The position numbers and the translations under genes were made by a program. From NCBI GenBank assembly GCA_046497075.1, contig JAWOGF010000054.1, positions 3,371 through 67,370 on the forward strand: DNA of 64,000 nt. Reading direction: 5' to 3'. Below are positions 1 to 64,000 of this stretch, piece by piece (position 1 is the stretch's first letter; the number at the start of each line of letters is the position of its first letter). The DNA comes from Candidatus Saliniplasma sp. (lineage in GTDB: Archaea; Thermoplasmatota; Thermoplasmata; Halarchaeoplasmatales; Halarchaeoplasmataceae). The notes below the pieces were generated by a model, which was given only the letters and a program-made list of their open reading frames with translations, had not been told where the DNA came from and did no database searches.

Positions 1-12
1 ATACGCTATCGT

Positions 13-714
13 TTAATCACAAAAACGAAATAAATAATCCTTGATTATTTTAGCATGGTCGAAAGCCAATTCTGGGATATCATCCTTTAGGAAATATTCT
101 GCTCCTTGAGCATCGCTTCCGCTAGAAAGTTTTCCACCTATGACCTTTAGTGAATATACAATAGACACGGTATGCCCCCTAGGATCCCTATCTGGGTCTG
201 AATATACATCTACTAACCTTTTTATCTCAGTTTTCAAACCCGTTTCCTCCTTTATTTCTCTTACAACCGCCTCTTCTACCAACTCGTTGTATTCTACAAA
301 ACCACCGGGTAGAGCATATTTCCCTTTGAATGGAGGATTTTTCCTCTCTATCAACAGTATCTCATCTTTTTGTTGTATGATCCCGTCTACGGTGAGAGAA
401 GGTTTTTCATAGATATCTCCACGGTGTTTTTTCTTCATCTCCTCGTATTTTTCTAACAGGCCCGTACCGAACTTAGACAGTTTTGTCCCCCCTCCTTTAT
501 CTCCTCCCCTTTTTGAAACAACGACATTTTCATCAGCAGCCTCCTCAATTTTTTTGATGATCCCCCAGGCATGTCTATAGGACATGTCCATCTTCTCTGC
601 AGCTTCCGTTAAAGACCCTGTTTTTTCGATCAAAGTTAACAATTCTTTTCTACCTTCGCCCAGTACGAATCTATCCCCTTTTTTAAGCATGCATTTACAT
701 TCAAGATGATACAT
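13..714 (-). CDS. ModE-type winged-helix domain fused to a C-terminal Nudix hydrolase (ADP-ribose pyrophosphatase-like)
   Basis: N-term LLTLIEKTGSLTEAAEKMDMSYRHAW...RGGDKGGGT is the ModE HTH pattern; C-term has a full Nudix box GGFVEYNELVEEAVVREIKEETGL plus RDPR and LAFDH. Confidence 0.85.
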   Translation of the reverse strand: MYHLECKCMLKKGDRFVLGEGRKELLTLIEKTGSLTEAAEKMDMSYRHAWGIIKKIEEAADENVVVSKRGGDKGGGTKLSKFGTGLLEKYEEMKKKHRGDIYEKPSLTVDGIIQQKDEILLIERKNPPFKGKYALPGGFVEYNELVEEAVVREIKEETGLKTEIKRLVDVYSDPDRDPRGHTVSIVYSLKVIGGKLSSGSDAQGAEYFLKDDIPELAFDHAKIIKDYLFRFCD

Positions 715-774
715 ATTTTACTTAATGTAGGTGTTGTTATTATATCTCTCGGTGTTTACCTCAGTAATAAAAGA

Positions 775-1725
775 TTAAAAAATATAAATATAGGAGATTA
801 TGATTAGAGCACTCAATGTTATTTCTATAGCCCAGATTATTGAGACCAACTGCCATTCTTTTAATCTGAAACGCTTCACTAGAAAATGGGTCAAACTCTC
901 TATTTTATCGGTTCTACTATAGAGATAACCGTTCTCACCGGGGACAGCGAAATTTTCTGCTTTGAATCCTCCTTTGAATTTCAGAAAGAATTCAGCGATC
1001 ATAGGTAAAAATAAGATAATACCTGGTGTGATAAGATCACTCAATATAGCAGCTATACCGATAGCGGCTCCGCTGAATAAAGTAAAAGTATCGCCTGGAA
1101 AGATAAGGGAGGGATATAGGTTGAAAACCCCAAATCCCATTACAGCACCTAGAAGAGGAAATAATATATAAAATCCAAGATTAGGCCCCCCTTCTAGATA
1201 TATCAGAATTATCAAAGATGTGGATATTATAATAGCCAATCCAGCGCCTAGACCGTTGAAACCTTCAAGCATGTTTGAGGCATTAGCTGCACATGTTACC
1301 CCGAAAGGTACTATCAGTAGAAGTATATAGGGATGCTCTATCCTAAACCCAAAAAATTCCAGTGATCTTCCCATCATCTGTATTCCGAATGGTATCGTAA
1401 AAAGGTAGGGCAGTAAAGCCTTTGCTCTTTGTCGGACATTTACCATATCGTCCACCATCCCAATCAGTCCTGCACCGATGATCCCTATCAAAGCAGTCAA
1501 AAAGAACGGTTCATCGAGTCCCCTTTTTTCCGCTAAGAGTAATGATAACCCTACTACGAATCCCATCAACGCAGATAATCCCCCCATCTCTGGGACATGT
1601 GGTTTATGTTTCTTATGCATATCTTTCCCATTGATCCCAGCATGCCCGAAACTCTTGATCTGCCATTTAGTGATTAGCAAGGAAACGAAAAAGGCGATTA
1701 ATATCGATATCGAAACTATCCACAT
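775..1725 (-). CDS. Polyprenyl-phosphate HexNAc-1-phosphate transferase (MraY/GPT/AglH family)
   Basis: Multi-TM protein; motifs VPEMGG, GMVDD, ANASNMLEGFNG, IFPGD. Confidence 0.85.
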   Translation of the reverse strand: MWIVSISILIAFFVSLLITKWQIKSFGHAGINGKDMHKKHKPHVPEMGGLSALMGFVVGLSLLLAEKRGLDEPFFLTALIGIIGAGLIGMVDDMVNVRQRAKALLPYLFTIPFGIQMMGRSLEFFGFRIEHPYILLLIVPFGVTCAANASNMLEGFNGLGAGLAIIISTSLIILIYLEGGPNLGFYILFPLLGAVMGFGVFNLYPSLIFPGDTFTLFSGAAIGIAAILSDLITPGIILFLPMIAEFFLKFKGGFKAENFAVPGENGYLYSRTDKIESLTHFLVKRFRLKEWQLVSIIWAIEITLSALIIISYIYIF

Positions 1726-1834
1726 TTTATTCCTCTTTATTTGAACTTTCGTTCAAATTTGGTAAATGTTATATCTAGATAAAACGAATCTTTTCTCATA
1801 TATAAGTATTGTTTGTCTGATAGTACAATGGTGT

Positions 1835-2818
1835 TTAAAGTAATAACCATGCGGAGAACGATGAAAGGAAAACCAGTGCGTACATAATAATTGTGGTCTG
1901 TCTTTCATCCAAAGACCAAATAGAAGGAAATAACCACATCAGAGTTTTCGCGTTAGGGGGGTCTATATTCCCATCTTCATCTACTTTTCCAAATTTTTCG
2001 TGTTTCTCACCTCTTTCGGAAAGGAACCAATATGCTACCATCAGGAAATTTATAGTTAGAGGGAGCAGGCATACGAATGTAAATGCTTCTAGGTTTCCTA
2101 GCAATGCCGTAACCCCGATTGTTGCTCCCATCATCATATCACCACAGTCTCCAGGAAAAACTCCTGCTGGATTTATATTGTAGGAAAGGAAGGCTAACGT
2201 GGCACCCATGAAAGGAAATATAAAGAATAGTACATCGGTATTCCCTATTTCGACGAGCTTTAAAGTTAGGAAAGAAAGGATTATTATCATCGTTCCTGCA
2301 GATTGACCGTTGTAATATGAATACATGTTGAGAAGGTTTGCACATACCATTATGTAGACGGGCATGAATAGTATCAAATAGACTATACCGAACTCTAGTG
2401 TACCTAAACCGGGTAGATACAAGGAAGTATCTACATATCTAATCAGAGGAAAAGCAAAAAATAAAGGTATGATTATTTTAACAATCTCGCTATGAGTAAA
2501 TCTAAGAGCCCCTCCAACGCCTACTATATCATCTACTAACCCGAAAAAGAAATACAATATAAGAACGAAAGTTATGAGATAGGAAACTGAGGGTATAGTA
2601 TAAAAAGAGCTTAAAATTAGTAAACCAGTTAGATAAGCAAAAGCGATCCCTATACCACCCATCTCTGCTACAGACGGATATCCCAATTTGTACATGTCCC
2701 GGCCTGTGAAACCTTCAGTTCTCAACTTCTTGAGAAGGGGTTTAAATATGAAGATACCTATTATGTAGGTTAACAGCAGAGTTGTAGTCAACAAAAGTTT
2801 AATTTCCACGTTAAACAC
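1835..2818 (-). CDS. Second, more divergent MraY/GPT/AglH-family transferase
   Basis: Motifs VAEMGG, GLVDD, ANLLNMYSYYNG, VFPGD; multi-TM. Confidence 0.8.
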   Translation of the reverse strand: MFNVEIKLLLTTTLLLTYIIGIFIFKPLLKKLRTEGFTGRDMYKLGYPSVAEMGGIGIAFAYLTGLLILSSFYTIPSVSYLITFVLILYFFFGLVDDIVGVGGALRFTHSEIVKIIIPLFFAFPLIRYVDTSLYLPGLGTLEFGIVYLILFMPVYIMVCANLLNMYSYYNGQSAGTMIIILSFLTLKLVEIGNTDVLFFIFPFMGATLAFLSYNINPAGVFPGDCGDMMMGATIGVTALLGNLEAFTFVCLLPLTINFLMVAYWFLSERGEKHEKFGKVDEDGNIDPPNAKTLMWLFPSIWSLDERQTTIIMYALVFLSSFSAWLLL

Positions 2819-3023
2819 AAGGAGATAAATGTACTCCTATTATTAAAATGTTTGAGATAATGGAATACAAAATTTGAAACATATCGACGGAAAGATTAGA
2901 TCATGATGGAAACACATAAATAATAGTTTTTCCTAACAACGCTTAGGAAGTTTTTAGAAAACCTTTTATTTAATGAAGACTAATTGAAATACGATTTAAT
3001 TTAATTGGGTTGAGAGTGAAAAC

Positions 3024-3689
3024 ATGGATGAAATCGATGATATGAAAAAGAAAGGTACTACGACCGTAGGGATAGTATGCGATGGTGGAGTAGTTCTTGC
3101 TACGGAAAAAAGAGCTACTAAAGGTCATATGATAGCTCATAAAGATACCCGTAAACTTTTCCAGATAGGGGACAACATGGCGTTAACTATTTCAGGTCTT
3201 GTTGGTGACGGACAGGCTATATCGAGATTCCTGAGTTCCGAGGTAGAGTTATACAGATTGAAAAGGAATAAGGATATGAGTGTAAAAGCAGCTTCCACTT
3301 TATTGTCTAATATGTTATTAGGTCGAAGAATGATGCCGTACTTCGTAGGTCTGCTGGTAGGTGGTGTGGATGATGATGGTGGACATGTTTATTCTTTAGA
3401 TATGGCCGGAGGAGCAATCTCCGATGATTATGTATCTGAAGGATCTGGTTCTCCATTTGTTTACGGAGTACTTGAAGACCATTATGAAACAGGTATGAGT
3501 GTTGAAGACGGTGTTGACCTAGCGGTTTTATGCTTACTCGTTTCAAGCAGCAGAGATTCAGCTTCAGGTGATGGGATACGTGTAGCAAAGATAAAGAGGG
3601 ATATAGGGTTCGAGGAGATTGATGAAGAAGAGATCGATAAACGTATTTCAAAAGTACGTAAAGAGAAGAAAAATTTACCACCATTATGA
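3024..3689 (+). CDS. psmB: Proteasome beta subunit
   Basis: Short propeptide then G/TTTVG autoprocessing site; GSGS motif; RDSASG. Confidence 0.95.
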   Translation: MDEIDDMKKKGTTTVGIVCDGGVVLATEKRATKGHMIAHKDTRKLFQIGDNMALTISGLVGDGQAISRFLSSEVELYRLKRNKDMSVKAASTLLSNMLLGRRMMPYFVGLLVGGVDDDGGHVYSLDMAGGAISDDYVSEGSGSPFVYGVLEDHYETGMSVEDGVDLAVLCLLVSSSRDSASGDGIRVAKIKRDIGFEEIDEEEIDKRISKVRKEKKNLPPL

Positions 3690-3746
3690 ACCATTTGTCG
3701 ATAGTAGTGATGAGATGATAAACTGGAGATAGTAGCAATATAAAGA

Positions 3747-5669
3747 GTGAACAATATGAGTGTTGAAGATATTTTGAACGATGCAAAAGAAGCAATTCGG
3801 GAAGTTCTTCCTAGACCTGTAAATGTGACTAATATAGAGTTTGAGGGTTCTACCATCGTTATTTATACAAAAGATTTGGACGCCTTCACGAAGGAATCTG
3901 GGATAGTTAAAAAACTTGCAGAGAAGGTTAAAAGGAGGATATCCATCAGACCTGATGCTTCGTTATTGGATAATCCCGAAGAAGCCGAAGGGAAAATTAA
4001 TGAGATTATCCCGGACGAAGCTAAAGTAACAGATATGTTCTTTAAGGAAGATTTAGGGGAAGTCACAATCGAAGCAGAAGCTCCGGGTATAGCCATAGGT
4101 AAGAAAGGGAAGGTCTTGAATGAGATAAAAAGAAAAACTGGATGGGCACCAGATGTGGTGAGAGCCCCGCCTATTGAGTCAAAGACTGTAAAAGACATCA
4201 GAAGTTATTTAAGAACTGTAAGAACTCAAAGGAGAAAGTTCCTCAATACACTAGGTAGGAAGATAAATAGAGATACACGTTCAGGGGAAACTTTTGCAAG
4301 GATAACAGCCCTTGGCGGTTATAGAGAAGTAGGAAGATCCGCTCATCTTCTGCACACTCGAGATAGTAAGGTCCTAATTGACTGCGGTGCTGATGTATCA
4401 TCTGATGATGACGGTACCCCTTACCTCAATGCCCCTGAACTGCTGCCATTAGATAATATAGATGGCATAATTCTGACCCACGCCCACCTTGACCACAGTG
4501 GTTTGATACCCGCACTTTATAAATATGGTTTTGAAGGCCCTGTTTACTGTACCTCACCAACGAGAGATCTTGCAGCTCTATTACAACTAGATTATATCAA
4601 GGTCGCTGTTGGGGAAGCTAGAGACCCTCCCTATAAATCTTCACATGTTAGGGAAGCAGTGAAGCACACAATCCCTTTAGAATATGGGGAGACAACCGAC
4701 ATAGCACCCGATATAAGACTGACACTTCATAATGCAGGCCATATATTAGGTTCTGCTGTAGCTCATCTTCATATCGGAGACGGGGATTATAATGTTGCTT
4801 TTACAGGGGATATAAAATATGATAATACATGGTTGTTTAATCAAGCTGTAAATAAGTTCCCTCGGATAGAAACCGTGGTTATGGAGTCTACTTATGGTGG
4901 ATATCATGATCTACAACCCAGTCGAAGAGATGCTGTAGCCCAGCTAAAAGATATTTTGGAACAACAACTTAAAAAGGAGGGCGGAAAAGTTCTTATCCCG
5001 GTTTTTGCAGTAGGTAGATCACAGGAAGTCATGCTTGTTATCGAAGAAGCTATGAATAAAGGTGAGATGCCTGAAGCGCCAGTATATCTAGATGGTATGA
5101 TCTGGGAGGCAACAGCCATCCATACCGCCTATCCCGAATTTTTAAATAACAAACTCAAGAAAAAGATATTCCATCAAGACGAAAACCCATTCTTGTCAGA
5201 TATATTTAATCAGGTGGATAGCAGAGATATGAGGGAGGGGATATGTGATAGCTCAGAACCCGCCATCGTTTTAGCGACTGCAGGTATGATGAACGGGGGA
5301 CCGGTATTAGAATATTTCAAGGCGTGGGGAGATGACCCTGAATCCGCTATTATCTTTGTTGGGTATCAGGCCGATGGAACCATAGGAGATAGGATCCAAA
5401 AGGAATACGATCATATTACATTGACACAGAATGGAGATCCTATTGATATAAAGGTGAATCTCAAAGTACATACCTGTGAAGGCTTCTCTGGCCATAGTGA
5501 CAGGATCCAACTACTTCATTATATAAGCAGTATGAAACCAAGTCCAGAAAGGGTACTGGTGAGTCACGGAGAAGAAGGGAAATGTACCAATCTAGCCAGC
5601 ACTATATATAAAAAATATGGGATGGAGACTAGAACCCCGAAAAATCTAGAAACTGTAAGATTATATTAG
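3747..5669 (+). CDS. fttA: Beta-CASP ribonuclease aCPSF1 / transcription termination factor FttA
   Basis: N-terminal KH domains, LGGYREVGRS, THAHLDH, AGHILG, ESTYG, FSGHSD; conserved position after psmB. Confidence 0.93.
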   Translation: MNNMSVEDILNDAKEAIREVLPRPVNVTNIEFEGSTIVIYTKDLDAFTKESGIVKKLAEKVKRRISIRPDASLLDNPEEAEGKINEIIPDEAKVTDMFFKEDLGEVTIEAEAPGIAIGKKGKVLNEIKRKTGWAPDVVRAPPIESKTVKDIRSYLRTVRTQRRKFLNTLGRKINRDTRSGETFARITALGGYREVGRSAHLLHTRDSKVLIDCGADVSSDDDGTPYLNAPELLPLDNIDGIILTHAHLDHSGLIPALYKYGFEGPVYCTSPTRDLAALLQLDYIKVAVGEARDPPYKSSHVREAVKHTIPLEYGETTDIAPDIRLTLHNAGHILGSAVAHLHIGDGDYNVAFTGDIKYDNTWLFNQAVNKFPRIETVVMESTYGGYHDLQPSRRDAVAQLKDILEQQLKKEGGKVLIPVFAVGRSQEVMLVIEEAMNKGEMPEAPVYLDGMIWEATAIHTAYPEFLNNKLKKKIFHQDENPFLSDIFNQVDSRDMREGICDSSEPAIVLATAGMMNGGPVLEYFKAWGDDPESAIIFVGYQADGTIGDRIQKEYDHITLTQNGDPIDIKVNLKVHTCEGFSGHSDRIQLLHYISSMKPSPERVLVSHGEEGKCTNLASTIYKKYGMETRTPKNLETVRLY

Positions 5670-5692
5670 TCTTATACATTATTAGTCTTATA
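5664..5692. repeat. Short direct repeat TATTAGTCTTATA x2 (16-bp period) at the convergent fttA/rps2 junction
   Basis: Copies at 5664-5676 and 5680-5692. Confidence 0.6.
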
Positions 5693-6308
5693 ATTCTTGT
5701 TCGAAATCTTCCATCTCGAATGGAAAATCTTCTCTTTTTTCTATGTCTCCTTTTATCATGGCCATCTCTCTTGCTAGAAGCCAAAATACCAACGCAAGAG
5801 CTTTCCTACCTTTATTATTTGTAGGAAGTGCGATATCGATATTTTCTAGTCTATTATTGGTATCTACAAGTCCTATTAAAGGGATACCTATACCTACTGC
5901 CTCTCTAACAGCCTGTCTGTCTGCAGCAGGATCTACTACCAACATTATCTCAGGTTCGATAAATGAGTGTAGTGAGGGATTGGTCAGTGTACCCGGGATG
6001 AATCTACCTGCTAAACTCATTGTACCCACTATCTCAGAAAATTTTTCAATGGGTTTCTTTCCGTACTGTCTCGCAGAAACCAAAAGTATCCTTTCGGGAG
6101 GATAACGAGATAGCAATTTTGCAACAGATGTGATTCTGCTGTCACTTTTATTAACGTCCAAAACGAATAGACCGTCGTCTCTCACTTTAAAGATAAAATC
6201 CTCCATCGAAGCGCTTTTTTGCTGTGTTCCGATGTGGACACCTGCAGTCAAATATTGCTCTTCTGGTATTAGCATATCTTCTTCATCTTCAACCATACCT
6301 TCTTCCAT
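5688..6308 (-). CDS. rps2: 30S ribosomal protein S2
   Basis: AGVHIGTQQK, GRFIPGTLTNP, PTNNKGRKAL. Confidence 0.96.
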   Translation of the reverse strand: MEEGMVEDEEDMLIPEEQYLTAGVHIGTQQKSASMEDFIFKVRDDGLFVLDVNKSDSRITSVAKLLSRYPPERILLVSARQYGKKPIEKFSEIVGTMSLAGRFIPGTLTNPSLHSFIEPEIMLVVDPAADRQAVREAVGIGIPLIGLVDTNNRLENIDIALPTNNKGRKALALVFWLLAREMAMIKGDIEKREDFPFEMEDFEQEL

Positions 6309-6310
6309 TG

Positions 6311-6490
6311 TTATTCCTCTCTTAAAACTGAGATGGGTATTACACCTTTGTCGTATTCAGCCACGGCGATATCCACGGGATCTATCATATCTACTGGTAC
6401 TTCTATCAGTGGTGGAGCCCCCATGGATATCTGTAATGATCTTGCGCCTATTATCCTAGCCTTTTCAAATCGGGTGTGTTCCCTTGTCAT
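6311..6490 (-). CDS. rpoK: RNA polymerase subunit K (Rpo6)
   Basis: [21 protein letters not shown]; start probably ATG at 6490 rather than 6523. Confidence 0.93.
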
Positions 6491-6596
6491 ATTTACTAAT
6501 CCATCTACCCAAAACAAAGTCATATAATAAGCTTTTTGTTCGACTTAGGCCTTTTTTCCCTAATCTTATATACATCTTACGCTTTCAACGGGTTGC

Positions 6597-7217
6597 ATGG
6601 CACATAAGGTAGTGGTTTTGCTTTCAGGAGGGATAGATTCTCCCGTCGCCGCACATATGTTCGCTGAGGCGGGTGCTGAAGTATTTTTGCTTAATATAGA
6701 CCATAGGCCTTTTACTGATGATAAAACCCTAGAAAATGTGGACAATCTAACTAATAGATTAAGAGAGATCCATCCCGATATTCGCTCTTATCGGGCAAAA
6801 TTTGAAGATATCCATAAAGCAATAACGAAAAATACAGAATCTAGCTTTAGGTGTATCCTTTGTAGACGGATGATGTACAGGGCCGCTGAGAAACTAGCAG
6901 AAAAAGTGGATGCCTCCTCTATAGCTACTGGAGAATCACTAGGTCAGGTAGCATCTCAAACTTTATCTAATCTAGCAACAGAGGATAATGCTGTAGAGAT
7001 CTCTATTCATAGACCGTTGATCGGTTTAGACAAAAATGAAATAATCGATATAGCTAAAGAGATCGGAACCTATGACATATCGATAAAACCGGCTGTTTGC
7101 TGTTTACTCACACCTAAAGGACCCAGGATAAAAAGTTCAGATGGGGATGTTTTACGTGAAGAAAAGAAGATAGAGATGGAAGAATTGTTAGATAGATTGG
7201 ACTTTTTTGAATTTTAA
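6597..7217 (+). CDS. ThiI/TtuI-like PP-loop sulfurtransferase, catalytic domain only (no THUMP)
   Basis: SGGIDS PP-loop, CILCRRMM, TGESLGQVASQTL, RPLIGLDK, distal CC; only 206 aa. Confidence 0.8.
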   Translation: MAHKVVVLLSGGIDSPVAAHMFAEAGAEVFLLNIDHRPFTDDKTLENVDNLTNRLREIHPDIRSYRAKFEDIHKAITKNTESSFRCILCRRMMYRAAEKLAEKVDASSIATGESLGQVASQTLSNLATEDNAVEISIHRPLIGLDKNEIIDIAKEIGTYDISIKPAVCCLLTPKGPRIKSSDGDVLREEKKIEMEELLDRLDFFEF

Positions 7218-7227
7218 GCTTAGATAT

Positions 7228-8232
7228 TTATCTTCCAATATAGTCGGCATAAAGGCTTTTCGCTTTGTTGATATCTTCAGTTCCCTTGATAATGACTCTA
7301 CCATTTTTAAAGATATTTAATTCATAGTTTTCTACATTTAACCTGACTAGATGTTCGCCTATCTTTTTTGCTTCTCTATACCTTTTTACGAAATCATCGA
7401 GATTTACTTCGTCTTTATCTGATGGCGTTATTTGGACTGCTTCTCGTCCACACAACTTTACTGTTTCGTCTTCTTTTCCTTCGAGATATTTAAAATCATA
7501 ATTAACACAGCAGTTACAATCTTCCTTTTTCCTCACTTCCGTCAAGTCGAATTCATTCCTCCAGAGATCAATAGTGAGGAGTTCTTTTCTATTTTTCATA
7601 CCTACCAGGAATTTCACGGCCTCCGTAGCAGCTATATTAGCGATAACACGGGGCAGTGTGAAAAGGATACCTTCAGATGCACACGTTCCTAGACTTTCAC
7701 TATTTGGTTGTTCAGGTATGAGGCACCTCAGACAGGGAGAATTCTCTGATGTGATATTCATAGTCATCCCATAGGTTCCAAGGACAGCGGAGTATATCCA
7801 TGGTATACCGTGTTTTATGCATGCATCATTCAATAAGAACCTCAATTTCATATTATCCGAAGCGTCCATAACTATGTCCGAACCCATTATCAAGTTCTCT
7901 ATATTTTTTGTATTAACATCCAACACGTGCCCTTCGATCATTATGTCAGAATTGATGGATCTTAACTTTTCTTCCGCGACTTCAGCCTTGGGCTTTCCGA
8001 TATCATTTTCATCGAAAAGCGTTTGTCTTTGAAGATTAGATAATTCCACAAAATCTCTATCCGCAATAATTATCTCACCCACACCACAGCGTGCTAACCC
8101 ATCCGCTAACACAGTACCAAGTGCTCCCTGACCCAAGATAGTCACTCTACTTTCGTCGATCCTACTTTGGCCCTCTTTTCCTATCTCTTTTAAAACTAAA
8201 TGTCTAGAGTACCTATCGGATAATTCGCTCAT
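7228..8232 (-). CDS. ThiF/MoeB (E1-like) adenylyltransferase with C-terminal extension
   Basis: RYSRH, GQGALG, DRDFVELSNLQRQ, CLRC, TCASEG, CNCC. Confidence 0.88.
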   Translation of the reverse strand: MSELSDRYSRHLVLKEIGKEGQSRIDESRVTILGQGALGTVLADGLARCGVGEIIIADRDFVELSNLQRQTLFDENDIGKPKAEVAEEKLRSINSDIMIEGHVLDVNTKNIENLIMGSDIVMDASDNMKLRFLLNDACIKHGIPWIYSAVLGTYGMTMNITSENSPCLRCLIPEQPNSESLGTCASEGILFTLPRVIANIAATEAVKFLVGMKNRKELLTIDLWRNEFDLTEVRKKEDCNCCVNYDFKYLEGKEDETVKLCGREAVQITPSDKDEVNLDDFVKRYREAKKIGEHLVRLNVENYELNIFKNGRVIIKGTEDINKAKSLYADYIGR

Positions 8233-8260
8233 GATTTAACGAACCTGATTATATTTAATA

Positions 8261-8302
8261 TATTTTTGTTTAGAATTCTTGTATTTTTGTTTAGGATTCT
8301 TG
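8261..8302. repeat. 21-bp tandem duplication (TATTTTTGTTTAGRATTCTTG x2) in a divergent promoter region
   Basis: 8261-8281 and 8282-8302, one mismatch. Confidence 0.85.
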
Positions 8303-8351
8303 AAGAGGTTTAGGAAAAATAATTAAGTATTGTAATTATATCTCCTACTCG

Positions 8352-10013
8352 ATGAAAAATAACTCCAAAATAATACTGTTATCTCTAATATCGATAACTT
8401 TATTTTCTTTGTTCATGAGAACTATACCTCTCTTTAGATATTCAATGTGGGGTATGGATTGTGGAGAATACGTTTATTATACTCAAAGATGGGTGAGTAC
8501 TGGTTCGTCATACCTAAGCATAGATGGTTGGGGACAAGCCTATCCTTTTTTTCCTGGAATGTTTGTTTTGAGCGGTACGTTTTCCTTGACCACCAATGTA
8601 TCAATCTTGAGTAGTACCGTTTTCCTACCTGTAATCATATCTTCTTTCGTTCCACTTCTAGTTTTTTTGATATCACATAAGATAACTAGAAAATGGAAAC
8701 CCTCCTTGATATCATCAATATTTCTCAGTTTAGTAGCCCCCTTCGTTTATAATTATTCTCAACCTAAACCTGAAACATTAGGATTCTTTTTGATGACTGT
8801 ATTCCTGATATTTTTCGTAACGCTATCTAGAGATAGTAAAAAGTTTTATCTTTTGATGATCCCTACTGCAGTGGCTTTAATTGTCACACATCATCTCACT
8901 ACGTACTTTACGATATTATTTATCCTAGGAGGTATCTTTTTCTCAGAATTTGTTAAAAGAAGGTCTGATGATAATAATCTCTATAAATTTTATTCATACC
9001 TTCTACTTACTACTATTGCCATTTCATTTTGGATGTTATACGCGGAGCCGTTCCGTAAAAATAGAATATACATGGCATTGGGTACCCCCTCCTATTCGAT
9101 AATCGCGGTTCCTTATATCATAATATTTGCAGCTTATGTAATTATCAAACTCAGAAGAAAATCAGGATATATGTTACCTATTAACATCCATAAGCAAAAT
9201 ATCAAGACTTTTCTGAAATTTGCAGTACCATCTCTTATAATCGGTGCAGTCTTACTTTTGTTAGCAGGATTCTATAGAGTACCGGGTAGAGATTTTAAAC
9301 TTAGTTATCAAGTCCTGTTTTATTTCCCTCTACTAATTTTAGGAATCCTAGCAGTTGAAGCGAGGAAGATAATAAAAGTATTTGGAGATGGTATGCATGT
9401 TGTAGGTTGGTTTTTATTTGGTTCTCTCTCGATGACCTTGGGGATATTAACAGAGGATTCCTCTCTTCTTCCTATGAGACAACTCTCCTTTTTACTGTTG
9501 CCGCTATCTATATTATTAGGGTTGGGTATAACCCAGATCTTCATCCTTTACAACCCGTTTAAGAAAAAAAGGAAAAAGGTCGTTATGGTCATTCTGATAT
9601 CTATCCTTCTTTTATGGTCCGTTCCTCTCACGTATCCAACGCAGGAAAGTGTGAGTGGTTATGAGGAAGGGAGTGATTGGGATGATTTAGAGGCGGGCAT
9701 ATGGAGCAGAAATATAGATGGAAAAATAGCTACTGACCATAGGATGAGTGCAGTTCTATTTGGGGTTGGTAACGAAAATCTTACGTGGATAGAAGGATAT
9801 GACATATACTTCTCTCAAGACCCAAGTGATATACGGGGAGAACTAGATGAATTTAATGTAAGTTACATCTTATGGGATCAAGAGATGTTGAACGGGGTAA
9901 CCACAAAACCTGGGATGACCCCTTATAGTTTTGATGAATCGACTCGAAATTATTATGGGATGAATCATTATTCGATATATCTAACTGAAGAATGCCAGAC
10001 GTATAAAGTTTAA
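8352..10013 (+). CDS. Multi-pass membrane protein, probable GT-C-fold (lipid-linked-sugar dependent) glycosyltransferase
   Basis: Many TM segments; acidic first external loop (GMDCGEY), YPFFPG, KPETLG, THHLT; soluble C-terminal domain. Function is inference. Confidence 0.5.
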   Translation: MKNNSKIILLSLISITLFSLFMRTIPLFRYSMWGMDCGEYVYYTQRWVSTGSSYLSIDGWGQAYPFFPGMFVLSGTFSLTTNVSILSSTVFLPVIISSFVPLLVFLISHKITRKWKPSLISSIFLSLVAPFVYNYSQPKPETLGFFLMTVFLIFFVTLSRDSKKFYLLMIPTAVALIVTHHLTTYFTILFILGGIFFSEFVKRRSDDNNLYKFYSYLLLTTIAISFWMLYAEPFRKNRIYMALGTPSYSIIAVPYIIIFAAYVIIKLRRKSGYMLPINIHKQNIKTFLKFAVPSLIIGAVLLLLAGFYRVPGRDFKLSYQVLFYFPLLILGILAVEARKIIKVFGDGMHVVGWFLFGSLSMTLGILTEDSSLLPMRQLSFLLLPLSILLGLGITQIFILYNPFKKKRKKVVMVILISILLLWSVPLTYPTQESVSGYEEGSDWDDLEAGIWSRNIDGKIATDHRMSAVLFGVGNENLTWIEGYDIYFSQDPSDIRGELDEFNVSYILWDQEMLNGVTTKPGMTPYSFDESTRNYYGMNHYSIYLTEECQTYKV

Positions 10014-10072
10014 AATTCTTTAATCGAAACGTTTATTTTGATTAGAACTGATAAGAATAGTAAAAGATAAGC

Positions 10073-10588
10073 ATGACCGTAAAAGAAAAAATAAAAAATG
10101 CGTTGACATTAACCCCTCGTTTATTTAAAAGAGAGATCAATAAAAATAGGAGTTCTGTTCCATTTTTGATTTCTATTTCCTTTTTAGCATCCTTTATTGG
10201 CGCAAGGTTATGGGTGATATATTTAGGAGCCGCAGAAACTACTCCTCCACCCACCTCCGTGGGGCGAAATGTTGTTTTGGGGGGATACCATATTCATCAT
10301 ATTACATATGGTATAATATTGATATCTATCTCAGCGTGGTTATCTATAAATTACTGGAGTCGGTCAATTGTAAGGATCAGTTCAATATTGTATGGATTAG
10401 GACTAGGTCTGGTTATTGAGCAATTGGGATTCATCATCGGTGGAATAGAAGCGTATAGGGCGGACATAGAAGTATTTTTTATAGCTGTTCTTATTATAGC
10501 CATCCTTTTGAGTGTTGTGTATTTCCCCTCCTTTTATAGCAGTATGAAAAGGGATATCAAAAGATGGAGAAGGATATTTCAGAGATGA
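10073..10588 (+). CDS. Uncharacterised membrane protein with HIHH motif
   Basis: About 4 hydrophobic segments; GYHIHHITYG. Confidence 0.6.
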   Translation: MTVKEKIKNALTLTPRLFKREINKNRSSVPFLISISFLASFIGARLWVIYLGAAETTPPPTSVGRNVVLGGYHIHHITYGIILISISAWLSINYWSRSIVRISSILYGLGLGLVIEQLGFIIGGIEAYRADIEVFFIAVLIIAILLSVVYFPSFYSSMKRDIKRWRRIFQR

Positions 10589-10589
10589 T

Positions 10590-11231
10590 TCATCCGGTGA
10601 ATTTGCATAAATTGGAAAGCGGGCAAGATATGCATCGAGGCTCTTTCTTCTTACAATATTTTTTACCCAGTTCTACCAGTAGAGCGTGATATTCTTTGTA
10701 AACATCTAATTCGTTTGGTAATTTTGTTTCAAATAAATCCTGTATATCCTGGTATGTTCCTTCATAATTTAAGACCCTTTTTAATATCCTCCTAGTGTAT
10801 GCATCGACGACGAATCTTGGCTCTTCTCCAGCATATAAAATTATGCTGTCAGCAGTTTCGGGGCCTATACCTTTTATTGTCAAAAGAAAATCTCTCAAAT
10901 CATTTCTTTTCAGTAATGAATCTATGTTCCCGTTATCCGATATAGCGTTAGCTAGTCTTTTTAGTCTTTTAGACTTCTGTTTATAGAAACCTGTCGGTTT
11001 TATTAGGTACTGGATGTTTTTCATACTAGAATTTTTTATGGCGGTTGGATTCAGCATTTTCTTTTCTCTTAAATTTTCGATAGCCCTCTTAACATTAACC
11101 CAACTCACGTTTTGGGTCAATATAGCTCCCACCATCATCTCGAATTTTGTATCTGCCGGCCACCAATTTTGTTCCCCAAATTCAGTTTTCAGGATATCGT
11201 ATATGCGCATCAATACTTTTGATTCTACCAT
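10590..11231 (-). CDS. HhH-GPD DNA glycosylase, endonuclease III-related, with 4Fe-4S motif
   Basis: WWPA, GAILTQN, IKGIGPETADSI, VVDAY, C-terminal C-x7-C-x2-C-x5-C. Confidence 0.88.
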   Translation of the reverse strand: MVESKVLMRIYDILKTEFGEQNWWPADTKFEMMVGAILTQNVSWVNVKRAIENLREKKMLNPTAIKNSSMKNIQYLIKPTGFYKQKSKRLKRLANAISDNGNIDSLLKRNDLRDFLLTIKGIGPETADSIILYAGEEPRFVVDAYTRRILKRVLNYEGTYQDIQDLFETKLPNELDVYKEYHALLVELGKKYCKKKEPRCISCPLSNLCKFTG

Positions 11232-11334
11232 CTATCTGGATATCAACACAGACCCATATAAATCGTTTTTCCACTTTCATATATCTCATCCCTCTCTCCG
11301 TAAAGATTAAGTTCTCATTTCAAGATTAATAACT

Positions 11335-12435
11335 ATGCGGAGTAAAGGTACCGTAGACTTACCTCTACACGGGGGTCGAACTCCCCGGTGGTTATTCGAG
11401 AAGATGGTAGAACTCAGTAGATCTATAACCGAAGTGATTATTGATGAGTATGGTAAAAAGGAGTTCCTCGAGAGGATCACCGATCCGTACTGGTTTCAAG
11501 CCTTATCATGTACCATCGGGTTTGACTGGCATTCGAGTGGTACAACAACGACCACTTGTGGTGCACTGAAAGTAGCTTTAGATCCTGAAGAACATGGCAT
11601 AGCTTTTCTCGGCGGGAAAGGTAAGGCTAGTATGAGGACACCAGAAGAGATTAGATCTTTGGAGGAACATTTTCAGCTATCTCCGAAAAGATATGATGAT
11701 ATGTCATATACCTCTAAGATGATCGCTAAAGTGGACAACACCTGTATACAGGATAGATATAGTTTATATCATCATTCGTTTATTCTGGCAGAATCTGGAG
11801 ATTGGGGTGTTATCCAGCAGGGCATGAATGATGAAATTGGGTATGCTAGAAGATACCATTGGCTTTCTAATGAAATAGATGATTTATTAGAGGACCCTCA
11901 TAAAGGAGTATGTTGTGACCGTAAAGAAATAGACGTTCTAAATATGACCGATAGAAGGAGTGAAGATGCTAAGGAGATATCTGTTGACCTAATAAACGAT
12001 GATCCAGAGCATCTAAGGAAGTATTTCAGGAAGAAAGGTCAAACGACGTTAACTAATTTTCATGAAGAGATAGAGATGCCCAGTCGTCATCAAGTTTTGG
12101 ATATGGATATATCTAAAAAGGGATGGAGTACCTTGGAAAGAGCTTATGAAATTCAACCTACAGATTACGAAGAATTGATCTCTTTGGAAGGGATGGGTCC
12201 AAAAAAGATCAGAGCCTTGGCTTTAGTTTCGGATCTGATTTATGGTTCTGAACCAAGCTGGAAGGATCCGGTCAAATACAGTTTTGCACACGGAGGTAAG
12301 GATGGCACCCCTTTCCCTGTAGATGAAGAGATTTATAATTCTACTATCGATAATCTAAAAACGGTTTTGGAACAATCGGAAGTAAGAGAAAAGAGTAAAA
12401 AAAATGCCCTAAAAAGATTGAATAAATTGATTTGA
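11335..12435 (+). CDS. DUF763-family protein
   Basis: LPLHGG..P.WL, GFDWHSSGTTT, QQGMN, ARRYHW, SFAHGGKDG. Confidence 0.85.
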   Translation: MRSKGTVDLPLHGGRTPRWLFEKMVELSRSITEVIIDEYGKKEFLERITDPYWFQALSCTIGFDWHSSGTTTTTCGALKVALDPEEHGIAFLGGKGKASMRTPEEIRSLEEHFQLSPKRYDDMSYTSKMIAKVDNTCIQDRYSLYHHSFILAESGDWGVIQQGMNDEIGYARRYHWLSNEIDDLLEDPHKGVCCDRKEIDVLNMTDRRSEDAKEISVDLINDDPEHLRKYFRKKGQTTLTNFHEEIEMPSRHQVLDMDISKKGWSTLERAYEIQPTDYEELISLEGMGPKKIRALALVSDLIYGSEPSWKDPVKYSFAHGGKDGTPFPVDEEIYNSTIDNLKTVLEQSEVREKSKKNALKRLNKLI

Positions 12436-12522
12436 AAAAGGGTTTAGATATCTTTCTGGGATATGACCACAACCTTTATAACAAACTAATTTCATGAAAA
12501 ATATAGGACAATTGGTGGTCAT

Positions 12523-13731
12523 TTGGAAGAAGAAGATATTAGGAACAGTTCGAAGAAGCTGACACAGAAGATCGATGAGATTCAAAAGAAACACGAGCAG
12601 CTTCTAGAAGAAACTAATACTCAGGGTTTCAATGACGACTATGTTAGGACTGAATTGGAACGGTTGAAGAGGGAGACACGTGAAATAAAAAAAGAGATAG
12701 CCCGATTGAAGAAACCCCCTCTTATCGTCGGTACAATCAAAGAATCTTTACCGAATGGCCAAGCAGTCATCGAAAGTTCTACCGGACCGGATTTTATAGT
12801 TAATGTTGCGGATTATCTTCCTAAAAAGCTTATCAAATCTGGTACGAGGGTCGCACTAAATAAACAGACCTTATCTATCGTTAAGACCCTACCACCATCT
12901 GCTGACCCAAACATCATGGGGGCTGAAATAGTATCAAAACCAGAAGTAACTTATGATGACATTGGGGGTTTAGACGAGAAGATTCTAGAAGTGAGGGAAA
13001 CGATAGAAGAACCATTACTTTATCCAGAAAAATTTGAAAAAGTCGGTATCGACCCCCCTAAGGGTGTTCTTCTAGTTGGACCACCTGGTACGGGTAAAAC
13101 GATGATAGCTAAGGCAGCTGCTAGAAGGACAAATGCTACATTCATCAAATTCGTAGGTTCTGAGCTCGTTCAGAAATATATCGGTGAAGGAGCTAGAATG
13201 GTGAGAGAGTTATTTGATATGGCTCGTGATAAAGCCCCGACTATAATTTTCATTGATGAGTTAGACTCTGTTGCGACTAAAAGGTTAGAAGGGGCCACTT
13301 CTGGAGATAGAGAAGTTCAAAGGACTATGATGCAGTTGCTTTCAGAACTAGATGGATTCGAGCCAGTAGGAGATGTTAAAGTAATGGGAGCTACTAATAG
13401 ACCCGAACTACTAGATAAAGCTCTCTTACGACCTGGTAGATTTGATAGGATCATAAAGATACCTTTACCAGACTTAAAAGCTAGAAAAAAGATCTTTAAG
13501 ATTCACATGGGGAATATGTCCCTTGAGGACGGCATAAACTTGGAGAATCTATCTAGAAGAACTGATAATGCTAGTGGAGCGGACATCAAAGCTATCTGTA
13601 CCGAAGCAGGGATGTTTTCAATCAGAGATAATCGAGACAGAACGAGTTATGATGATTTCATAAAAGCCATAGATAAGGTTTTAAATGATTCCCCTGAAAG
13701 AGAGATAAAGAAGCAAGTTATGTTCGCTTAG
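12523..13731 (+). CDS. pan: Proteasome-activating nucleotidase (AAA+ ATPase)
   Basis: N-terminal coiled coil and OB domain; GPPGTGKT, IFIDELD, LRPGRFDR; C-terminal MFA (HbYX-like). Confidence 0.93.
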   Translation: MEEEDIRNSSKKLTQKIDEIQKKHEQLLEETNTQGFNDDYVRTELERLKRETREIKKEIARLKKPPLIVGTIKESLPNGQAVIESSTGPDFIVNVADYLPKKLIKSGTRVALNKQTLSIVKTLPPSADPNIMGAEIVSKPEVTYDDIGGLDEKILEVRETIEEPLLYPEKFEKVGIDPPKGVLLVGPPGTGKTMIAKAAARRTNATFIKFVGSELVQKYIGEGARMVRELFDMARDKAPTIIFIDELDSVATKRLEGATSGDREVQRTMMQLLSELDGFEPVGDVKVMGATNRPELLDKALLRPGRFDRIIKIPLPDLKARKKIFKIHMGNMSLEDGINLENLSRRTDNASGADIKAICTEAGMFSIRDNRDRTSYDDFIKAIDKVLNDSPEREIKKQVMFA

Positions 13732-13763
13732 ATAAAAGATTGGACTAAGAGGTCGAACTTGAA

Positions 13764-13928
13764 TTATCGTTTTGGATTTTCTTCTAAATCCTCTTCTATT
13801 ACTAAGACTCCAACATAATCGCATTCTCTACAGTGATATTTGTATCCAGTCATCATACCTGCAACTGAAACGATATCTGTGCTCCCACAGTTGGGACATC
13901 TCTTGATACTTTTACTGATATTTATCAA
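13764..13928 (-). CDS. 54-aa zinc-ribbon microprotein (not in ORF track)
   Basis: TTG start; MINISKSIKRCPNCGSTDIVSVAGMMTGYKYHCRECDYVGVLVIEEDLEENPKR with CPxCG...CxxC. Confidence 0.7.
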   Translation of the reverse strand: MINISKSIKRCPNCGSTDIVSVAGMMTGYKYHCRECDYVGVLVIEEDLEENPKR

Positions 13929-13939
13929 CCTTTTATTGA

Positions 13940-14156
13940 TGTTGTCCCCTGGCTGTAACAGTAAGGTTCATCGTAGGGGACATCCATCTCCCCCTCCTGA
14001 CTCTAGCCAGGGGTTTGTCCAATCCTGGGGTTGGTCCTAGATCATCGAAGGACATCACGTCCTGAACTCACAAGGGGACCCATCAGGATCATGTCCTGCA
14101 CTTGCATCACGGTTCATAGTCCTGGGAAACTTGCCGTGACCTTCTATGCAGGACAT
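13940..14156 (-). ncRNA. Probable three-hairpin box H/ACA pseudouridylation guide RNA
   Basis: GC-rich island in AT-rich intergenic DNA. Three consecutive stem-internal loop-stem units, each followed by ACA (14094-14092, 14018-14016, 13945-13943; spacing 76 and 73 nt), each with a (G)AUGA K-turn-like motif in the upper part. Confidence 0.72.
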
Positions 14157-14335
14157 ATAAAACACCGTCAATCTGATATATCAATCCATCGGAAAATAGG
14201 TATTCGTAATATCATACATATCGAGATTTCGTATCGATCTCATATCATTTTCTGGAATAGAGACAAAAAGTATATATAATCTGTTATTGTGATAAAGCGA
14301 TAATATATGACTGATCTGGCAAATGGAGGAACCTG

Positions 14336-14815
14336 ATGCCAAAAGGCCAGTATAGCGATGAGAAAATATTGTTAATCGCAAGTTATAGGGAAGAGTACGA
14401 TAAAAAGGCCCTAAAGAAGATAAAGAAATATATTTTAAAGATCGATCCAGATAGGATCGTCATATCTAAGATCATAGAAGAAGATTCTACGCCTGAACTT
14501 GTGGATGCTACTGTCGGGATGGAAAAGAAAAAAGATTTTTTAGAAACAGTTAGAGAGGAAAAGAAGAATCAGGCGAATGAGTATGCTGAAAGTTTGATTA
14601 AGCTAGTTGAATCCATAGATATCCCAACAGAAGTACGACTTAGAAAGACAGAAGAGATATCTGATGAGATCATCGATGATTATAAGAAGATCGGAGTGGA
14701 TTATGTGATCATCCACAGTTCTACAAAAGGTCCTATCTCTAGGGCGCTCGGAGGCTCGACCGCAAAAAGGGTAAAAAAGAAACTTCCTGACAAATCGGTT
14801 ATCTCTGTGGATTAG
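14336..14815 (+). CDS. Universal stress protein (UspA family)
   Basis: C-terminal VDYVIIHSS..GPISRALGGSTAKRVKK..SVISV; typical size. Confidence 0.75.
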   Translation: MPKGQYSDEKILLIASYREEYDKKALKKIKKYILKIDPDRIVISKIIEEDSTPELVDATVGMEKKKDFLETVREEKKNQANEYAESLIKLVESIDIPTEVRLRKTEEISDEIIDDYKKIGVDYVIIHSSTKGPISRALGGSTAKRVKKKLPDKSVISVD

Positions 14816-14891
14816 TTTTCCAAAATGTATTTTTAGAATCAAATAAAGGATAACCCAAAATGTTTTATTATATTCTAAAGGATGTTGGTTT

Positions 14892-16712
14892 ATGTCACTT
14901 GTAAGATTGGGTAAATTACATCTACACTGGTGTAATAATTGTAACACACCTTTAGTTGAGGAAGGAAACTGTGGTATCTGTTCTTCAGAGGGTGTACAAG
15001 TTAAAATCACTCCTCCTGGGGACGTAAGACCTGCTTTTGAATCTGATAAAGAGCTTATAAAAAATACCATAAATAGACAATGGGGGGATTCATATTTTAA
15101 AAGGGTGTTAGGTGAAAAAGAAGTGATCCTTCTAAATAGTTCCCCTCATCTGGATAGGATGGATGAGGTGATAGTCGATGGAAGGGTGATCGGTAACCTA
15201 AGATACAACCTTTACAAGAAAGCAAAAGGGAAAGAACCCTATGAATTTTTGATAAGACCCTGGGAGGGACTTTATGAACCTGAAAAGGGATACATTATCG
15301 TTGATGATGGGGCTGTTGAACCGATCTTAAATGGGGCTAGTATACTGGCTCCAGGAATAATCGACGTAGATGATGACGTCGTTAAAGACGACGAAGTATT
15401 GATTTTAGATGGTGAGGGTAATGTGATTTCAACCGGTCCCGCACAGATGGACGCTAAAGAAATGATAGAATCGGATTATGGTAAAGCGGTCAAGAACCGT
15501 TGGAGGGTGTCAGATTTTACTATTAGGGAAAAGTCTGCGGATTGGGATAAGGTATTGAAGGCAAATGGACATTTGATCAAGAATAGAGTTGAAAATGCCG
15601 TTGATTTTATCAAAAGAGAAGTAGAGAAAAATGACCTTCCTCCAGTAGTGGCTTTTAGTGGGGGAAAAGATTCTTTGGCAACTCTACATCTCGTACTGGA
15701 CTCCGATGTAACACCAGACTTATTGTTTATAGATACCGGCATTGAACTACCGGAGACCATAGAGAACGTGAAAAATACTGCTGATAAGCATGATCTCAAA
15801 CTTGTTTCGAAAAAAGCGAGAAGTGGTTATTGGAAAAATGTAGATCATTTTGGTCCCTCAGCTAGGGATTATCGATGGTGCTGTAAAACCTGTAAATTAG
15901 GTCCAACGGCTCTTTTGATCGATGAAGAATATCCTGGGGGTATACTATCATTCATCGGACAGCGAAGATATGAATCTAAGCAGAGGATGGATAAGGGTAG
16001 TACATGGAATAACCCTTGGGTCCCTGGTCAAGAGGCAGCTTCTCCGATCCAGGATTGGACTGCTCTTCATGTCTGGATGTATTTATTTATCAAGGATGCG
16101 GAGTACAATCCACTTTACGAAAAAGGATTCGAGAGGATAGGATGTTGGCTATGCCCAGCTTCAGATATAGCTGAATTAGAATCCTTAAAAGACAGATTTG
16201 AGAAATTTCATAAATTAGATAAAATTTTAGAAAACTACATGAAAAAAGCTGGTCTACCCGAGATATGGAAAGAGCTGGGTATTTGGCGATGGAGAGAGAT
16301 ACCTGAAAATATGAAAAAGGTATTGGATAAGTTAGGAGAAGATTATGAACCTAATACTTCCTCTAGATCATCGAGACCATCTGTTTCAGAGATGTTAGAT
16401 GATGAGAAGACTAGGAATTTACTTCAGATAATTTTACCGGAAGAAGAGAAGATAAAAGCCGCTGATATCACAAAAGAAAAGATCCAGGATCTCTTGGATA
16501 GAAACAGATTATATGTAGAAGAAATCTATGAGATATATCTTAAATCTAAGTATTGTACCGAATGTGGTATATGTGTAGCAAGATGTCCAAATGATGCTCT
16601 TGTTTTTGATGAAGGTATATCGGTAAAGTCTGAAAGATGTGATAGCTGCCGTTCATGTTTGGGTAAATGTCCTGTTGTAGAGTTCGATGAAAGGGTGATC
16701 TATCCAGAGTAG
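14892..16712 (+). CDS. PAPS-reductase-family protein with N-terminal Cys cluster, PUA domain and C-terminal 2x[4Fe-4S] ferredoxin
   Basis: WCNNC/CGIC; PUA-like VDDGAVEPILNGASILAPGI; FSGGKDS, RWCCKTCK, RIGCWLCP; CTECGICVARCP and CDSCRSCLGKCP. Confidence 0.85.
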   Translation: MSLVRLGKLHLHWCNNCNTPLVEEGNCGICSSEGVQVKITPPGDVRPAFESDKELIKNTINRQWGDSYFKRVLGEKEVILLNSSPHLDRMDEVIVDGRVIGNLRYNLYKKAKGKEPYEFLIRPWEGLYEPEKGYIIVDDGAVEPILNGASILAPGIIDVDDDVVKDDEVLILDGEGNVISTGPAQMDAKEMIESDYGKAVKNRWRVSDFTIREKSADWDKVLKANGHLIKNRVENAVDFIKREVEKNDLPPVVAFSGGKDSLATLHLVLDSDVTPDLLFIDTGIELPETIENVKNTADKHDLKLVSKKARSGYWKNVDHFGPSARDYRWCCKTCKLGPTALLIDEEYPGGILSFIGQRRYESKQRMDKGSTWNNPWVPGQEAASPIQDWTALHVWMYLFIKDAEYNPLYEKGFERIGCWLCPASDIAELESLKDRFEKFHKLDKILENYMKKAGLPEIWKELGIWRWREIPENMKKVLDKLGEDYEPNTSSRSSRPSVSEMLDDEKTRNLLQIILPEEEKIKAADITKEKIQDLLDRNRLYVEEIYEIYLKSKYCTECGICVARCPNDALVFDEGISVKSERCDSCRSCLGKCPVVEFDERVIYPE

Positions 16713-16718
16713 TTTTTA

Positions 16719-17831
16719 CTAAAAGAATTCTTTTATATCTTCCACTCCTATGTCGGATTTCAAACCTGTTGGTTTGAAATGCGTTCTAGAAGTTTTAAAT
16801 CCCCTGTCTTGAATTTCATCTTCTAATACTTCCATGGATGGAGGTGCGATCTTAAAATAACTACCTATTGTATTACTGTCATAAAAGAAAGGAGGCATCT
16901 CACATTCACTCAACCAAAGTGATATCATATCTTCATCTAATTTACCAAGAGGTTCCATCCTTTTAAGGATCTTTTTAGAAAAAAGGTCCCCAGACCAGAG
17001 AGGACCTGCTTTTCTCCACTTTTCTCCACACTTATCTTCCTCTTCGTACCAACCTAAGTCGTCAAAATAAAAGGTATCCAAATTATCGATAGCTCTATTT
17101 CCCCTTTTTGCCCCTTCTCTTATCTTCAGATAGGTTCTGAAATGATGCCCATTGTAATACGAAAGTAATGGTGTAGCGCTCTTATCGTATCTGGCAGCCT
17201 CTCTTACGCAGAAACCCACCAGGATACGGAGACCTATCTCGTGGCAGCACCAATTGTTCACAGGGGTTGAGGAATATCTCCTTTGACATACCTTTGTGTA
17301 GGTTCCACACAATGGAGCCGTATCAGTTGAGGTCACAGCGATGACCCCTCTATTAGATACAGATTTAACTGCCGGAGAATAATAAGGGACGGGAGTGCCG
17401 AACGGATCTATATCGACGTAATCATACTTGTAACGGTTTTCAAGTAGGTGTATTTCAATAGCCTCTTTATTCGGTTTAACATTATTTAAATTGTTCAATT
17501 CGATGTTTTTTTTGATCAGTTCGAATGAACCTTTATCTACGTCATTTACTACTACTTTCTTACACCCCACTTCTTTGCCGATCCTTACACCTCTTGCTCC
17601 AGAGGCAGCCATACCATCTAACAAGATCTCATCCCCTTCACATATTGTTTTTAAAAACGAGATGCATATATCTCTATTGAGTTCCATAGAAGGATTATAG
17701 AAGATCTCTGCTTGAGAACTTTTTGGACCTATTTTTTTTTCATGTTTTGGAACTAGGAGTTGTGTTTTGCCCTCACGGACTTTTATCAATTCCACAGATA
17801 GCCTCCCTTTATCTAACTTATAGATCATCAC
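16719..17831 (-). CDS. trm1: tRNA (guanine26-N2)-dimethyltransferase
   Basis: FYNPSMELNRD, ASGARGVR, DIDPFGTP, HEIGLRIL, GPLWSG, SRTHF. Confidence 0.93.
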   Translation of the reverse strand: MMIYKLDKGRLSVELIKVREGKTQLLVPKHEKKIGPKSSQAEIFYNPSMELNRDICISFLKTICEGDEILLDGMAASGARGVRIGKEVGCKKVVVNDVDKGSFELIKKNIELNNLNNVKPNKEAIEIHLLENRYKYDYVDIDPFGTPVPYYSPAVKSVSNRGVIAVTSTDTAPLCGTYTKVCQRRYSSTPVNNWCCHEIGLRILVGFCVREAARYDKSATPLLSYYNGHHFRTYLKIREGAKRGNRAIDNLDTFYFDDLGWYEEEDKCGEKWRKAGPLWSGDLFSKKILKRMEPLGKLDEDMISLWLSECEMPPFFYDSNTIGSYFKIAPPSMEVLEDEIQDRGFKTSRTHFKPTGLKSDIGVEDIKEFF

Positions 17832-18370
17832 ATCTCTTCTTTGAAAAGATCTACTACTTTATAGGGAAGCAGGTCTCTGTTAACATCTGTGAGTTCCAAC
17901 ATCCTAACATCGTCTCTTCTTCTAACATCTTGTAACAGCGGATTTCTTGATTTTTTATTGAAAGTTAGGATCATGGGTTTGTTGACATCTAATGCGATTT
18001 TAACAATTTTATTGAACTCTTCGCTTTCTACTTCCATCTTTCCGATTTCATCAACCAATATCAAATCATCATTTCTGATAGCGTTTTCGACCGCTCTCAC
18101 ACCTACTTGGTTTAATGCATCTATATCGACTCCGTACCCCTTTATGTCTATTTTAGAATCAAGATTAAGATGTGCGAAGACGGCTTTTTCTTTTGTTTTC
18201 CAATTCATCACCTGAAAGCCCATCTGTCTATTATCTTCAAGGATAGGTTCAGTGATCATACCGCCTACTGTCACCCCCTCTTCCGAAAGCATACTTATGA
18301 TCCTTTTCAAGGTATCGGTCTTGCCGATGCCTATGACACCACTAATACCAACTTTCAAACTTTTAACCAT
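17828..18370 (-). CDS. Nucleoside-triphosphatase (THEP1/NTPase_1 family)
   Basis: Walker A GVIGIGKT, GGMITE, LVDEIGKME; start probably ATG at 18370. Confidence 0.85.
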   Translation of the reverse strand: MVKSLKVGISGVIGIGKTDTLKRIISMLSEEGVTVGGMITEPILEDNRQMGFQVMNWKTKEKAVFAHLNLDSKIDIKGYGVDIDALNQVGVRAVENAIRNDDLILVDEIGKMEVESEEFNKIVKIALDVNKPMILTFNKKSRNPLLQDVRRRDDVRMLELTDVNRDLLPYKVVDLFKEEM

Positions 18371-18447
18371 CTTATCTACTATCCTTAAACGCACTTCTAA
18401 TACTAGTATTTTGTTTAAAACTCTATCCGTAAAACTACTCAAGAGAA

Positions 18448-18843
18448 TTATCCGAGTTTATTAACGTACATCAGAGGGTAATTTAATTCTTCTACGTATC
18501 TTAATATCCCTTCAGCTTTTATTCCATCGTATTCCACAGATATCTTTGCCTCTATCATGTCTTCAGTCAATGTTGTGTATTCAAAGATACCCTCTTCTTT
18601 TTCATCTTTTGACTTCTCCAAGTTTATACTGATGTGGGCGGATTTTACATAAGCTTGTCTCTCCGTAGTTTTTTCCATAGCTCTAGCCAGTATATCAGCA
18701 TTTTCTTCACTGACAGGGGAACCTATGAACTGGTGAAATAGGGAACCTAGTTTTATGCCGAGTTCAAATGCTGTTCTTTCTTTTTTGGTACACTTAAAAT
18801 ATCTATCTGCGATCTTCTCTTTTTCCGTAGTCATATTTATCAA
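18448..18843 (-). CDS. mptD: Archaeal dihydroneopterin aldolase
   Basis: ERTAFELGIKLGSLFHQFIGSP and C-terminal YPLMY. Confidence 0.85.
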   Translation of the reverse strand: MINMTTEKEKIADRYFKCTKKERTAFELGIKLGSLFHQFIGSPVSEENADILARAMEKTTERQAYVKSAHISINLEKSKDEKEEGIFEYTTLTEDMIEAKISVEYDGIKAEGILRYVEELNYPLMYVNKLG

Positions 18844-19561
18844 CCAAGATGGGTCCTAAGAGTATGTACAACGTACATATTGAAAGTATTATCCATATAA
18901 ATATATTCCCGATATTATCAGAAAATATGTCTGACGAGAAACCTATAATTGCGATTATCAAAAAGAATAATCCGATGAGCTTCCTCTTTATACCTCTCAA
19001 TTTGGGATACTCTATATTGCTGTAAAGTAATAAAGAAATTATCAAGATCACTGATAAAGGTAAATAGGGAGTGACTTTATATATTTCTCCCCATCCAAAG
19101 AAATATGTTGTGCTGAGTATGAATAGGGTATATAAGGGAGTGGGTAAACCAGTATATATCTTATCATTGTGTTTTATATCCGCAAATCTAGAAAGTCTTA
19201 ATACGCCAAAAAAGACGATCATCATAGGTACAATCGTTGCTAATCCATTTATCGGGCATTCCCAGGCCCTACCTAACGTTATGTTATAATAGGATGAATA
19301 GACCAGCATCGCCGGGGCAAAACAAAACGAGATCATATCGGAAAACATGTCCATATATGAACCCAGTTCATGGACTTTATCAAGTTTCCGGGCTAAGTAT
19401 CCATCTAGACCATCCAACCCAATACATAATATCAATATCTTAGAGGAAAGAATATATCTTCCGTCTATGATGTACGTGATCGCAAGAAAACCTAACAAAC
19501 CATTAGTTAAGGTCACATAGTCCGCTGCGCTTAGTCTATGGAACGTTTCTTTAATCTTCAT
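18803..19561 (-). CDS. pssA: CDP-alcohol phosphatidyltransferase (archaetidylserine synthase)
   Basis: DGLDGYLAR...GSYMDMFSD motif; RLSRF, GLPTP; coupled to psd. Confidence 0.85.
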   Translation of the reverse strand: MKIKETFHRLSAADYVTLTNGLLGFLAITYIIDGRYILSSKILILCIGLDGLDGYLARKLDKVHELGSYMDMFSDMISFCFAPAMLVYSSYYNITLGRAWECPINGLATIVPMMIVFFGVLRLSRFADIKHNDKIYTGLPTPLYTLFILSTTYFFGWGEIYKVTPYLPLSVILIISLLLYSNIEYPKLRGIKRKLIGLFFLIIAIIGFSSDIFSDNIGNIFIWIILSICTLYILLGPILVDKYDYGKREDRR

Positions 19562-20159
19562 TCCAAACCCCTACGGTAGATTCACCTGATTTTACAATAT
19601 CTCCCTCATTCACAGTCATTTTTATATTCTCCGGGAGATCAATTCTTACTCTTGACCCGAAACGTATCAACCCTATACGATCTCCCTTATTGATTTTATC
19701 CCCCTCTTTGATGTAAGGTACGATCCTACGTGCAAAAAAGCCTGTTATTTGATGTATCGTTATTTCACCTAGCTCAGTATCCAAAACTATCTTGTGCTTG
19801 AAGTTATTATCCGAGCTATCCAAAAAAGCGGGTTTGAAATTTCCGTCTATCATCTCTGTTTTTTTCACCAGACCACCAAAAGGGGCTCTGTTGACGTGGA
19901 CATTAGTTAGGTTCATAAACACATCAAATCTGTTAAGTTTTTTATCGATCAAAACAACTTTGCCATCAGCGGATGAAACTATTCCTTTTCCTATTGTTCT
20001 ACTTGGGTCTCTAAAGAAAATGAAACTCGATAAAAATATGATAAAGAATAAGATAGCAAGATAATATGACGGGTACCAAAGGAGATATCCAAAGGTTATG
20101 AAGACTATCACTGGGGTAATTAAAATTGATATTGGTTTGAGGGATCCTTGAGCTAACAT
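19551..20159 (-). CDS. psd: Phosphatidylserine/archaetidylserine decarboxylase proenzyme
   Basis: FFRDPSR, SSADG, VHVNRAP, IRFGSR autocleavage motif. Confidence 0.9.
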   Translation of the reverse strand: MLAQGSLKPISILITPVIVFITFGYLLWYPSYYLAILFFIIFLSSFIFFRDPSRTIGKGIVSSADGKVVLIDKKLNRFDVFMNLTNVHVNRAPFGGLVKKTEMIDGNFKPAFLDSSDNNFKHKIVLDTELGEITIHQITGFFARRIVPYIKEGDKINKGDRIGLIRFGSRVRIDLPENIKMTVNEGDIVKSGESTVGVWNED

Positions 20160-20211
20160 GGGTAGAAAAAATAAATAGAAGGGGGGTAAATGTTTTTTAC
20201 TGTATTTTTAG

Positions 20212-21348
20212 CTAATCTACAATATCTATCCCTTCACCGGAACTAAACATAGATTTGTGGGCTAGTTGATCAGATTCTGAGTGAACGTTCGTTATCACAA
20301 GTAATATCTTCATCGTGTTCTTCAATTCTTCTTCGACATTGCAGCCCCAGATTATTCTTGCATCACCCGATATCTTTTCATTTACAAGATCTGCAGCTCT
20401 TTCTGCTTCAGTTACTGTCATGTCTGGACCACCAGTTACTCTGATAAGTGCACCATTAGCTTCGCTTAAGTCCATCTCACCTAAAAGTGGAGATCCAATA
20501 GCCTGATTTACAGCGTCATCAACTCTGTTGTTGGGGTCGTCGGATTCACCGATGCCGATCATAGCAACACCGCCGTCATCCATTATTGTTCTAACATCGT
20601 TGTAATCTAAATTTACAAGTCCAGGTTTTGTGATGATCTCCGTCATACCTTTAATCGATTCCATCAATATTTCATCTGCAACCTTGAATGCAGCGTTTAG
20701 GGAAAGATTAGGTACTAATTCCAATAATTTATCATTGGGTATGATCACAGTCGTATCACAGAACCTCTCTAATCTAGTAAGTCCTTTCTTAGCATTTTTC
20801 ATCCTTTCTCTACCTTCACCTTCAAAAGGAAGTGTGACAACACCCATGACAAGAGCTTCTTCTTCTTTTGCTATTTCCGCTACAACGGGTATAGTGCCTG
20901 TACCGGTACCTCCTCCCATACCAGCTGTAATAAATACGATATCTGCGCCTTCAATATGCTTTTCCAGTTCATCTTTTGATTCCCTAGCTGATTCTTCACC
21001 GATCTCTGGTCTCGCACCAGCTCCAAGACCTCTTGTAGTATTTTTACCTATCAAAATCTTTTTTTGAGCATGGGTGTGCAGTAGATGTTTAGCATCAGTA
21101 TTACATGCAACTAATTCTGCTCCAGTGATCCCCTCCTCTGTCAGACGATCCAATGTATTACATCCTCCGCCTCCACAGCCAAAGATCTTTATATTGACCT
21201 CGAGGGTTTCTAAAAGATCTCTAAGTTCTTCATCTTCTGGTGCTTCTTCTAACTCCTCTTCATCGACATCATCTACCGTTTTTCCCCTTGGTTTTTCTTT
21301 TTCCTCTTTTTCGTGCTTATTTAAAGCTTGATTTACAATTGATTCCAT
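20212..21348 (-). CDS. ftsZ: Cell division protein FtsZ
   Basis: GCGGGGCN, NTDA, GMGGGTGTG, GLVNLDYND. Confidence 0.96.
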   Translation of the reverse strand: MESIVNQALNKHEKEEKEKPRGKTVDDVDEEELEEAPEDEELRDLLETLEVNIKIFGCGGGGCNTLDRLTEEGITGAELVACNTDAKHLLHTHAQKKILIGKNTTRGLGAGARPEIGEESARESKDELEKHIEGADIVFITAGMGGGTGTGTIPVVAEIAKEEEALVMGVVTLPFEGEGRERMKNAKKGLTRLERFCDTTVIIPNDKLLELVPNLSLNAAFKVADEILMESIKGMTEIITKPGLVNLDYNDVRTIMDDGGVAMIGIGESDDPNNRVDDAVNQAIGSPLLGEMDLSEANGALIRVTGGPDMTVTEAERAADLVNEKISGDARIIWGCNVEEELKNTMKILLVITNVHSESDQLAHKSMFSSGEGIDIVD

Positions 21349-21588
21349 ATACGATCCCGTCCATTTCGTTGGATAACGAAACTTATTAAAACTATTTAAA
21401 TCATTTGGCTATCATTTCTTAAATGGACCTATTTGACTCATTTTTGTCATATATTATTTTAGAAAAATATGATATCCCCCATTTCGTCATACATAATAGG
21501 GAAAATGTCAGACGATCCGGGTCTATTTGGTTCAACTCTAACTCACATAACATTTTTATCGAATGATAATCTACTTCTTCAAGATACC

Positions 21589-22509
21589 ATGGTTGAAAAA
21601 AAGGTTATCGATTTTGATCTAGATAAGGACACGAGATTATCGGATTTGATAGAGCAATATTATAAGTCAGGTGGTTTTGTCGCTAAAAAAGTCGGGATAG
21701 CAGTAGATGTACTTGACCAAATGTTCAAAGATGAAAGTACAAATTTCCTTTCCTTCCCTGCGTGTATTATCTCAACTGGAACTAGAGGTATAATCAAAGA
21801 AGCGATAAAGAATGAACTTTTTGATGTAGTTATCACTACATGTGGTACATTAGACCATGATCTAGCAAGAGTTTGGGAAGACTATTATCATGGTAGTTTT
21901 TCAGCTGATGATAATGAACTACATGAACAAGGTGTTAATAGATTAGGCAATATATTTATCCCGGATTCTTCTTACGGGGAGGTCCTAGAAAAGAAGATGC
22001 AGCCTATCATAAGTGAGATAGTGGGAGAATGTGGTTCAAAACTCAGTACAAGGGAGATAATATACGAATTCGGCAAAAGAATAGATAACGAAAATTCAAT
22101 ATTACATTGGGCAGCGGAAAAAGATATACCGGTTTATGTTCCAGGTATCACTGATGGTGCATTTGGTTCACAGCTATGGATGTACTGGCAAAACAATAAA
22201 GAGTTCAGTATAGATATGATTAAAGATCAGCAGGAATTATCGGATATAGTATTTCCTGCAGAAAGAACTGGAGCTTTGATGATAGGCGGAGGGATCTCAA
22301 AACATCATACTATATGGTGGAATCAGTTTAGAGGGGGATTGGATCGAGCGGTATACGTCACGACAGCTGTGGAATATGACGGATCACTGTCAGGTGCTAG
22401 GTTGAGAGAGGCGGTCTCATGGGGTAAGGTCAGAGGGGATGCAGATTATATAACGGTCGAAGGAGATGCTACAGCGTTACTACCTTTGATACTAGGCAAA
22501 TTTTTGTAA
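21589..22509 (+). CDS. dys: Deoxyhypusine synthase
   Basis: TTCGTLDHD, NRLGN, GGGISKHH, DGSLSGARLREAVSWGK; start probably ATG at 21589. Confidence 0.92.
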   Translation: MVEKKVIDFDLDKDTRLSDLIEQYYKSGGFVAKKVGIAVDVLDQMFKDESTNFLSFPACIISTGTRGIIKEAIKNELFDVVITTCGTLDHDLARVWEDYYHGSFSADDNELHEQGVNRLGNIFIPDSSYGEVLEKKMQPIISEIVGECGSKLSTREIIYEFGKRIDNENSILHWAAEKDIPVYVPGITDGAFGSQLWMYWQNNKEFSIDMIKDQQELSDIVFPAERTGALMIGGGISKHHTIWWNQFRGGLDRAVYVTTAVEYDGSLSGARLREAVSWGKVRGDADYITVEGDATALLPLILGKFL

Positions 22510-22513
22510 ACAA

Positions 22514-23080
22514 TCACTCATCTCTTAATATTTTTTTTATCTCTTGGTAGTTTTCTTTAACGGATTTATTAGTATCGATCACATGCCATTCCTCATCTAT
22601 TATTGAAAATACTTTCTCCCTTACTTTAGAAAAATCTTTAACATTTTCGAACATTTCCCTATCCTGCCTCTCTTTTACCCTCTTCATGGCCTCTTGGGGA
22701 TCCACATCTAGAAAAAACATGTATTCGGATGTTGGTAATATATTTTTGAATGCTTTATAACTGATATCGGATAATGGCTTTGGTAAATATGCAGTCCCTA
22801 TCAAATATCGGACTATTATCAAAATATCAGTATCATCTTCATTGTAGTATTTATTCAATGTTCTAAATACGTCTAGAGCGTAAAAGATCGATGCTTTAAA
22901 TTTATTGGTCACACCTCCTTTTAGAAGAGCTTCCTTTGCCTTTCTTCCAAAAACATTATCGTCCTCGGGATGCGACCTGAGTCTTACTGTTTTATCCTTA
23001 TCCTCGAACATCTTTTTTAACTTGAGTGCGTGCGTATCTTTACCTGATGCGTCACATCCATCGATTATGATAAGTTTCAT
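22514..23080 (-). CDS. tmk: Thymidylate kinase family protein
   Basis: IIDGCDASGKDT P-loop, IVRY, FFLDVDP..A.KR. Confidence 0.75.
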   Translation of the reverse strand: MKLIIIDGCDASGKDTHALKLKKMFEDKDKTVRLRSHPEDDNVFGRKAKEALLKGGVTNKFKASIFYALDVFRTLNKYYNEDDTDILIIVRYLIGTAYLPKPLSDISYKAFKNILPTSEYMFFLDVDPQEAMKRVKERQDREMFENVKDFSKVREKVFSIIDEEWHVIDTNKSVKENYQEIKKILRDE

Positions 23081-23123
23081 GGGGTCACCTATCGATATTT
23101 TCTATAAAGTATCCTTTTATAAT

Positions 23124-23165
23124 GATATCTTGTTCAGATATAAAGACATCTTGTTCAGATATAAA
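23124..23165. repeat. 21-bp tandem duplication (GAYATCTTGTTCAGATATAAA x2)
   Basis: 23124-23144 and 23145-23165, one mismatch, upstream of tmk. Confidence 0.85.
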
Positions 23166-23216
23166 ACAGTACAGGTATATTTAATTTAACTATTCTAGAA
23201 ATAGTAAGTGATCATA

Positions 23217-24089
23217 TCAAGCTAATGACCCGATCAGGAAAGCCCCCAAACCCAGCATCATTGCTATCAACGTCATTTTTCTAAACAATTTTACAGGCGG
23301 ATTTGATTTCAGAAGTAGTACGGTAGTCATTCCTAAAAATAGTAGATCTGGTACGGAAACTGATATCAAATATAGATTGTTTTTATAAAATGAGGGATCT
23401 ATATTCAAAAAGAATGGGATCAAACTCATAGATACAGCACTTACAAAAAAAACTCCTGTGATTAGAAATGAGTTATACTTGCCAAAGTATATTGGTAAAG
23501 ATTTCACTGCCCCCTCTTTATCACCTTCTAGATCCATCACATCTTTCAGGATCTCTCTCCCGACCCCTGATAGAAAAGCCATGGAAGACAATATCCATAT
23601 TATAGGAGGGATATCAGGTGAAAAGGCTACCCCACCAAATAGAAAGGGTATAGCCATGGTGTATGCAATATAATAATTACTCACCAATTTGATCTTCTTG
23701 AATTTTATATCATATAATAACGCGAATACACCTGTTATCAAAGCGATCAAAAAACAAACGTAATTGACAAAAAATGCAGTTATGATCCCCAGTGGGAAAA
23801 AAGTCAGAGTTACAGCAACAGCAGTACTAGGAGCGAGATCACCTCTTACCAAAGGTCTATCTGCTCTATTATTCCTTTTATCTATCGGATAGTCATAATA
23901 GTCATTCAATGCGAAAGTGCTGATCTCCAAAAAGACAGCGGTGAGAGTTGCCAGAGTCAGTTTCCAGAGGTCTGTAGGTATACCTTTTTGAGCGATAACT
24001 GCACCTATGAAAACTGCTACAGCTAACATCAAACCGTGATCCAGTCTTATCAGGTCCCAGAGACCTTTTAACTTACCCATATGGTTCAC
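23217..24089 (-). CDS. UbiA-family prenyltransferase, probable digeranylgeranylglyceryl phosphate synthase
   Basis: NDYYDYPIDKRN..RPLVRG and REILKDVMDLEGD motifs; multi-TM. Confidence 0.85.
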   Translation of the reverse strand: MNHMGKLKGLWDLIRLDHGLMLAVAVFIGAVIAQKGIPTDLWKLTLATLTAVFLEISTFALNDYYDYPIDKRNNRADRPLVRGDLAPSTAVAVTLTFFPLGIITAFFVNYVCFLIALITGVFALLYDIKFKKIKLVSNYYIAYTMAIPFLFGGVAFSPDIPPIIWILSSMAFLSGVGREILKDVMDLEGDKEGAVKSLPIYFGKYNSFLITGVFFVSAVSMSLIPFFLNIDPSFYKNNLYLISVSVPDLLFLGMTTVLLLKSNPPVKLFRKMTLIAMMLGLGAFLIGSLA

Positions 24090-24129
24090 ATCTTTCGGGG
24101 ATGGTAATGTGAAAACGGTTTTTCTTGGA

Positions 24130-24603
24130 TCATATTATATTTTCAGAGATATTTTCTTCTTTCATCTCTCTATCGCAGTACACACATTTCAATGTGACTG
24201 GTTCTTCACCGATAACCTCGAATTCGGGTTCTACCGGTTCGTTCTGATTTGTAATACATGTATTGTTTATGCATTTGACGATGCCTTTGATTTTTTCAGG
24301 TAGTTTTACTTGATGTTTTTCGATAACGTCATAATCCCTGATTATGTTTACAGTCGCCTTTGGTGAGATAAGAGATATCTTATCAAGTTCTTCGCTTTTT
24401 AGTTCCATATTTTCCACTTTTACGATATCTTTTTTTCCAGTACTGCTATGAACATTCATAGCAATACTTACGATACTGCCCATCTGTTTATCACTTACTC
24501 CTATGATCTTTAATACCTTCATGGCATGACCGCTTTTGATATGGTCTATCACTGTTCCGCTTTCGATAGGAGTAATCTTGATCTTTTTCTCTTTATTCAT
24601 CAT
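24130..24603 (-). CDS. pyrI: Aspartate carbamoyltransferase regulatory subunit
   Basis: GTVIDHI, KDIVKVE, C-x4-C...CVYC. Confidence 0.95.
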   Translation of the reverse strand: MMNKEKKIKITPIESGTVIDHIKSGHAMKVLKIIGVSDKQMGSIVSIAMNVHSSTGKKDIVKVENMELKSEELDKISLISPKATVNIIRDYDVIEKHQVKLPEKIKGIVKCINNTCITNQNEPVEPEFEVIGEEPVTLKCVYCDREMKEENISENII

Positions 24604-25531
24604 ATCCCTCCGTTAGTAATTTTAATAAAGCCATCCTGATAGGAACCCCATTAGCAGCTTGTTTGAAGTATTTAGCATATCTCGTTTCATCCACGTCAGC
24701 AGATATCTCGTCTACTCTGGGCAAAGGATGCATTATAATTAGGCCGTCATCTGCATCATCCAGCATATCTTGCTTTATAGTATACGTTTCCGCTACTTCG
24801 AGATATTCTTCTTCGCTGGGGAACCTTTCTCTTTGTATCCGGGTCATATAAAGTACATCAAGTTCCGGTAGTGGATCCAAGATATTTTCTTCTTTCCGAT
24901 ATTCAATACCCATCTTTTCGATATCTTTGATTATTTCGTCGGGTATCTGCAAAGATGGTGGTGCTATAAACGTGAGTTCACATCCATACATCGATAGAGC
25001 ATGAGTAAGCGAGTGGACTGTTCGTCCATATTTTAGATCACCGGCTATCCCGATCTTTTTGTTCTTGATCTCTCCTTTCTCCCCCCGGATAGTAAATAGG
25101 TCAAGGAGTGTTTGTGTAGGATGTTGTCCTGCACCATCCCCTGCGTTTAGGATAGGTTTATTTGAGAATTTAGCCGCTAATCTAGCAGCCCCTTCTTGTG
25201 GGTGTCTTAAAACGATTACATCTACATAACTAGCGATAACCTGTATAGTGTCAGCTAATGTTTCACCTTTTTTTACAGAAGAAGTCCCGGCTCTAGCGAA
25301 CCCGATGCATGAGCCCCCTAATCTTTTCATCGCGCTTTCAAAGGAGAGCCGAGTTCTTGTACTGGGTTCAAAGAATAAAGTACCCAGGATTTTGCCATCT
25401 AAGGAATTATCTTTTTCTTTCCCAGATGCTATCCCAGTCATCTCTTCAGCAACATCTAGCACTAGATTTATCTCTTCTTGTGTGAAATCTTTTATTGAAA
25501 CCACATGTTTTTTATTGAATTTCGAAACCAT
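24593..25531 (-). CDS. pyrB: Aspartate carbamoyltransferase catalytic subunit
   Basis: FFEPSTRTRLSF, HPTQTLLD, MHPLPR; start probably ATG at 25531. Confidence 0.96.
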   Translation of the reverse strand: MVSKFNKKHVVSIKDFTQEEINLVLDVAEEMTGIASGKEKDNSLDGKILGTLFFEPSTRTRLSFESAMKRLGGSCIGFARAGTSSVKKGETLADTIQVIASYVDVIVLRHPQEGAARLAAKFSNKPILNAGDGAGQHPTQTLLDLFTIRGEKGEIKNKKIGIAGDLKYGRTVHSLTHALSMYGCELTFIAPPSLQIPDEIIKDIEKMGIEYRKEENILDPLPELDVLYMTRIQRERFPSEEEYLEVAETYTIKQDMLDDADDGLIIMHPLPRVDEISADVDETRYAKYFKQAANGVPIRMALLKLLTEGYDE

Positions 25532-25684
25532 GATTCTCGGTAGGTAATTAAACCAGACCAATATATGATTTTGGATGTATTACAATGATTTCAATGTGCT
25601 ATATAAAAAACAATAAGAGTCATTTGATACAAAATAAAAGATTATGTAAATGTAAATACAAACTACAAAATACAATAATAAAGT

Positions 25685-26554
25685 TTACAATAGGCCGGCC
25701 TTCTGGAGTGTCATGATATCTTCAGTGCCGAGTTTCTCTCCTTTCTTAAATTGTTCGTAGAGTTTTTCAGCCTCTTCCTTAGTGTCAGCTTCCTCTTTCC
25801 TCTTTTTCTCCATCCTTTCCTTTTTCTGAAGGCCAGAGATGATCTTATTATAATCTTGAACTTCGTTAACCGCATCTATATGTTTCTGGTGGTATTCATC
25901 AGCTTCGACCTTAGCTTCAACGAATTTAGCTTGGGCTTCATCTGCCTTTTCCCTGATATCATCTGCTTCATTGAATATTTCGATCATTCTGTCATGTTTC
26001 TTTTGAGCTTCGTCCGCTTTCTTTGAAACTTCATTATGGTATTGCTCTGCCTTCTCTTTTGCTTCATCTAAATCTTCTGATAATTCTTTAAGTTCTTCGT
26101 TTTCGTTCAGCAATCTTTCCCTTTCTTTGACTTTTTCCCTCAAAGAAGAGATCTCATCGACTAATTCTCTTTCTTTATCAGGGGATAAAACATTTGTCAT
26201 CTGAGTATACTCAAGCTTCTCGATCTTTTTATTTAGCTCTTCGATGGAGGTTCCGTCCTTTGGTAGAATTTCTTGTTTCTTCTTCTTCAATTTACTGGAA
26301 ATTTCTCTTACCTTTTTGTTCCATTTGTTTCTTTTTTCTTTAGCCTTTTTTACATCTTCGTTCAACTTGTTTCGCTCTTCCTTGAGCTCATTACCTTCTT
26401 CTATGAACTCTTTGACCTTAGAATTGAGTTCATCCCGTTTCTGAACCCATTTCTTAGCCTCTTGGTTCATCTCGTTCCTTAGTCGTTTATATTTTTCAGC
26501 CTGGGAATTGGCTCTTTTCCTTTTTTCTTCCAATTCCTTTAGAAGTTCTGTCAT
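25685..26554 (-). CDS. Conserved archaeal coiled-coil protein (COG1340-like)
   Basis: Entirely helical E/K-rich heptads; C-terminal FKKGEKLGTEDIMTLQK. Confidence 0.75.
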   Translation of the reverse strand: MTELLKELEEKRKRANSQAEKYKRLRNEMNQEAKKWVQKRDELNSKVKEFIEEGNELKEERNKLNEDVKKAKEKRNKWNKKVREISSKLKKKKQEILPKDGTSIEELNKKIEKLEYTQMTNVLSPDKERELVDEISSLREKVKERERLLNENEELKELSEDLDEAKEKAEQYHNEVSKKADEAQKKHDRMIEIFNEADDIREKADEAQAKFVEAKVEADEYHQKHIDAVNEVQDYNKIISGLQKKERMEKKRKEEADTKEEAEKLYEQFKKGEKLGTEDIMTLQKAGLL

Positions 26555-26774
26555 GTTTTCAGCACTATCCAGTGTTTTATAATCTAATGAAGCAATCTAA
26601 TCAATATGTGACCCCTTTATAACACTTTCGGAATTATTCCTATACTAGATATAGGATTGATATATATCTGATATCGAGGATATGTGATAGGATATATATA
26701 TCCTTAATAAACAGCATTGTACGGAGACGCAAATGTAATATAATACCTCTTTATGTTAATCTTTGATTGGTAAT

Positions 26775-28196
26775 ATGTCAGGAGAAAAATCAACTTTAGA
26801 AGACGAACTTTCTTTTTCGATACCAAATGGATGGGAACAATCCGATAAAAACACTATATCGGATATAATGGATTTCGCAGAGGATTACAAGAAATTTATG
26901 ACAAATTCAAAGACTGAAAGGGAAACCATCGATAACACGGTGAGTTTATTGGAAGAGAATGGTTTCGTTTCTATAGCCGAATGTGATGAGCTAAATCCAG
27001 GAGATAAAGTGTATATTATTAATAAAAAAAAGGCAATCGCTATCATAGTGATAGGCCAAAATAAGATAACCGACGGTTGTCAAATATTGGCTAGTCATAT
27101 AGATGCTCCACGCTTAGATCTGAAAGCGAGGCCGATTTATGAAGATAAAGATGCATCATTAGGTCTTTTCAATACACACTATTACGGGGGTATAAAGAAA
27201 TACCAATGGGTGAGTACGCCTTTAGCTATCCACGGTAAGGTTGTGAAAGAAGATGGTCAAGTTATAGACGTAACCATCGGTGAAGACACTGACGACCCTG
27301 TCTTCGCTGTCAGTGATCTTTTACCTCATCTTTCAAAAAAGAAACAGTCTGATAGGAAGATGAAAGACGTGATAAAAGGTGAGGAATTGAACGTTATAAT
27401 AGGCGGTAAACCCATCGATGATGATGATGTCGAAGAAAAAGTCAAGACAAATATATTGAAGATATTGGATGATAAATATGGTATCACGGAAGAGGACTTC
27501 ACCAGTGCTGAGATAGAGATAGTTCCCGCTGGTCCAGCTCGAGATTTGGGACTAGATCGAAGTATGCTTGGTGCATATGGTCAGGATGATCGGGTCTGTG
27601 CATACACCAGTTTGAAGGCCTGTTTAGACATCGAAGACCCATCTAAGACTAGTTTGGTTTTTATGTTCGATAAAGAGGAAATTGGTAGTGAAGGTAATAC
27701 AGGGGCAAACTCAAGATTTACCGAATCAGTTTTCCAACAAATTTTAGCTAAAACTTTAGGTGACTATTCCTTGGAGGATTTTAGAGTGATCCTTGAGAAC
27801 AGTAAGGGTATCTCAGGAGATGTTAATCCTGGTGTGAATCCATCATTCAAGGGCGTCCATGATCTAAATAACGCCGGTAAGATGAGTAAAGGGATAGTAG
27901 TCACCAAGTATACTGGTGCAGGTGGAAAATTCAGTGCTAGCGATGCTCATGCAGAATATGCTGCTTACATACGAGGGATACTTAATGAAAATGATGTCTC
28001 TTGGCAAACTGCAGAACTGGGTAAAGTTGATGAAGGTGGCGGAGGTACAGTAGCCAAATTCCTAGCGAGCTTAAATCTTGATATAATCGACGCTGGTCCT
28101 CCATTATTGGGTATGCATTCACCGTTCGAGATAATATCAAAAGTGGATGTCTATAATACGTTTAAAGCGTATAGGTCATTTTTAGAGGCGGAATAA
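26775..28196 (+). CDS. M18-family aminopeptidase
   Basis: SHIDAPRLDLK, HYYGGIKKYQW, GQDDRVC, DKEEIGS, MHSPFE. Confidence 0.92.
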   Translation: MSGEKSTLEDELSFSIPNGWEQSDKNTISDIMDFAEDYKKFMTNSKTERETIDNTVSLLEENGFVSIAECDELNPGDKVYIINKKKAIAIIVIGQNKITDGCQILASHIDAPRLDLKARPIYEDKDASLGLFNTHYYGGIKKYQWVSTPLAIHGKVVKEDGQVIDVTIGEDTDDPVFAVSDLLPHLSKKKQSDRKMKDVIKGEELNVIIGGKPIDDDDVEEKVKTNILKILDDKYGITEEDFTSAEIEIVPAGPARDLGLDRSMLGAYGQDDRVCAYTSLKACLDIEDPSKTSLVFMFDKEEIGSEGNTGANSRFTESVFQQILAKTLGDYSLEDFRVILENSKGISGDVNPGVNPSFKGVHDLNNAGKMSKGIVVTKYTGAGGKFSASDAHAEYAAYIRGILNENDVSWQTAELGKVDEGGGGTVAKFLASLNLDIIDAGPPLLGMHSPFEIISKVDVYNTFKAYRSFLEAE

Positions 28197-28260
28197 TCCT
28201 AGGTCTTCAAACCCCTCTCTCCCCCTTTATATAACTCCTTTACTATATCTACTACCTCTC

Positions 28261-30180
28261 TTATTTTTTTAACACTTTTACCCCGCCAGGGGGTAATATA
28301 TTCTGTATTTCCTTAACTGGTACTCTATAATAATCCGCCATCTCTTTTGCGAAATCATTTTGACTCTTAGTCCCTGGAATGAATACCACTTGTCTTTTAC
28401 ACATTTCGTCGTTTCTATTTTCGATAGAATAACTTGGGGCACACATGATCTTACGGTTACCTTCATACTCGATTTCTGTCAATACAGCTTTCATTTCAAT
28501 TTTATCGATATAGTTCCTTTTCCCTCTTATAACGAAGGCACCAGTAGGGAGTGATTCTCCAGCCTCGGCCGTTTTACTTACCTGGTTTGGTTTTACCCAA
28601 TATGCCCTACCCGAAGCTATGCCTCTTTTCCATTCTTTTGAATGTATAAGGGAATATTGACATGCCTCTCTGAGCGATGCTTCACCGATATTAGTATCAT
28701 TTTTTATTACTACGCTCGGTGCACCACCAGCCTCTGCATGGGCATATCTAGAATTCCTTTCCATATACTTTTTTACGACTTCCTCATTTGTTTTGCTATC
28801 CTTTCCTGCAATAACAAGATTGTCCTCGCTGGAAATGAACCACTTATATTTGTCAAACCAAAATTTTTCCGTAGGCTTTTTACTCTTTTTCTGGACCTTC
28901 CCCTCTTTTCCTTCTTCGATCTGTTTTTTGGTCTCTTTTATCGCCTTTTTTGCTCCTTCGAGTTTTTTCTTAGATTTTTTACTTTTATTGTAATACTTTT
29001 GAGCGTTCTTGTTTACATCCTTTCTAAAATCCAATTTAACATTCTTTTCTACTTTTTCTCCATCAGCCTTTCCCTTTAAGTTCATAACCATATATTCATC
29101 TTTATCGTTTATCTGTATGACCTCATCTTTCTCCATTAATCTATCAAATACTTCATCTCTATTCCCCTCTTCTCTTGCCTGAAGTATCGAATCTAAGTGA
29201 TCTTTACATCTCTTATAATTTTGATAGATCATATCTGCGATGATCTTATATTCGGTGATATCGGTTTCTAGATTCTTGACAGCTCTTTTCTGCTGTTCGA
29301 GTTTCCTTTCTAATCTAGAATCCTCCTTTTCCTCCTTTTCAACAACTTCGTCTGGCTTTACTATAGCGTTATCTAGAGCTTGATTATAAGTTTCCGTCTC
29401 TTTCTGTTCATAGTCCTCATATATCGATAATGGTAAAGGAACTGCATCGATGACCTTAACCCCATCTTTGACCAATCTAGGTGATAACTTTTCTTTGTTT
29501 AACACCTGTTCTCTGAATCCATCTATTATATCTTTTATATCTTCTGAATAATCTGTAAATTCATCTATATTTTTATCTACGTTTAACCTAGAACAGACCT
29601 CTTCTGAATATTTTCCGCCCAAGTTCAGATCTACTGCTAAAGTCCGGACAAGGTCTTTATCAGAATCCGCTAAAATTTGTAAAAGTTCCTCCCTGGAAAT
29701 ATCGAAGGGATTCAATCTACTTGGAGGAAATTTATAATATTCGCCCTGCTTTAATTCTCTATGACTCCAGGACTCAGACCTATATGGTAAGAGTATCCTA
29801 TCATCTCCATCTAATACAAGATTACCTTTTCCGAAAACCTCGAATATCAACCTGTAGCTTTTTTTCTTTTCTAATTCTATCACTACAACCCTATCGAATT
29901 CGTGCTGGTAAATATTGAAGATTCGAGAATTACCTAGATACTTTCTCATGAGCATTATATAATCTCCAGGATGCAGAGGATTATCTCTCTCTTTTTGAGT
30001 CAAGTAAAGTGCTTCTCCGATCCTGAAGATTAACATCTTCTTACCTTCACCAGGTACGTGGATACGGAAAAGGAGTTCCTTCTTATTTGGACGGTATACC
30101 TTCTGTATATACCCGCCAACTAAACTCTTGAGTTCCTTAACAACTGCTGAGATCTCTAGAGCCTCCATTTCTTCTTTCAT
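28261..30180 (-). CDS. rqcH: Ribosome quality-control factor RqcH/Rqc2 (NEMF/NFACT family)
   Basis: NFACT-N (QHEFDRVV, EVFGKGN), coiled coil, NFACT-R (WFISSE..IAGKD, VSKTAEAGE.LPTGAFVIRGKRNY). Confidence 0.9.
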   Translation of the reverse strand: MKEEMEALEISAVVKELKSLVGGYIQKVYRPNKKELLFRIHVPGEGKKMLIFRIGEALYLTQKERDNPLHPGDYIMLMRKYLGNSRIFNIYQHEFDRVVVIELEKKKSYRLIFEVFGKGNLVLDGDDRILLPYRSESWSHRELKQGEYYKFPPSRLNPFDISREELLQILADSDKDLVRTLAVDLNLGGKYSEEVCSRLNVDKNIDEFTDYSEDIKDIIDGFREQVLNKEKLSPRLVKDGVKVIDAVPLPLSIYEDYEQKETETYNQALDNAIVKPDEVVEKEEKEDSRLERKLEQQKRAVKNLETDITEYKIIADMIYQNYKRCKDHLDSILQAREEGNRDEVFDRLMEKDEVIQINDKDEYMVMNLKGKADGEKVEKNVKLDFRKDVNKNAQKYYNKSKKSKKKLEGAKKAIKETKKQIEEGKEGKVQKKSKKPTEKFWFDKYKWFISSEDNLVIAGKDSKTNEEVVKKYMERNSRYAHAEAGGAPSVVIKNDTNIGEASLREACQYSLIHSKEWKRGIASGRAYWVKPNQVSKTAEAGESLPTGAFVIRGKRNYIDKIEMKAVLTEIEYEGNRKIMCAPSYSIENRNDEMCKRQVVFIPGTKSQNDFAKEMADYYRVPVKEIQNILPPGGVKVLKK

Positions 30181-30304
30181 ATGAAGTAAAATCAGTCATT
30201 AAGGTTTAAGTTTTTTTACACTCTACTTAGAATTTTCACATCGAGTACATGTATTTGCATAAATCTTAAATCAATCTCTTGGTATAGCTATTTGGAGGAT
30301 TAAA

Positions 30305-30943
30305 ATGAGGATAAGATGGCATGGGCATTCGTGCTTCGAGATAGAGAACGATTCGGTTGTTGTGACGGACCCTCATGACGGGAAAAATATTGGAATTAAA
30401 TCACCGAACGTTAAAGGTGATATTATTTTGGTCAGCCATGATCATTTCGACCATAATGCAGTGAGACTCGTTGAGAAGAGTGACAGCGAAGTTATCGAGG
30501 AAGATGGGGAGTTTTCTAAAGATGACGTTTCAATCCGGGGTATAGAAGCCTATCACGATACGGAAGAAGGTAAGAAAAGAGGTAAGAACATAATTTATAC
30601 TTTTGAGATAGATGGAATAAAATTCTGTCATCTAGGTGATCTAGGTCACGGACTTTCTGATGAGATGATTCAAAAGATTAAGCCTGTCGATTTCCTTTTT
30701 ATCCCGGTGGGCGATACATTCACTATTGGTCCAAAAAAGGCAGCAGATGTTGTGGAAAAAATACGACCCAGCATAGCTGTACCCATGCATTACAAAGTAG
30801 GGGGGCTATCGTTGGATATCAAGGGTGTTATACCATTTTTAAACCTATATCCTGAACATAAAATACATAAAGTCGGTGTGGAACTTGATTTCTTAAAAAC
30901 GGATCTTCCTGAAGAAACCGAAGTATGGGTTTTTTCACTTTAG
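30305..30943 (+). CDS. MBL-fold metallo-hydrolase
   Basis: WHGHSCF, SHDHFDHN, HLGDLGH, PMHY; GGAGG RBS upstream. Confidence 0.88.
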   Translation: MRIRWHGHSCFEIENDSVVVTDPHDGKNIGIKSPNVKGDIILVSHDHFDHNAVRLVEKSDSEVIEEDGEFSKDDVSIRGIEAYHDTEEGKKRGKNIIYTFEIDGIKFCHLGDLGHGLSDEMIQKIKPVDFLFIPVGDTFTIGPKKAADVVEKIRPSIAVPMHYKVGGLSLDIKGVIPFLNLYPEHKIHKVGVELDFLKTDLPEETEVWVFSL

Positions 30944-30953
30944 TTTAGTTATT

Positions 30954-31604
30954 TCAATCTAAATATCCAAGCCCTTCTTCGATCCTACCCATCTCGATAG
31001 GTGTTGTTCTATTCCCTATAACGGCTCCTTTTGTATTTCCAATCAAGCAAGCCCCTATCCAGGCTGAACCATGATTGGCGGTAGTTTTCATGACCGGCAC
31101 GTTGAATAAATTTTCCATCATTTCTTTTTCATCATCGCTAACATGTGGGTGACATAGGATACCTTTATTAGTGGCAACAGCTACAGAACCAACCATCTCG
31201 ATACCCGCTATTTTACCTCTCTTAACGGGAACGTCTAGGAAAGATTTTATTGAATCTTCCGTTTTTTCGTGGAGTTCAGGGTGGATCAATGCACCATAAT
31301 CATTGATAAGTATATTATTACCCAATGCGTTGAAATTATCTGGAACTAATGTAACATCTTTGTAATCCAATAAAGGTTCGATCTCTCTTTTCTCTGCTAT
31401 GTCAGAAACAACAATACCGTTAGAGTTGGCGGCCATCAAAGACCCTAAAACTCTTGTCCCTCCAACTGTTGTTCTAACTACAGGGGTTTCCATAGCTTCT
31501 TGGAAAACCTCTTTTTCAACTAATGGGATTATAGATAAATCTTCGGTGGCTACACAAAAAACACCGATATATGGTTTCTGGTCGATGGCGTGTTTTTTTA
31601 GCAT
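30954..31604 (-). CDS. eif6: Translation initiation factor 6 (aIF6)
   Basis: ALGNNILIND, VATNKG, TTPIEMGRIE; position after rpl31e. Confidence 0.92.
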   Translation of the reverse strand: MLKKHAIDQKPYIGVFCVATEDLSIIPLVEKEVFQEAMETPVVRTTVGGTRVLGSLMAANSNGIVVSDIAEKREIEPLLDYKDVTLVPDNFNALGNNILINDYGALIHPELHEKTEDSIKSFLDVPVKRGKIAGIEMVGSVAVATNKGILCHPHVSDDEKEMMENLFNVPVMKTTANHGSAWIGACLIGNTKGAVIGNRTTPIEMGRIEEGLGYLD

Positions 31605-31607
31605 AGA

Positions 31608-31874
31608 TTACTCTCTCGGTATTGAAACTTCTACGATACCATCTTCGAACTTGATAGCTCGTACTTTGATCTTTGAAGGTGGTTTTTTAATTCCTTTTTT
31701 CCATATCTCCTCATTAGTTGTAGAATCTATCCAAACATCTTCTGATGGAACATCCATATGCTTTGATACAAATTTCCTTACTTTCCTCATGGCTAATGAT
31801 GCCCTCTTACTAGCTGGTGATTCTTTCACCTCTCTCAAAGGGATATTCATTATCCTCTCTTCTTGATCTACCAT
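31608..31874 (-). CDS. rpl31e: 50S ribosomal protein L31e
   Basis: NIPLR, KRA..A, NEEIWKKGIKKPP. Confidence 0.95.
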   Translation of the reverse strand: MVDQEERIMNIPLREVKESPASKRASLAMRKVRKFVSKHMDVPSEDVWIDSTTNEEIWKKGIKKPPSKIKVRAIKFEDGIVEVSIPRE

Positions 31875-31913
31875 ATCCTCACCTGTTTTGTTTCATAACG
31901 TTTTACAATAGTT

Positions 31914-32069
31914 CTACTCATCAATGTCATCCCTACGCCAGTTTCTTCTCTTAGGATGGCGAGTGAATCTTCTATTTGTTCTCTGCATAACCCACGCAGG
32001 TACACGTTTGTTTTCTTTTCCTTTCTTCAGTAATCTTCTTTTTTTCGGTCCTGGTTTATTACTAGACAT
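31914..32069 (-). CDS. rpl39e: 50S ribosomal protein L39e (not in ORF track)
   Basis: 51 aa [51 protein letters not shown]; canonical position. Confidence 0.93.
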
Positions 32070-32072
32070 GGT

Positions 32073-32402
32073 TTATCTCCTTTTGATATTGATATCTTTT
32101 TTATTATCCGTTAATTTTTTAAGTAAATCCTTTAAGGTTTCATCGGTTATCTTACCTTGGATCGCCCCACGTTGAGCGAGCATTATTATCTGAGATTCGA
32201 TATTCTTGGCGATCTCCGGTCTAGCTACTCTAACTCTCCCGAGTCTTTCTCTAGCCTCGGGTGTCATCAACTTTCTAAGTATGGCTTTTTTTTGGGCTTC
32301 AAACTGTTCCTCAGATCTCTCCTGTTCTTCTGAAGACTCTTTCTGCTCTTTAAGTTGTTGAAGTTTTTGTTTTTTGATCCTTTCTAACTCATCTTCATCC
32401 AT
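32073..32402 (-). CDS. PDCD5-like DNA-binding protein
   Basis: ILRKLMTPEARERL..V..ARPE; canonical position between rps19e and rpl39e. Confidence 0.9.
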   Translation of the reverse strand: MDEDELERIKKQKLQQLKEQKESSEEQERSEEQFEAQKKAILRKLMTPEARERLGRVRVARPEIAKNIESQIIMLAQRGAIQGKITDETLKDLLKKLTDNKKDINIKRR

Positions 32403-32415
32403 AGGTTACCTACCT

Positions 32416-32868
32416 TTAAAGATATTTAGTCAATTCTGGATCATCTTCAGCCATCTTTTTCAATATTTCATAAGCGGAATTATCTAATAAAGACTGTCCT
32501 TCAGGTGTGATCATTCTGCCTTTATTTTCTTTTTTAATAAGACCCTCATCTTCAAGTTGTTTAAGTGCGGTTCTAACAACTGAACCGGATCCTTTTGCTA
32601 CTCTACTAGGTTTAGAGCCTCTTTCTTGTTTTCCTCCATATTTGCCTCTAAGCTTCGAGATACCGATAGGCCCTTTAACATAGACACTTCTAAGGATTGC
32701 AGATACGCGTTTGTACCACCAATCTTCTTCTAATGGTGCTTTTTCCTTATGGACACCTGTTTTAACATAAGGGGCCCAGTCTGGACTCTCTATGTTATTC
32801 ATATCTTTCAGCTTTTCGCTTATGTCTCCTATCAATTTATTTGGAGGAACTTCGTGTACTGTGACCAT
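32416..32868 (-). CDS. rps19e: 30S ribosomal protein S19e
   Basis: PDWAPYVKTGVHKE, DWWY.R, KGSGSVVRTALKQLE. Confidence 0.96.
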   Translation of the reverse strand: MVTVHEVPPNKLIGDISEKLKDMNNIESPDWAPYVKTGVHKEKAPLEEDWWYKRVSAILRSVYVKGPIGISKLRGKYGGKQERGSKPSRVAKGSGSVVRTALKQLEDEGLIKKENKGRMITPEGQSLLDNSAYEILKKMAEDDPELTKYL

Positions 32869-32907
32869 GATGTATTACTCTCCAGCGAACTCAACAATTG
32901 ACCTTAT

Positions 32908-33915
32908 TTAAAGCTTGTTATTAAACGTTTCCCTGTCTATCCCGCTAATATTTGAATTTTGAATGTACAAATCTCCTTTCATCCTAGGCAATAGTGCATC
33001 AATCAGAGCAGATTTTACAAATTCTTTCTTATTCGTTTTATCTCCTGTCACCATACCTATTGGATCCATATCGTTTTTCAAATCATCTCCGACTAGTTTT
33101 AAAGAATCGATAAGATCGATCTTGTTTTTTGAATGGTTCCAACTTTTTGGTATCCGGATCCCTGGACTTCGACCGTTGGATTTAAAACCTAGTTTATCTT
33201 TGATTACAACGTACTCAACGAAAAAATCGTCTTTATCAAGATCAATACTTTTTAAAATAAGAGAAATGCCATAATCGAATCCCTTTGGGACCTCTGCTAG
33301 TTTTTCTAACTTGATTTCCGTAATCTTCGTATCTGTTTTATGTTCATAGAGTAATTTACGTTTATCATCTATCTTTCCTTTCTTGATTTCACATTCAAAA
33401 AAATCGGACATAACTTCTTCTACGGCATCGAACTCTTCCTTTTCAACACACTCAACTCTTATCCTGACTGGTTTCAATCTATCCCCGAACTCATCTATCT
33501 CTCCATCTCTGATCCTAGTTGAACTTATCGGTAAAAAGTCTTCTGCTACCACTGGTTTTACCTCTATTATCTCTAAAGGATCCTTACCTATCTCTTTCCG
33601 CATTTCATTGATCTTTTCTCCTCTCTTTTTTGTTTCGGAGGAAACCACTATGATGTCAAAATCACCTTCGACCGCCTTTTTGTAAGGGTCTGAGATTTGG
33701 ACGATCTCCCAATTTTCCCTTCCTAATAGAAAATTTTCTAGATTCGCTTTCCTCTCCTCAAATGTTTTTTCTACTTCGGGTTTCCATTCCTTCAGCATCT
33801 CATCAGAAACCAATCCGATGGTAACTTCTCCGTGTCTAAAGGCGGTTTCGATGAGTTTTCCATGTCCCATGTGTATATGATCGAAGGTACCCCCCAAAAC
33901 TACATTTTTAGCCAT
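32908..33915 (-). CDS. coaD: Phosphopantetheine adenylyltransferase fused to a degenerate YjjX/NTPase-like domain
   Basis: GGTFDHIHMGH, VVSSET, ISSTRIR; C-terminal ~185 aa keeps only remnants of the YjjX pattern. Confidence 0.8.
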   Translation of the reverse strand: MAKNVVLGGTFDHIHMGHGKLIETAFRHGEVTIGLVSDEMLKEWKPEVEKTFEERKANLENFLLGRENWEIVQISDPYKKAVEGDFDIIVVSSETKKRGEKINEMRKEIGKDPLEIIEVKPVVAEDFLPISSTRIRDGEIDEFGDRLKPVRIRVECVEKEEFDAVEEVMSDFFECEIKKGKIDDKRKLLYEHKTDTKITEIKLEKLAEVPKGFDYGISLILKSIDLDKDDFFVEYVVIKDKLGFKSNGRSPGIRIPKSWNHSKNKIDLIDSLKLVGDDLKNDMDPIGMVTGDKTNKKEFVKSALIDALLPRMKGDLYIQNSNISGIDRETFNNKL

Positions 33916-33916
33916 A

Positions 33917-34105
33917 TTACCAGATCCCAGATAATTGTAAGAATATCAGGACCAAAAGTACGGTTAGTAATACATAGGTTATGTATGTCTTCTTCTTTCG
34001 TTTTTCGACATATTCGTTGTATTCCTCCCTACATTTCTCTGAACAAAATTTTTCATTTAGAGGTATTGGTTTACTACAAACTTGGCAGTGGGTATGCGGT
34101 TCCAT
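33917..34105 (-). CDS. DUF2116-like Zn-ribbon membrane protein
   Basis: PHTHCQVCSKPIP...FCSEKC then C-terminal TM helix. Confidence 0.8.
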   Translation of the reverse strand: MEPHTHCQVCSKPIPLNEKFCSEKCREEYNEYVEKRKKKTYITYVLLTVLLVLIFLQLSGIW

Positions 34106-34149
34106 GTAATAGATAGAGAAATTATAGTTTTAATTATTTTCCCTATAAC

Positions 34150-35811
34150 TCATCGGTGTCCATAAGCAGCCATCCAAGGAGATTTATCCAGGATTTTAAC
34201 GAATCCATACCTTTCGAATTGAACTATATCGTTCATATCTACCTCATCTAAATTATTCTCAACGATCCCCTCATCATAACTTCCATCGACCTGCTCGACC
34301 CTACATTCTTTACCGCCTGGCAGCCACTGTATCTTTAAAATGTCTTTATTAGCTATATCCGTAATGTATCCTTTATGACCATCGAGTTTTATGTTGCATA
34401 GGTTTTTCAAGCGGACCTCTTTTCCTTCGTTCTCTTTCCAGTCCTTCTCTGATATGTACAATTTATCCTTAACTTTGATTTTTCTGTTCCCTCTATCTGA
34501 AAAGTCGGGATGTCTAGGTATCTCGGCTTCATCGATATCTATCTCACCTATCAACTCGATTTCAACAGGGTCTTTAACGAAAAAGTACCTATTAGCTTCT
34601 TCATCTATAAGTTCTCTATTTTTAGCATACAATTTTGATGCTGGCACCTCTATATCGGTTTTTGACATACCGAAATCTAAAATAAAATCTCTAATAGCAT
34701 CTGGCTGTATGCCTCTTCTTTTGAGAGACTGTAAGGACCAGGTTCTAGGGTCATCCCAACCCCTCAGGTTTCCTTCTTTAATCTGCTGTTGGAATTCACT
34801 TTTACTCAACCTGACATCCCGTAATCGTAACATACCGTAATGTAAAAATTCACATTTCTCCCAACCAAAAAGATCCCAGATATATTCCTCCATCTTATCT
34901 TCCATAACAAGGTCTTTACCTCTCAATATATGGGTCATGTTAAGCAGATGATCGTCGATAGCCCATGAAAACTCTAACAGTGGCCAAACATGATATTTAT
35001 TACCTACTCTAGGGTGTTCTTGATTCGATACTCTGAACAAAACACGGTCTCTAAAAGCGGGATCCGGATACTCCATATCAGTTTTCAGCCTAAGGGTGAC
35101 TTCGCCTTCTTCAAACCCTCCTTCCAACATCTTGTTCCATTTTGCAAGGTTCTCCTCAACAGTTCTAGATCTATGTTCACATTCTATACCCTTTTTACGA
35201 CTATTCCTTAATTTCTCAGCACTGCACTCACAGACGTATGCTTCACCCATTTCGATAATTTTTTGACCATATTCGTAGTATATTTCCATCCTTTTAGACT
35301 TATAATGGGTCTCATGCCATTCCACCCCCAACCATTCTAAACCCTCTTTTATCAAATCAAAAGCCTCTATGAGGGGTTTTTTCTTCTCTGAGCCTATAGT
35401 ATCATCATAAAACAGAACCAATTTTCCATCATTCCTTTTGACGTACTCATCGTTAAGTATCACCATACGAGAATTACCTATATGCAGTGGTCCACTTGGA
35501 TATGGAGCCATCCTCATTACTATCTCCTCCCCCTCAATCTCTGGTAATCTATTGATTTCCTCCTCATCTTTTTCTTCGAAGTACTCGGGCATCTTCTTTT
35601 TTAATCGGCTAGTCTGCTCATCGAGGGATAATTTGTTTACTTCATTTACAATCTGTTCAACCAGTTCTTTAGTACCTGTAGGATCTTTTCTACATTCCTC
35701 TGATTCTCCCATAACCTTTCCCATAACAGGTCCGACTGTTGCCTCCCCATCGAATTTTACTGCATTTTTCAGAGCGTATTTTCTGATTGTTGTTTCCTTT
35801 TCGTTAGACAT
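34150..35811 (-). CDS. gltX: Glutamyl-tRNA synthetase (archaeal type)
   Basis: RMAPYPSGPLHIGN, THILRGKD, LSKS, GWDDPR, QFERYGF. Confidence 0.95.
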   Translation of the reverse strand: MSNEKETTIRKYALKNAVKFDGEATVGPVMGKVMGESEECRKDPTGTKELVEQIVNEVNKLSLDEQTSRLKKKMPEYFEEKDEEEINRLPEIEGEEIVMRMAPYPSGPLHIGNSRMVILNDEYVKRNDGKLVLFYDDTIGSEKKKPLIEAFDLIKEGLEWLGVEWHETHYKSKRMEIYYEYGQKIIEMGEAYVCECSAEKLRNSRKKGIECEHRSRTVEENLAKWNKMLEGGFEEGEVTLRLKTDMEYPDPAFRDRVLFRVSNQEHPRVGNKYHVWPLLEFSWAIDDHLLNMTHILRGKDLVMEDKMEEYIWDLFGWEKCEFLHYGMLRLRDVRLSKSEFQQQIKEGNLRGWDDPRTWSLQSLKRRGIQPDAIRDFILDFGMSKTDIEVPASKLYAKNRELIDEEANRYFFVKDPVEIELIGEIDIDEAEIPRHPDFSDRGNRKIKVKDKLYISEKDWKENEGKEVRLKNLCNIKLDGHKGYITDIANKDILKIQWLPGGKECRVEQVDGSYDEGIVENNLDEVDMNDIVQFERYGFVKILDKSPWMAAYGHR

Positions 35812-35867
35812 GGTTCATCAATTAAACAGGCGGGTATTTTATTATTTTCCTATATTAGAAAATTCTA

Positions 35868-36590
35868 TCAATCGGAAAGAGGTTTAACGAAGATATCTTT
35901 TATTATCCCCCTTTCCATGGCTATATCTGTTTCTCCAGACCTGATCACATAGACTGGCTTTTTCTGATGGAGTTCTATTACAGACCCAGGTCCGATGTCA
36001 TACGACAAAAGTTTATGTAATCTTGGATGACTCTTTGTATGAATATATGCTATCTCAACTTTTTTCCCAACAGGGATCTTCGTCAAAGGCATTATAGCTG
36101 GTTTGATCGTTTCTCTTCCCTTTCTACAACATTTTCCTGAGGGTATAGGCATACCATGTGGACATTCTCTTGGATGGCCTAACAAAGTACATATCCTTTC
36201 AGTCACTTCTTCAGATAAAAGGTGTTCAAACTCGCAAGCAGGTTTTTCTACTTCTTCTTTGCCCATATCCAAAACATCGACTAAAAGACGCTCTGCTAAA
36301 CGGTGTCTTCGGACTATATCTCTAGCTTTATTATGCCCTTTATCGGTTAATTTTACTTTTTCATTGTAAACCTTAGCCAATCCTCTCTTTTTAAGCTCTT
36401 TAAGGACTGAATCAGTAACTTTTTCCCGATAACCATGACGGAATCGTTTCCTGTGATTAAATTTCATACCTTCCTCTTTATCGGTCAGTCTTTCTTTAAA
36501 ACTCTCTTTATCTCTCTTACCCTCTTCCTCTAGGGTCCAAAGTATTTCTAGTGCTTCATCTATCTCTATCTTTGTTATTTTATCGTTCAT
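35868..36590 (-). CDS. DtxR/MntR-family metalloregulator with C-terminal FeoA domain
   Basis: RRHRLAERLL, ACEFEH, CPHGMPIP, FeoA-like C-terminus. Confidence 0.88.
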   Translation of the reverse strand: MNDKITKIEIDEALEILWTLEEEGKRDKESFKERLTDKEEGMKFNHRKRFRHGYREKVTDSVLKELKKRGLAKVYNEKVKLTDKGHNKARDIVRRHRLAERLLVDVLDMGKEEVEKPACEFEHLLSEEVTERICTLLGHPRECPHGMPIPSGKCCRKGRETIKPAIMPLTKIPVGKKVEIAYIHTKSHPRLHKLLSYDIGPGSVIELHQKKPVYVIRSGETDIAMERGIIKDIFVKPLSD

Positions 36591-36757
36591 CTTTCATCGA
36601 CTCCTGGTATAAACTCATAACCACAATTAGGGCATTTAACCATATTACAACCACCACCCATTGGACAGGATTGGCAGGCTGTTACCGAGCCTTTTTCAAA
36701 TTCATTTCCACAGAGCGGACATTTATGTTTATCCTGAGTATTATTTTGTTTACTCAT
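36587..36757 (-). CDS. 56-aa Cys-rich microprotein inside the feo operon (not in ORF track)
   Basis: MSKQNNTQDKHKCPLCGNEFEKGSVTACQSCPMGGGCNMVKCPNCGYEFIPGVDER; ATGA overlaps with both neighbours. Confidence 0.85.
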   Translation of the reverse strand: MSKQNNTQDKHKCPLCGNEFEKGSVTACQSCPMGGGCNMVKCPNCGYEFIPGVDER

Positions 36758-38715
36758 ATTAGGCCCCCAAATAATTTTGTAATCTGATTGATAACTCCAC
36801 CTACGAAAAAGGCAAAAGGAATCACGAAGGCGATGATAGCTAATGCTGTTTTTATACCCCTTTCTTTGATTATCACCAGAACATTAGCTACACACGGGAC
36901 GAACAGAGTAATAGAGACAACTGCCACCAGCATCTGAACATGAGTTAAACTACCAGAAAGGTCCAATATTCCAGCTGCCCCAAAATCTCTTCTTAGGAAG
37001 CCTAGAATAAAAGCTATAGATGTTTCTGAAGGCAAGCCCAACCACGAGACAACTACAGGTTCAAGTCCATTTACTAATATATCCAAAATCCCCGTTAAAT
37101 TTGCGACACTGATCAAAAAAGTACCTAAAATGAATAGGGGTACCAATTCTTTAAAAAACATAGCAACCTTATAATAAGTTTTTCTCAGAACATTGTCCCA
37201 TTTAGGGATCCTCAGTGGTGGTAATTCCATTATAAAATCACCTCTACCTCCAGGTAAGATTTTTGAGGCCGCCCAAGCGACGAATAATAACTGGGAGAAG
37301 ATGATCCCGGCCCACACGAAAAAGTAGTAAAATGGAAGTGTAGCCATGATCGCGAATAATACACCTAATTGAGCAGAACATGGAATACCAAGTGCTAACA
37401 TGGTTGTTGCTATAATTCTTTCTTTTTTCGTGTCTAAAACCCGGGTAGTCAAAGTGGCCATGGTGTCACATCCAAATCCTAGAACCATCGGTAATACAGC
37501 TTTTCCATTTAAACCAACCCGTCTAAAACCTTTATCAGCCATGGCCGCTAATCGAGGTATATAACCAACATCTTCAAGTATCGAAAATGCCAGGAAAAAT
37601 GTGGTGATGATAGGCAGTATCAAAGCGATAGCCCAGGTTAAACCTACAGTTATAACTCCAAATTCACCTACTAAAATTCTCGATGCAAAGTTCCTTCCCA
37701 TGGATTCATAAATAAAATCCTTGATATATGGATTGATATACTCCCCAAATACTATCCCTTCGAAAAAATCTACCAATACCTGTGCTCCTATAAAACCTAC
37801 GAATTGATATAAAAGAAACACGACCCCGATAAATATAGGGATACCAGTCAGGGGTTTCATCGTTAGATCATTCATCTTCTCTTTGAACGTAGTTTTCTTG
37901 ATTTTTTCTTTACTGATATACTTAGATACTATTTCTTCAGCTTTCCTTCTAATTGCTAATGTGATAATATAACTTAAATTATGACTAAATTTTCTATGCA
38001 GTCTATTAAGAATTTCTTCTGCCTTTTCCCTCTCTTTCTCGCCTATCTTTTCATCGATGAAATCCTTCATCTCACCAGGAGATGATAGGAAAAGGAGTGC
38101 AGTTCCACGGTTTCCAAAGATACTTTTTAACTCACCAAGAGCCTCTTCTATTTCCCGAGGATAATCTGGTCTCACATCTGGAACTTTTGCTTTAGGTAGA
38201 CCCCTTTTAAGTGCTGCGGTCCCCCTATGCTCAGGTGCAACAGTTGGAAAGACAGGAACGTTAAGTTCATCGGAAAGACCTTCATGATCTATATCGATCA
38301 AACGAGCCTTCGCCTCATCCATCATGTTCAGATTTAAAACAGTAGGGATATCAAATTCGGAGATCTGCAGGAAAAGCATGATAGCCCTTTTCAGATTTTT
38401 AGCGTCGGCGACTTGAATTATTCTATTGGGATCACTGCCTAAGATGATATCTCTTGTAACTTTTTCATCTTCTGATATGGGAGTCAAAGATTCTGCTCCA
38501 GGGGTATCGATTATAGTTTCTTTTTTCGTACCTATCCTGGTATCCCCAAGACTGACTTCAACAGTTGTACCGGGATAATTAGAAACATCTCTGTACTTCC
38601 CTGTAAGACTTGAAAATATAACTGATTTACCAACATTAGGGTTACCAACAAGAACAGAAACGTTCTCATCAAGGTCTATACCCAAAGCCTTCCTAGCATA
38701 TTTGATTTTAATCAC
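36754..38715 (-). CDS. feoB: Ferrous iron transport protein B
   Basis: GNPNVGKS, NYPGTTV, DTPG, NMMD; LEDVGYIPR, GFGC, PCSAQL, FIMELP, LFVPCVA. Confidence 0.95.
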   Translation of the reverse strand: MIKIKYARKALGIDLDENVSVLVGNPNVGKSVIFSSLTGKYRDVSNYPGTTVEVSLGDTRIGTKKETIIDTPGAESLTPISEDEKVTRDIILGSDPNRIIQVADAKNLKRAIMLFLQISEFDIPTVLNLNMMDEAKARLIDIDHEGLSDELNVPVFPTVAPEHRGTAALKRGLPKAKVPDVRPDYPREIEEALGELKSIFGNRGTALLFLSSPGEMKDFIDEKIGEKEREKAEEILNRLHRKFSHNLSYIITLAIRRKAEEIVSKYISKEKIKKTTFKEKMNDLTMKPLTGIPIFIGVVFLLYQFVGFIGAQVLVDFFEGIVFGEYINPYIKDFIYESMGRNFASRILVGEFGVITVGLTWAIALILPIITTFFLAFSILEDVGYIPRLAAMADKGFRRVGLNGKAVLPMVLGFGCDTMATLTTRVLDTKKERIIATTMLALGIPCSAQLGVLFAIMATLPFYYFFVWAGIIFSQLLFVAWAASKILPGGRGDFIMELPPLRIPKWDNVLRKTYYKVAMFFKELVPLFILGTFLISVANLTGILDILVNGLEPVVVSWLGLPSETSIAFILGFLRRDFGAAGILDLSGSLTHVQMLVAVVSITLFVPCVANVLVIIKERGIKTALAIIAFVIPFAFFVGGVINQITKLFGGLI

Positions 38716-39145
38716 CTTCTACTGGACATTCTTCAAAATCACATGAAGGGATCTTTTTCCCATGTGGACACCTTCCTGGTGCTCCTAACCTTTTGCACAT
38801 CTCATCTATCATCTCTTCATCGAAGATATGTTCCATCTGGCATGCTTTCTCATGAAGCTGATCTTGATCCAGAGAAAAATATCTTTTTAAAAAGACCTCT
38901 AAAACTCTATGTGTCCTTACGATATTTTTACCTAAGTTCACTCCATCCTCAGTTAGTTTAACACCATAATACGGAATATATTCGATATAACCCTCTTCAT
39001 CTAATACTGGGAGGACTTCAGTTACAGTAGGAGGAGATAGCCCCATCTTATCTGCGATTTCACCCGTTTTTACCTTTTCTTTTTCCCTTTCAAGAGATAA
39101 CTTGTATATGTTTTCCAAATATTCCTCACGGGTCTCTTTATTCAT
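38708..39145 (-). CDS. DtxR/MntR-family metal-dependent repressor
   Basis: EEYLENIY, SPPTVTE, RTHRVLE, ACQMEH, CPHGKKIP; start probably ATG at 39145. Confidence 0.9.
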   Translation of the reverse strand: MNKETREEYLENIYKLSLEREKEKVKTGEIADKMGLSPPTVTEVLPVLDEEGYIEYIPYYGVKLTEDGVNLGKNIVRTHRVLEVFLKRYFSLDQDQLHEKACQMEHIFDEEMIDEMCKRLGAPGRCPHGKKIPSCDFEECPVEGD

Positions 39146-39178
39146 CGTTACCACTTTATACGCCGTATTTATTAAACT

Positions 39179-39194
39179 TTTTGGTCGACCTAAA
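39179..39194. promoter_or_regulatory. Candidate DtxR-family operator next to the feo promoter
   Basis: Near-perfect palindrome TTTAGGTCGACCAAAA (minus strand), similar to the DtxR/IdeR-type TTAGG-N4-CCTAA box; adjacent to TATA-like TTTAATAA at 39176-39169. Confidence 0.6.
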
Positions 39195-39254
39195 CTTTTG
39201 ATTTTTACTCTTATCCTACTCTTATAGATGAAACTAGGGTAAATAGAATGGTGA

Positions 39255-39355
39255 TAGCGGGGAGTGGATTTGAACCACTGGTCTCCGGGTTCCTCAGGCG
39301 CAGATGATATGCACCATATGAGCCCGACGGGTTTTCCTAGCTACCCTACCCCGCT
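39255..39355 (-). tRNA. Initiator tRNA-Met(CAU) with a 26-nt intron at 37/38 (39316-39291)
   Basis: A1-U72 acceptor AGCGGGG/CCCCGCU, GGG/CCC anticodon stem, CAU anticodon, GGUUCAAAUCC T-arm; BHB with CUCA/UGAG helix and two 3-nt bulges. Confidence 0.95.
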
Positions 39356-39463
39356 CTGGTGGGAAAATCAGGATCAACTACCTTCTGGGATTCCTATATT
39401 GTGATGCATTTTATAAATCTTTCTGTCGGTCTAATCATTTTTGTAGAGTTTTTGAGGGTTTTT

Positions 39464-41191
39464 TCAAGTCCTTTTAAACATCTTATCCATTTTTTTGATC
39501 GAGAAATTGATTATCGTTGGTCTCCCATGTGGACAGGTATAAGGAATATCGGTCTTACCCAATTCTTGGATTATCTCTTTGGCCCTGGTGAGCGATAAAC
39601 TATCCCCGGCCATAACAGAGGATCTACAGGCCATGTATTTGATCAATTCTTCCTTCCTTTCTTCAAGACTGCTGTTCTTGAGGTCGAAAAGTTCATCCAA
39701 AACGGAGTGGATCATCTCTTCCTCCTGTATTTCGCCCAAAACTACGGGGATCCCCCTTAATCTAAAGGTTGATTTTCCAAAGGATTCGAGTTTGAAACCC
39801 AGATTTTCTAAAAGTTTTTTATTCGCTTTGATAAGAGCTGCTTCTCTAGGTTTAACTTCAATTGTCTTAGGGGATAATAAGTCTTGACTTCCGATCTTAT
39901 CGTCATATTTCATTTTCAACCTTTCATAGTTGATCCTCTCATGTGCCGCATGTTGGTCAATGATGGAAAGACCATCGGGGGTTTCTGCTAAGATATATGA
40001 GTCTTTGAATACACCTAATATTTTCATTTCAGCTAATTTAGATTCCTGAACATCAACTTTTTCTTTTAAACCTAGTTTACTTTGAGAGTATATATTGCCA
40101 GCATCCCCTTCATGTCTCTCCTCTAGATCGGTTTTTCTCTGTTTTTCCTCATATCCGTCATCCTTAACATCTTTAACATCTTCATCAGGGCTTGGTACTA
40201 GATCGTGTTCTAGGAGTGTTGTCTTTACAGCTTTAGCCGCTTCTTTTTTTACCTTCTCCTTTTCTTGAAATCGTATTTTAGTTTTTGTTGGATGTACATT
40301 CACATCGATATTATCTCCAGATATGGATAGATCAATGACCGTAATAGGATAGCGTCTCGTTGGAAGTAGTGTTGTATAGCCTTCCATCACGCTGTCCTTC
40401 AAAAGTGAGTTTTCAACGAATCTTCCATTAACATATGTATATATGTGCTTTCTATTTGATCTTGTCACTTCAGGTTTGCTCAGGAAGCCATCTATAGAAA
40501 GATGGTCGCTTTCATGGTCCATATGAACCATCTTTTTAGCGATATCGATTCCATATATTGATTTTATATTTTCCAGCTTTGACTCAGCTTTGGGTACGAA
40601 AAAGATCTCATTTCCATTGTGAACCAACGTGAATTGAACTTCTGGCTTTGATAGTGCATTCCTCGTAACGATATCGGTGATGTGGGCCAATTCAGTATTG
40701 GTTTTATTAAGATATTTTCGCCTAGCAGGTGTGTTGTAAAATAAGTCGTTTACTTCAATTAAAGTTCCTACTGGACAACCAACGGTATCTAAACTTTGAA
40801 TTTCGCCTCCGTGGATATCGATCTCTACCCCTTCGAGTTCATCCTTTCGTTTGGTTTTAGCCTTCACTTTTGATACCGCTGCTATACTTGGTAATGCTTC
40901 TCCTCTAAAACCTAGGCTATCAAGATCATCAAGGTCCTCGATATCGTTGATCTTACTTGTAGCGTGCTTTTTAAACGCTAGTTCTACCTCTTCTTTATTC
41001 ATGCCAGCCCCGTTATCCTTTACTAGGATACGGTCCTTTCCCCCCTCTTCGACTTCGATATATATCTCATCTGCACCAGCATCTAGGGAATTCTCTACAA
41101 GCTCTTTAACAACAGATGCTGGTCGTTCTATAACTTCTCCGGCCGCTATCTGGTTAACGGTTTGTGCTGATAATACTTTGATATTAGACAT
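39464..41191 (-). CDS. mutL: DNA mismatch repair endonuclease MutL
   Basis: IAAGEVIERP, GFRGEAL, DVNVHPTK, DQHAAHER, MACR, CPHGRP. Confidence 0.97.
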   Translation of the reverse strand: MSNIKVLSAQTVNQIAAGEVIERPASVVKELVENSLDAGADEIYIEVEEGGKDRILVKDNGAGMNKEEVELAFKKHATSKINDIEDLDDLDSLGFRGEALPSIAAVSKVKAKTKRKDELEGVEIDIHGGEIQSLDTVGCPVGTLIEVNDLFYNTPARRKYLNKTNTELAHITDIVTRNALSKPEVQFTLVHNGNEIFFVPKAESKLENIKSIYGIDIAKKMVHMDHESDHLSIDGFLSKPEVTRSNRKHIYTYVNGRFVENSLLKDSVMEGYTTLLPTRRYPITVIDLSISGDNIDVNVHPTKTKIRFQEKEKVKKEAAKAVKTTLLEHDLVPSPDEDVKDVKDDGYEEKQRKTDLEERHEGDAGNIYSQSKLGLKEKVDVQESKLAEMKILGVFKDSYILAETPDGLSIIDQHAAHERINYERLKMKYDDKIGSQDLLSPKTIEVKPREAALIKANKKLLENLGFKLESFGKSTFRLRGIPVVLGEIQEEEMIHSVLDELFDLKNSSLEERKEELIKYMACRSSVMAGDSLSLTRAKEIIQELGKTDIPYTCPHGRPTIINFSIKKMDKMFKRT

Positions 41192-41192
41192 C

Positions 41193-43787
41193 TTAATCCT
41201 CTACCTCTTTTCTCAATCTCCAAAGTTCGTTCATAGCCTCCATTGGAGTCATATTTTCGATATCAATCTTCTTTAGTTCCTCGATAACGGGATGACTTTC
41301 AGAAGATGTTTTTCCAGTGCCAGGTTCAAAAACAACCTGTTTAAATTTTGGACTATCCTGTGTTTCCATCTTTATAGTGTGGTCCTCTTCTATTTGACTC
41401 AGAACTTCCATAGACCGTTCAACTACGGGATTAGGTACACCTGCGAGAGAAGCGACATGGACCCCATAACTTTCGTCAGTATGTCCCTCTCGAACTTTTC
41501 TTAAGAATGTAACATCCCCTTCACTTTCTTTAACCGCCACGTGTATGTTCTTGACTCCTTTTAGAGATTTTTCTAGTTCAGTGATCTCGTGATAATGAGT
41601 AGCAAATAGTGTCTTAGCTTTGATATTATTATTGATATATTCAGTTACAGCCCAAGCAATACTCAAACCGTCGAAAGTACTGGTTCCACTGCCTATTTCA
41701 TCGAGTAAAATCAAGCTATTTCGTGAAGCGTTATGCAGTATATTTGCAAGTTCAACCATCTCTACCATGAATGTAGATTTACCCCTGGTCAGTGCATCTA
41801 ATGAACCAACACGGGTAAAGATCCTGTCAACGATCCCTATATGAGCCTTCTCAGCAGGTACGAAACTTCCTATTTGGGCTAACAATGTAATCAATGCATT
41901 CTGCCTCATATATGTCGATTTACCGGACATGTTGGGCCCAGTGATAATAATATACCTGTTGTTCTCCATATCTAAAAGTGCATCGTTCGGTACAAAGCTC
42001 TCAACTGTTTTTTCAACTACTGGATGTCTACCCTCTTTGATATCTAACCTACCGTCATGACCGATCTCCGGACGATTGTAGTCATTTCTAACAGCTAGAT
42101 GAGCAAAGTTGGATATCACGTCCAATTTGGATAGTATTTCTGCGGTCTTTTGAAATCTCTTAGACTGCTCACCCACCTCTTCTCTGATCTCTTTGAATAT
42201 CTCATATTCAAGTGCCTCCATCTTCTCTTCCGAACTGATAATCTCTTCCTCTTTGTCTTTAAGTTTCTCAGTATAATATCGTTCACTGTTTTTTAAAGTC
42301 TGTTTCCTAGAATAATTATCGGGAACTTTATCGATCTGTGTTTTTGGTATCTCTATATAGTATCCATGAACCTTATTATATCCGACTTTCAAGGTTTCGA
42401 TACCGGTCCTATCTTTCTCCTTTTTCTCCAATGAACTGATCCAATCTTTTCCTTCCTTGGTTTTCCTCTTAAGTTCATCTAGATTATCATCAAAACCCTC
42501 TTTTATGATACCCCCCTCTTTCACAGTGTTGGGTGGATCGTCAACTATAGCCTTATTGATCAGTTCCCAAATGTCTTCCATTGGGTCTAGAGAATCTTTT
42601 AGATCCTGTAAATAATCGCTTTCCACGTTCTTCAAGATGTCCAATAGAGGCCCCAATTTATCCAAAACACTTTTTATCGATATAAGATCCCTACCGTTAG
42701 CATTTCCATAAACAACTCTGCTGATCAGTCTTTCTAGATCAGATATCCCATCCATTTGATCCCGGATATCGTCTCTGAGGAATATCTCGTTCTTCAACTC
42801 TTGCACCGCATCTAATCTCTCTTCTATCTGATCGATATCTAGAAGAGGCTGCTGCAGCCACTTCCTCAACTTTCTACATCCCATAGACGTTACAGTATCA
42901 TCTATAATTTTTAAGAGGGTCCCTTCTTTCCCGCTCTCACGCAGGTTTTGAAAGATCTCCAAGTTTTTTAAAGTTGTAGCGTCTAAAGTCATGTAGTCAT
43001 CATGAGAATAATACCGCAGTCTCTGGATATAGTCCATAGTTCTTTTTTGTGTATCCTCTAGGTAATCTAAAACCGCTCCTGCAGCTCTGATAGCTTCTTT
43101 CTTATCTTTGATGCCAAGAGGTTCCAAGGTTTCGGTATCGAACTGCTCTAGTAATTTTAACTCAGCAGTATGTGGACGGAAAACTTCGTCTTTGTACTTG
43201 TTTACCATCATAGGAACCTCTTGCTTTATCTTTTCTACAAATTGCTGGTCATTGATCAAATTTGACGGTAATATGCATTCTGAAGGTTCATATCGTACTA
43301 TTTCCGAAAGAAGGCCTTTTACATCATCTAGTTGTGTAACTAAAAAATCACCTGTAGATATATCCACTGCAGCTAGACCATGCGCTCCTCTACCTGCTAT
43401 CCCGATCAGAAAGTTATTACTAGAGCCTTCTAGTAATCCTTCATCTATGACCGTCCCTGGAGTAACCACTCTGACTACCTCTCTATCGACTAAGCCTTTA
43501 GCTTTGCTCGGGTCTTGAACTTGTTCAGCTATCGCTACGGTGTAACCATTTTTTATAAGCCTTTGAATGTATGAGTCTGCAGAGTGGTATGGAACTCCGG
43601 CCATTGGGATCGGATCATTTTTTCCTTTTTCTCGACTAGTTAAAGCTATATCAAGCTCATCCGCTGCTAATTTAGCATCCTCATCGAACATTTCATAAAA
43701 ATCGCCCATACGGAAGAAAAGAATAGAATCTGGATACTGCTTCTTTAGTTCATAATACTGTTCCATCATAGGTGTTCTATCAGCCAT
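41193..43787 (-). CDS. mutS: DNA mismatch repair protein MutS (MutS1)
   Basis: TPMMEQY, GDFYEMF, GPNMSGKST, STFMVEM, FATHYHE, SYGVHVA. Confidence 0.97.
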   Translation of the reverse strand: MADRTPMMEQYYELKKQYPDSILFFRMGDFYEMFDEDAKLAADELDIALTSREKGKNDPIPMAGVPYHSADSYIQRLIKNGYTVAIAEQVQDPSKAKGLVDREVVRVVTPGTVIDEGLLEGSSNNFLIGIAGRGAHGLAAVDISTGDFLVTQLDDVKGLLSEIVRYEPSECILPSNLINDQQFVEKIKQEVPMMVNKYKDEVFRPHTAELKLLEQFDTETLEPLGIKDKKEAIRAAGAVLDYLEDTQKRTMDYIQRLRYYSHDDYMTLDATTLKNLEIFQNLRESGKEGTLLKIIDDTVTSMGCRKLRKWLQQPLLDIDQIEERLDAVQELKNEIFLRDDIRDQMDGISDLERLISRVVYGNANGRDLISIKSVLDKLGPLLDILKNVESDYLQDLKDSLDPMEDIWELINKAIVDDPPNTVKEGGIIKEGFDDNLDELKRKTKEGKDWISSLEKKEKDRTGIETLKVGYNKVHGYYIEIPKTQIDKVPDNYSRKQTLKNSERYYTEKLKDKEEEIISSEEKMEALEYEIFKEIREEVGEQSKRFQKTAEILSKLDVISNFAHLAVRNDYNRPEIGHDGRLDIKEGRHPVVEKTVESFVPNDALLDMENNRYIIITGPNMSGKSTYMRQNALITLLAQIGSFVPAEKAHIGIVDRIFTRVGSLDALTRGKSTFMVEMVELANILHNASRNSLILLDEIGSGTSTFDGLSIAWAVTEYINNNIKAKTLFATHYHEITELEKSLKGVKNIHVAVKESEGDVTFLRKVREGHTDESYGVHVASLAGVPNPVVERSMEVLSQIEEDHTIKMETQDSPKFKQVVFEPGTGKTSSESHPVIEELKKIDIENMTPMEAMNELWRLRKEVED

Positions 43788-43909
43788 TCAATGTACCTCC
43801 GTTGCTTTTTTCATCGTTTTTATATCTCCTTGGATTTGAAAAATGAAATGTAGCTTATAAACCTTTTTTCAAAAGCTCAGGTCAAAAATATTTTATAGTT
43901 AGGAATAAA

Positions 43910-44863
43910 TTAAAGCAAAGTTTTTAGACTCAACTCTTCAACTAGCTCTTTATATCTGTTGCGGATTGTTACTTCAGTCACGGAAGCTACCCTAGCGATC
44001 TTTTTCTGGGTGATCTTATCTCTTCTGTTTTTTGCTGCGATGTATATGGCTGCTGCAGCAAGACCAGAAGGGCATTTACCCGATAAAAACCTAAGACTTT
44101 CTGCTTTATCGATTATCTCCTTTGCATCTCTTTGAATTCTACCATCTAACTCTAATCTATCACAAAATCTTTCGATATAGTATTGAGCTTTAACAGGCTC
44201 TATTTTCAGTTTGAGCTCTCTACAGAGGGATATATATGCCCTACCAATCTCTCTTTTCTTGAACAATGTCACCTCTGAGATTTCCTTCAAGGTTCTAGGG
44301 ATACCTGCTTGTTTACATGTTGTGTATACACAGGATGCCGCAATACAATTGATGTTCCTACCCCGTATCAGATTCTTTTTTACCGCATTCTTGTAAAGTG
44401 AACAAGATACCTCTCTCACCGGTCTAGGTAATCCTAGAACTGAACCTATTCTATCTATTTCACGAAAAGCTTTTTCCAAGTTTTTTTCTAGTGCATTCGA
44501 TGCTCTTAGTCTTTTTTGCCATTTTCTTAACCTATATAGTTGAGAGCGGGTACTTTTCGATATAGGTTTTCCGTATGAATCTTTGTCTTTATGGTCTATG
44601 ATAGTTGTCAAACCTTTATCAAAAACTCTCACGTTTGCAGGAGGGCCCGTTCTAATTTTGTCCCCCTCTATTTCAAAATCGTTAGATAACCACTCATCCC
44701 CTTCGTAAAAATATAATTCTTCCAGTACTAGGCCACACTTGTTACATAACAGTTCTCCATGCTGATTATCTAGGACTATATTATGACTACCGCATTCAGG
44801 GCATATATTTATGGATATTACAGACTCTACTTTTCTACCTATCGCCAATTCTAATTTATGCAA
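43910..44863 (-). CDS. tfb: Transcription initiation factor IIB, divergent paralog
   Basis: CPECGS...CNKCG Zn ribbon, two cyclin repeats, VTEVTIRNRYKEL. Confidence 0.92.
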   Translation of the reverse strand: MHKLELAIGRKVESVISINICPECGSHNIVLDNQHGELLCNKCGLVLEELYFYEGDEWLSNDFEIEGDKIRTGPPANVRVFDKGLTTIIDHKDKDSYGKPISKSTRSQLYRLRKWQKRLRASNALEKNLEKAFREIDRIGSVLGLPRPVREVSCSLYKNAVKKNLIRGRNINCIAASCVYTTCKQAGIPRTLKEISEVTLFKKREIGRAYISLCRELKLKIEPVKAQYYIERFCDRLELDGRIQRDAKEIIDKAESLRFLSGKCPSGLAAAAIYIAAKNRRDKITQKKIARVASVTEVTIRNRYKELVEELSLKTLL

Positions 44864-45260
44864 ATTATCTCACCCCCGCGTTAATTTTGTTAACCCTCTT
44901 AATCTAAGCGGTAAATATCGGAATACATCTCTATGTTTATAAATGTATCGTGTATACTAATAAAAATCTAGAAGATTTAGATATAATTTAACAAATAATA
45001 TTAACGCATAGATATTTTTAACAAATAGATATGTTTTCCCAATCTATAGAGTACATCGGTCATATTATGTTCTCGGATCTAGTTTTTCACTATCTTAACC
45101 CCATCTATAAGAATATATCTAGAGCCTAGTCCATATTTTCTCTTGAAACATTCAATCGTTCACATTGATATCCAACATTTCGGAGATACTATTGATAGAA
45201 TGTTCTAAATGCCTCGTATTGAGTTCATATCGTAAATATAAAAGAAACGTAGTAGTTTTT

Positions 45261-48200
45261 TCAGTATTCTATCGTCCATGTGACCTCAGAATCCGCATCA
45301 TTGTACAGGTAGTAACCTTCACCAGGGCTGAATTCGAAGTTTTGTGGGTCATAGCTGTAGGCTAAATTGTTATCCTTTGCTCCATCAAAGTAACCCACAA
45401 TGGTTACTTTATCTGGTGTTCCTTCAACGGTTGCTGTCGAACTCGGGTAACTCACCATGTTCCATCCAGAATCCAATGTGATGTTCGTTCTCGTTGGTTC
45501 TGTTCCTTCGACTGTCAGCGTATCGTCAGCGTTCATCTGTATCCAGATCCCCATTTTGTGATCCCAGTTGTTCAATTCATTGAAATGCTCTTCTCGACCC
45601 GGTACGTGGGAGAGCCATTTTTCTGCTACAGAATCATAGTACATCACCTTATCATAATTACCTATGATACCGTATTCTTCATCTTCGAGTATAGATCCGA
45701 GGTCGGTATTCTCCAAATCTAGATTGAACGATACAAAGTTCCAGCCTTCTGCATCACCTTCAGTGTTCAAAGTGATGTCCATCGTGTGGAGTTCTTTCTC
45801 TACAAAGTGTGCTGTTACTACCTTATCTCCGTCTAAAGTAATAGTTGTCTTATTATCTGAGAAAACATTTTTGATGGTATCCCAGACTTCCTCGGTCTCA
45901 TAACCCAGTGCCCAGAAACCGGTACCCCCTAAGCTTTGATTCTTCACATATCTCCACTTCATTTCAAGCGACTCTTCATCATCGTACCACCCTTGATACC
46001 ACTGCCCGTTCTCCTCATAAGCGTACCACGGAACACTAGAATCTTCATGCCAATTCCTGCCGTAGACATCAGCATTATCTACAGCCTCCGTCATAAACAC
46101 TGATTCGCCATCACCTTCTGTTGCTGCACCTGGTTCATTGCTTTCAGCGGGCCATTCGTATCCGTAAAAGGGTAAACCCATGACCAGTTGTTTATCGAGA
46201 TAGTAATCTCTTAAAATATCCATAGAATCCGTGACATCGAAATACTGTTCCGAGTCGTATGGGGATACTGGACCTGTGTTCTGAGCCCCACTCCAATGAT
46301 AGTCATAACCCATCAAAAACACATGATCAGTATATTCAGAAAGTTGGGAATTCCTGTAAACCTCTTCCACAGATCCAGCTGTGCAGAAGCTTATATGATA
46401 ATTCTCATTTTCTGCCTTTACGTCTTGATACAAGGTTAATAACAGTTCTTCCATCAGGTCAACGTTAGATTCGCCGGTTATGCTGTTTGTTTCACGAACG
46501 AACTCTATATCGATGTTGACCCCATCTGCGTCGTAATCATCTAATACGCTTACAACATTGTCTACCAGGTCTTGTTTATGATATGCCAGTATCTCATCCT
46601 GTATATCCTGGTCGAATTGAGTGATGGTTAATGTTACATCAGTATCTGTTCCTTCTGATGCGTTTTTTACATCATCATAATGATCCATGTTGCCTTCATA
46701 TAGAGAACCATCTGATTGAGCTGTAATAGAGAACACGGAAACATGCGTGAGCTCTTCCCAATTCGGCTCGTATTCAGTTGGGTCTGTCCAGTGAGGCCAG
46801 AAACCATATATGATATCATCTTGATTTTCTTGTCTGTTCTCGATGTTTACCTGATTATCAACGCTCCAATTTTCGAATTTCCAACTTTCATCTGGAATAG
46901 CTTCAATGGTCACCTCCGTGCCTTCTTCATAGATGTATGTGCCTGGTTCGGGATCGGTGGTACCACCTTCTTCTGCAACAATTTCGAGAGAATAATTATC
47001 AGTATCTGTTCTGAATGTTTCAATCAGTCCCACATCCTCTTCACTATCCCACTGCACCACAGCCTCGAATTCATACTCCGTATCAGATTTCAGACCTGAA
47101 ACATACTCATAGAACATACCTTCTGAGGTAATCTGCTGTGATTGAGTTTCCTGCCAAGTCGTATCTCCTGATTCTTTGTACCTGAAGAAAACTTGAACAT
47201 CCGGGTCCATAACGGGTTCCTGTGCACTATCTGAATTACCTTCTTCTATACCATTGGTTCCTACAGCTCTCACAATATACCAATAATAAGGTTCCCCAGC
47301 TGCATCATCATCTATATATCCATAGTCACTCGAACCGTTTGCTACTACGTTTTCAATAGGATTATCCCAGGGTCCATTTTCATCTTCTGAACGGTAAATA
47401 TTGTAATAATCGACTTCACCAGATGCATCATCCGGGCTAGCATCCCAGGTAATCTGATTGTGAGGAGCATCCATACCTCCCATATCTAAAAGTTCGCCCT
47501 CTAAAGTTGCTGAATCGGTGTTTACGTCTGACGTTCCAATAGTTTCGACTTCCATATTTGCTGCATCTAAAACTTCGAACTCCCCATTCCATTCGTCGTC
47601 AACGGGAGGGGATTTTAGTTCACACCATGCTGCTATTCTTACGTGATGTTGACCTTCCTCACTCTCTGAATGAGTATGTGTAAATGTTTTTGTTTCATTA
47701 GGATCTAAAGTATCCCATTTCGATGCCACATAATCATCACCTACATACAGCTCTGCTGAAACGTCCCCTGATTCATCCCCAACGTTCGTAATATTACCTT
47801 CAATGGTCACCGTTTCATTAGTTTCAACAGTGTTGGGCATGGTAGACCAATCCGACAACTCGAACTCAGGGTAACTTTCCTCTGTGACTTCGAACGAACT
47901 ATTCCATCTCTGCCACCAGCCACCTACTATACCGTCGTCATAGTAGAACACATATAAATCTACATCATAAGTACCTGGTGAATCTATCGTCCTATCAAAA
48001 CTAAATGATTCAGTTTCATCCCAACCCAAGGATCCAGTGACAAGGTTATCTACTTCCGTTCCATCGATATATAAGGATACTAAAGCTTGTGCATGATTTT
48101 GACCGTTATCATGGATAACCTCACCAGATATGGTTACTGTATCACCTGCTTCAACGGGATCAGGATTTATGTCTTCTCCATAAGTAAATCTCCAGGAACA

Positions 48201-49367
48201 ATCCTGGGAGCAACATTCACCGGACTCACCATCCTCATAACCCATGAACGCATTATCATCGATTTCTGAATCCAAATCCGTGTCCGATAATATATACTCT
48301 TCATTAGAATTGTTATCTTGATGGTGTTCAATCGTAAGATTATCAGGAGGTGCTGGTGCACCTGTTTCTTGTTCGACCGTGAATTCCCCCTCCCATTCAT
48401 CGCCTATCCCATCATAATATTCAAAGACCCACACATCATACGTCCCCTCTTCCTCCTCTGAATGTTGAAAAGAAACTCCAGTGCTTTCTCCGGGTGCCAA
48501 ACTTTTCCATTGAGTATCTGTATATTCACCATTTATGTAAAGTTCTATGGGAACGGTATCTTCATCATCACCTATGTTCTCAACTTCACCATCGATGGTA
48601 ACTGTTTCTCCTGGTTCTACTGTATCCGGAGCTGCAGACCAATTGTTCAAAACAAATTCAGCTTCACCAGGCGGACTAGGATCCACTCCAAAGTAGTCAC
48701 ATATCGCCCTGTAATGAGCCTCTGCTATACGCTGTCTAATATCTGGATCCATTAATTTTGCTTCTTCATCAGGATTATCTATAAACATATTCTCAGTGAG
48801 GGATGCGGGCATCCATGTTTCCCTTAGAACGGCATAGTTTGCGGTCTTCACCCCTCTGTCAGGGCTGTCTATCTCAGCTATCAGTTCATCCTGTAGAAGA
48901 GTTGTCAGCTGGGCGGCATCTGAGTCAGAGGGTAAATCCTCGTGATAAAATGATTCAATCCCCTTAGTGTTTCCATCAAAAGCGTTATTATGTAAGCTGA
49001 TAAAGATGTCGGTCCCGGCATTATTGGCTATATCCGCCCTCTCTGAGAGTCCAACGTAAACGTCCGTTTCACGGGTCATGACGACTTCAGCACCATTTGC
49101 TTCGAGCAGGTCCCTTAAACGCAGTCCGATGTCTAGAACACATTCCTTTTCGAGATAACCACTTGGACCGACGGCCCCCGAATCTGAACCTCCATGCCCG
49201 GGATCCACCGCTATGATATATTCACTCAGATCCAGCGGACCTTCACTAGCATCAGGGCCTTCAGTGTTTTGTTCCCCATCTATAAAAACAGTTCCCAATG
49301 ACGAAAATGTCATTAATATTAAACATATAGCTATCGATATACTCAATATCTTGCTACGTTTATGCAT
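45261..49367 (-). CDS. Secreted multidomain cell-wall hydrolase: signal peptide, N-acetylmuramoyl-L-alanine amidase (Amidase_3), CARDB/Ig-like and FN3-like domains, GH18 glycosidase, C-terminal GWN-repeat domain
   Basis: N-terminal basic then hydrophobic segment. Amidase motifs DPGHGG..E, SLHNNA, LTENMFIDN (~49220-48685). GH18 motifs DGVNIDIE, MGYDYH, GLPFYG, FWALG (~46820-45860). GGAGG RBS upstream. Confidence 0.88.
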   Translation of the reverse strand: MHKRSKILSISIAICLILMTFSSLGTVFIDGEQNTEGPDASEGPLDLSEYIIAVDPGHGGSDSGAVGPSGYLEKECVLDIGLRLRDLLEANGAEVVMTRETDVYVGLSERADIANNAGTDIFISLHNNAFDGNTKGIESFYHEDLPSDSDAAQLTTLLQDELIAEIDSPDRGVKTANYAVLRETWMPASLTENMFIDNPDEEAKLMDPDIRQRIAEAHYRAICDYFGVDPSPPGEAEFVLNNWSAAPDTVEPGETVTIDGEVENIGDDEDTVPIELYINGEYTDTQWKSLAPGESTGVSFQHSEEEEGTYDVWVFEYYDGIGDEWEGEFTVEQETGAPAPPDNLTIEHHQDNNSNEEYILSDTDLDSEIDDNAFMGYEDGESGECCSQDCSWRFTYGEDINPDPVEAGDTVTISGEVIHDNGQNHAQALVSLYIDGTEVDNLVTGSLGWDETESFSFDRTIDSPGTYDVDLYVFYYDDGIVGGWWQRWNSSFEVTEESYPEFELSDWSTMPNTVETNETVTIEGNITNVGDESGDVSAELYVGDDYVASKWDTLDPNETKTFTHTHSESEEGQHHVRIAAWCELKSPPVDDEWNGEFEVLDAANMEVETIGTSDVNTDSATLEGELLDMGGMDAPHNQITWDASPDDASGEVDYYNIYRSEDENGPWDNPIENVVANGSSDYGYIDDDAAGEPYYWYIVRAVGTNGIEEGNSDSAQEPVMDPDVQVFFRYKESGDTTWQETQSQQITSEGMFYEYVSGLKSDTEYEFEAVVQWDSEEDVGLIETFRTDTDNYSLEIVAEEGGTTDPEPGTYIYEEGTEVTIEAIPDESWKFENWSVDNQVNIENRQENQDDIIYGFWPHWTDPTEYEPNWEELTHVSVFSITAQSDGSLYEGNMDHYDDVKNASEGTDTDVTLTITQFDQDIQDEILAYHKQDLVDNVVSVLDDYDADGVNIDIEFVRETNSITGESNVDLMEELLLTLYQDVKAENENYHISFCTAGSVEEVYRNSQLSEYTDHVFLMGYDYHWSGAQNTGPVSPYDSEQYFDVTDSMDILRDYYLDKQLVMGLPFYGYEWPAESNEPGAATEGDGESVFMTEAVDNADVYGRNWHEDSSVPWYAYEENGQWYQGWYDDEESLEMKWRYVKNQSLGGTGFWALGYETEEVWDTIKNVFSDNKTTITLDGDKVVTAHFVEKELHTMDITLNTEGDAEGWNFVSFNLDLENTDLGSILEDEEYGIIGNYDKVMYYDSVAEKWLSHVPGREEHFNELNNWDHKMGIWIQMNADDTLTVEGTEPTRTNITLDSGWNMVSYPSSTATVEGTPDKVTIVGYFDGAKDNNLAYSYDPQNFEFSPGEGYYLYNDADSEVTWTIEY

Positions 49368-49677
49368 TTGATTTCCTCCTTAAACAGATACACAGGATCT
49401 GGTAGTGTATCGTACCCGAATCGACAGAACTATGCTTTAAGAGTTCTGTCCCTTATAATATATATGTGTTTACTTCATATATAGATTACCTTTTTAATCG
49501 GAGAGTCTTATGTTAGAGATCCATATCTAGTAAGACGTGAATCTAACTATTTATAAAGGGACCGCTAGATTAGAATCTGCAGTGATAACGAGAATCAAGA
49601 CGAATAAATGAACGAAGTAAATTTATTCGTCGAAATCATAGATTCTACCTGCCCATTAAAAATATAAAATTTTATAA

Positions 49678-49751
49678 TGGGCTCAGCCGGATTCGAACCG
49701 GCGACCTCCGCCATGTCAAGGCGACGTCATAACCAACTAGACTATGAGCCC
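49678..49751 (-). tRNA. tRNA-Val(GAC)
   Basis: GGGCUCA/UGAGCCC acceptor stem, UCGCC-UUGACAU-GGCGG anticodon arm, GGUUCGAAUCC T-arm. Confidence 0.96.
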
Positions 49752-49890
49752 TCTAGTACAGGTCATCACTGACGAGCAAGCCATCGTCTGACCCGATTCC
49801 ACATTACATAAATTGATTATATATCATTTTCCCTTTTTCGTGAAGAGTGACGGAAAAATTGTTATATGCAAAGGTTGAATCGATTACTAG

Positions 49891-51426
49891 ATGAAGCATC
49901 TAAAGGAAATCCTTAAAGACATCGAATCTGGTGAAATCAATTCTTCAAACGAACTTCAAAAAGCCAAGATGAAGTACTGTAAAGAATACGGTGTTTCCGA
50001 ACTTCCAAAGAATTCCGAGTTGTTAGAGCATGTAAATAAAGTTGAAGGTATCCAAAGGAAAGATGTCGTTTCAGTTCTTCAAAGGAAACCAGCTAGAAAG
50101 AAATCGGGTGTAACAGTTATAGCCTGCATGACTTCTCCAGCTGAATGTCCCCATGGAAGATGTATTATGTGCCCGGGAGGCCCTGAAAAAGATTTACCTT
50201 CTCCTCAATCCTATACTGGTAAAGAACCAGCGGCTCTCAGGGCTGAAAGGAACGATTTCGACCCTAGATGGCAGGTGGAAGATAGGTTACGTCAATACGA
50301 TGCAATAGGTCATAAAACCGATAAAGTAGACCTAATCGTCATGGGTGGAACGTTTCCGGCTAGAGATTGGGGATATCAGAAAAGGTTTGTTAAAGGATGT
50401 TTAGATGGGTTGAACGGATCGATTTCCGAGTCTTTAGAGGAATCTAAAACAATCAATGAAACCGCTGACATACGGTGTATAGGTCTGACCATTGAAACAA
50501 GACCAGATTATTGTAAAGAACCTCAACTCGACCGGATGTTAGAATTGGGTGCTACAAGAGTTGAGATCGGTGTACAGACTTTGGATGACGACCTGTTGAA
50601 AAATATCCAGCGGGGTCATACTGTAAAGGATACCATAGAAGCAACTTGGCTAGCTAAAGAAAAAGGATTCAAAGTCTGTTATCATATGATGCCTGGACTT
50701 CCTGGGAGTGATTTTGAAAAAGACCGTGAAGAGTTCAAAAAGTTATTTGAAGATGAGCGTTACAGACCCGATATGTTGAAGATCTATCCAACTCTAGTGG
50801 TCGAAGGGACTGAATTATATGATATGTGGAAAGAGGGGCAATATACCCCTTTGGATACCGATGAAGCCTCAACGCTGGTAGCTAAGATGAAGGCTGGAGT
50901 GCCACCATACGTACGTATTCAAAGAGTCCAGAGAGATATACCATCTCCATTAGTCGAAGCAGGTGTAAAGAAAAGTAATCTGCGACAGTATGCAAAAAAG
51001 GAATTAAATGACAGAGAACTAAGCTGTAGATGTATAAGGTGCAGAGAGGCGGGTCATTCTAATAAAGAGATAGAACTCTCTGATATCGATATGAAAATTA
51101 TCGATTATAGAGCTTCTGGTGGTAGAGAATATTTTCTAGAATTAGGTGATGGTTCTGTTCTTGTAGGTTATGCAAGATTAAGGATATGTGAAGATAATTC
51201 ACCGGTCATCAGAGAATTGAAGGTTGTCGGTTCGATGACACCCGTGGAAGATGAAAGTGAAAAGTATCAGCATAAGGGCTTCGGTAAAAGACTTTTAGAT
51301 GAATGTGAAAGACTTGCATCGGATGAATTTGATAGTTTACGGGTGATCAGTGGGGTCGGAGCTAGAGAGTATTATAGGAATTTAGGTTATAGTTTGAAAG
51401 GCCCCTATATGGTAAAAAGATTTTAA
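49891..51426 (+). CDS. elp3: Elp3 radical SAM/GNAT tRNA U34 carboxymethyltransferase
   Basis: CPHGRCIMCPGG, QSYTG.EPA, IETRPD, LKIYPTLV, QHKGFG, ISGVGAREYY. Confidence 0.94.
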   Translation: MKHLKEILKDIESGEINSSNELQKAKMKYCKEYGVSELPKNSELLEHVNKVEGIQRKDVVSVLQRKPARKKSGVTVIACMTSPAECPHGRCIMCPGGPEKDLPSPQSYTGKEPAALRAERNDFDPRWQVEDRLRQYDAIGHKTDKVDLIVMGGTFPARDWGYQKRFVKGCLDGLNGSISESLEESKTINETADIRCIGLTIETRPDYCKEPQLDRMLELGATRVEIGVQTLDDDLLKNIQRGHTVKDTIEATWLAKEKGFKVCYHMMPGLPGSDFEKDREEFKKLFEDERYRPDMLKIYPTLVVEGTELYDMWKEGQYTPLDTDEASTLVAKMKAGVPPYVRIQRVQRDIPSPLVEAGVKKSNLRQYAKKELNDRELSCRCIRCREAGHSNKEIELSDIDMKIIDYRASGGREYFLELGDGSVLVGYARLRICEDNSPVIRELKVVGSMTPVEDESEKYQHKGFGKRLLDECERLASDEFDSLRVISGVGAREYYRNLGYSLKGPYMVKRF

Positions 51427-51881
51427 ATCGATTTGAATATTTCTGGTTCTGGTTCATATACCTCATCGATTTTACGTATATCTTCGATCATAGTATCAGC
51501 GTCTCCTAGGTCCCCTTTCTCAGATATTTCCTCAAGGTCTTCCCTACCAAACTCTCCTAACTCCCTTGTTAGTACTCTAGCCATGATCAATAGTTTTTCT
51601 CTTTTGTTTTCTCCTTCATCGGATTTTTTTATCGCCATGTAATATGGGTCCGATGGTTCATTTTTCTTCCTAGGTATCTCTTTTCCTCTCAATTTTTCAT
51701 TCAATCTTTGAACAGCCCAAACAGCCTCTTTTTGAGAATTTGTTTGATAATATATATTCATCTTTTTGATCTTCATCTTGTTACCACAATAATTACAGCT
51801 AGCGGTCTTATTTGAAAGATCTACCGATCGAGCATTTTGACAATCAGGACATACAATTATACCATATCTTTCTCGACTCAT
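51423..51881 (-). CDS. Zn-ribbon protein (DUF1922-like) with C-terminal helical domain
   Basis: CPDC...CNYCG at N-terminus. Confidence 0.65.
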   Translation of the reverse strand: MSRERYGIIVCPDCQNARSVDLSNKTASCNYCGNKMKIKKMNIYYQTNSQKEAVWAVQRLNEKLRGKEIPRKKNEPSDPYYMAIKKSDEGENKREKLLIMARVLTRELGEFGREDLEEISEKGDLGDADTMIEDIRKIDEVYEPEPEIFKSI

Positions 51882-52348
51882 GGTAAATACACCAGGACAG
51901 CAACAGAGCAGCCAAACTCTGCCTCATTTATATCTGTTTTGATACTCTCTACATGAATGTTCGGAATATTAATATCACGTATGTGTCCCATCTCTCTGAC
52001 TTTCTTTTTTATCTGGTCATCAAATTCATCCATATCAATATCTTTCATAAATAGTGAATGCTCAGCAACATAACCTCCCCCTTCGTCATCAAACCCATAT
52101 CCAATCCCAGCAGCTACTTCGTTTTTAACACCTACAGCTTCAGCTAAAACACAGGGGAGGAAAGATCCGAACTCTTCGTAGATTTCGTCTACTCTTTCGA
52201 TCCCATTTGGTAAAATAGATGAAACTCGGATGAGGTTGAAATCACAGATCCCAGCGTCATGGTATGCTTTATCTATAGCATTCAATGCAGATATATCGTT
52301 TTTACCTATCCCTTTTCTGACGGTGAAATGTTTGAATTCTTTAATCAT
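51878..52348 (-). CDS. pdaD: Pyruvoyl-dependent arginine decarboxylase
   Basis: AGICDFNLIRVSSILP (SS self-cleavage site), GYVAEH. Confidence 0.85.
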   Translation of the reverse strand: MIKEFKHFTVRKGIGKNDISALNAIDKAYHDAGICDFNLIRVSSILPNGIERVDEIYEEFGSFLPCVLAEAVGVKNEVAAGIGYGFDDEGGGYVAEHSLFMKDIDMDEFDDQIKKKVREMGHIRDINIPNIHVESIKTDINEAEFGCSVAVLVYLP

Positions 52349-52447
52349 CTATCACTACTAACCAAGGGTGTGATTTAAATTTTTCAGGTATCTAAATTTA
52401 GGTAATACTTATAAAATTTTAAATAATTTGATTTATTAATCAACAAT

Positions 52448-52621
52448 ATGGCTATCATAATCCCACTACTGATATTATTGGTGATCATAGTCTTGATACT
52501 GATTGTTTGGTTTGTATGGCATCTGATTAAATGTGTCATAGTACTGATACTGATCGCTGTGGTAATAGCAGCATTATGGTTCTTCGGCGAGCTGTCCCAG
52601 TTTATTCCTATGATATTTTAA
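52448..52621 (+). CDS. 57-aa highly hydrophobic two-TM microprotein (not in ORF track)
   Basis: MAIIIPLLILLVIIVLILIVWFVWHLIKCVIVLILIAVVIAALWFFGELSQFIPMIF; fills an otherwise empty intergenic gap. Confidence 0.65.
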   Translation: MAIIIPLLILLVIIVLILIVWFVWHLIKCVIVLILIAVVIAALWFFGELSQFIPMIF

Positions 52622-52683
52622 CATTTATAACCGCTCGGGTATAAGCTGATAAAGTTAAAATAGCTTGCTAATAATGTTTTAAC

Positions 52684-53391
52684 ATGGAAACCTTAGAACT
52701 CTTAGAACGGTTTAGAGATATACGGGATCACTTCTATTCTTTTTCTGAACTTTTACCTATCAAAGAATTAATGATCTTTGGCGAATTTACACTGATCTTC
52801 ATATTCATGACGTCACTGTTATTCTCAGAATATTTCACTCTACCGGTGGTTCTCACAGTGGTTTTTGTACTTGCATTACTTTTGGTATCATCACTTATCT
52901 TATTATTCTCGAAACATGTGTTCACTTTCATCGCTTTACTTGCAGGGATACTTATTTTAGCAGGCTCATCGATAATTTCACTTTTTCTTGAACTCTCACT
53001 GTTCCGATTAAATATCCATTCAATTGAAATCTTGTTCATAATAAATGCTGTCCTCATAGTGTTTATCGGTATCAAGCTGTTGAAGTATCAGTATAAAAAT
53101 ATCACTAAGAAGAGCATGTTATTTATGATCTGGTCATTTTCTATTTTATTCATAGCTTATGTGCCAATTATTGGATTAGACTTATCAAAAGAAAGTATGG
53201 GTTATGGCTTAGTTACATCTGTAATATTTGGGGGGTTTTTGTCAGTTGTATCATCGCTGCTTTATTTAAGACTTCTGCGAGATGAAGATACCTCAGAAGA
53301 GAAAACGAAAATGGATGAAAGTGCGTTTTCAGAGGAATTTGACGGTTCAAAAAATTATTATGAAAAGATAAATAAGTTACGACGAGATTGA
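52684..53391 (+). CDS. Hypothetical multi-pass membrane protein
   Basis: About 6 hydrophobic segments; no recognised motif. Confidence 0.6.
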   Translation: METLELLERFRDIRDHFYSFSELLPIKELMIFGEFTLIFIFMTSLLFSEYFTLPVVLTVVFVLALLLVSSLILLFSKHVFTFIALLAGILILAGSSIISLFLELSLFRLNIHSIEILFIINAVLIVFIGIKLLKYQYKNITKKSMLFMIWSFSILFIAYVPIIGLDLSKESMGYGLVTSVIFGGFLSVVSSLLYLRLLRDEDTSEEKTKMDESAFSEEFDGSKNYYEKINKLRRD

Positions 53392-53427
53392 AATCTAAGG
53401 TTTTCATAAAAAAAAGGAGATGAGATC

Positions 53428-53949
53428 TTGGATAAAGCAATAATACAGGTATATACCGGGGATGGTAAAGGAAAAACTACTGCAGCCTTGGGTCTTGCTA
53501 TCCGAGCTGCTGGAAGGGGTATGAAAGTACTGATCATCCAATTTTTAAAAGGTAGACACTCAGGTGAGAGAGATATCTTAAAAAAAATACCCCAAATCGA
53601 GATTGAAAGCTATGGGACTTCAGAATTTTTAGAACGGGATGAAATCAAAGAGGAAGATATATCTGAAGTAAAGAAAGGTTTGGACCGAGTGGAACAGGCT
53701 TTGGAGTACGAAGATTGGGATATGCTCCTCCTCGATGAAATCAATGTGGTTTTGGATTTCGAACTGCTAGATTTGGATGAATTCGTACGGTTTTTAAAAA
53801 GAAATGATAACAAAGACGTAGAAATCGTTTTAACCGGTAGGAACGCGCCAGATGAAATCATCACCCTTGCTTCACTTGTCACTGAAATGCGGTGTCTAAA
53901 ACATCCATACAAGGAAGGATTAGGACCTAGGAAGGGTATCGAATATTAA
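53428..53949 (+). CDS. cobO: Cob(I)alamin adenosyltransferase (CobA/CobO/BtuR family)
   Basis: YTGDGKGKTTAALG, QFLKG, LDEIN, LTGRNAP, KHPY..G..PRKGIEY. Confidence 0.92.
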   Translation: MDKAIIQVYTGDGKGKTTAALGLAIRAAGRGMKVLIIQFLKGRHSGERDILKKIPQIEIESYGTSEFLERDEIKEEDISEVKKGLDRVEQALEYEDWDMLLLDEINVVLDFELLDLDEFVRFLKRNDNKDVEIVLTGRNAPDEIITLASLVTEMRCLKHPYKEGLGPRKGIEY

Positions 53950-53950
53950 C

Positions 53951-54457
53951 TCACTCCCTGTAATATTCATAAATACCCTTTTTATGTTCATCTCGTAATT
54001 GGTGATAGTGTACGGCATTGGTTCTTGTTTTTTCTATAATTTCTTCATCCCCTTCTTTGATGATCTTAGCTGGAATGCCCACAGCGATACTGAAATCTGG
54101 GATGGTCATATCTTCTCTTACGAGAGCGTTTGCTCCGATTATGCATCCTTTACCGATTTTGGCCCCGCTTAAAACAGTTGAATTCATGCCGACTATGGTT
54201 TCGTCATCTACTTCGCACCCGTGAACCACGGACCCGTGTCCGACAGTCACGTTTTTACCGATGATCGTATGGTGACCTTCATCTACATGAACCACAGCAC
54301 AATCTTGAATATTGGTTCCCTCTTCGATCTTTATGTGGTTCTGGTCTCCTCTTAGAACAGCATTAGGCCATATACTACATCCCTCTCCTAGAACGACATC
54401 TCCGATTATCTTGCAGCTCTTAGCAATAAAGCAGGACTCTGGTATCGTTGGCGACAA
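53951..54457 (-). CDS. Gamma-carbonic-anhydrase-family hexapeptide-repeat protein
   Basis: IGDV, LRGD, NIQD..VVH, VGH..VVHGC. Confidence 0.9.
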   Translation of the reverse strand: MSPTIPESCFIAKSCKIIGDVVLGEGCSIWPNAVLRGDQNHIKIEEGTNIQDCAVVHVDEGHHTIIGKNVTVGHGSVVHGCEVDDETIVGMNSTVLSGAKIGKGCIIGANALVREDMTIPDFSIAVGIPAKIIKEGDEEIIEKTRTNAVHYHQLRDEHKKGIYEYYRE

Positions 54458-54479
54458 TCAAATCCCTCTGATACAAAGA

Positions 54480-54740
54480 TCATTCTTCTGAAATCGATAC
54501 TCTTTTTGGGAAGTATCGTAGAAGTATTATGTCTCCGACTGCGCTCACCCAACGGTAGGGAACTTTAACACTTTTCGAATCTTCAACCAAAAGGGGATTA
54601 GTATCACCTACGAACAGGCCATCTATGGCCGCTTCGTCCATATCGATAACTACGTTATTTACTGTGCCAAGAAACAAGCCAGTCTTGGTATAGACTTGGA
54701 TTCCAATCATTTCTGATACTTCTTCGAGCATATCTATCAC
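54480..54740 (-). CDS. PRC-barrel protein, CdpB-like cell division factor
   Basis: IGIQVYTKTG.FLG.V and VPYRWVSAVGDIILL. Confidence 0.75.
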   Translation of the reverse strand: MIDMLEEVSEMIGIQVYTKTGLFLGTVNNVVIDMDEAAIDGLFVGDTNPLLVEDSKSVKVPYRWVSAVGDIILLRYFPKRVSISEE

Positions 54741-54863
54741 ATGAGGTATAGTTTAATCTGTTTTAAATTTTTTTATGGTTTTGAGTAAAATCGAAGCGAT
54801 ACTTTTATACTGCAACAAGTTTTCTAACAGGTAAATATGATCGTCTGACGAAGGAGAATTAGG

Positions 54864-55430
54864 ATGAACAGCGTCCCCAGCAGTGAGGATACAAAACGTC
54901 ACTACGCCCTTCTTGACGTTTTACTGCTACTTTTCTGGCTATTGTTGACAGGCCAGTTAATAGTGATATTAAAAGGTCAAGAGATATCAATATATGTATT
55001 ATTAGCCGGACTAGGAGCGGCGAGTGCTGTGACACTCACAGCTCATGAATTTGTCATACGAGGAAAACGGAGGGAAAAGGAATCATTATTCGAGTATATC
55101 CAGTCCTTGAAAAATCTTATCTTCTTATTTTTAGATGTGATTATCAAATTGATCGTCGCTAACGGTATACTGATGTATCAATCGTTATCTCTCGATATAG
55201 AACCTAGAGTAGTAAAAACAAAAGTAAATCTAAAATCGGATTCTGAAGTAACCCTAATCTCTTTACTCATAACTTTAACCCCGGGAACACTCGTCATAGA
55301 TGTAGAGGAAGAAAAAGATGAATACTATTTATACGTGCATTTTTCGTACCTGAAAGCAGAATATCTCTCTGAGGATATCAAAGATACGATCACGGCTTGG
55401 GACGAACGTATAAGAGGTGTTTTCAAATGA
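54864..55430 (+). CDS. mnhE: Mrp/Mnh Na+/H+ antiporter subunit E
   Basis: ITLTPGTLVID, LYVH. Confidence 0.88.
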   Translation: MNSVPSSEDTKRHYALLDVLLLLFWLLLTGQLIVILKGQEISIYVLLAGLGAASAVTLTAHEFVIRGKRREKESLFEYIQSLKNLIFLFLDVIIKLIVANGILMYQSLSLDIEPRVVKTKVNLKSDSEVTLISLLITLTPGTLVIDVEEEKDEYYLYVHFSYLKAEYLSEDIKDTITAWDERIRGVFK

Positions 55431-55687
55431 ACTTACTATCTGGTATATCGACGATTTTGATTTTTATTGCCTTGTTCTCCTCATATCGACTTTTTGTTGG
55501 TCCCTCGATATACGACAGGATAATATCTCTGAATGTTGTCGGTGTTATTATAACTGTAATACTCACGATTATGAGTATAGAAACTGGAACAGGTCTTTAT
55601 CTAGATATCGCGATATCCTTTGTACTTCTGGATTTTGTAGGTACTATGGCTTTTATTAAATATCTAGAAGGTGGTGACTTTAAATGA
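55427..55687 (+). CDS. mnhF: Mrp/Mnh antiporter subunit F
   Basis: YRLFVGPSIYDRI, YLDIA, FVGTMAF; ATGA overlap at 55427. Confidence 0.88.
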   Translation: MNLLSGISTILIFIALFSSYRLFVGPSIYDRIISLNVVGVIITVILTIMSIETGTGLYLDIAISFVLLDFVGTMAFIKYLEGGDFK

Positions 55688-56025
55688 TCTTGACGATCCT
55701 ATCGGTATTTTTGATGACCCTGGGATGTGTAATCATGTTTACCGCTGCCCTGGGCCTTATGAGATTTTCTACGATAAATATGAGACTACATGCTAGTGGC
55801 AAAGCTGGAACTGGGGGGACTTTAGCACTTTTAATAGGTATCCTTGTCTATACAGGAATAGATGAGATCTCAGGTAAAATCATCCTGATAATCGTTTTGG
55901 TTTTATTTACTGGTCCGATAATATCTCATGCAATCGCTAGAGCAGCTTTTATCGACCCTGAAATACGTGCAGAAGTACCGATAGATGAATATCCTAAACT
56001 GGAAAAGAAAAAGGAGGGTAATTGA
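55684..56025 (+). CDS. mnhG: Mrp/Mnh antiporter subunit G
   Basis: GLMRF, RLHASGKAGT, PIISHAIARAA. Confidence 0.88.
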   Translation: MILTILSVFLMTLGCVIMFTAALGLMRFSTINMRLHASGKAGTGGTLALLIGILVYTGIDEISGKIILIIVLVLFTGPIISHAIARAAFIDPEIRAEVPIDEYPKLEKKKEGN

Positions 56026-56273
56026 TGGTTATCGAACTTTTCCTTATCTTGTTGTTGGGTGCTTGTATTTTGGTGGTCTTGGAAAAGGATATAATCAGAT
56101 CTTTGATATTCTTGGGTTTTGCCTCGATATTCGTGATGATACTGGTTTACCTTTACAATGCCCCGGATGTTGCCCTAACGTTAGCAGTGGTAAATGGTGC
56201 AGCTAGTACAATCCTTTTCTTGGCCGTTATAAAAAAACTGGAGGTGATTGGAGATCAGGAAAGTCTCAATTAA
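56022..56273 (+). CDS. Mrp/Mbh small subunit (MbhD/DUF4040-like)
   Basis: APDVALT motif; 3 TM segments. Confidence 0.8.
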   Translation: MMVIELFLILLLGACILVVLEKDIIRSLIFLGFASIFVMILVYLYNAPDVALTLAVVNGAASTILFLAVIKKLEVIGDQESLN

Positions 56274-56580
56274 GAAGATAGTGACTATTTCATTCCTTTT
56301 CTTTATAGTGATAACCCTCCTGAGCGGCCTTGGTCTTGAACATGAGGATAAACAGGAATCCGTACTGAAGGAGTATTATGTAGAGAACAGAAAGACCACT
56401 GGATCAGATAACATAGTTTCAGCCATCCTGCTCGACTACAGAGCCTATGATACTTTTGGTGAAGTTATGGTTTTGTATGTAGCCATCACCGGTGTTATCA
56501 TATTGGGAATGAAATCTAAAAAAGACAGTGAAGGAAAAGAGAAGGAGGAAAATGTACATATGGGGGGTGGAAATGGATGA
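56248..56580 (+). CDS. Mrp/Mbh small subunit (MbhE-like)
   Basis: NIVSAILLDYRAYDTFGE motif. Confidence 0.82.
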   Translation: MEIRKVSIKKIVTISFLFFIVITLLSGLGLEHEDKQESVLKEYYVENRKTTGSDNIVSAILLDYRAYDTFGEVMVLYVAITGVIILGMKSKKDSEGKEKEENVHMGGGNG

Positions 56581-56975
56581 GATCTATAATAATCAGAACC
56601 TCAGGTAGAGCTCTAGCCCCATTCATACTTTTATTTGGAGTGTACGTAACGATCTTTGGATATTCATCTCCAGGAGGAGGTTTTCAGGGAGGAGTATTGT
56701 TAGCCTCAGGTATAATTTTGATTCTCGTAACTCATGGTCGAAGAGAGGTAGAACGGTTGGCGTCGAACATAAGCTGGTTGGAATCGTTCGGTGCCTTTGC
56801 ATTTTTGATGGCTGGACTACTTGGGATAGTTATAGGGGGTGCTTTTTTGGCTAATATAACCCCCTCTAGCAGTCTTATGAAAATAGTTCTGGATATTGTT
56901 GTTTCTCTCAAGGTATTTGCAGGAGTTGTCGCACTTTTTGTTTATCTATTCAGCTTGGAGGTGGAACGATCTTAA
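56577..56975 (+). CDS. mnhB: Mrp/Mnh antiporter subunit B
   Basis: SPGGGFQGG motif. Confidence 0.88.
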   Translation: MRSIIIRTSGRALAPFILLFGVYVTIFGYSSPGGGFQGGVLLASGIILILVTHGRREVERLASNISWLESFGAFAFLMAGLLGIVIGGAFLANITPSSSLMKIVLDIVVSLKVFAGVVALFVYLFSLEVERS

Positions 56976-56992
56976 ATGGGATCAACATTGGT

Positions 56993-57328
56993 TTGATCAT
57001 AGTTTTTGTAGGTCTGTATGGATTGACAAATACTCACAATTCTATAAAGATCATTTTGGCACTTTCAGTTATGGGATTAGGTTTGATCTTGTTTTTCGTA
57101 TCTTTAGCTTATGTTCCCGGCGGTGCTCCTCCGATCGTACCTATTGGCTCCGATATATCCAATATTAATATTGTAGATCCAGTTCCTCACTCTTTCATGA
57201 TAACTTTGATAGTTATCAACCTTGCTACTACTGCTTTGGGATTAGCCCTGGTTATTCGCTTATTCGATGAATATGGTTCTCTAGATATCAAAGAAATGAT
57301 AAGATGGGGTGATGACGAAAGTGATTGA
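56993..57328 (+). CDS. mnhC: Mrp/Mnh antiporter subunit C
   Basis: DPVPHSFMITLIVI; start codon uncertain. Confidence 0.85.
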   Translation: MIIVFVGLYGLTNTHNSIKIILALSVMGLGLILFFVSLAYVPGGAPPIVPIGSDISNINIVDPVPHSFMITLIVINLATTALGLALVIRLFDEYGSLDIKEMIRWGDDESD

Positions 57329-58970
57329 ACATACTGCGATATTTATCATAATAGCACCATTAACTGGGGCTTTACTTTTAAGTGTACTTTCTAAGTTGAA
57401 TCTTCCCCAAATATGGAGGGATATAATCGCGTTTATCTCCTTGGTGATACCCGGGATCCTATTAATTTATTTTATACCTTCCCTTTTAGCATCACCTTTA
57501 AGGTATGAACTCGGCGGTTGGCCTTCACCTTATGGTATCACGATCGTCTTAGACAGTTTATCTGTTACAATGGCTACTATTACAGTCATCGTGACGATAA
57601 CAACCTTTGTTTATTCGTTAGAGATTAGAGAGATACTTCCCAAAGGTGAAAAATACTACATTCTCTTTTTGTTTATGACCACAGGTTTATATGGGGTTTT
57701 TTTATCTGGTGACGTAATCAATAGGTATGTTTTCTTTGAATTAACAGTTTTAACCACTTATGTACTGTTAACATATACAGATACTAAAGAATCTTTGAGG
57801 GCTAGTTACATATATTTGGTCATCGGAAGTGTAGCTTCCTTTTTCTTCCTAATAGGTATAGGGCTGATATATTTCAACACTGGTTACCTCGATTTTTCTG
57901 TCCTTTCAGAGTTGGTTCCCAACATGAGTATACATAAAAGAAACCTTATATTCATGTTCATATTAGTTGCTGTCTCTGTCAAATCAGGACTTATCCCTTT
58001 TCATACATGGCTGCCTGATGCTCACGTATCTGCTCCATCGCCCATGACCGCCGTATTGGCGGGTATCACGGTGAAAACAGGTGTTTATATATTAGTGAAA
58101 TTTATGGGTATGGGATTTATCACAGACCATATCAGATTGGTAATGATAATAATCGGCTTTATAACAGCTTTCATAGCAGTCCTAGTATCTCATAAATATT
58201 GGGACCTTAAAAGGATCTTAGCGTGGCATACTATTGCCCAGATGGGTTTGATAGTAGCAGTTTTATCTTTATGGAATATCTCCTCTGTTGCAGCGAGTAT
58301 ATTTCATCTTGTATCCCATGCGATCTTTAAGATACTGCTCTTTCTCTCAATCGGGGCAGTATTTTACCAGTTTGGTACTCGAGATATTCGAGAGATCTCT
58401 CTATTTAAGAACAGCCCGATACTGATCGGGGCTTTCCTCGTCGGAATCTTATCTTTGGTGGGTATACCTCCGATGAATGGCTTTTATAGTAAAACCCTAA
58501 TGCTTAGATCTCTCGAAGAGTACCTGGTTTTGTATGTTCTATTTATAATCGTTCAGATATTGACAGTTTCTTCTTTTTTCCGTGTTTTATATCATTCTTC
58601 AAAAGGCGAATGTAGTAGGAAACCCTTCCCCGTCAGCATACTACTCCCTACCACTGTTCTAGCCGGTCTATCTATATTTATAGGATGTACCACCACTATA
58701 TGGATGAATAATATAATCTCCCCCTCTGCGCAAGTTCTTACCAAAGGGTATACTATAACTAATCATTCCTTATTAGAAATAGAACTTCTTACATCCATTC
58801 ATGGTATAATCCTCCTTCTAACGATACCTGTAGGCATCGGTATAGGACTCGTTTCTAATAAGCTTAAAAAACCCGATTTAAGTGGTTGGCTCACAAAAGT
58901 AGATATAGCTGATTCTGTTAGGTATATAATAATTGTTTTAGCTATATATCTACTATTCACACTCCTATGA
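57309..58970 (+). CDS. mnhD: Mrp/Mnh antiporter subunit D (NuoN/M-like)
   Basis: GGWPSPYGI, YVFFE, KSGLIPFHTWLPDAH..APSP, GIPPMNGFYSK. Confidence 0.9.
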   Translation: MMTKVIEHTAIFIIIAPLTGALLLSVLSKLNLPQIWRDIIAFISLVIPGILLIYFIPSLLASPLRYELGGWPSPYGITIVLDSLSVTMATITVIVTITTFVYSLEIREILPKGEKYYILFLFMTTGLYGVFLSGDVINRYVFFELTVLTTYVLLTYTDTKESLRASYIYLVIGSVASFFFLIGIGLIYFNTGYLDFSVLSELVPNMSIHKRNLIFMFILVAVSVKSGLIPFHTWLPDAHVSAPSPMTAVLAGITVKTGVYILVKFMGMGFITDHIRLVMIIIGFITAFIAVLVSHKYWDLKRILAWHTIAQMGLIVAVLSLWNISSVAASIFHLVSHAIFKILLFLSIGAVFYQFGTRDIREISLFKNSPILIGAFLVGILSLVGIPPMNGFYSKTLMLRSLEEYLVLYVLFIIVQILTVSSFFRVLYHSSKGECSRKPFPVSILLPTTVLAGLSIFIGCTTTIWMNNIISPSAQVLTKGYTITNHSLLEIELLTSIHGIILLLTIPVGIGIGLVSNKLKKPDLSGWLTKVDIADSVRYIIIVLAIYLLFTLL

Positions 58971-59004
58971 ATCAAAAGTAGATCAGAATTTAATATTTAG
59001 GAGC

Positions 59005-59787
59005 CTACTCGATCAGGAAATCCCTAGTATCGTTCAACACCGGTCTACCCTTTCTTGCTCTATCAAGGTCTTCAAGGTCAATTTCTACCGTCAACATGTC
59101 TTCTTCATATATCGGTCCCCTTGCGACTTCCATCCCGGTCGGCGAAATCACTCTATCTCCGCCCCAGAACGTGAAATTTTCCTCTCTACCTAGTAGATTT
59201 GCGTAGAATGTGAAAGCGGTAGTTTCGATAGCTCTAGCTGGTAAGACAGTTTCGAAGAACTTTTTACTTATAGAAGGAGATGCAGAGATACAAACTATAA
59301 AATCAGCTCCTTTTAGGGCCATAGCTTTGGTCAGTTCGGGGAAGAAAATATCGTAGCATATCACCATACCTAATTTACCAAACTGAGTATCGAAGACAGG
59401 GATTTCATCATCCGATCCAAAATATCTCATCTCTTCGAAAGGCCCGAAGTTAGGTAAGTATGTTTTTCTATATACATCTATATCTCCTTCTGGATTTATT
59501 AAAACCGCTGAGTTTTTCAATCTCCCACTCCTACCTACCTTTTCCGGCATTCCAAATATGATAGAAGTCTGTTCTTCTTCTGTCAACTCAGCTATTATAT
59601 CCGTAGAAGGTCCAGGTATTTGTTCAGCTTCATCCCATAATCGATCTCTTAGCCTGTAACCAGTTAGAAAAAGTTCTGGGAATATGTATAGGTCACTGTC
59701 ATTTTGTTTAACCGTATTTGTTATTATACCTAAATTTGCTTCTTTATCTCCCAAAACATGCTTTTTTTGAACCAAAGAAACTTTCAT
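59005..59787 (-). CDS. Carbon-nitrogen hydrolase (nitrilase superfamily)
   Basis: Glu-Lys-Cys triad: FPELFLTGY, YRKTYL, ICYDIFFPE. Confidence 0.9.
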   Translation of the reverse strand: MKVSLVQKKHVLGDKEANLGIITNTVKQNDSDLYIFPELFLTGYRLRDRLWDEAEQIPGPSTDIIAELTEEEQTSIIFGMPEKVGRSGRLKNSAVLINPEGDIDVYRKTYLPNFGPFEEMRYFGSDDEIPVFDTQFGKLGMVICYDIFFPELTKAMALKGADFIVCISASPSISKKFFETVLPARAIETTAFTFYANLLGREENFTFWGGDRVISPTGMEVARGPIYEEDMLTVEIDLEDLDRARKGRPVLNDTRDFLIE

Positions 59788-59802
59788 CTCTCACACATCC
59801 AA

Positions 59803-60444
59803 TTATTTTTCAGTGAATTTTATCTTGATTTCATCGATATCCCAGAGATGTTCCAACTTTTCCATGATATCTTCCTTGATGGCATTGGCGAATTGATGGT
59901 CCTCAGCAAGATCTACTTTAAGTGAGATGATCCCATCTTTCACATCTATATCACCAATAAGGTCAGTTTTGACTACATCAAGCCCCGTCATGGGGTTCAT
60001 CACATGCCTCAGTCTCTTCTCAACGATTTCCTCTGTTGTTGGTTCCTCTTCTTTTACCAGACCATGCCTTTCTTCATAATCCGCGATAGCTGCCTGCAGT
60101 CCTTCTACGGCTAAAACGGAACAATGAGTTTTCATATCCGGTAAACCACCTAATTCATCTGCAGCGTCATTCCAGGTGATATTTTTTGCTTCATCGATAG
60201 TCTTTCCCTTAGCCATCTCTGTGATTATAGAGCCAGTTGCGATGTTCGATGCACAACCATAAGATTCGAATTTTATATCAGTTATCTCTTTAGTTTCATC
60301 ATCTACATTTATGTAAACTGATACCATGTCACCACAAGCTGGGCTCCCTTCTTTTGCCTTACCGTCTGCATCTTCTATCTTTCCAACATTTTTAGGATTT
60401 TTGAAGTATTCGATTACTTTTTCAGTATATGGTAAATCTGCCAT
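59803..60444 (-). CDS. iscU: IscU/NifU-N Fe-S scaffold fused to a DUF59/FeS_assembly_P-like domain
   Basis: PKNVG, ACGD, YGCAS, KTHCS; C-terminal LRHVMNPMTGLDVV..DLIGDI. Confidence 0.88.
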   Translation of the reverse strand: MADLPYTEKVIEYFKNPKNVGKIEDADGKAKEGSPACGDMVSVYINVDDETKEITDIKFESYGCASNIATGSIITEMAKGKTIDEAKNITWNDAADELGGLPDMKTHCSVLAVEGLQAAIADYEERHGLVKEEEPTTEEIVEKRLRHVMNPMTGLDVVKTDLIGDIDVKDGIISLKVDLAEDHQFANAIKEDIMEKLEHLWDIDEIKIKFTEK

Positions 60445-60474
60445 GTTCTTACCTCCTTTTCATCATTTTAATAT

Positions 60475-61641
60475 CTATTTATCTTTTCCTAAAGGACTTA
60501 TCTCTCTTAATCTTTCTACAACTTCACTTATAGCTTCTACGGTTCTATCAACATCTTCCATCGTATTATATCTTCCAAAGCTAAATCTAACTGACCCGTG
60601 AGCCCTTTCATGGTCCCCACCGATACCCATTATGACATGACTCGCTTCTAAAGACTTGCTGAAACAGGCCGAACCGGTGCTCACGGAAAAGCCTCTCATA
60701 TCCATGTGGAGTGTTATAGATTCACCTTCGACGTAATGGAATGTAATATTTGCATTATGTGGTGTTCTTTCCTTTGCAGGTCCGTTTAAAGTTGTATCGG
60801 AAATTTTATTCTGTATTTTCTTTATAAGTGCATCCCTCATGCCTTTTAGCCTTTCATTCTCTTCTTCAGTCACGAGTTCAACGGCTTTTGCGAATCCCAC
60901 GGCACCTGGGATATTTTCGACACCTGCTCTACGATTGTTTTCCTGAAAACCACCATCCATCAATTTTCCTAGATCAGTTCCATCTTTGACATAAAGTGCT
61001 CCAATACTTTTTGGGCCGTGAATAGTATGTGCTGACAAGGTCATCAAATCTATTGGAGTTTTACTAACATCGATTGGTAGCTTTTTGAATGTATGAGTTG
61101 CATCGGTGTGAAATAGAACATCATTCTGGTCACATATTTTACTTATTTCTTCGATGTCCTGAACTGTTCCGATCTCTTGGTTCCCGTGCTGTATCGATAC
61201 TAATCCAGTTCTCTCATTGACTGCATCATCCAATTCGTCAACATCTACAAAACCTTTATTGTCAACTTCGAGAAACGTAACTTCGTATCCCTCTTTTTCT
61301 AATCTTTGGGCACTTTTTAGAACGGGAAAATCCTCTATTTTACTAGTGATTATATGATTTTTATCTTCAGGCAGTTTCTTAGCTACACCTTTCAAAGCTA
61401 GATTGCTTGCTTCCGTCCCACATGACGTAAATATCATCTCTTCGGGACTAGCTCCAATATTATCTGCTATAGTGCTCCTAGCATCTTCCAAACCCTCTTT
61501 TGCTTTGATCCCAAGAGAATATCCAAATTCAGAACTAGCTACGGCATATTTCTCGAACAAGTAAGGTTTCATAACCTCTAAAACCCTTTCATCCATCCTC
61601 GTACTTGAACTGTTATCTAGATATACTGTTTCTTCCTTCAT
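60475..61641 (-). CDS. iscS: IscS/NifS-like protein lacking the PLP Schiff-base lysine
   Basis: YLDNSSST, FTSCGTEASN, NQEIG, STGSAC retained; SAHK changed to SAHT and EH changed to ED. Confidence 0.88.
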   Translation of the reverse strand: MKEETVYLDNSSSTRMDERVLEVMKPYLFEKYAVASSEFGYSLGIKAKEGLEDARSTIADNIGASPEEMIFTSCGTEASNLALKGVAKKLPEDKNHIITSKIEDFPVLKSAQRLEKEGYEVTFLEVDNKGFVDVDELDDAVNERTGLVSIQHGNQEIGTVQDIEEISKICDQNDVLFHTDATHTFKKLPIDVSKTPIDLMTLSAHTIHGPKSIGALYVKDGTDLGKLMDGGFQENNRRAGVENIPGAVGFAKAVELVTEEENERLKGMRDALIKKIQNKISDTTLNGPAKERTPHNANITFHYVEGESITLHMDMRGFSVSTGSACFSKSLEASHVIMGIGGDHERAHGSVRFSFGRYNTMEDVDRTVEAISEVVERLREISPLGKDK

Positions 61642-61650
61642 CTTTTCACC

Positions 61651-62070
61651 TCATATAAACAGTGTTATATCAGATTCTTTCGCCTCTTTTATATAAGTTC
61701 CTACAGCGCAGTAATCTGAGATGATTTCATCCCTTAAATCTTTTTTTTCAACGCCCATTATCTCCATGGTCATATCACAAGCCAATATCTTACCCCCTAA
61801 TTCCACAAAGTCATCCATCATCTCTTCTAATTCTCTTACATTAGAGTTCTTCATCTTTCTCTTCATTATCCATTTACCTAATCCAAGAAAATTCATTTTA
61901 GAAAGAGGACCCTTGTCTAATTTTCCTTTCTTCAATCTTTCAAGCCCCCAGAATGTAAAATACATCGAAACCTCCATCCCCATGGAAAGTGCTCCATTAG
62001 CGATTATGAAAGCGCTGTAAATTTTATCAAAATCACCACTTTGAATTATGAGGGTGGTTTTTTCTGTCAA
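61651..62070 (-). CDS. DsrE/DsrF-like (DsrE2-type) sulfur carrier
   Basis: YFTFWGL, ILACDMTMEIMG, final LFI. Confidence 0.85.
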   Translation of the reverse strand: MTEKTTLIIQSGDFDKIYSAFIIANGALSMGMEVSMYFTFWGLERLKKGKLDKGPLSKMNFLGLGKWIMKRKMKNSNVRELEEMMDDFVELGGKILACDMTMEIMGVEKKDLRDEIISDYCAVGTYIKEAKESDITLFI

Positions 62071-62074
62071 TATT

Positions 62075-62323
62075 TCACACCTCTACAGGTATTTTGATTT
62101 TGATGATCCAATTTTTTCCATCTTCCTCAATACCTAACAATTCTAAGCCCAATGATTCTACAGCCATCGGTATTTCTTTTTTGGAAGGTGGATGATTCCC
62201 CTCAATGATAAGGACGTCTCCCGGTTTAGCCTTTCGTACTGCCTTCCTCGTCTCCACTAAAGGAACCGGACAAGTCTCCCCTTTGACATCAACTTTTTTT
62301 TCGGCCATTTTAATCTTCTCCAT
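62075..62323 (-). CDS. tusA: TusA/SirA-family sulfur carrier
   Basis: VDVKGETCPVPLV (CPxP); alternative start at 62308. Confidence 0.88.
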   Translation of the reverse strand: MEKIKMAEKKVDVKGETCPVPLVETRKAVRKAKPGDVLIIEGNHPPSKKEIPMAVESLGLELLGIEEDGKNWIIKIKIPVEV

Positions 62324-62441
62324 ATGTTATAGTACATATTTATGGTATTTATGGGCTCATGCTGGTAAATTAAATATTTTGATTCCCACACTTTTGAATT
62401 CTTATAATATACTCTACATGTTAATACATTAATGTTTTGGT

Positions 62442-62807
62442 ATGCTAGTTTCAGACCTAGATAGATTTTCAAAACATATAATTATACCCTTGATGCTATG
62501 GTTAGTCGATAATGTGGAAAAATCTGAAGGTGAAGATGAAGGCAAAGGATTAACAGCTATCAGTGAACATCTCGAAACAGACGACGTGATGAAAAAATAT
62601 ATCATAGAGATAATCAAAGAAGAGATCGAAGATAAGGCCATCAAGAAAATGAACATAGGTGACGAGGATAGTTTAGAAGATGTGAAAAAAGCAGTTTCTC
62701 TATACATAGAGGCGAAGATAAAAGAGTACTCTGCTTATTCCCTTCTTCTAAAATCTGGTAGTGGTCTTGCTTTGAAAATATTACTCTCCAGGCTAAAAAA
62801 CAAGTGA
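62442..62807 (+). CDS. Hypothetical protein
   Basis: 121-aa ORF with host-like charged composition; no recognised motif. Confidence 0.5.
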   Translation: MLVSDLDRFSKHIIIPLMLWLVDNVEKSEGEDEGKGLTAISEHLETDDVMKKYIIEIIKEEIEDKAIKKMNIGDEDSLEDVKKAVSLYIEAKIKEYSAYSLLLKSGSGLALKILLSRLKNK

Positions 62808-62888
62808 GAATGTATATCAAGAATGAATACACTTGTATCGTGATGCAAAAGTTTTAATACCTAATCCCAAATTCAGTTTTGAAAAGTG

Positions 62889-64000
62889 ATGGATAATGAT
62901 AAGTTTGAGTCACTCACGTGGTTATTAGGACTTTTGAAGGCTCTTATCAAAAAGCCCGGTGAGATATTTCGGGGTATGCGTCGCGAAGGGATCTATGCTT
63001 TTTTAAAAGAAAGGATGAAAAAACCGAGGAAAAACGAGATACTGGAAGGCAACGTATTTGCAGTCATGTTTAAGCTGGGCTGGCCTATGATGGTCGCCAC
63101 ATTTTTGAGAACTCTTTACAACCTTATTGACACTTTCTGGCTTGGTAGGATTGCAGATCCACAGGTTGCAGAATATTCCGTAACCGCAGTGGGTCAGGGA
63201 TGGACTGTTGTTTTTATGATGATGTCCATCGAGATGGGATTCGGTATCGCTGCGTTAGCTCTGATCTCTCAATATACCGGACAAAAAAATTTTAAAGAAG
63301 CTGATAGAACTGCTGGACAGTTATATTTCATAGCTATCACGGCTTCAATCCTGATCGGTGTATTTGGTTATTTTATGACCCCTACGTTTATGGACATTCT
63401 AGTGGGTGCTGGAGAGGATTCCGCCGCATTAGCTCACTACGGTACAATGTACATCCAGATAATATTCCTAGGCCTGCCGTTTATGTTCCTCTTTTTTGCA
63501 TTTATGTATACGCTTCGGGGGTGGGGTGATACGATCACACCGATGAAGATCACCGCCATCTCTGTTTCACTGAATATGATCATCAATCCTATACTCATCT
63601 TTGGATCTGGAACTATGCCTTTTCTTGGCATAACAATACCAGAACTACCATTATTTGGACCAGTGCCTGCCCTTGGAGTAAGAGGGGCGGCTATCGGAAC
63701 AATTATGAGTCGAGGGATCGGCTCAACATATGCGACCTACATGCTTTTCAAAGGAAAAGTAGGATTGAAACTAAAACTTTCTTATTTGAAACCGGACCTA
63801 TCTAGATTGAAGGAGTTTCTAAAAATTGGTGTACCGGCTGGCGTTGGTAGGTTTGGCACTTCTATAGGTTTCATTATTTTGTGGGCTGTTATATATAGAC
63901 TTCCGAATCCCGAAGTCGCTGGGGCAGCTTATAGTGTTGGCAACAGGATATTGAATATCACGTTTCTTATTATGGGCGGTTTCGCCATGGCTATAAGCAC
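62889..64000 (+). CDS. MATE-family efflux transporter/flippase (runs off the window end)
   Basis: Open frame from ATG 62889: ILEGNV..MFKLGWPMM..LYNLIDTFWLGR, SQYTG, LRGWGDTITPM, NMIINPILIFG, GVRGAAIGT. Confidence 0.88.
   Translation, partial: MDNDKFESLTWLLGLLKALIKKPGEIFRGMRREGIYAFLKERMKKPRKNEILEGNVFAVMFKLGWPMMVATFLRTLYNLIDTFWLGRIADPQVAEYSVTAVGQGWTVVFMMMSIEMGFGIAALALISQYTGQKNFKEADRTAGQLYFIAITASILIGVFGYFMTPTFMDILVGAGEDSAALAHYGTMYIQIIFLGLPFMFLFFAFMYTLRGWGDTITPMKITAISVSLNMIINPILIFGSGTMPFLGITIPELPLFGPVPALGVRGAAIGTIMSRGIGSTYATYMLFKGKVGLKLKLSYLKPDLSRLKEFLKIGVPAGVGRFGTSIGFIILWAVIYRLPNPEVAGAAYSVGNRILNITFLIMGGFAMAIS

Follow-up and report, generated by a model that had tools for sequence, protein, structure and literature searches.

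The locus described here raises the question of how an IscU scaffold would be supplied with sulfur when the IscS-like protein encoded beside it (hereafter IscS*) is without the PLP-binding lysine, a question that bears on the sulfur source of archaeal minimal ISC-type systems and on the role of a "dead" IscS. The window, that is, the whole stretch of DNA that was analyzed, is 64,000 nucleotides long and comes from a salt-lake archaeon.

The operon and its four products

The locus had been read in a first-pass annotation as a tusA-dsrE-iscS*-iscU/DUF59 operon, and this reading held: all four ORFs were found at the coordinates listed in Table 1, Pfam domains were assigned to their products, and the genes follow one another on the minus strand in the order tusA, dsrE2-like, iscS*, iscU-DUF59, with intergenic gaps of 4, 9 and 30 nt. 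The TusA-family protein has the features of a member of that family (a PF01206 match over the cut-off and a Cys in a CPxP motif) and is the sole PF01206 match in the genome; its scores on the NCBIfam equivalogs TusA (36.4 versus 78) and YedF were below the cut-offs. The membership features of DsrE2 were likewise present in the second protein, which combines a DrsE_2 domain with a conserved active-type Cys, has 3PNX and 2QS7 as its nearest solved chains, and scored 70.4 on the NCBIfam DsrE2 equivalog, below the cut-off of 210. IscS* covers model positions 1-370 of the 371 in PF00266, so that its class-V aminotransferase fold is complete, and it stayed below the NCBIfam equivalog cut-offs for both NifS (453.3 versus 530.75) and IscS (379.1 versus 643.2). 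The last product joins an IscU domain (residues 6-127) to a DUF59 domain that contains no Cys (residues 140-207). The IscU domain keeps Cys37, Asp39, Cys64 and Cys108, the last of these directly preceded by His107, and its best solved match was the A. fulgidus IscU chain 4EB5_C (E 6e-41), which is from IscS-IscU complex entries. Scores on the IscU equivalogs were 116-155, below the cut-offs of 188-192, which fits the DUF59 fusion and divergence.

Table 1. Positions in the window of the cassette genes and of the residues discussed in the text
Feature	Position	Strand	Evidence or remark
TusA-family sulfur carrier, 82 aa	62075..62323	-	Pfam PF01206, 71.7 bits
TusA Cys18 in CPVP	codon 62272-62270	-	
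DsrE2B-like sulfur carrier, 139 aa, TTG start	61651..62070	-	Pfam DrsE_2 PF13686, 129.4 bits
DsrE2-like Cys98 in ACDM	codon 61779-61777	-	
IscS*, full-length group-I IscS/NifS-fold protein without the PLP Lys, 388 aa	60475..61641	-	Aminotran_5, 243.5 bits
Thr206 at the Schiff-base Lys position (SAHK)	codon ACT 61026-61024	-	Alignment and direct codon reading
Asp104 at the PLP-stacking His position (IEH)	codon GAT 61330..61332	-	H104D
His183 at the Gln position of DAxQ (DAVQ)	codon CAT 61093..61095	-	Q183H
Cys326 of the mobile loop STGSACFS, kept	codon TGT 60664..60666	-	
IscU scaffold fused to DUF59	59803..60444	-	NifU_N, 150.3 bits; FeS_assembly_P, 41.1 bits

The surroundings of the four genes were also considered. 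A recently acquired island was unsupported, the GC content being 0.386 at positions 60001-62000 and 0.35-0.42 across the window, and a downstream CN-hydrolase gene was rejected as a member of the cassette because it is kept only in genus-level loci.

The active site of IscS*

Alignment of IscS* to solved IscS chains, from which the residue equivalences were taken, upheld each of the substitutions that had been proposed: Lys to Thr at position 206, His to Asp at 104, DAxQ to DATH, and RSGT to RAGV, with Val241 standing opposite the Thr of RAGT (T241V). In the canonical comparison set of 113 sequences, His, Gln and Lys occupy their positions in 100%, and against that set 18 positions were specific to the IscS* family, including 34, 104-106, 151, 155, 183 and 206. 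At position 226 the family has Lys with 95% conservation, in contrast to the Pro of canonical enzymes. Judged from its sequence, IscS* has the fold and the loop Cys of the catalytic group-I desulfurase class (IscS/NifS) without the Lys/His/Gln/Thr set of that class. Arg352 is retained in IscS*, as are Asp180, Thr76, Ser203 and His205, four residues that contact PLP in canonical IscS, and because these four are retained IscS* may bind PLP or another ligand non-covalently. The features that face IscU are kept as well: solved IscS chains can be aligned with IscS* through both the SxGSAC loop and the C-terminal segment LREISPL. A nearby lysine in a GPK motif, which the first-pass annotation had allowed for as a substitute for the missing one, was rejected, since canonical enzymes share GPK and 6 of the 18 family loci have GPR in its place.

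An AlphaFold2 model of the IscS* monomer, based on an 18-row alignment, had a mean pLDDT of 70.6, with values <50 at residues 206-211, 227-241 and 311-346; the Cys loop and the pocket fall within these unreliable regions, and the model was left out of geometry and fold searching. Complex prediction for IscS* with the DsrE2-like protein returned a score of 0.00 against a mark of 0.32, which speaks neither for nor against their pairing.

Conservation of the family and of the cassette

It had been considered that homologues might keep Lys and His and that this copy alone might be decaying, but the Lys was missing in all 120 of the nearest IscS* homologues. Among the 121 family sequences (query included), position 206 was Thr in 116, Ile in 4 and Asn in 1, and Cys326, Asp180 and Arg238 were invariant. 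T206, H183 and C326 were found at 80/80 genomic loci, and position 104 was Asp at 77 of these loci and Asn at 3. Mean column identity was 77% across 18 IscS* sequences, a set whose labeled lineages include Thermoplasmatota, MSBL1, Korarchaeota, Aenigmatarchaeota, Theionarchaea, Heimdallarchaeota, Methermicoccus and Chloroflexota and in which several rows carry no source label. IscS* bears the signature of its type (D104, H183, H205, T206, a hydrophobic residue at 241 and the STGSACF loop), and the D104/H183/T206 clade had a support of 0.997 in the tree.

At the level of the genus, the dN/dS of IscS* was 0.06-0.12, which indicates strong purifying selection. The losses at the PLP site are coordinated, conserved and under selection, and for this reason we agree with the first-pass annotation that they reflect repurposing and neither error nor decay. 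To a sequencing error or a decaying pseudogene we give practically no weight, in view of the full-length ORF, the selection just described and the recurrence of the same residues at 80 of 80 loci and in 121 of 121 proteins.

The cysteines of the partner proteins proved to be as intact as had been claimed, and they are conserved across loci: the TusA Cys is kept at 68/69, Cys98 of the DsrE2-like protein at 71/72 (it is invariant in the alignment of that protein), and the IscU ligand residues at 75-78 of 78. The link of IscS* to TusA, DsrE2 and IscU also stood, the four genes being complete and in identical order and strand at 68 of the 80 loci, which are archaeal and bacterial. Four further loci are interrupted by contig ends and eight are without one or more cassette genes; these eight have no TusA and/or DsrE2 within 4 kb, and two of them also have no IscU, from which it follows that the carriers are not always linked. 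In the genomes of relatives, the cassette was complete at 13 of 17 loci. No further neighbor family recurred at >9 of the 80 loci. The occasional neighbors are consistent with Fe-S and thiol chemistry: a glutaredoxin and a ferredoxin:thioredoxin-reductase/rubredoxin fusion were present at 8 loci each, and an Nfu-type carrier and an Rrf2 regulator at 6 each.

Other Fe-S and sulfur genes of the genome

The check for canonical machinery elsewhere in the genome gave a divided result, in that a SufS-like gene was present and SufB/D and SufC were not found. The assembly is 95% complete and in 92 contigs, and the absence of SUF/SMS is to be read with that in mind. SufB/D was found neither in this genome nor in any of the 6 genomes of the genus, no SufC was over the cut-off in this genome (best 88.6 versus 212.8), and neither SUF/SMS nor a second IscS/IscU was found in the genus. 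The single match to PF01592 (NifU_N) in the genome is the cassette gene, so that there is one IscU, and the cassette is the only recognizable Fe-S assembly scaffold system in this genome. Given that SufB/D and SufC were not found, that there is one IscU and that the genome nevertheless has 14 radical-SAM genes, the cassette is probably the housekeeping Fe-S machinery of this organism. An ApbC/Mrp-type protein and a stand-alone DUF59 protein, both encoded in the genome, could provide extra scaffold or carrier capacity; a YeeE/YedE-like transporter and rhodanese domains are encoded as well.

The SufS-like ORF lies on another contig (L001:1453-2634) and has its Lys (FSVHKMLGP), His (DKEHNS) and Cys (GGMHCV) intact. 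It scored 378 bits on the SufS subfamily model, below the cut-off of 475, and the gene was found in 6/6 genomes of the genus and in 33/41 of the sampled genomes. The neighboring gene encodes a sulfur transferase of the LarE type (241 bits, over the cut-off), which the SufS-like enzyme may therefore serve instead. The proposed relay had been called desulfurase-independent, and this part of the proposal is unsupported, because an intact and conserved SufS-like gene could feed the carriers from cysteine.

Comparison with known systems

Among known systems, the isc1 pair of M. acetivorans (IscS1, MA0808; IscU1, MA0807) is a close likeness; that it has no Lys was described in 2020 (Deere et al. 2020, PMC7585200). 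According to the relevant passages of that paper, IscS1 has an STGSACFS loop and is missing PLP-binding residues including the Lys, as in IscS*, and IscU1, at 24.2 kDa, is long for an IscU, which recalls the IscU-DUF59 fusion. The same passages state that IscS1 was insoluble in E. coli and left uncharacterized, that it was detected in the M. acetivorans proteome (Table 1 of PMC7585200), and that IscS2 and IscU2, the only ones consistently detected, are regarded as the primary system. On sequence grounds the IscS* family takes in Methanosarcina: three Methanosarcina loci (L070, L078 and L098) have the same tusA-dsrE2-iscS*-iscU/DUF59 order with an IscS* identity of 66-68%, and it is from the published motif and from this identity and synteny, rather than from direct alignment, that the likeness to MA0808 is judged. 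Literature searches for the gene identifiers MA0807-MA0810 led to PMC7585200 only. M. acetivorans has two further IscSU pairs and SMS, whereas the present genome has only the cassette; what is new here is the cassette as the sole scaffold system in a 95% complete genome without SufB/D or SufC.

The first-pass annotation had also pointed to A. fulgidus, and this comparison stands as an analogy between Lys-less IscS proteins but not as a shared lineage. A. fulgidus IscS2 (IscS2-IscU entries PDB 4EB5, 4EB7 and 4HVK; D199K variant 4R5F) resembles IscS* (E 1e-97) in its group-I fold, the loss of the Schiff-base Lys, the kept loop Cys and its IscU partner. The pocket, however, is His104, Ala183, Asn205 and Asp206 in A. 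fulgidus and Asp104, His183, His205 and Thr206 in IscS*, which is thus outside the A. fulgidus-type signature (His104 kept, Ala183, Asn205 and Asp, or Gln/Ser, at 206). In the tree, sequences with that signature group in a clade of their own (support 0.986) within the half that does not contain the IscS* family, so that the loss of the Lys was independent. The A. fulgidus protein is described as giving a Cys ligand to the [2Fe-2S] cluster of IscU (in parts of PMC7585200 and PMC13066941) and as having no desulfurase activity (PMC7585200, same parts); ligation of a cluster by the loop Cys of IscS* would be by analogy with it.

Passages of PMC13066941 and PMC12442378 present the MIS system (MisS/MisU, Garcia et al. 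2022) as a desulfurase and a scaffold with nothing additional. The cassette resembles it in having adjacent IscS-like and IscU-like genes without chaperones in anaerobic archaea and differs in that its "desulfurase" has no PLP site and that it comprises a DUF59 domain and two sulfur carriers besides. TusA is a known partner of IscS, where it is the acceptor of the catalytic enzyme (as outlined in PMC13066941), and the E. coli IscS-TusA and IscS-IscU complexes (PDB 3LVJ and 3LVL) are made up of the same protein families as the cassette. In E. coli the sulfur passes from catalytic IscS to TusA, whereas IscS* would form no persulfide by the PLP route, so that the flow, if any, must run towards IscS*/IscU or bypass IscS*. 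The DrsE_2 Cys and the position next to tusA recall the DsrE2B/TusA pairs of sulfur oxidizers (S. solfataricus 2QS7; PMC11094781, in the part concerned), in contrast to which the cassette has no sHdr or Dsr context and its DsrE2 equivalog score is low (70 versus 210). Our literature searches returned no description of the link to TusA/DsrE2. In the relevant passages of a 2026 review, MIS is called the least studied system, DsrE is unmentioned and the four mentions of TusA stand outside the MIS context.

Proposed role of the cassette and alternatives

We favor, with a probability of about 0.58, the reading that the four genes form one Fe-S module, probably a housekeeping one in this organism, in which IscS* is non-catalytic and PLP-free and the carriers supply the sulfur. 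IscU-DUF59 would be the scaffold on which clusters are built, and IscS*, as a PLP-free, non-catalytic descendant of a cysteine desulfurase, would still dock on IscU. Its Cys326 may receive and relay sulfane sulfur, ligate the nascent cluster, or both, and Cys18 of TusA and Cys98 of the DsrE2B-like protein would act as persulfide carriers that deliver sulfur to IscS*/IscU, the two carriers thereby replacing the cysteine cleavage of canonical IscS. The observations behind this reading are the gene identities, the loss and remodeling of the pocket, the kept cysteines, the purifying selection, the conservation of the cassette and the absence of SUF/SMS here; from them we infer the transfer steps, which way these run and where the sulfur originates. 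As the hosts are anaerobic, we favor sulfide or polysulfide as its source, with the SufS-like enzyme as a possible one.

The same module could instead depend on cysteine, with the SufS-like PLP enzyme making the persulfide, TusA and DsrE2 carrying it to IscS*/IscU and IscS* serving as a mere adaptor. We consider this unlikely, though by no means negligible: the intact residues of that enzyme, its score on the subfamily model and its wide occurrence speak for it, but the score is under the SufS cut-off, the gene is on another contig beside the LarE-type transferase, and nothing was seen that ties it to the cassette. It is distinctly unlikely that the cassette handles sulfur trafficking or repair (tRNA or cofactor thiolation, cluster repair, thiosulfate or polysulfide handling) while bulk Fe-S assembly proceeds through an unrecognized system or ApbC/Mrp. 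TusA and DsrE proteins elsewhere do act in tRNA thiolation and dissimilatory sulfur pathways (as stated in parts of PMC11094781), the ApbC/Mrp-like gene, the transporter and the rhodanese domains are at hand, and IscS2/IscU2 is regarded as the primary system of M. acetivorans; against this, the cassette IscU is the sole IscU of a genome in which no SUF/SMS was found, its cluster ligands are kept at 75-78 of 78 loci, and Nfu and Rrf2 are neighbors at some loci.

There is the further question of whether IscS* might still be an enzyme, with a relocated lysine (K226) or with another cofactor or metal mobilizing sulfur in a remodeled pocket. This we hold to be highly improbable, since four PLP contacts are altered together, the Lys-less A. 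fulgidus protein lacks desulfurase activity, and the model, being unreliable in that region, gives no structural evidence for a place of K226 in the pocket, even though K226 is so well conserved, the pocket residues Asp104 and His183 are near-invariant and show no drift, and Asp180, His205, Ser203, Thr76 and Arg352 are retained. A related reading, doubtful enough to be offered as speculation and yet less improbable than a relocated lysine, is that the PLP pocket was rebuilt into a new site beside the Cys326 loop. The near-invariant Asp104, Asp180, His183 and His205, together with Thr206, Gln151, Gln155 and Lys226, would form this site, which might, for example, bind iron through His and carboxylate ligands or else bind sulfide or persulfide, and IscS* would be an iron- or sulfur-activating partner of IscU in a cassette that would be self-sufficient, cysteine-independent, sole, and horizontally spread among anaerobes.

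To return to the favored module with a non-catalytic IscS*, the failure to find SUF/SMS or a second IscS/IscU in the genus makes the cassette hard to dismiss as a redundant spare, and this lineage therefore lends itself naturally to a test of whether Fe-S assembly can be cysteine-independent. The near-unchanged presence of the cassette in many anaerobic archaea and bacteria offers a testable route for the sulfur, which would run from TusA/DsrE2 to the Cys of IscS* and from there to IscU.

Integrity of the cassette and of IscS*

The genes of the cassette, read from tusA to iscU-DUF59, are separated by gaps of 4, 9 and 30 nt, with Shine-Dalgarno-like GGTGA and GGAGG stretches, and a Pfam scan identified the expected families in all four proteins, in each case well over cut-off. 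IscS*, the IscS-like protein without the PLP Schiff-base Lys, had NifS (453; equivalog cut-off 530.75) and IscS (379 versus 643) as its nearest NCBIfam models and was below cut-off for both. In the alignment to solved IscS chains, IscS* has Thr206 (SAHT versus the canonical SAHK; codon ACT at 61026-61024), Asp104 (IED versus IEH), His183 (DATH versus DAVQ) and Val241 (RAGV versus RAGT), and retains the STGSAC loop with Cys326 and the C-terminal LREISPL segment. Cys18 of TusA and Cys98 of DsrE2 are both present, as are Cys37, Asp39, Cys64 and Cys108 of IscU; the DUF59 domain fused to IscU has no cysteines. Translation, Pfam and alignment showed that the first-pass annotation had described the ORFs, the IscS* substitutions and the kept cysteines correctly in all details.

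Features of the cassette, its flanks and other retrieved loci (L numbers have local coordinates; G000 is the source genome)
Feature	Location	Strand	Description
TusA	window 62075-62323	-	ORF, 82 aa; Pfam family over cut-off
DsrE2-like protein	window 61651-62070	-	ORF, 139 aa, TTG start; Pfam family over cut-off
IscS*	window 60475-61641	-	ORF, 388 aa; Pfam family over cut-off
IscU fused to DUF59	window 59803-60444	-	ORF, 213 aa; Pfam families over cut-off
CN-hydrolase	window 59005-59787	-	nitrilase superfamily, 167 bits; starts 15 nt past IscU-DUF59, same strand
Divergent acidic ORF	window 62442-62807	+	121 aa, upstream of tusA
Small hydrophobic ORF run and 553-aa membrane protein	window 55684-58970	+	recalls Mrp-type cation/proton antiporter operon (read from translation)
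Multi-pass membrane protein	window 62886-63998	+	other side of cassette, extends past window end (read from translation)
Split IscS* match	L048:1857-3021		Asgard (Promethearchaeati); residues 1-83 and 95-388
IscS* family member	L024:1507-2643		related genus; SANAIHGPKG
Nfu-type Fe-S carrier and Rrf2 (IscR-like) regulator	L068:3496-4239		3' of cassette, same strand
Second IscS-IscU pair	L100:1-1202		Methanomassiliicoccaceae chromosome; 43-44% identity, ~2 kb upstream of cassette
LarE-type protein and SufS-like class-V gene	L001:574-2634		G000 contig C57
YeeE/YedE-like transporter, one half	L128 (G000 C8:8345-8818)		at contig end
YeeE/YedE-like transporter, other half	L129 (G000 C78:82-501, 1345-1518)		at contig end
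Third Lys-less IscS kind	L038:707-2652; L039:1450-3423		Arg104, His183, Leu or Val206

A sequencing error or a decaying gene could be rejected as the origin of IscS*, and its repurposing, as proposed from the sequence, holds. Among 121 family sequences (the query and its 120 nearest homologues, 64-93% identity), Lys is found at position 206 in none (Thr in 116, Ile in 4, Asn in 1) and Cys326 is kept in all, and dN/dS in six pairwise comparisons at genus level was low, at 0.059-0.117. The corresponding values were 0.015-0.035 for IscU-DUF59 and 0.040-0.064 for the DsrE2-like protein, and dS was saturated in the TusA pairs. In one Asgard locus (L048) the IscS* match is in two segments, which could reflect a frameshift, a short insertion or misassembly.

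The other PLP-site substitutions are similarly fixed: position 104 is Asp in 119 and Asn in 2 of the 121 sequences, position 183 is His in 120, and position 241 is hydrophobic throughout. When family-specific positions were defined as those at least 95% conserved in the 121 family sequences and shared with at most 5% of 113 canonical sequences, 18 were identified, including 34, 104-106, 151, 155, 183, 206, 226 and 327. Several of these presumably line the PLP/substrate pocket of IscS structures, and from the alignments the pocket of IscS* looks to have undergone coordinated remodelling rather than drift. Mean column identity was 77% across 18 family sequences, whose source labels, where given, include Thermoplasmatota, MSBL1, Korarchaeota, Aenigmatarchaeota, Theionarchaea, Heimdallarchaeota, Methermicoccus and Chloroflexota. 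The replacements are themselves not invariant, as one family member from a related genus (L024) has Asn205/Ala206 in place of His205/Thr206. The GPK lysine five residues downstream was considered as a substitute for Lys206 and rejected, as canonical enzymes have GPK too and 6 of 18 family loci have Arg in its place.

Conservation of the cassette and its neighbors

The proposed link of iscS* to the tusA and dsrE2 carrier genes was borne out among relatives. Genomes of this family have 17 loci besides that of the window: in 13 the four genes are complete and their order is unchanged, two are truncated at contig ends, and two are without the DsrE2 gene. A wider scan with one genome per species returned at least 556 relatives, and in the best 80 of these at least 556 loci (64-93% identity) the complete cassette was present in the same order and strand in 68 (67 under a 55% identity filter, which excludes L100, whose TusA is at 54%). 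Of the other loci, four run into a contig end upstream, two are missing DsrE2, four have iscS*-iscU only and two have iscS* alone within 4 kb. The hosts of these best 80 loci, by record title, include archaea (Thermoplasmata, Hadarchaeota, Methanofastidiosa, Methanosarcina, Methanothrix, Methanomassiliicoccales, Theionarchaea and an Asgard archaeon) and bacteria (Halanaerobiales, Syntrophales, Dehalococcoidales, Anaerolineae, Clostridia and WOR-3), the closest record among the matches listed being Candidatus Saliniplasma halalkaliphilum (93%). The cassette is conserved and mobile.

No conserved neighbor beyond the four genes was found in the best 80 loci, the maximum recurrence of any family being 9/80. 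The occasional neighbors in these loci are telling: glutaredoxin and a ferredoxin:thioredoxin-reductase/rubredoxin fusion (8 loci each), pyridine-nucleotide disulfide oxidoreductase and a radical-SAM protein (7 each), and an Nfu-type carrier and an Rrf2 regulator (6 each). In some bacterial loci (six in all with L068), the latter two come after the cassette on its own strand. One Methanomassiliicoccaceae chromosome (L100) carries a second IscS-IscU pair. In the window, the CN-hydrolase beside the cassette is conserved in genus-level loci only (dN/dS 0.055-0.080, four pairs), and the 121-aa ORF upstream of tusA has no Pfam or NCBIfam matches.

Fe-S gene content and sulfur source

We also followed up whether SufBC or a canonical IscS occurs elsewhere in the source genome, a draft of 92 contigs that is 95% complete. 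The SufB/D core was not found there (the positive control was detected in 14/14 reference genomes), nor was SufC over cut-off (best ABC ATPase 88.6 bits versus 212.8), and IscS* is its sole group-I IscS-type gene. The cassette has its one NifU_N gene, a count that covers this genome only, and the genome has 14 radical-SAM genes. Among the draft assemblies compared, SufB/D was present in 0/6 genomes of the genus and 5/24 other family genomes, and six genomes of three genera that are at least 90% complete (G000, G001, G012, G020, G021 and G024) have IscS* as the sole IscS-type match and no SufB/D. This suggests that such lineages rely on the cassette as their housekeeping Fe-S machinery; it is important to note as caveats, however, that the source genome also encodes an ApbC/Mrp-type protein and a stand-alone DUF59 protein.

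The first-pass annotation had further interpreted the cassette as a desulfurase-independent sulfur relay. Of that interpretation the repurposing and the carrier link stand, but desulfurase independence is not established, since the source genome encodes, on a different contig, a 393-aa SufS-like enzyme with intact Lys, His and Cys motifs (378 bits, below the SufS subfamily cut-off of 475) that is conserved in 6/6 genomes of the genus and present in 33/41 sampled genomes. The gene directly upstream encodes an ATP-dependent sulfur transferase of LarE type (over cut-off at 241 bits), and downstream, on the opposite strand, is a ThyX-like ORF, named from its translation. The source genome has no TusA-family gene besides that of the cassette. 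Thiosulfate-type sulfur may enter through a YeeE/YedE-like sulfur-compound transporter whose gene appears to be divided between two contig ends; a rhodanese domain follows one half, and rhodanese domains are present in the genome.

Relation to other Lys-less IscS proteins

We class the cassette as a pair of MIS/ISC type in which the IscS is PLP-less and to which sulfur carriers have been added. The PLP-less IscS family is already noted in print and has never been characterized. The sections of Deere et al. (2020, PMC7585200) on Methanosarcina acetivorans IscS1 (MA0808) describe a protein with the STGSACFS loop and without the PLP-binding residues, Lys included, that was found in the proteome, was insoluble in E. 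coli, is partnered by a 24.2 kDa IscU1 and shares its cluster with four genes of unknown function; its authors suggest that it may act like the A. fulgidus IscS. A 2026 review (PMC13066941), in its passages on these systems, describes MIS as the least studied and TusA as an acceptor of the catalytic IscS, and "DsrE" has zero occurrences in it. No description of a TusA/DsrE2 link to a Lys-less IscS cassette was found in the literature searched. What this genome adds is its Fe-S context, the SufS-like caveat and a tree of independent origins.

That tree (FastTree, midpoint rooting, 169 sequences, 384 columns) was derived from 150 cluster representatives, 8 family members, 12 relatives' loci and the query, after removal of two fragments of <330 aa. 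The D104/H183/T206 family, to which IscS* belongs, forms one clade (support 0.997) within a larger clade of 20 leaves (support 0.96) that is nested among canonical enzymes; 19 of the 20 are without Lys, with signatures including R/H/H/[LV], A/W/G/L and H/Y/H/L. The A. fulgidus-type signature (H104/A183/N205 and D, Q or S at 206), taken from the solved-chain alignment and PMC7585200 as A. fulgidus itself is absent from the tree, marks a clade of its own, with 7 leaves and support 0.986, in the opposite half of the tree, implying that Lys was lost at least twice. IscS* and A. fulgidus IscS2 are analogues, not orthologues.

Neighbors were also compared by IscS type, in a small sample of non-independent kin with 1.5 kb flanks. 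DsrE was upstream of 3/4 A. fulgidus-type genes, one of these also with TusA, and TusA/DsrE were found beside 0/4 canonical genes scanned and 0/2 of the R/H/[LV] type. This third Lys-less kind (L038 and L039), with neither TusA nor DsrE within 1.5 kb, precedes genes for IscU-DUF59 and a small YHS-domain protein.
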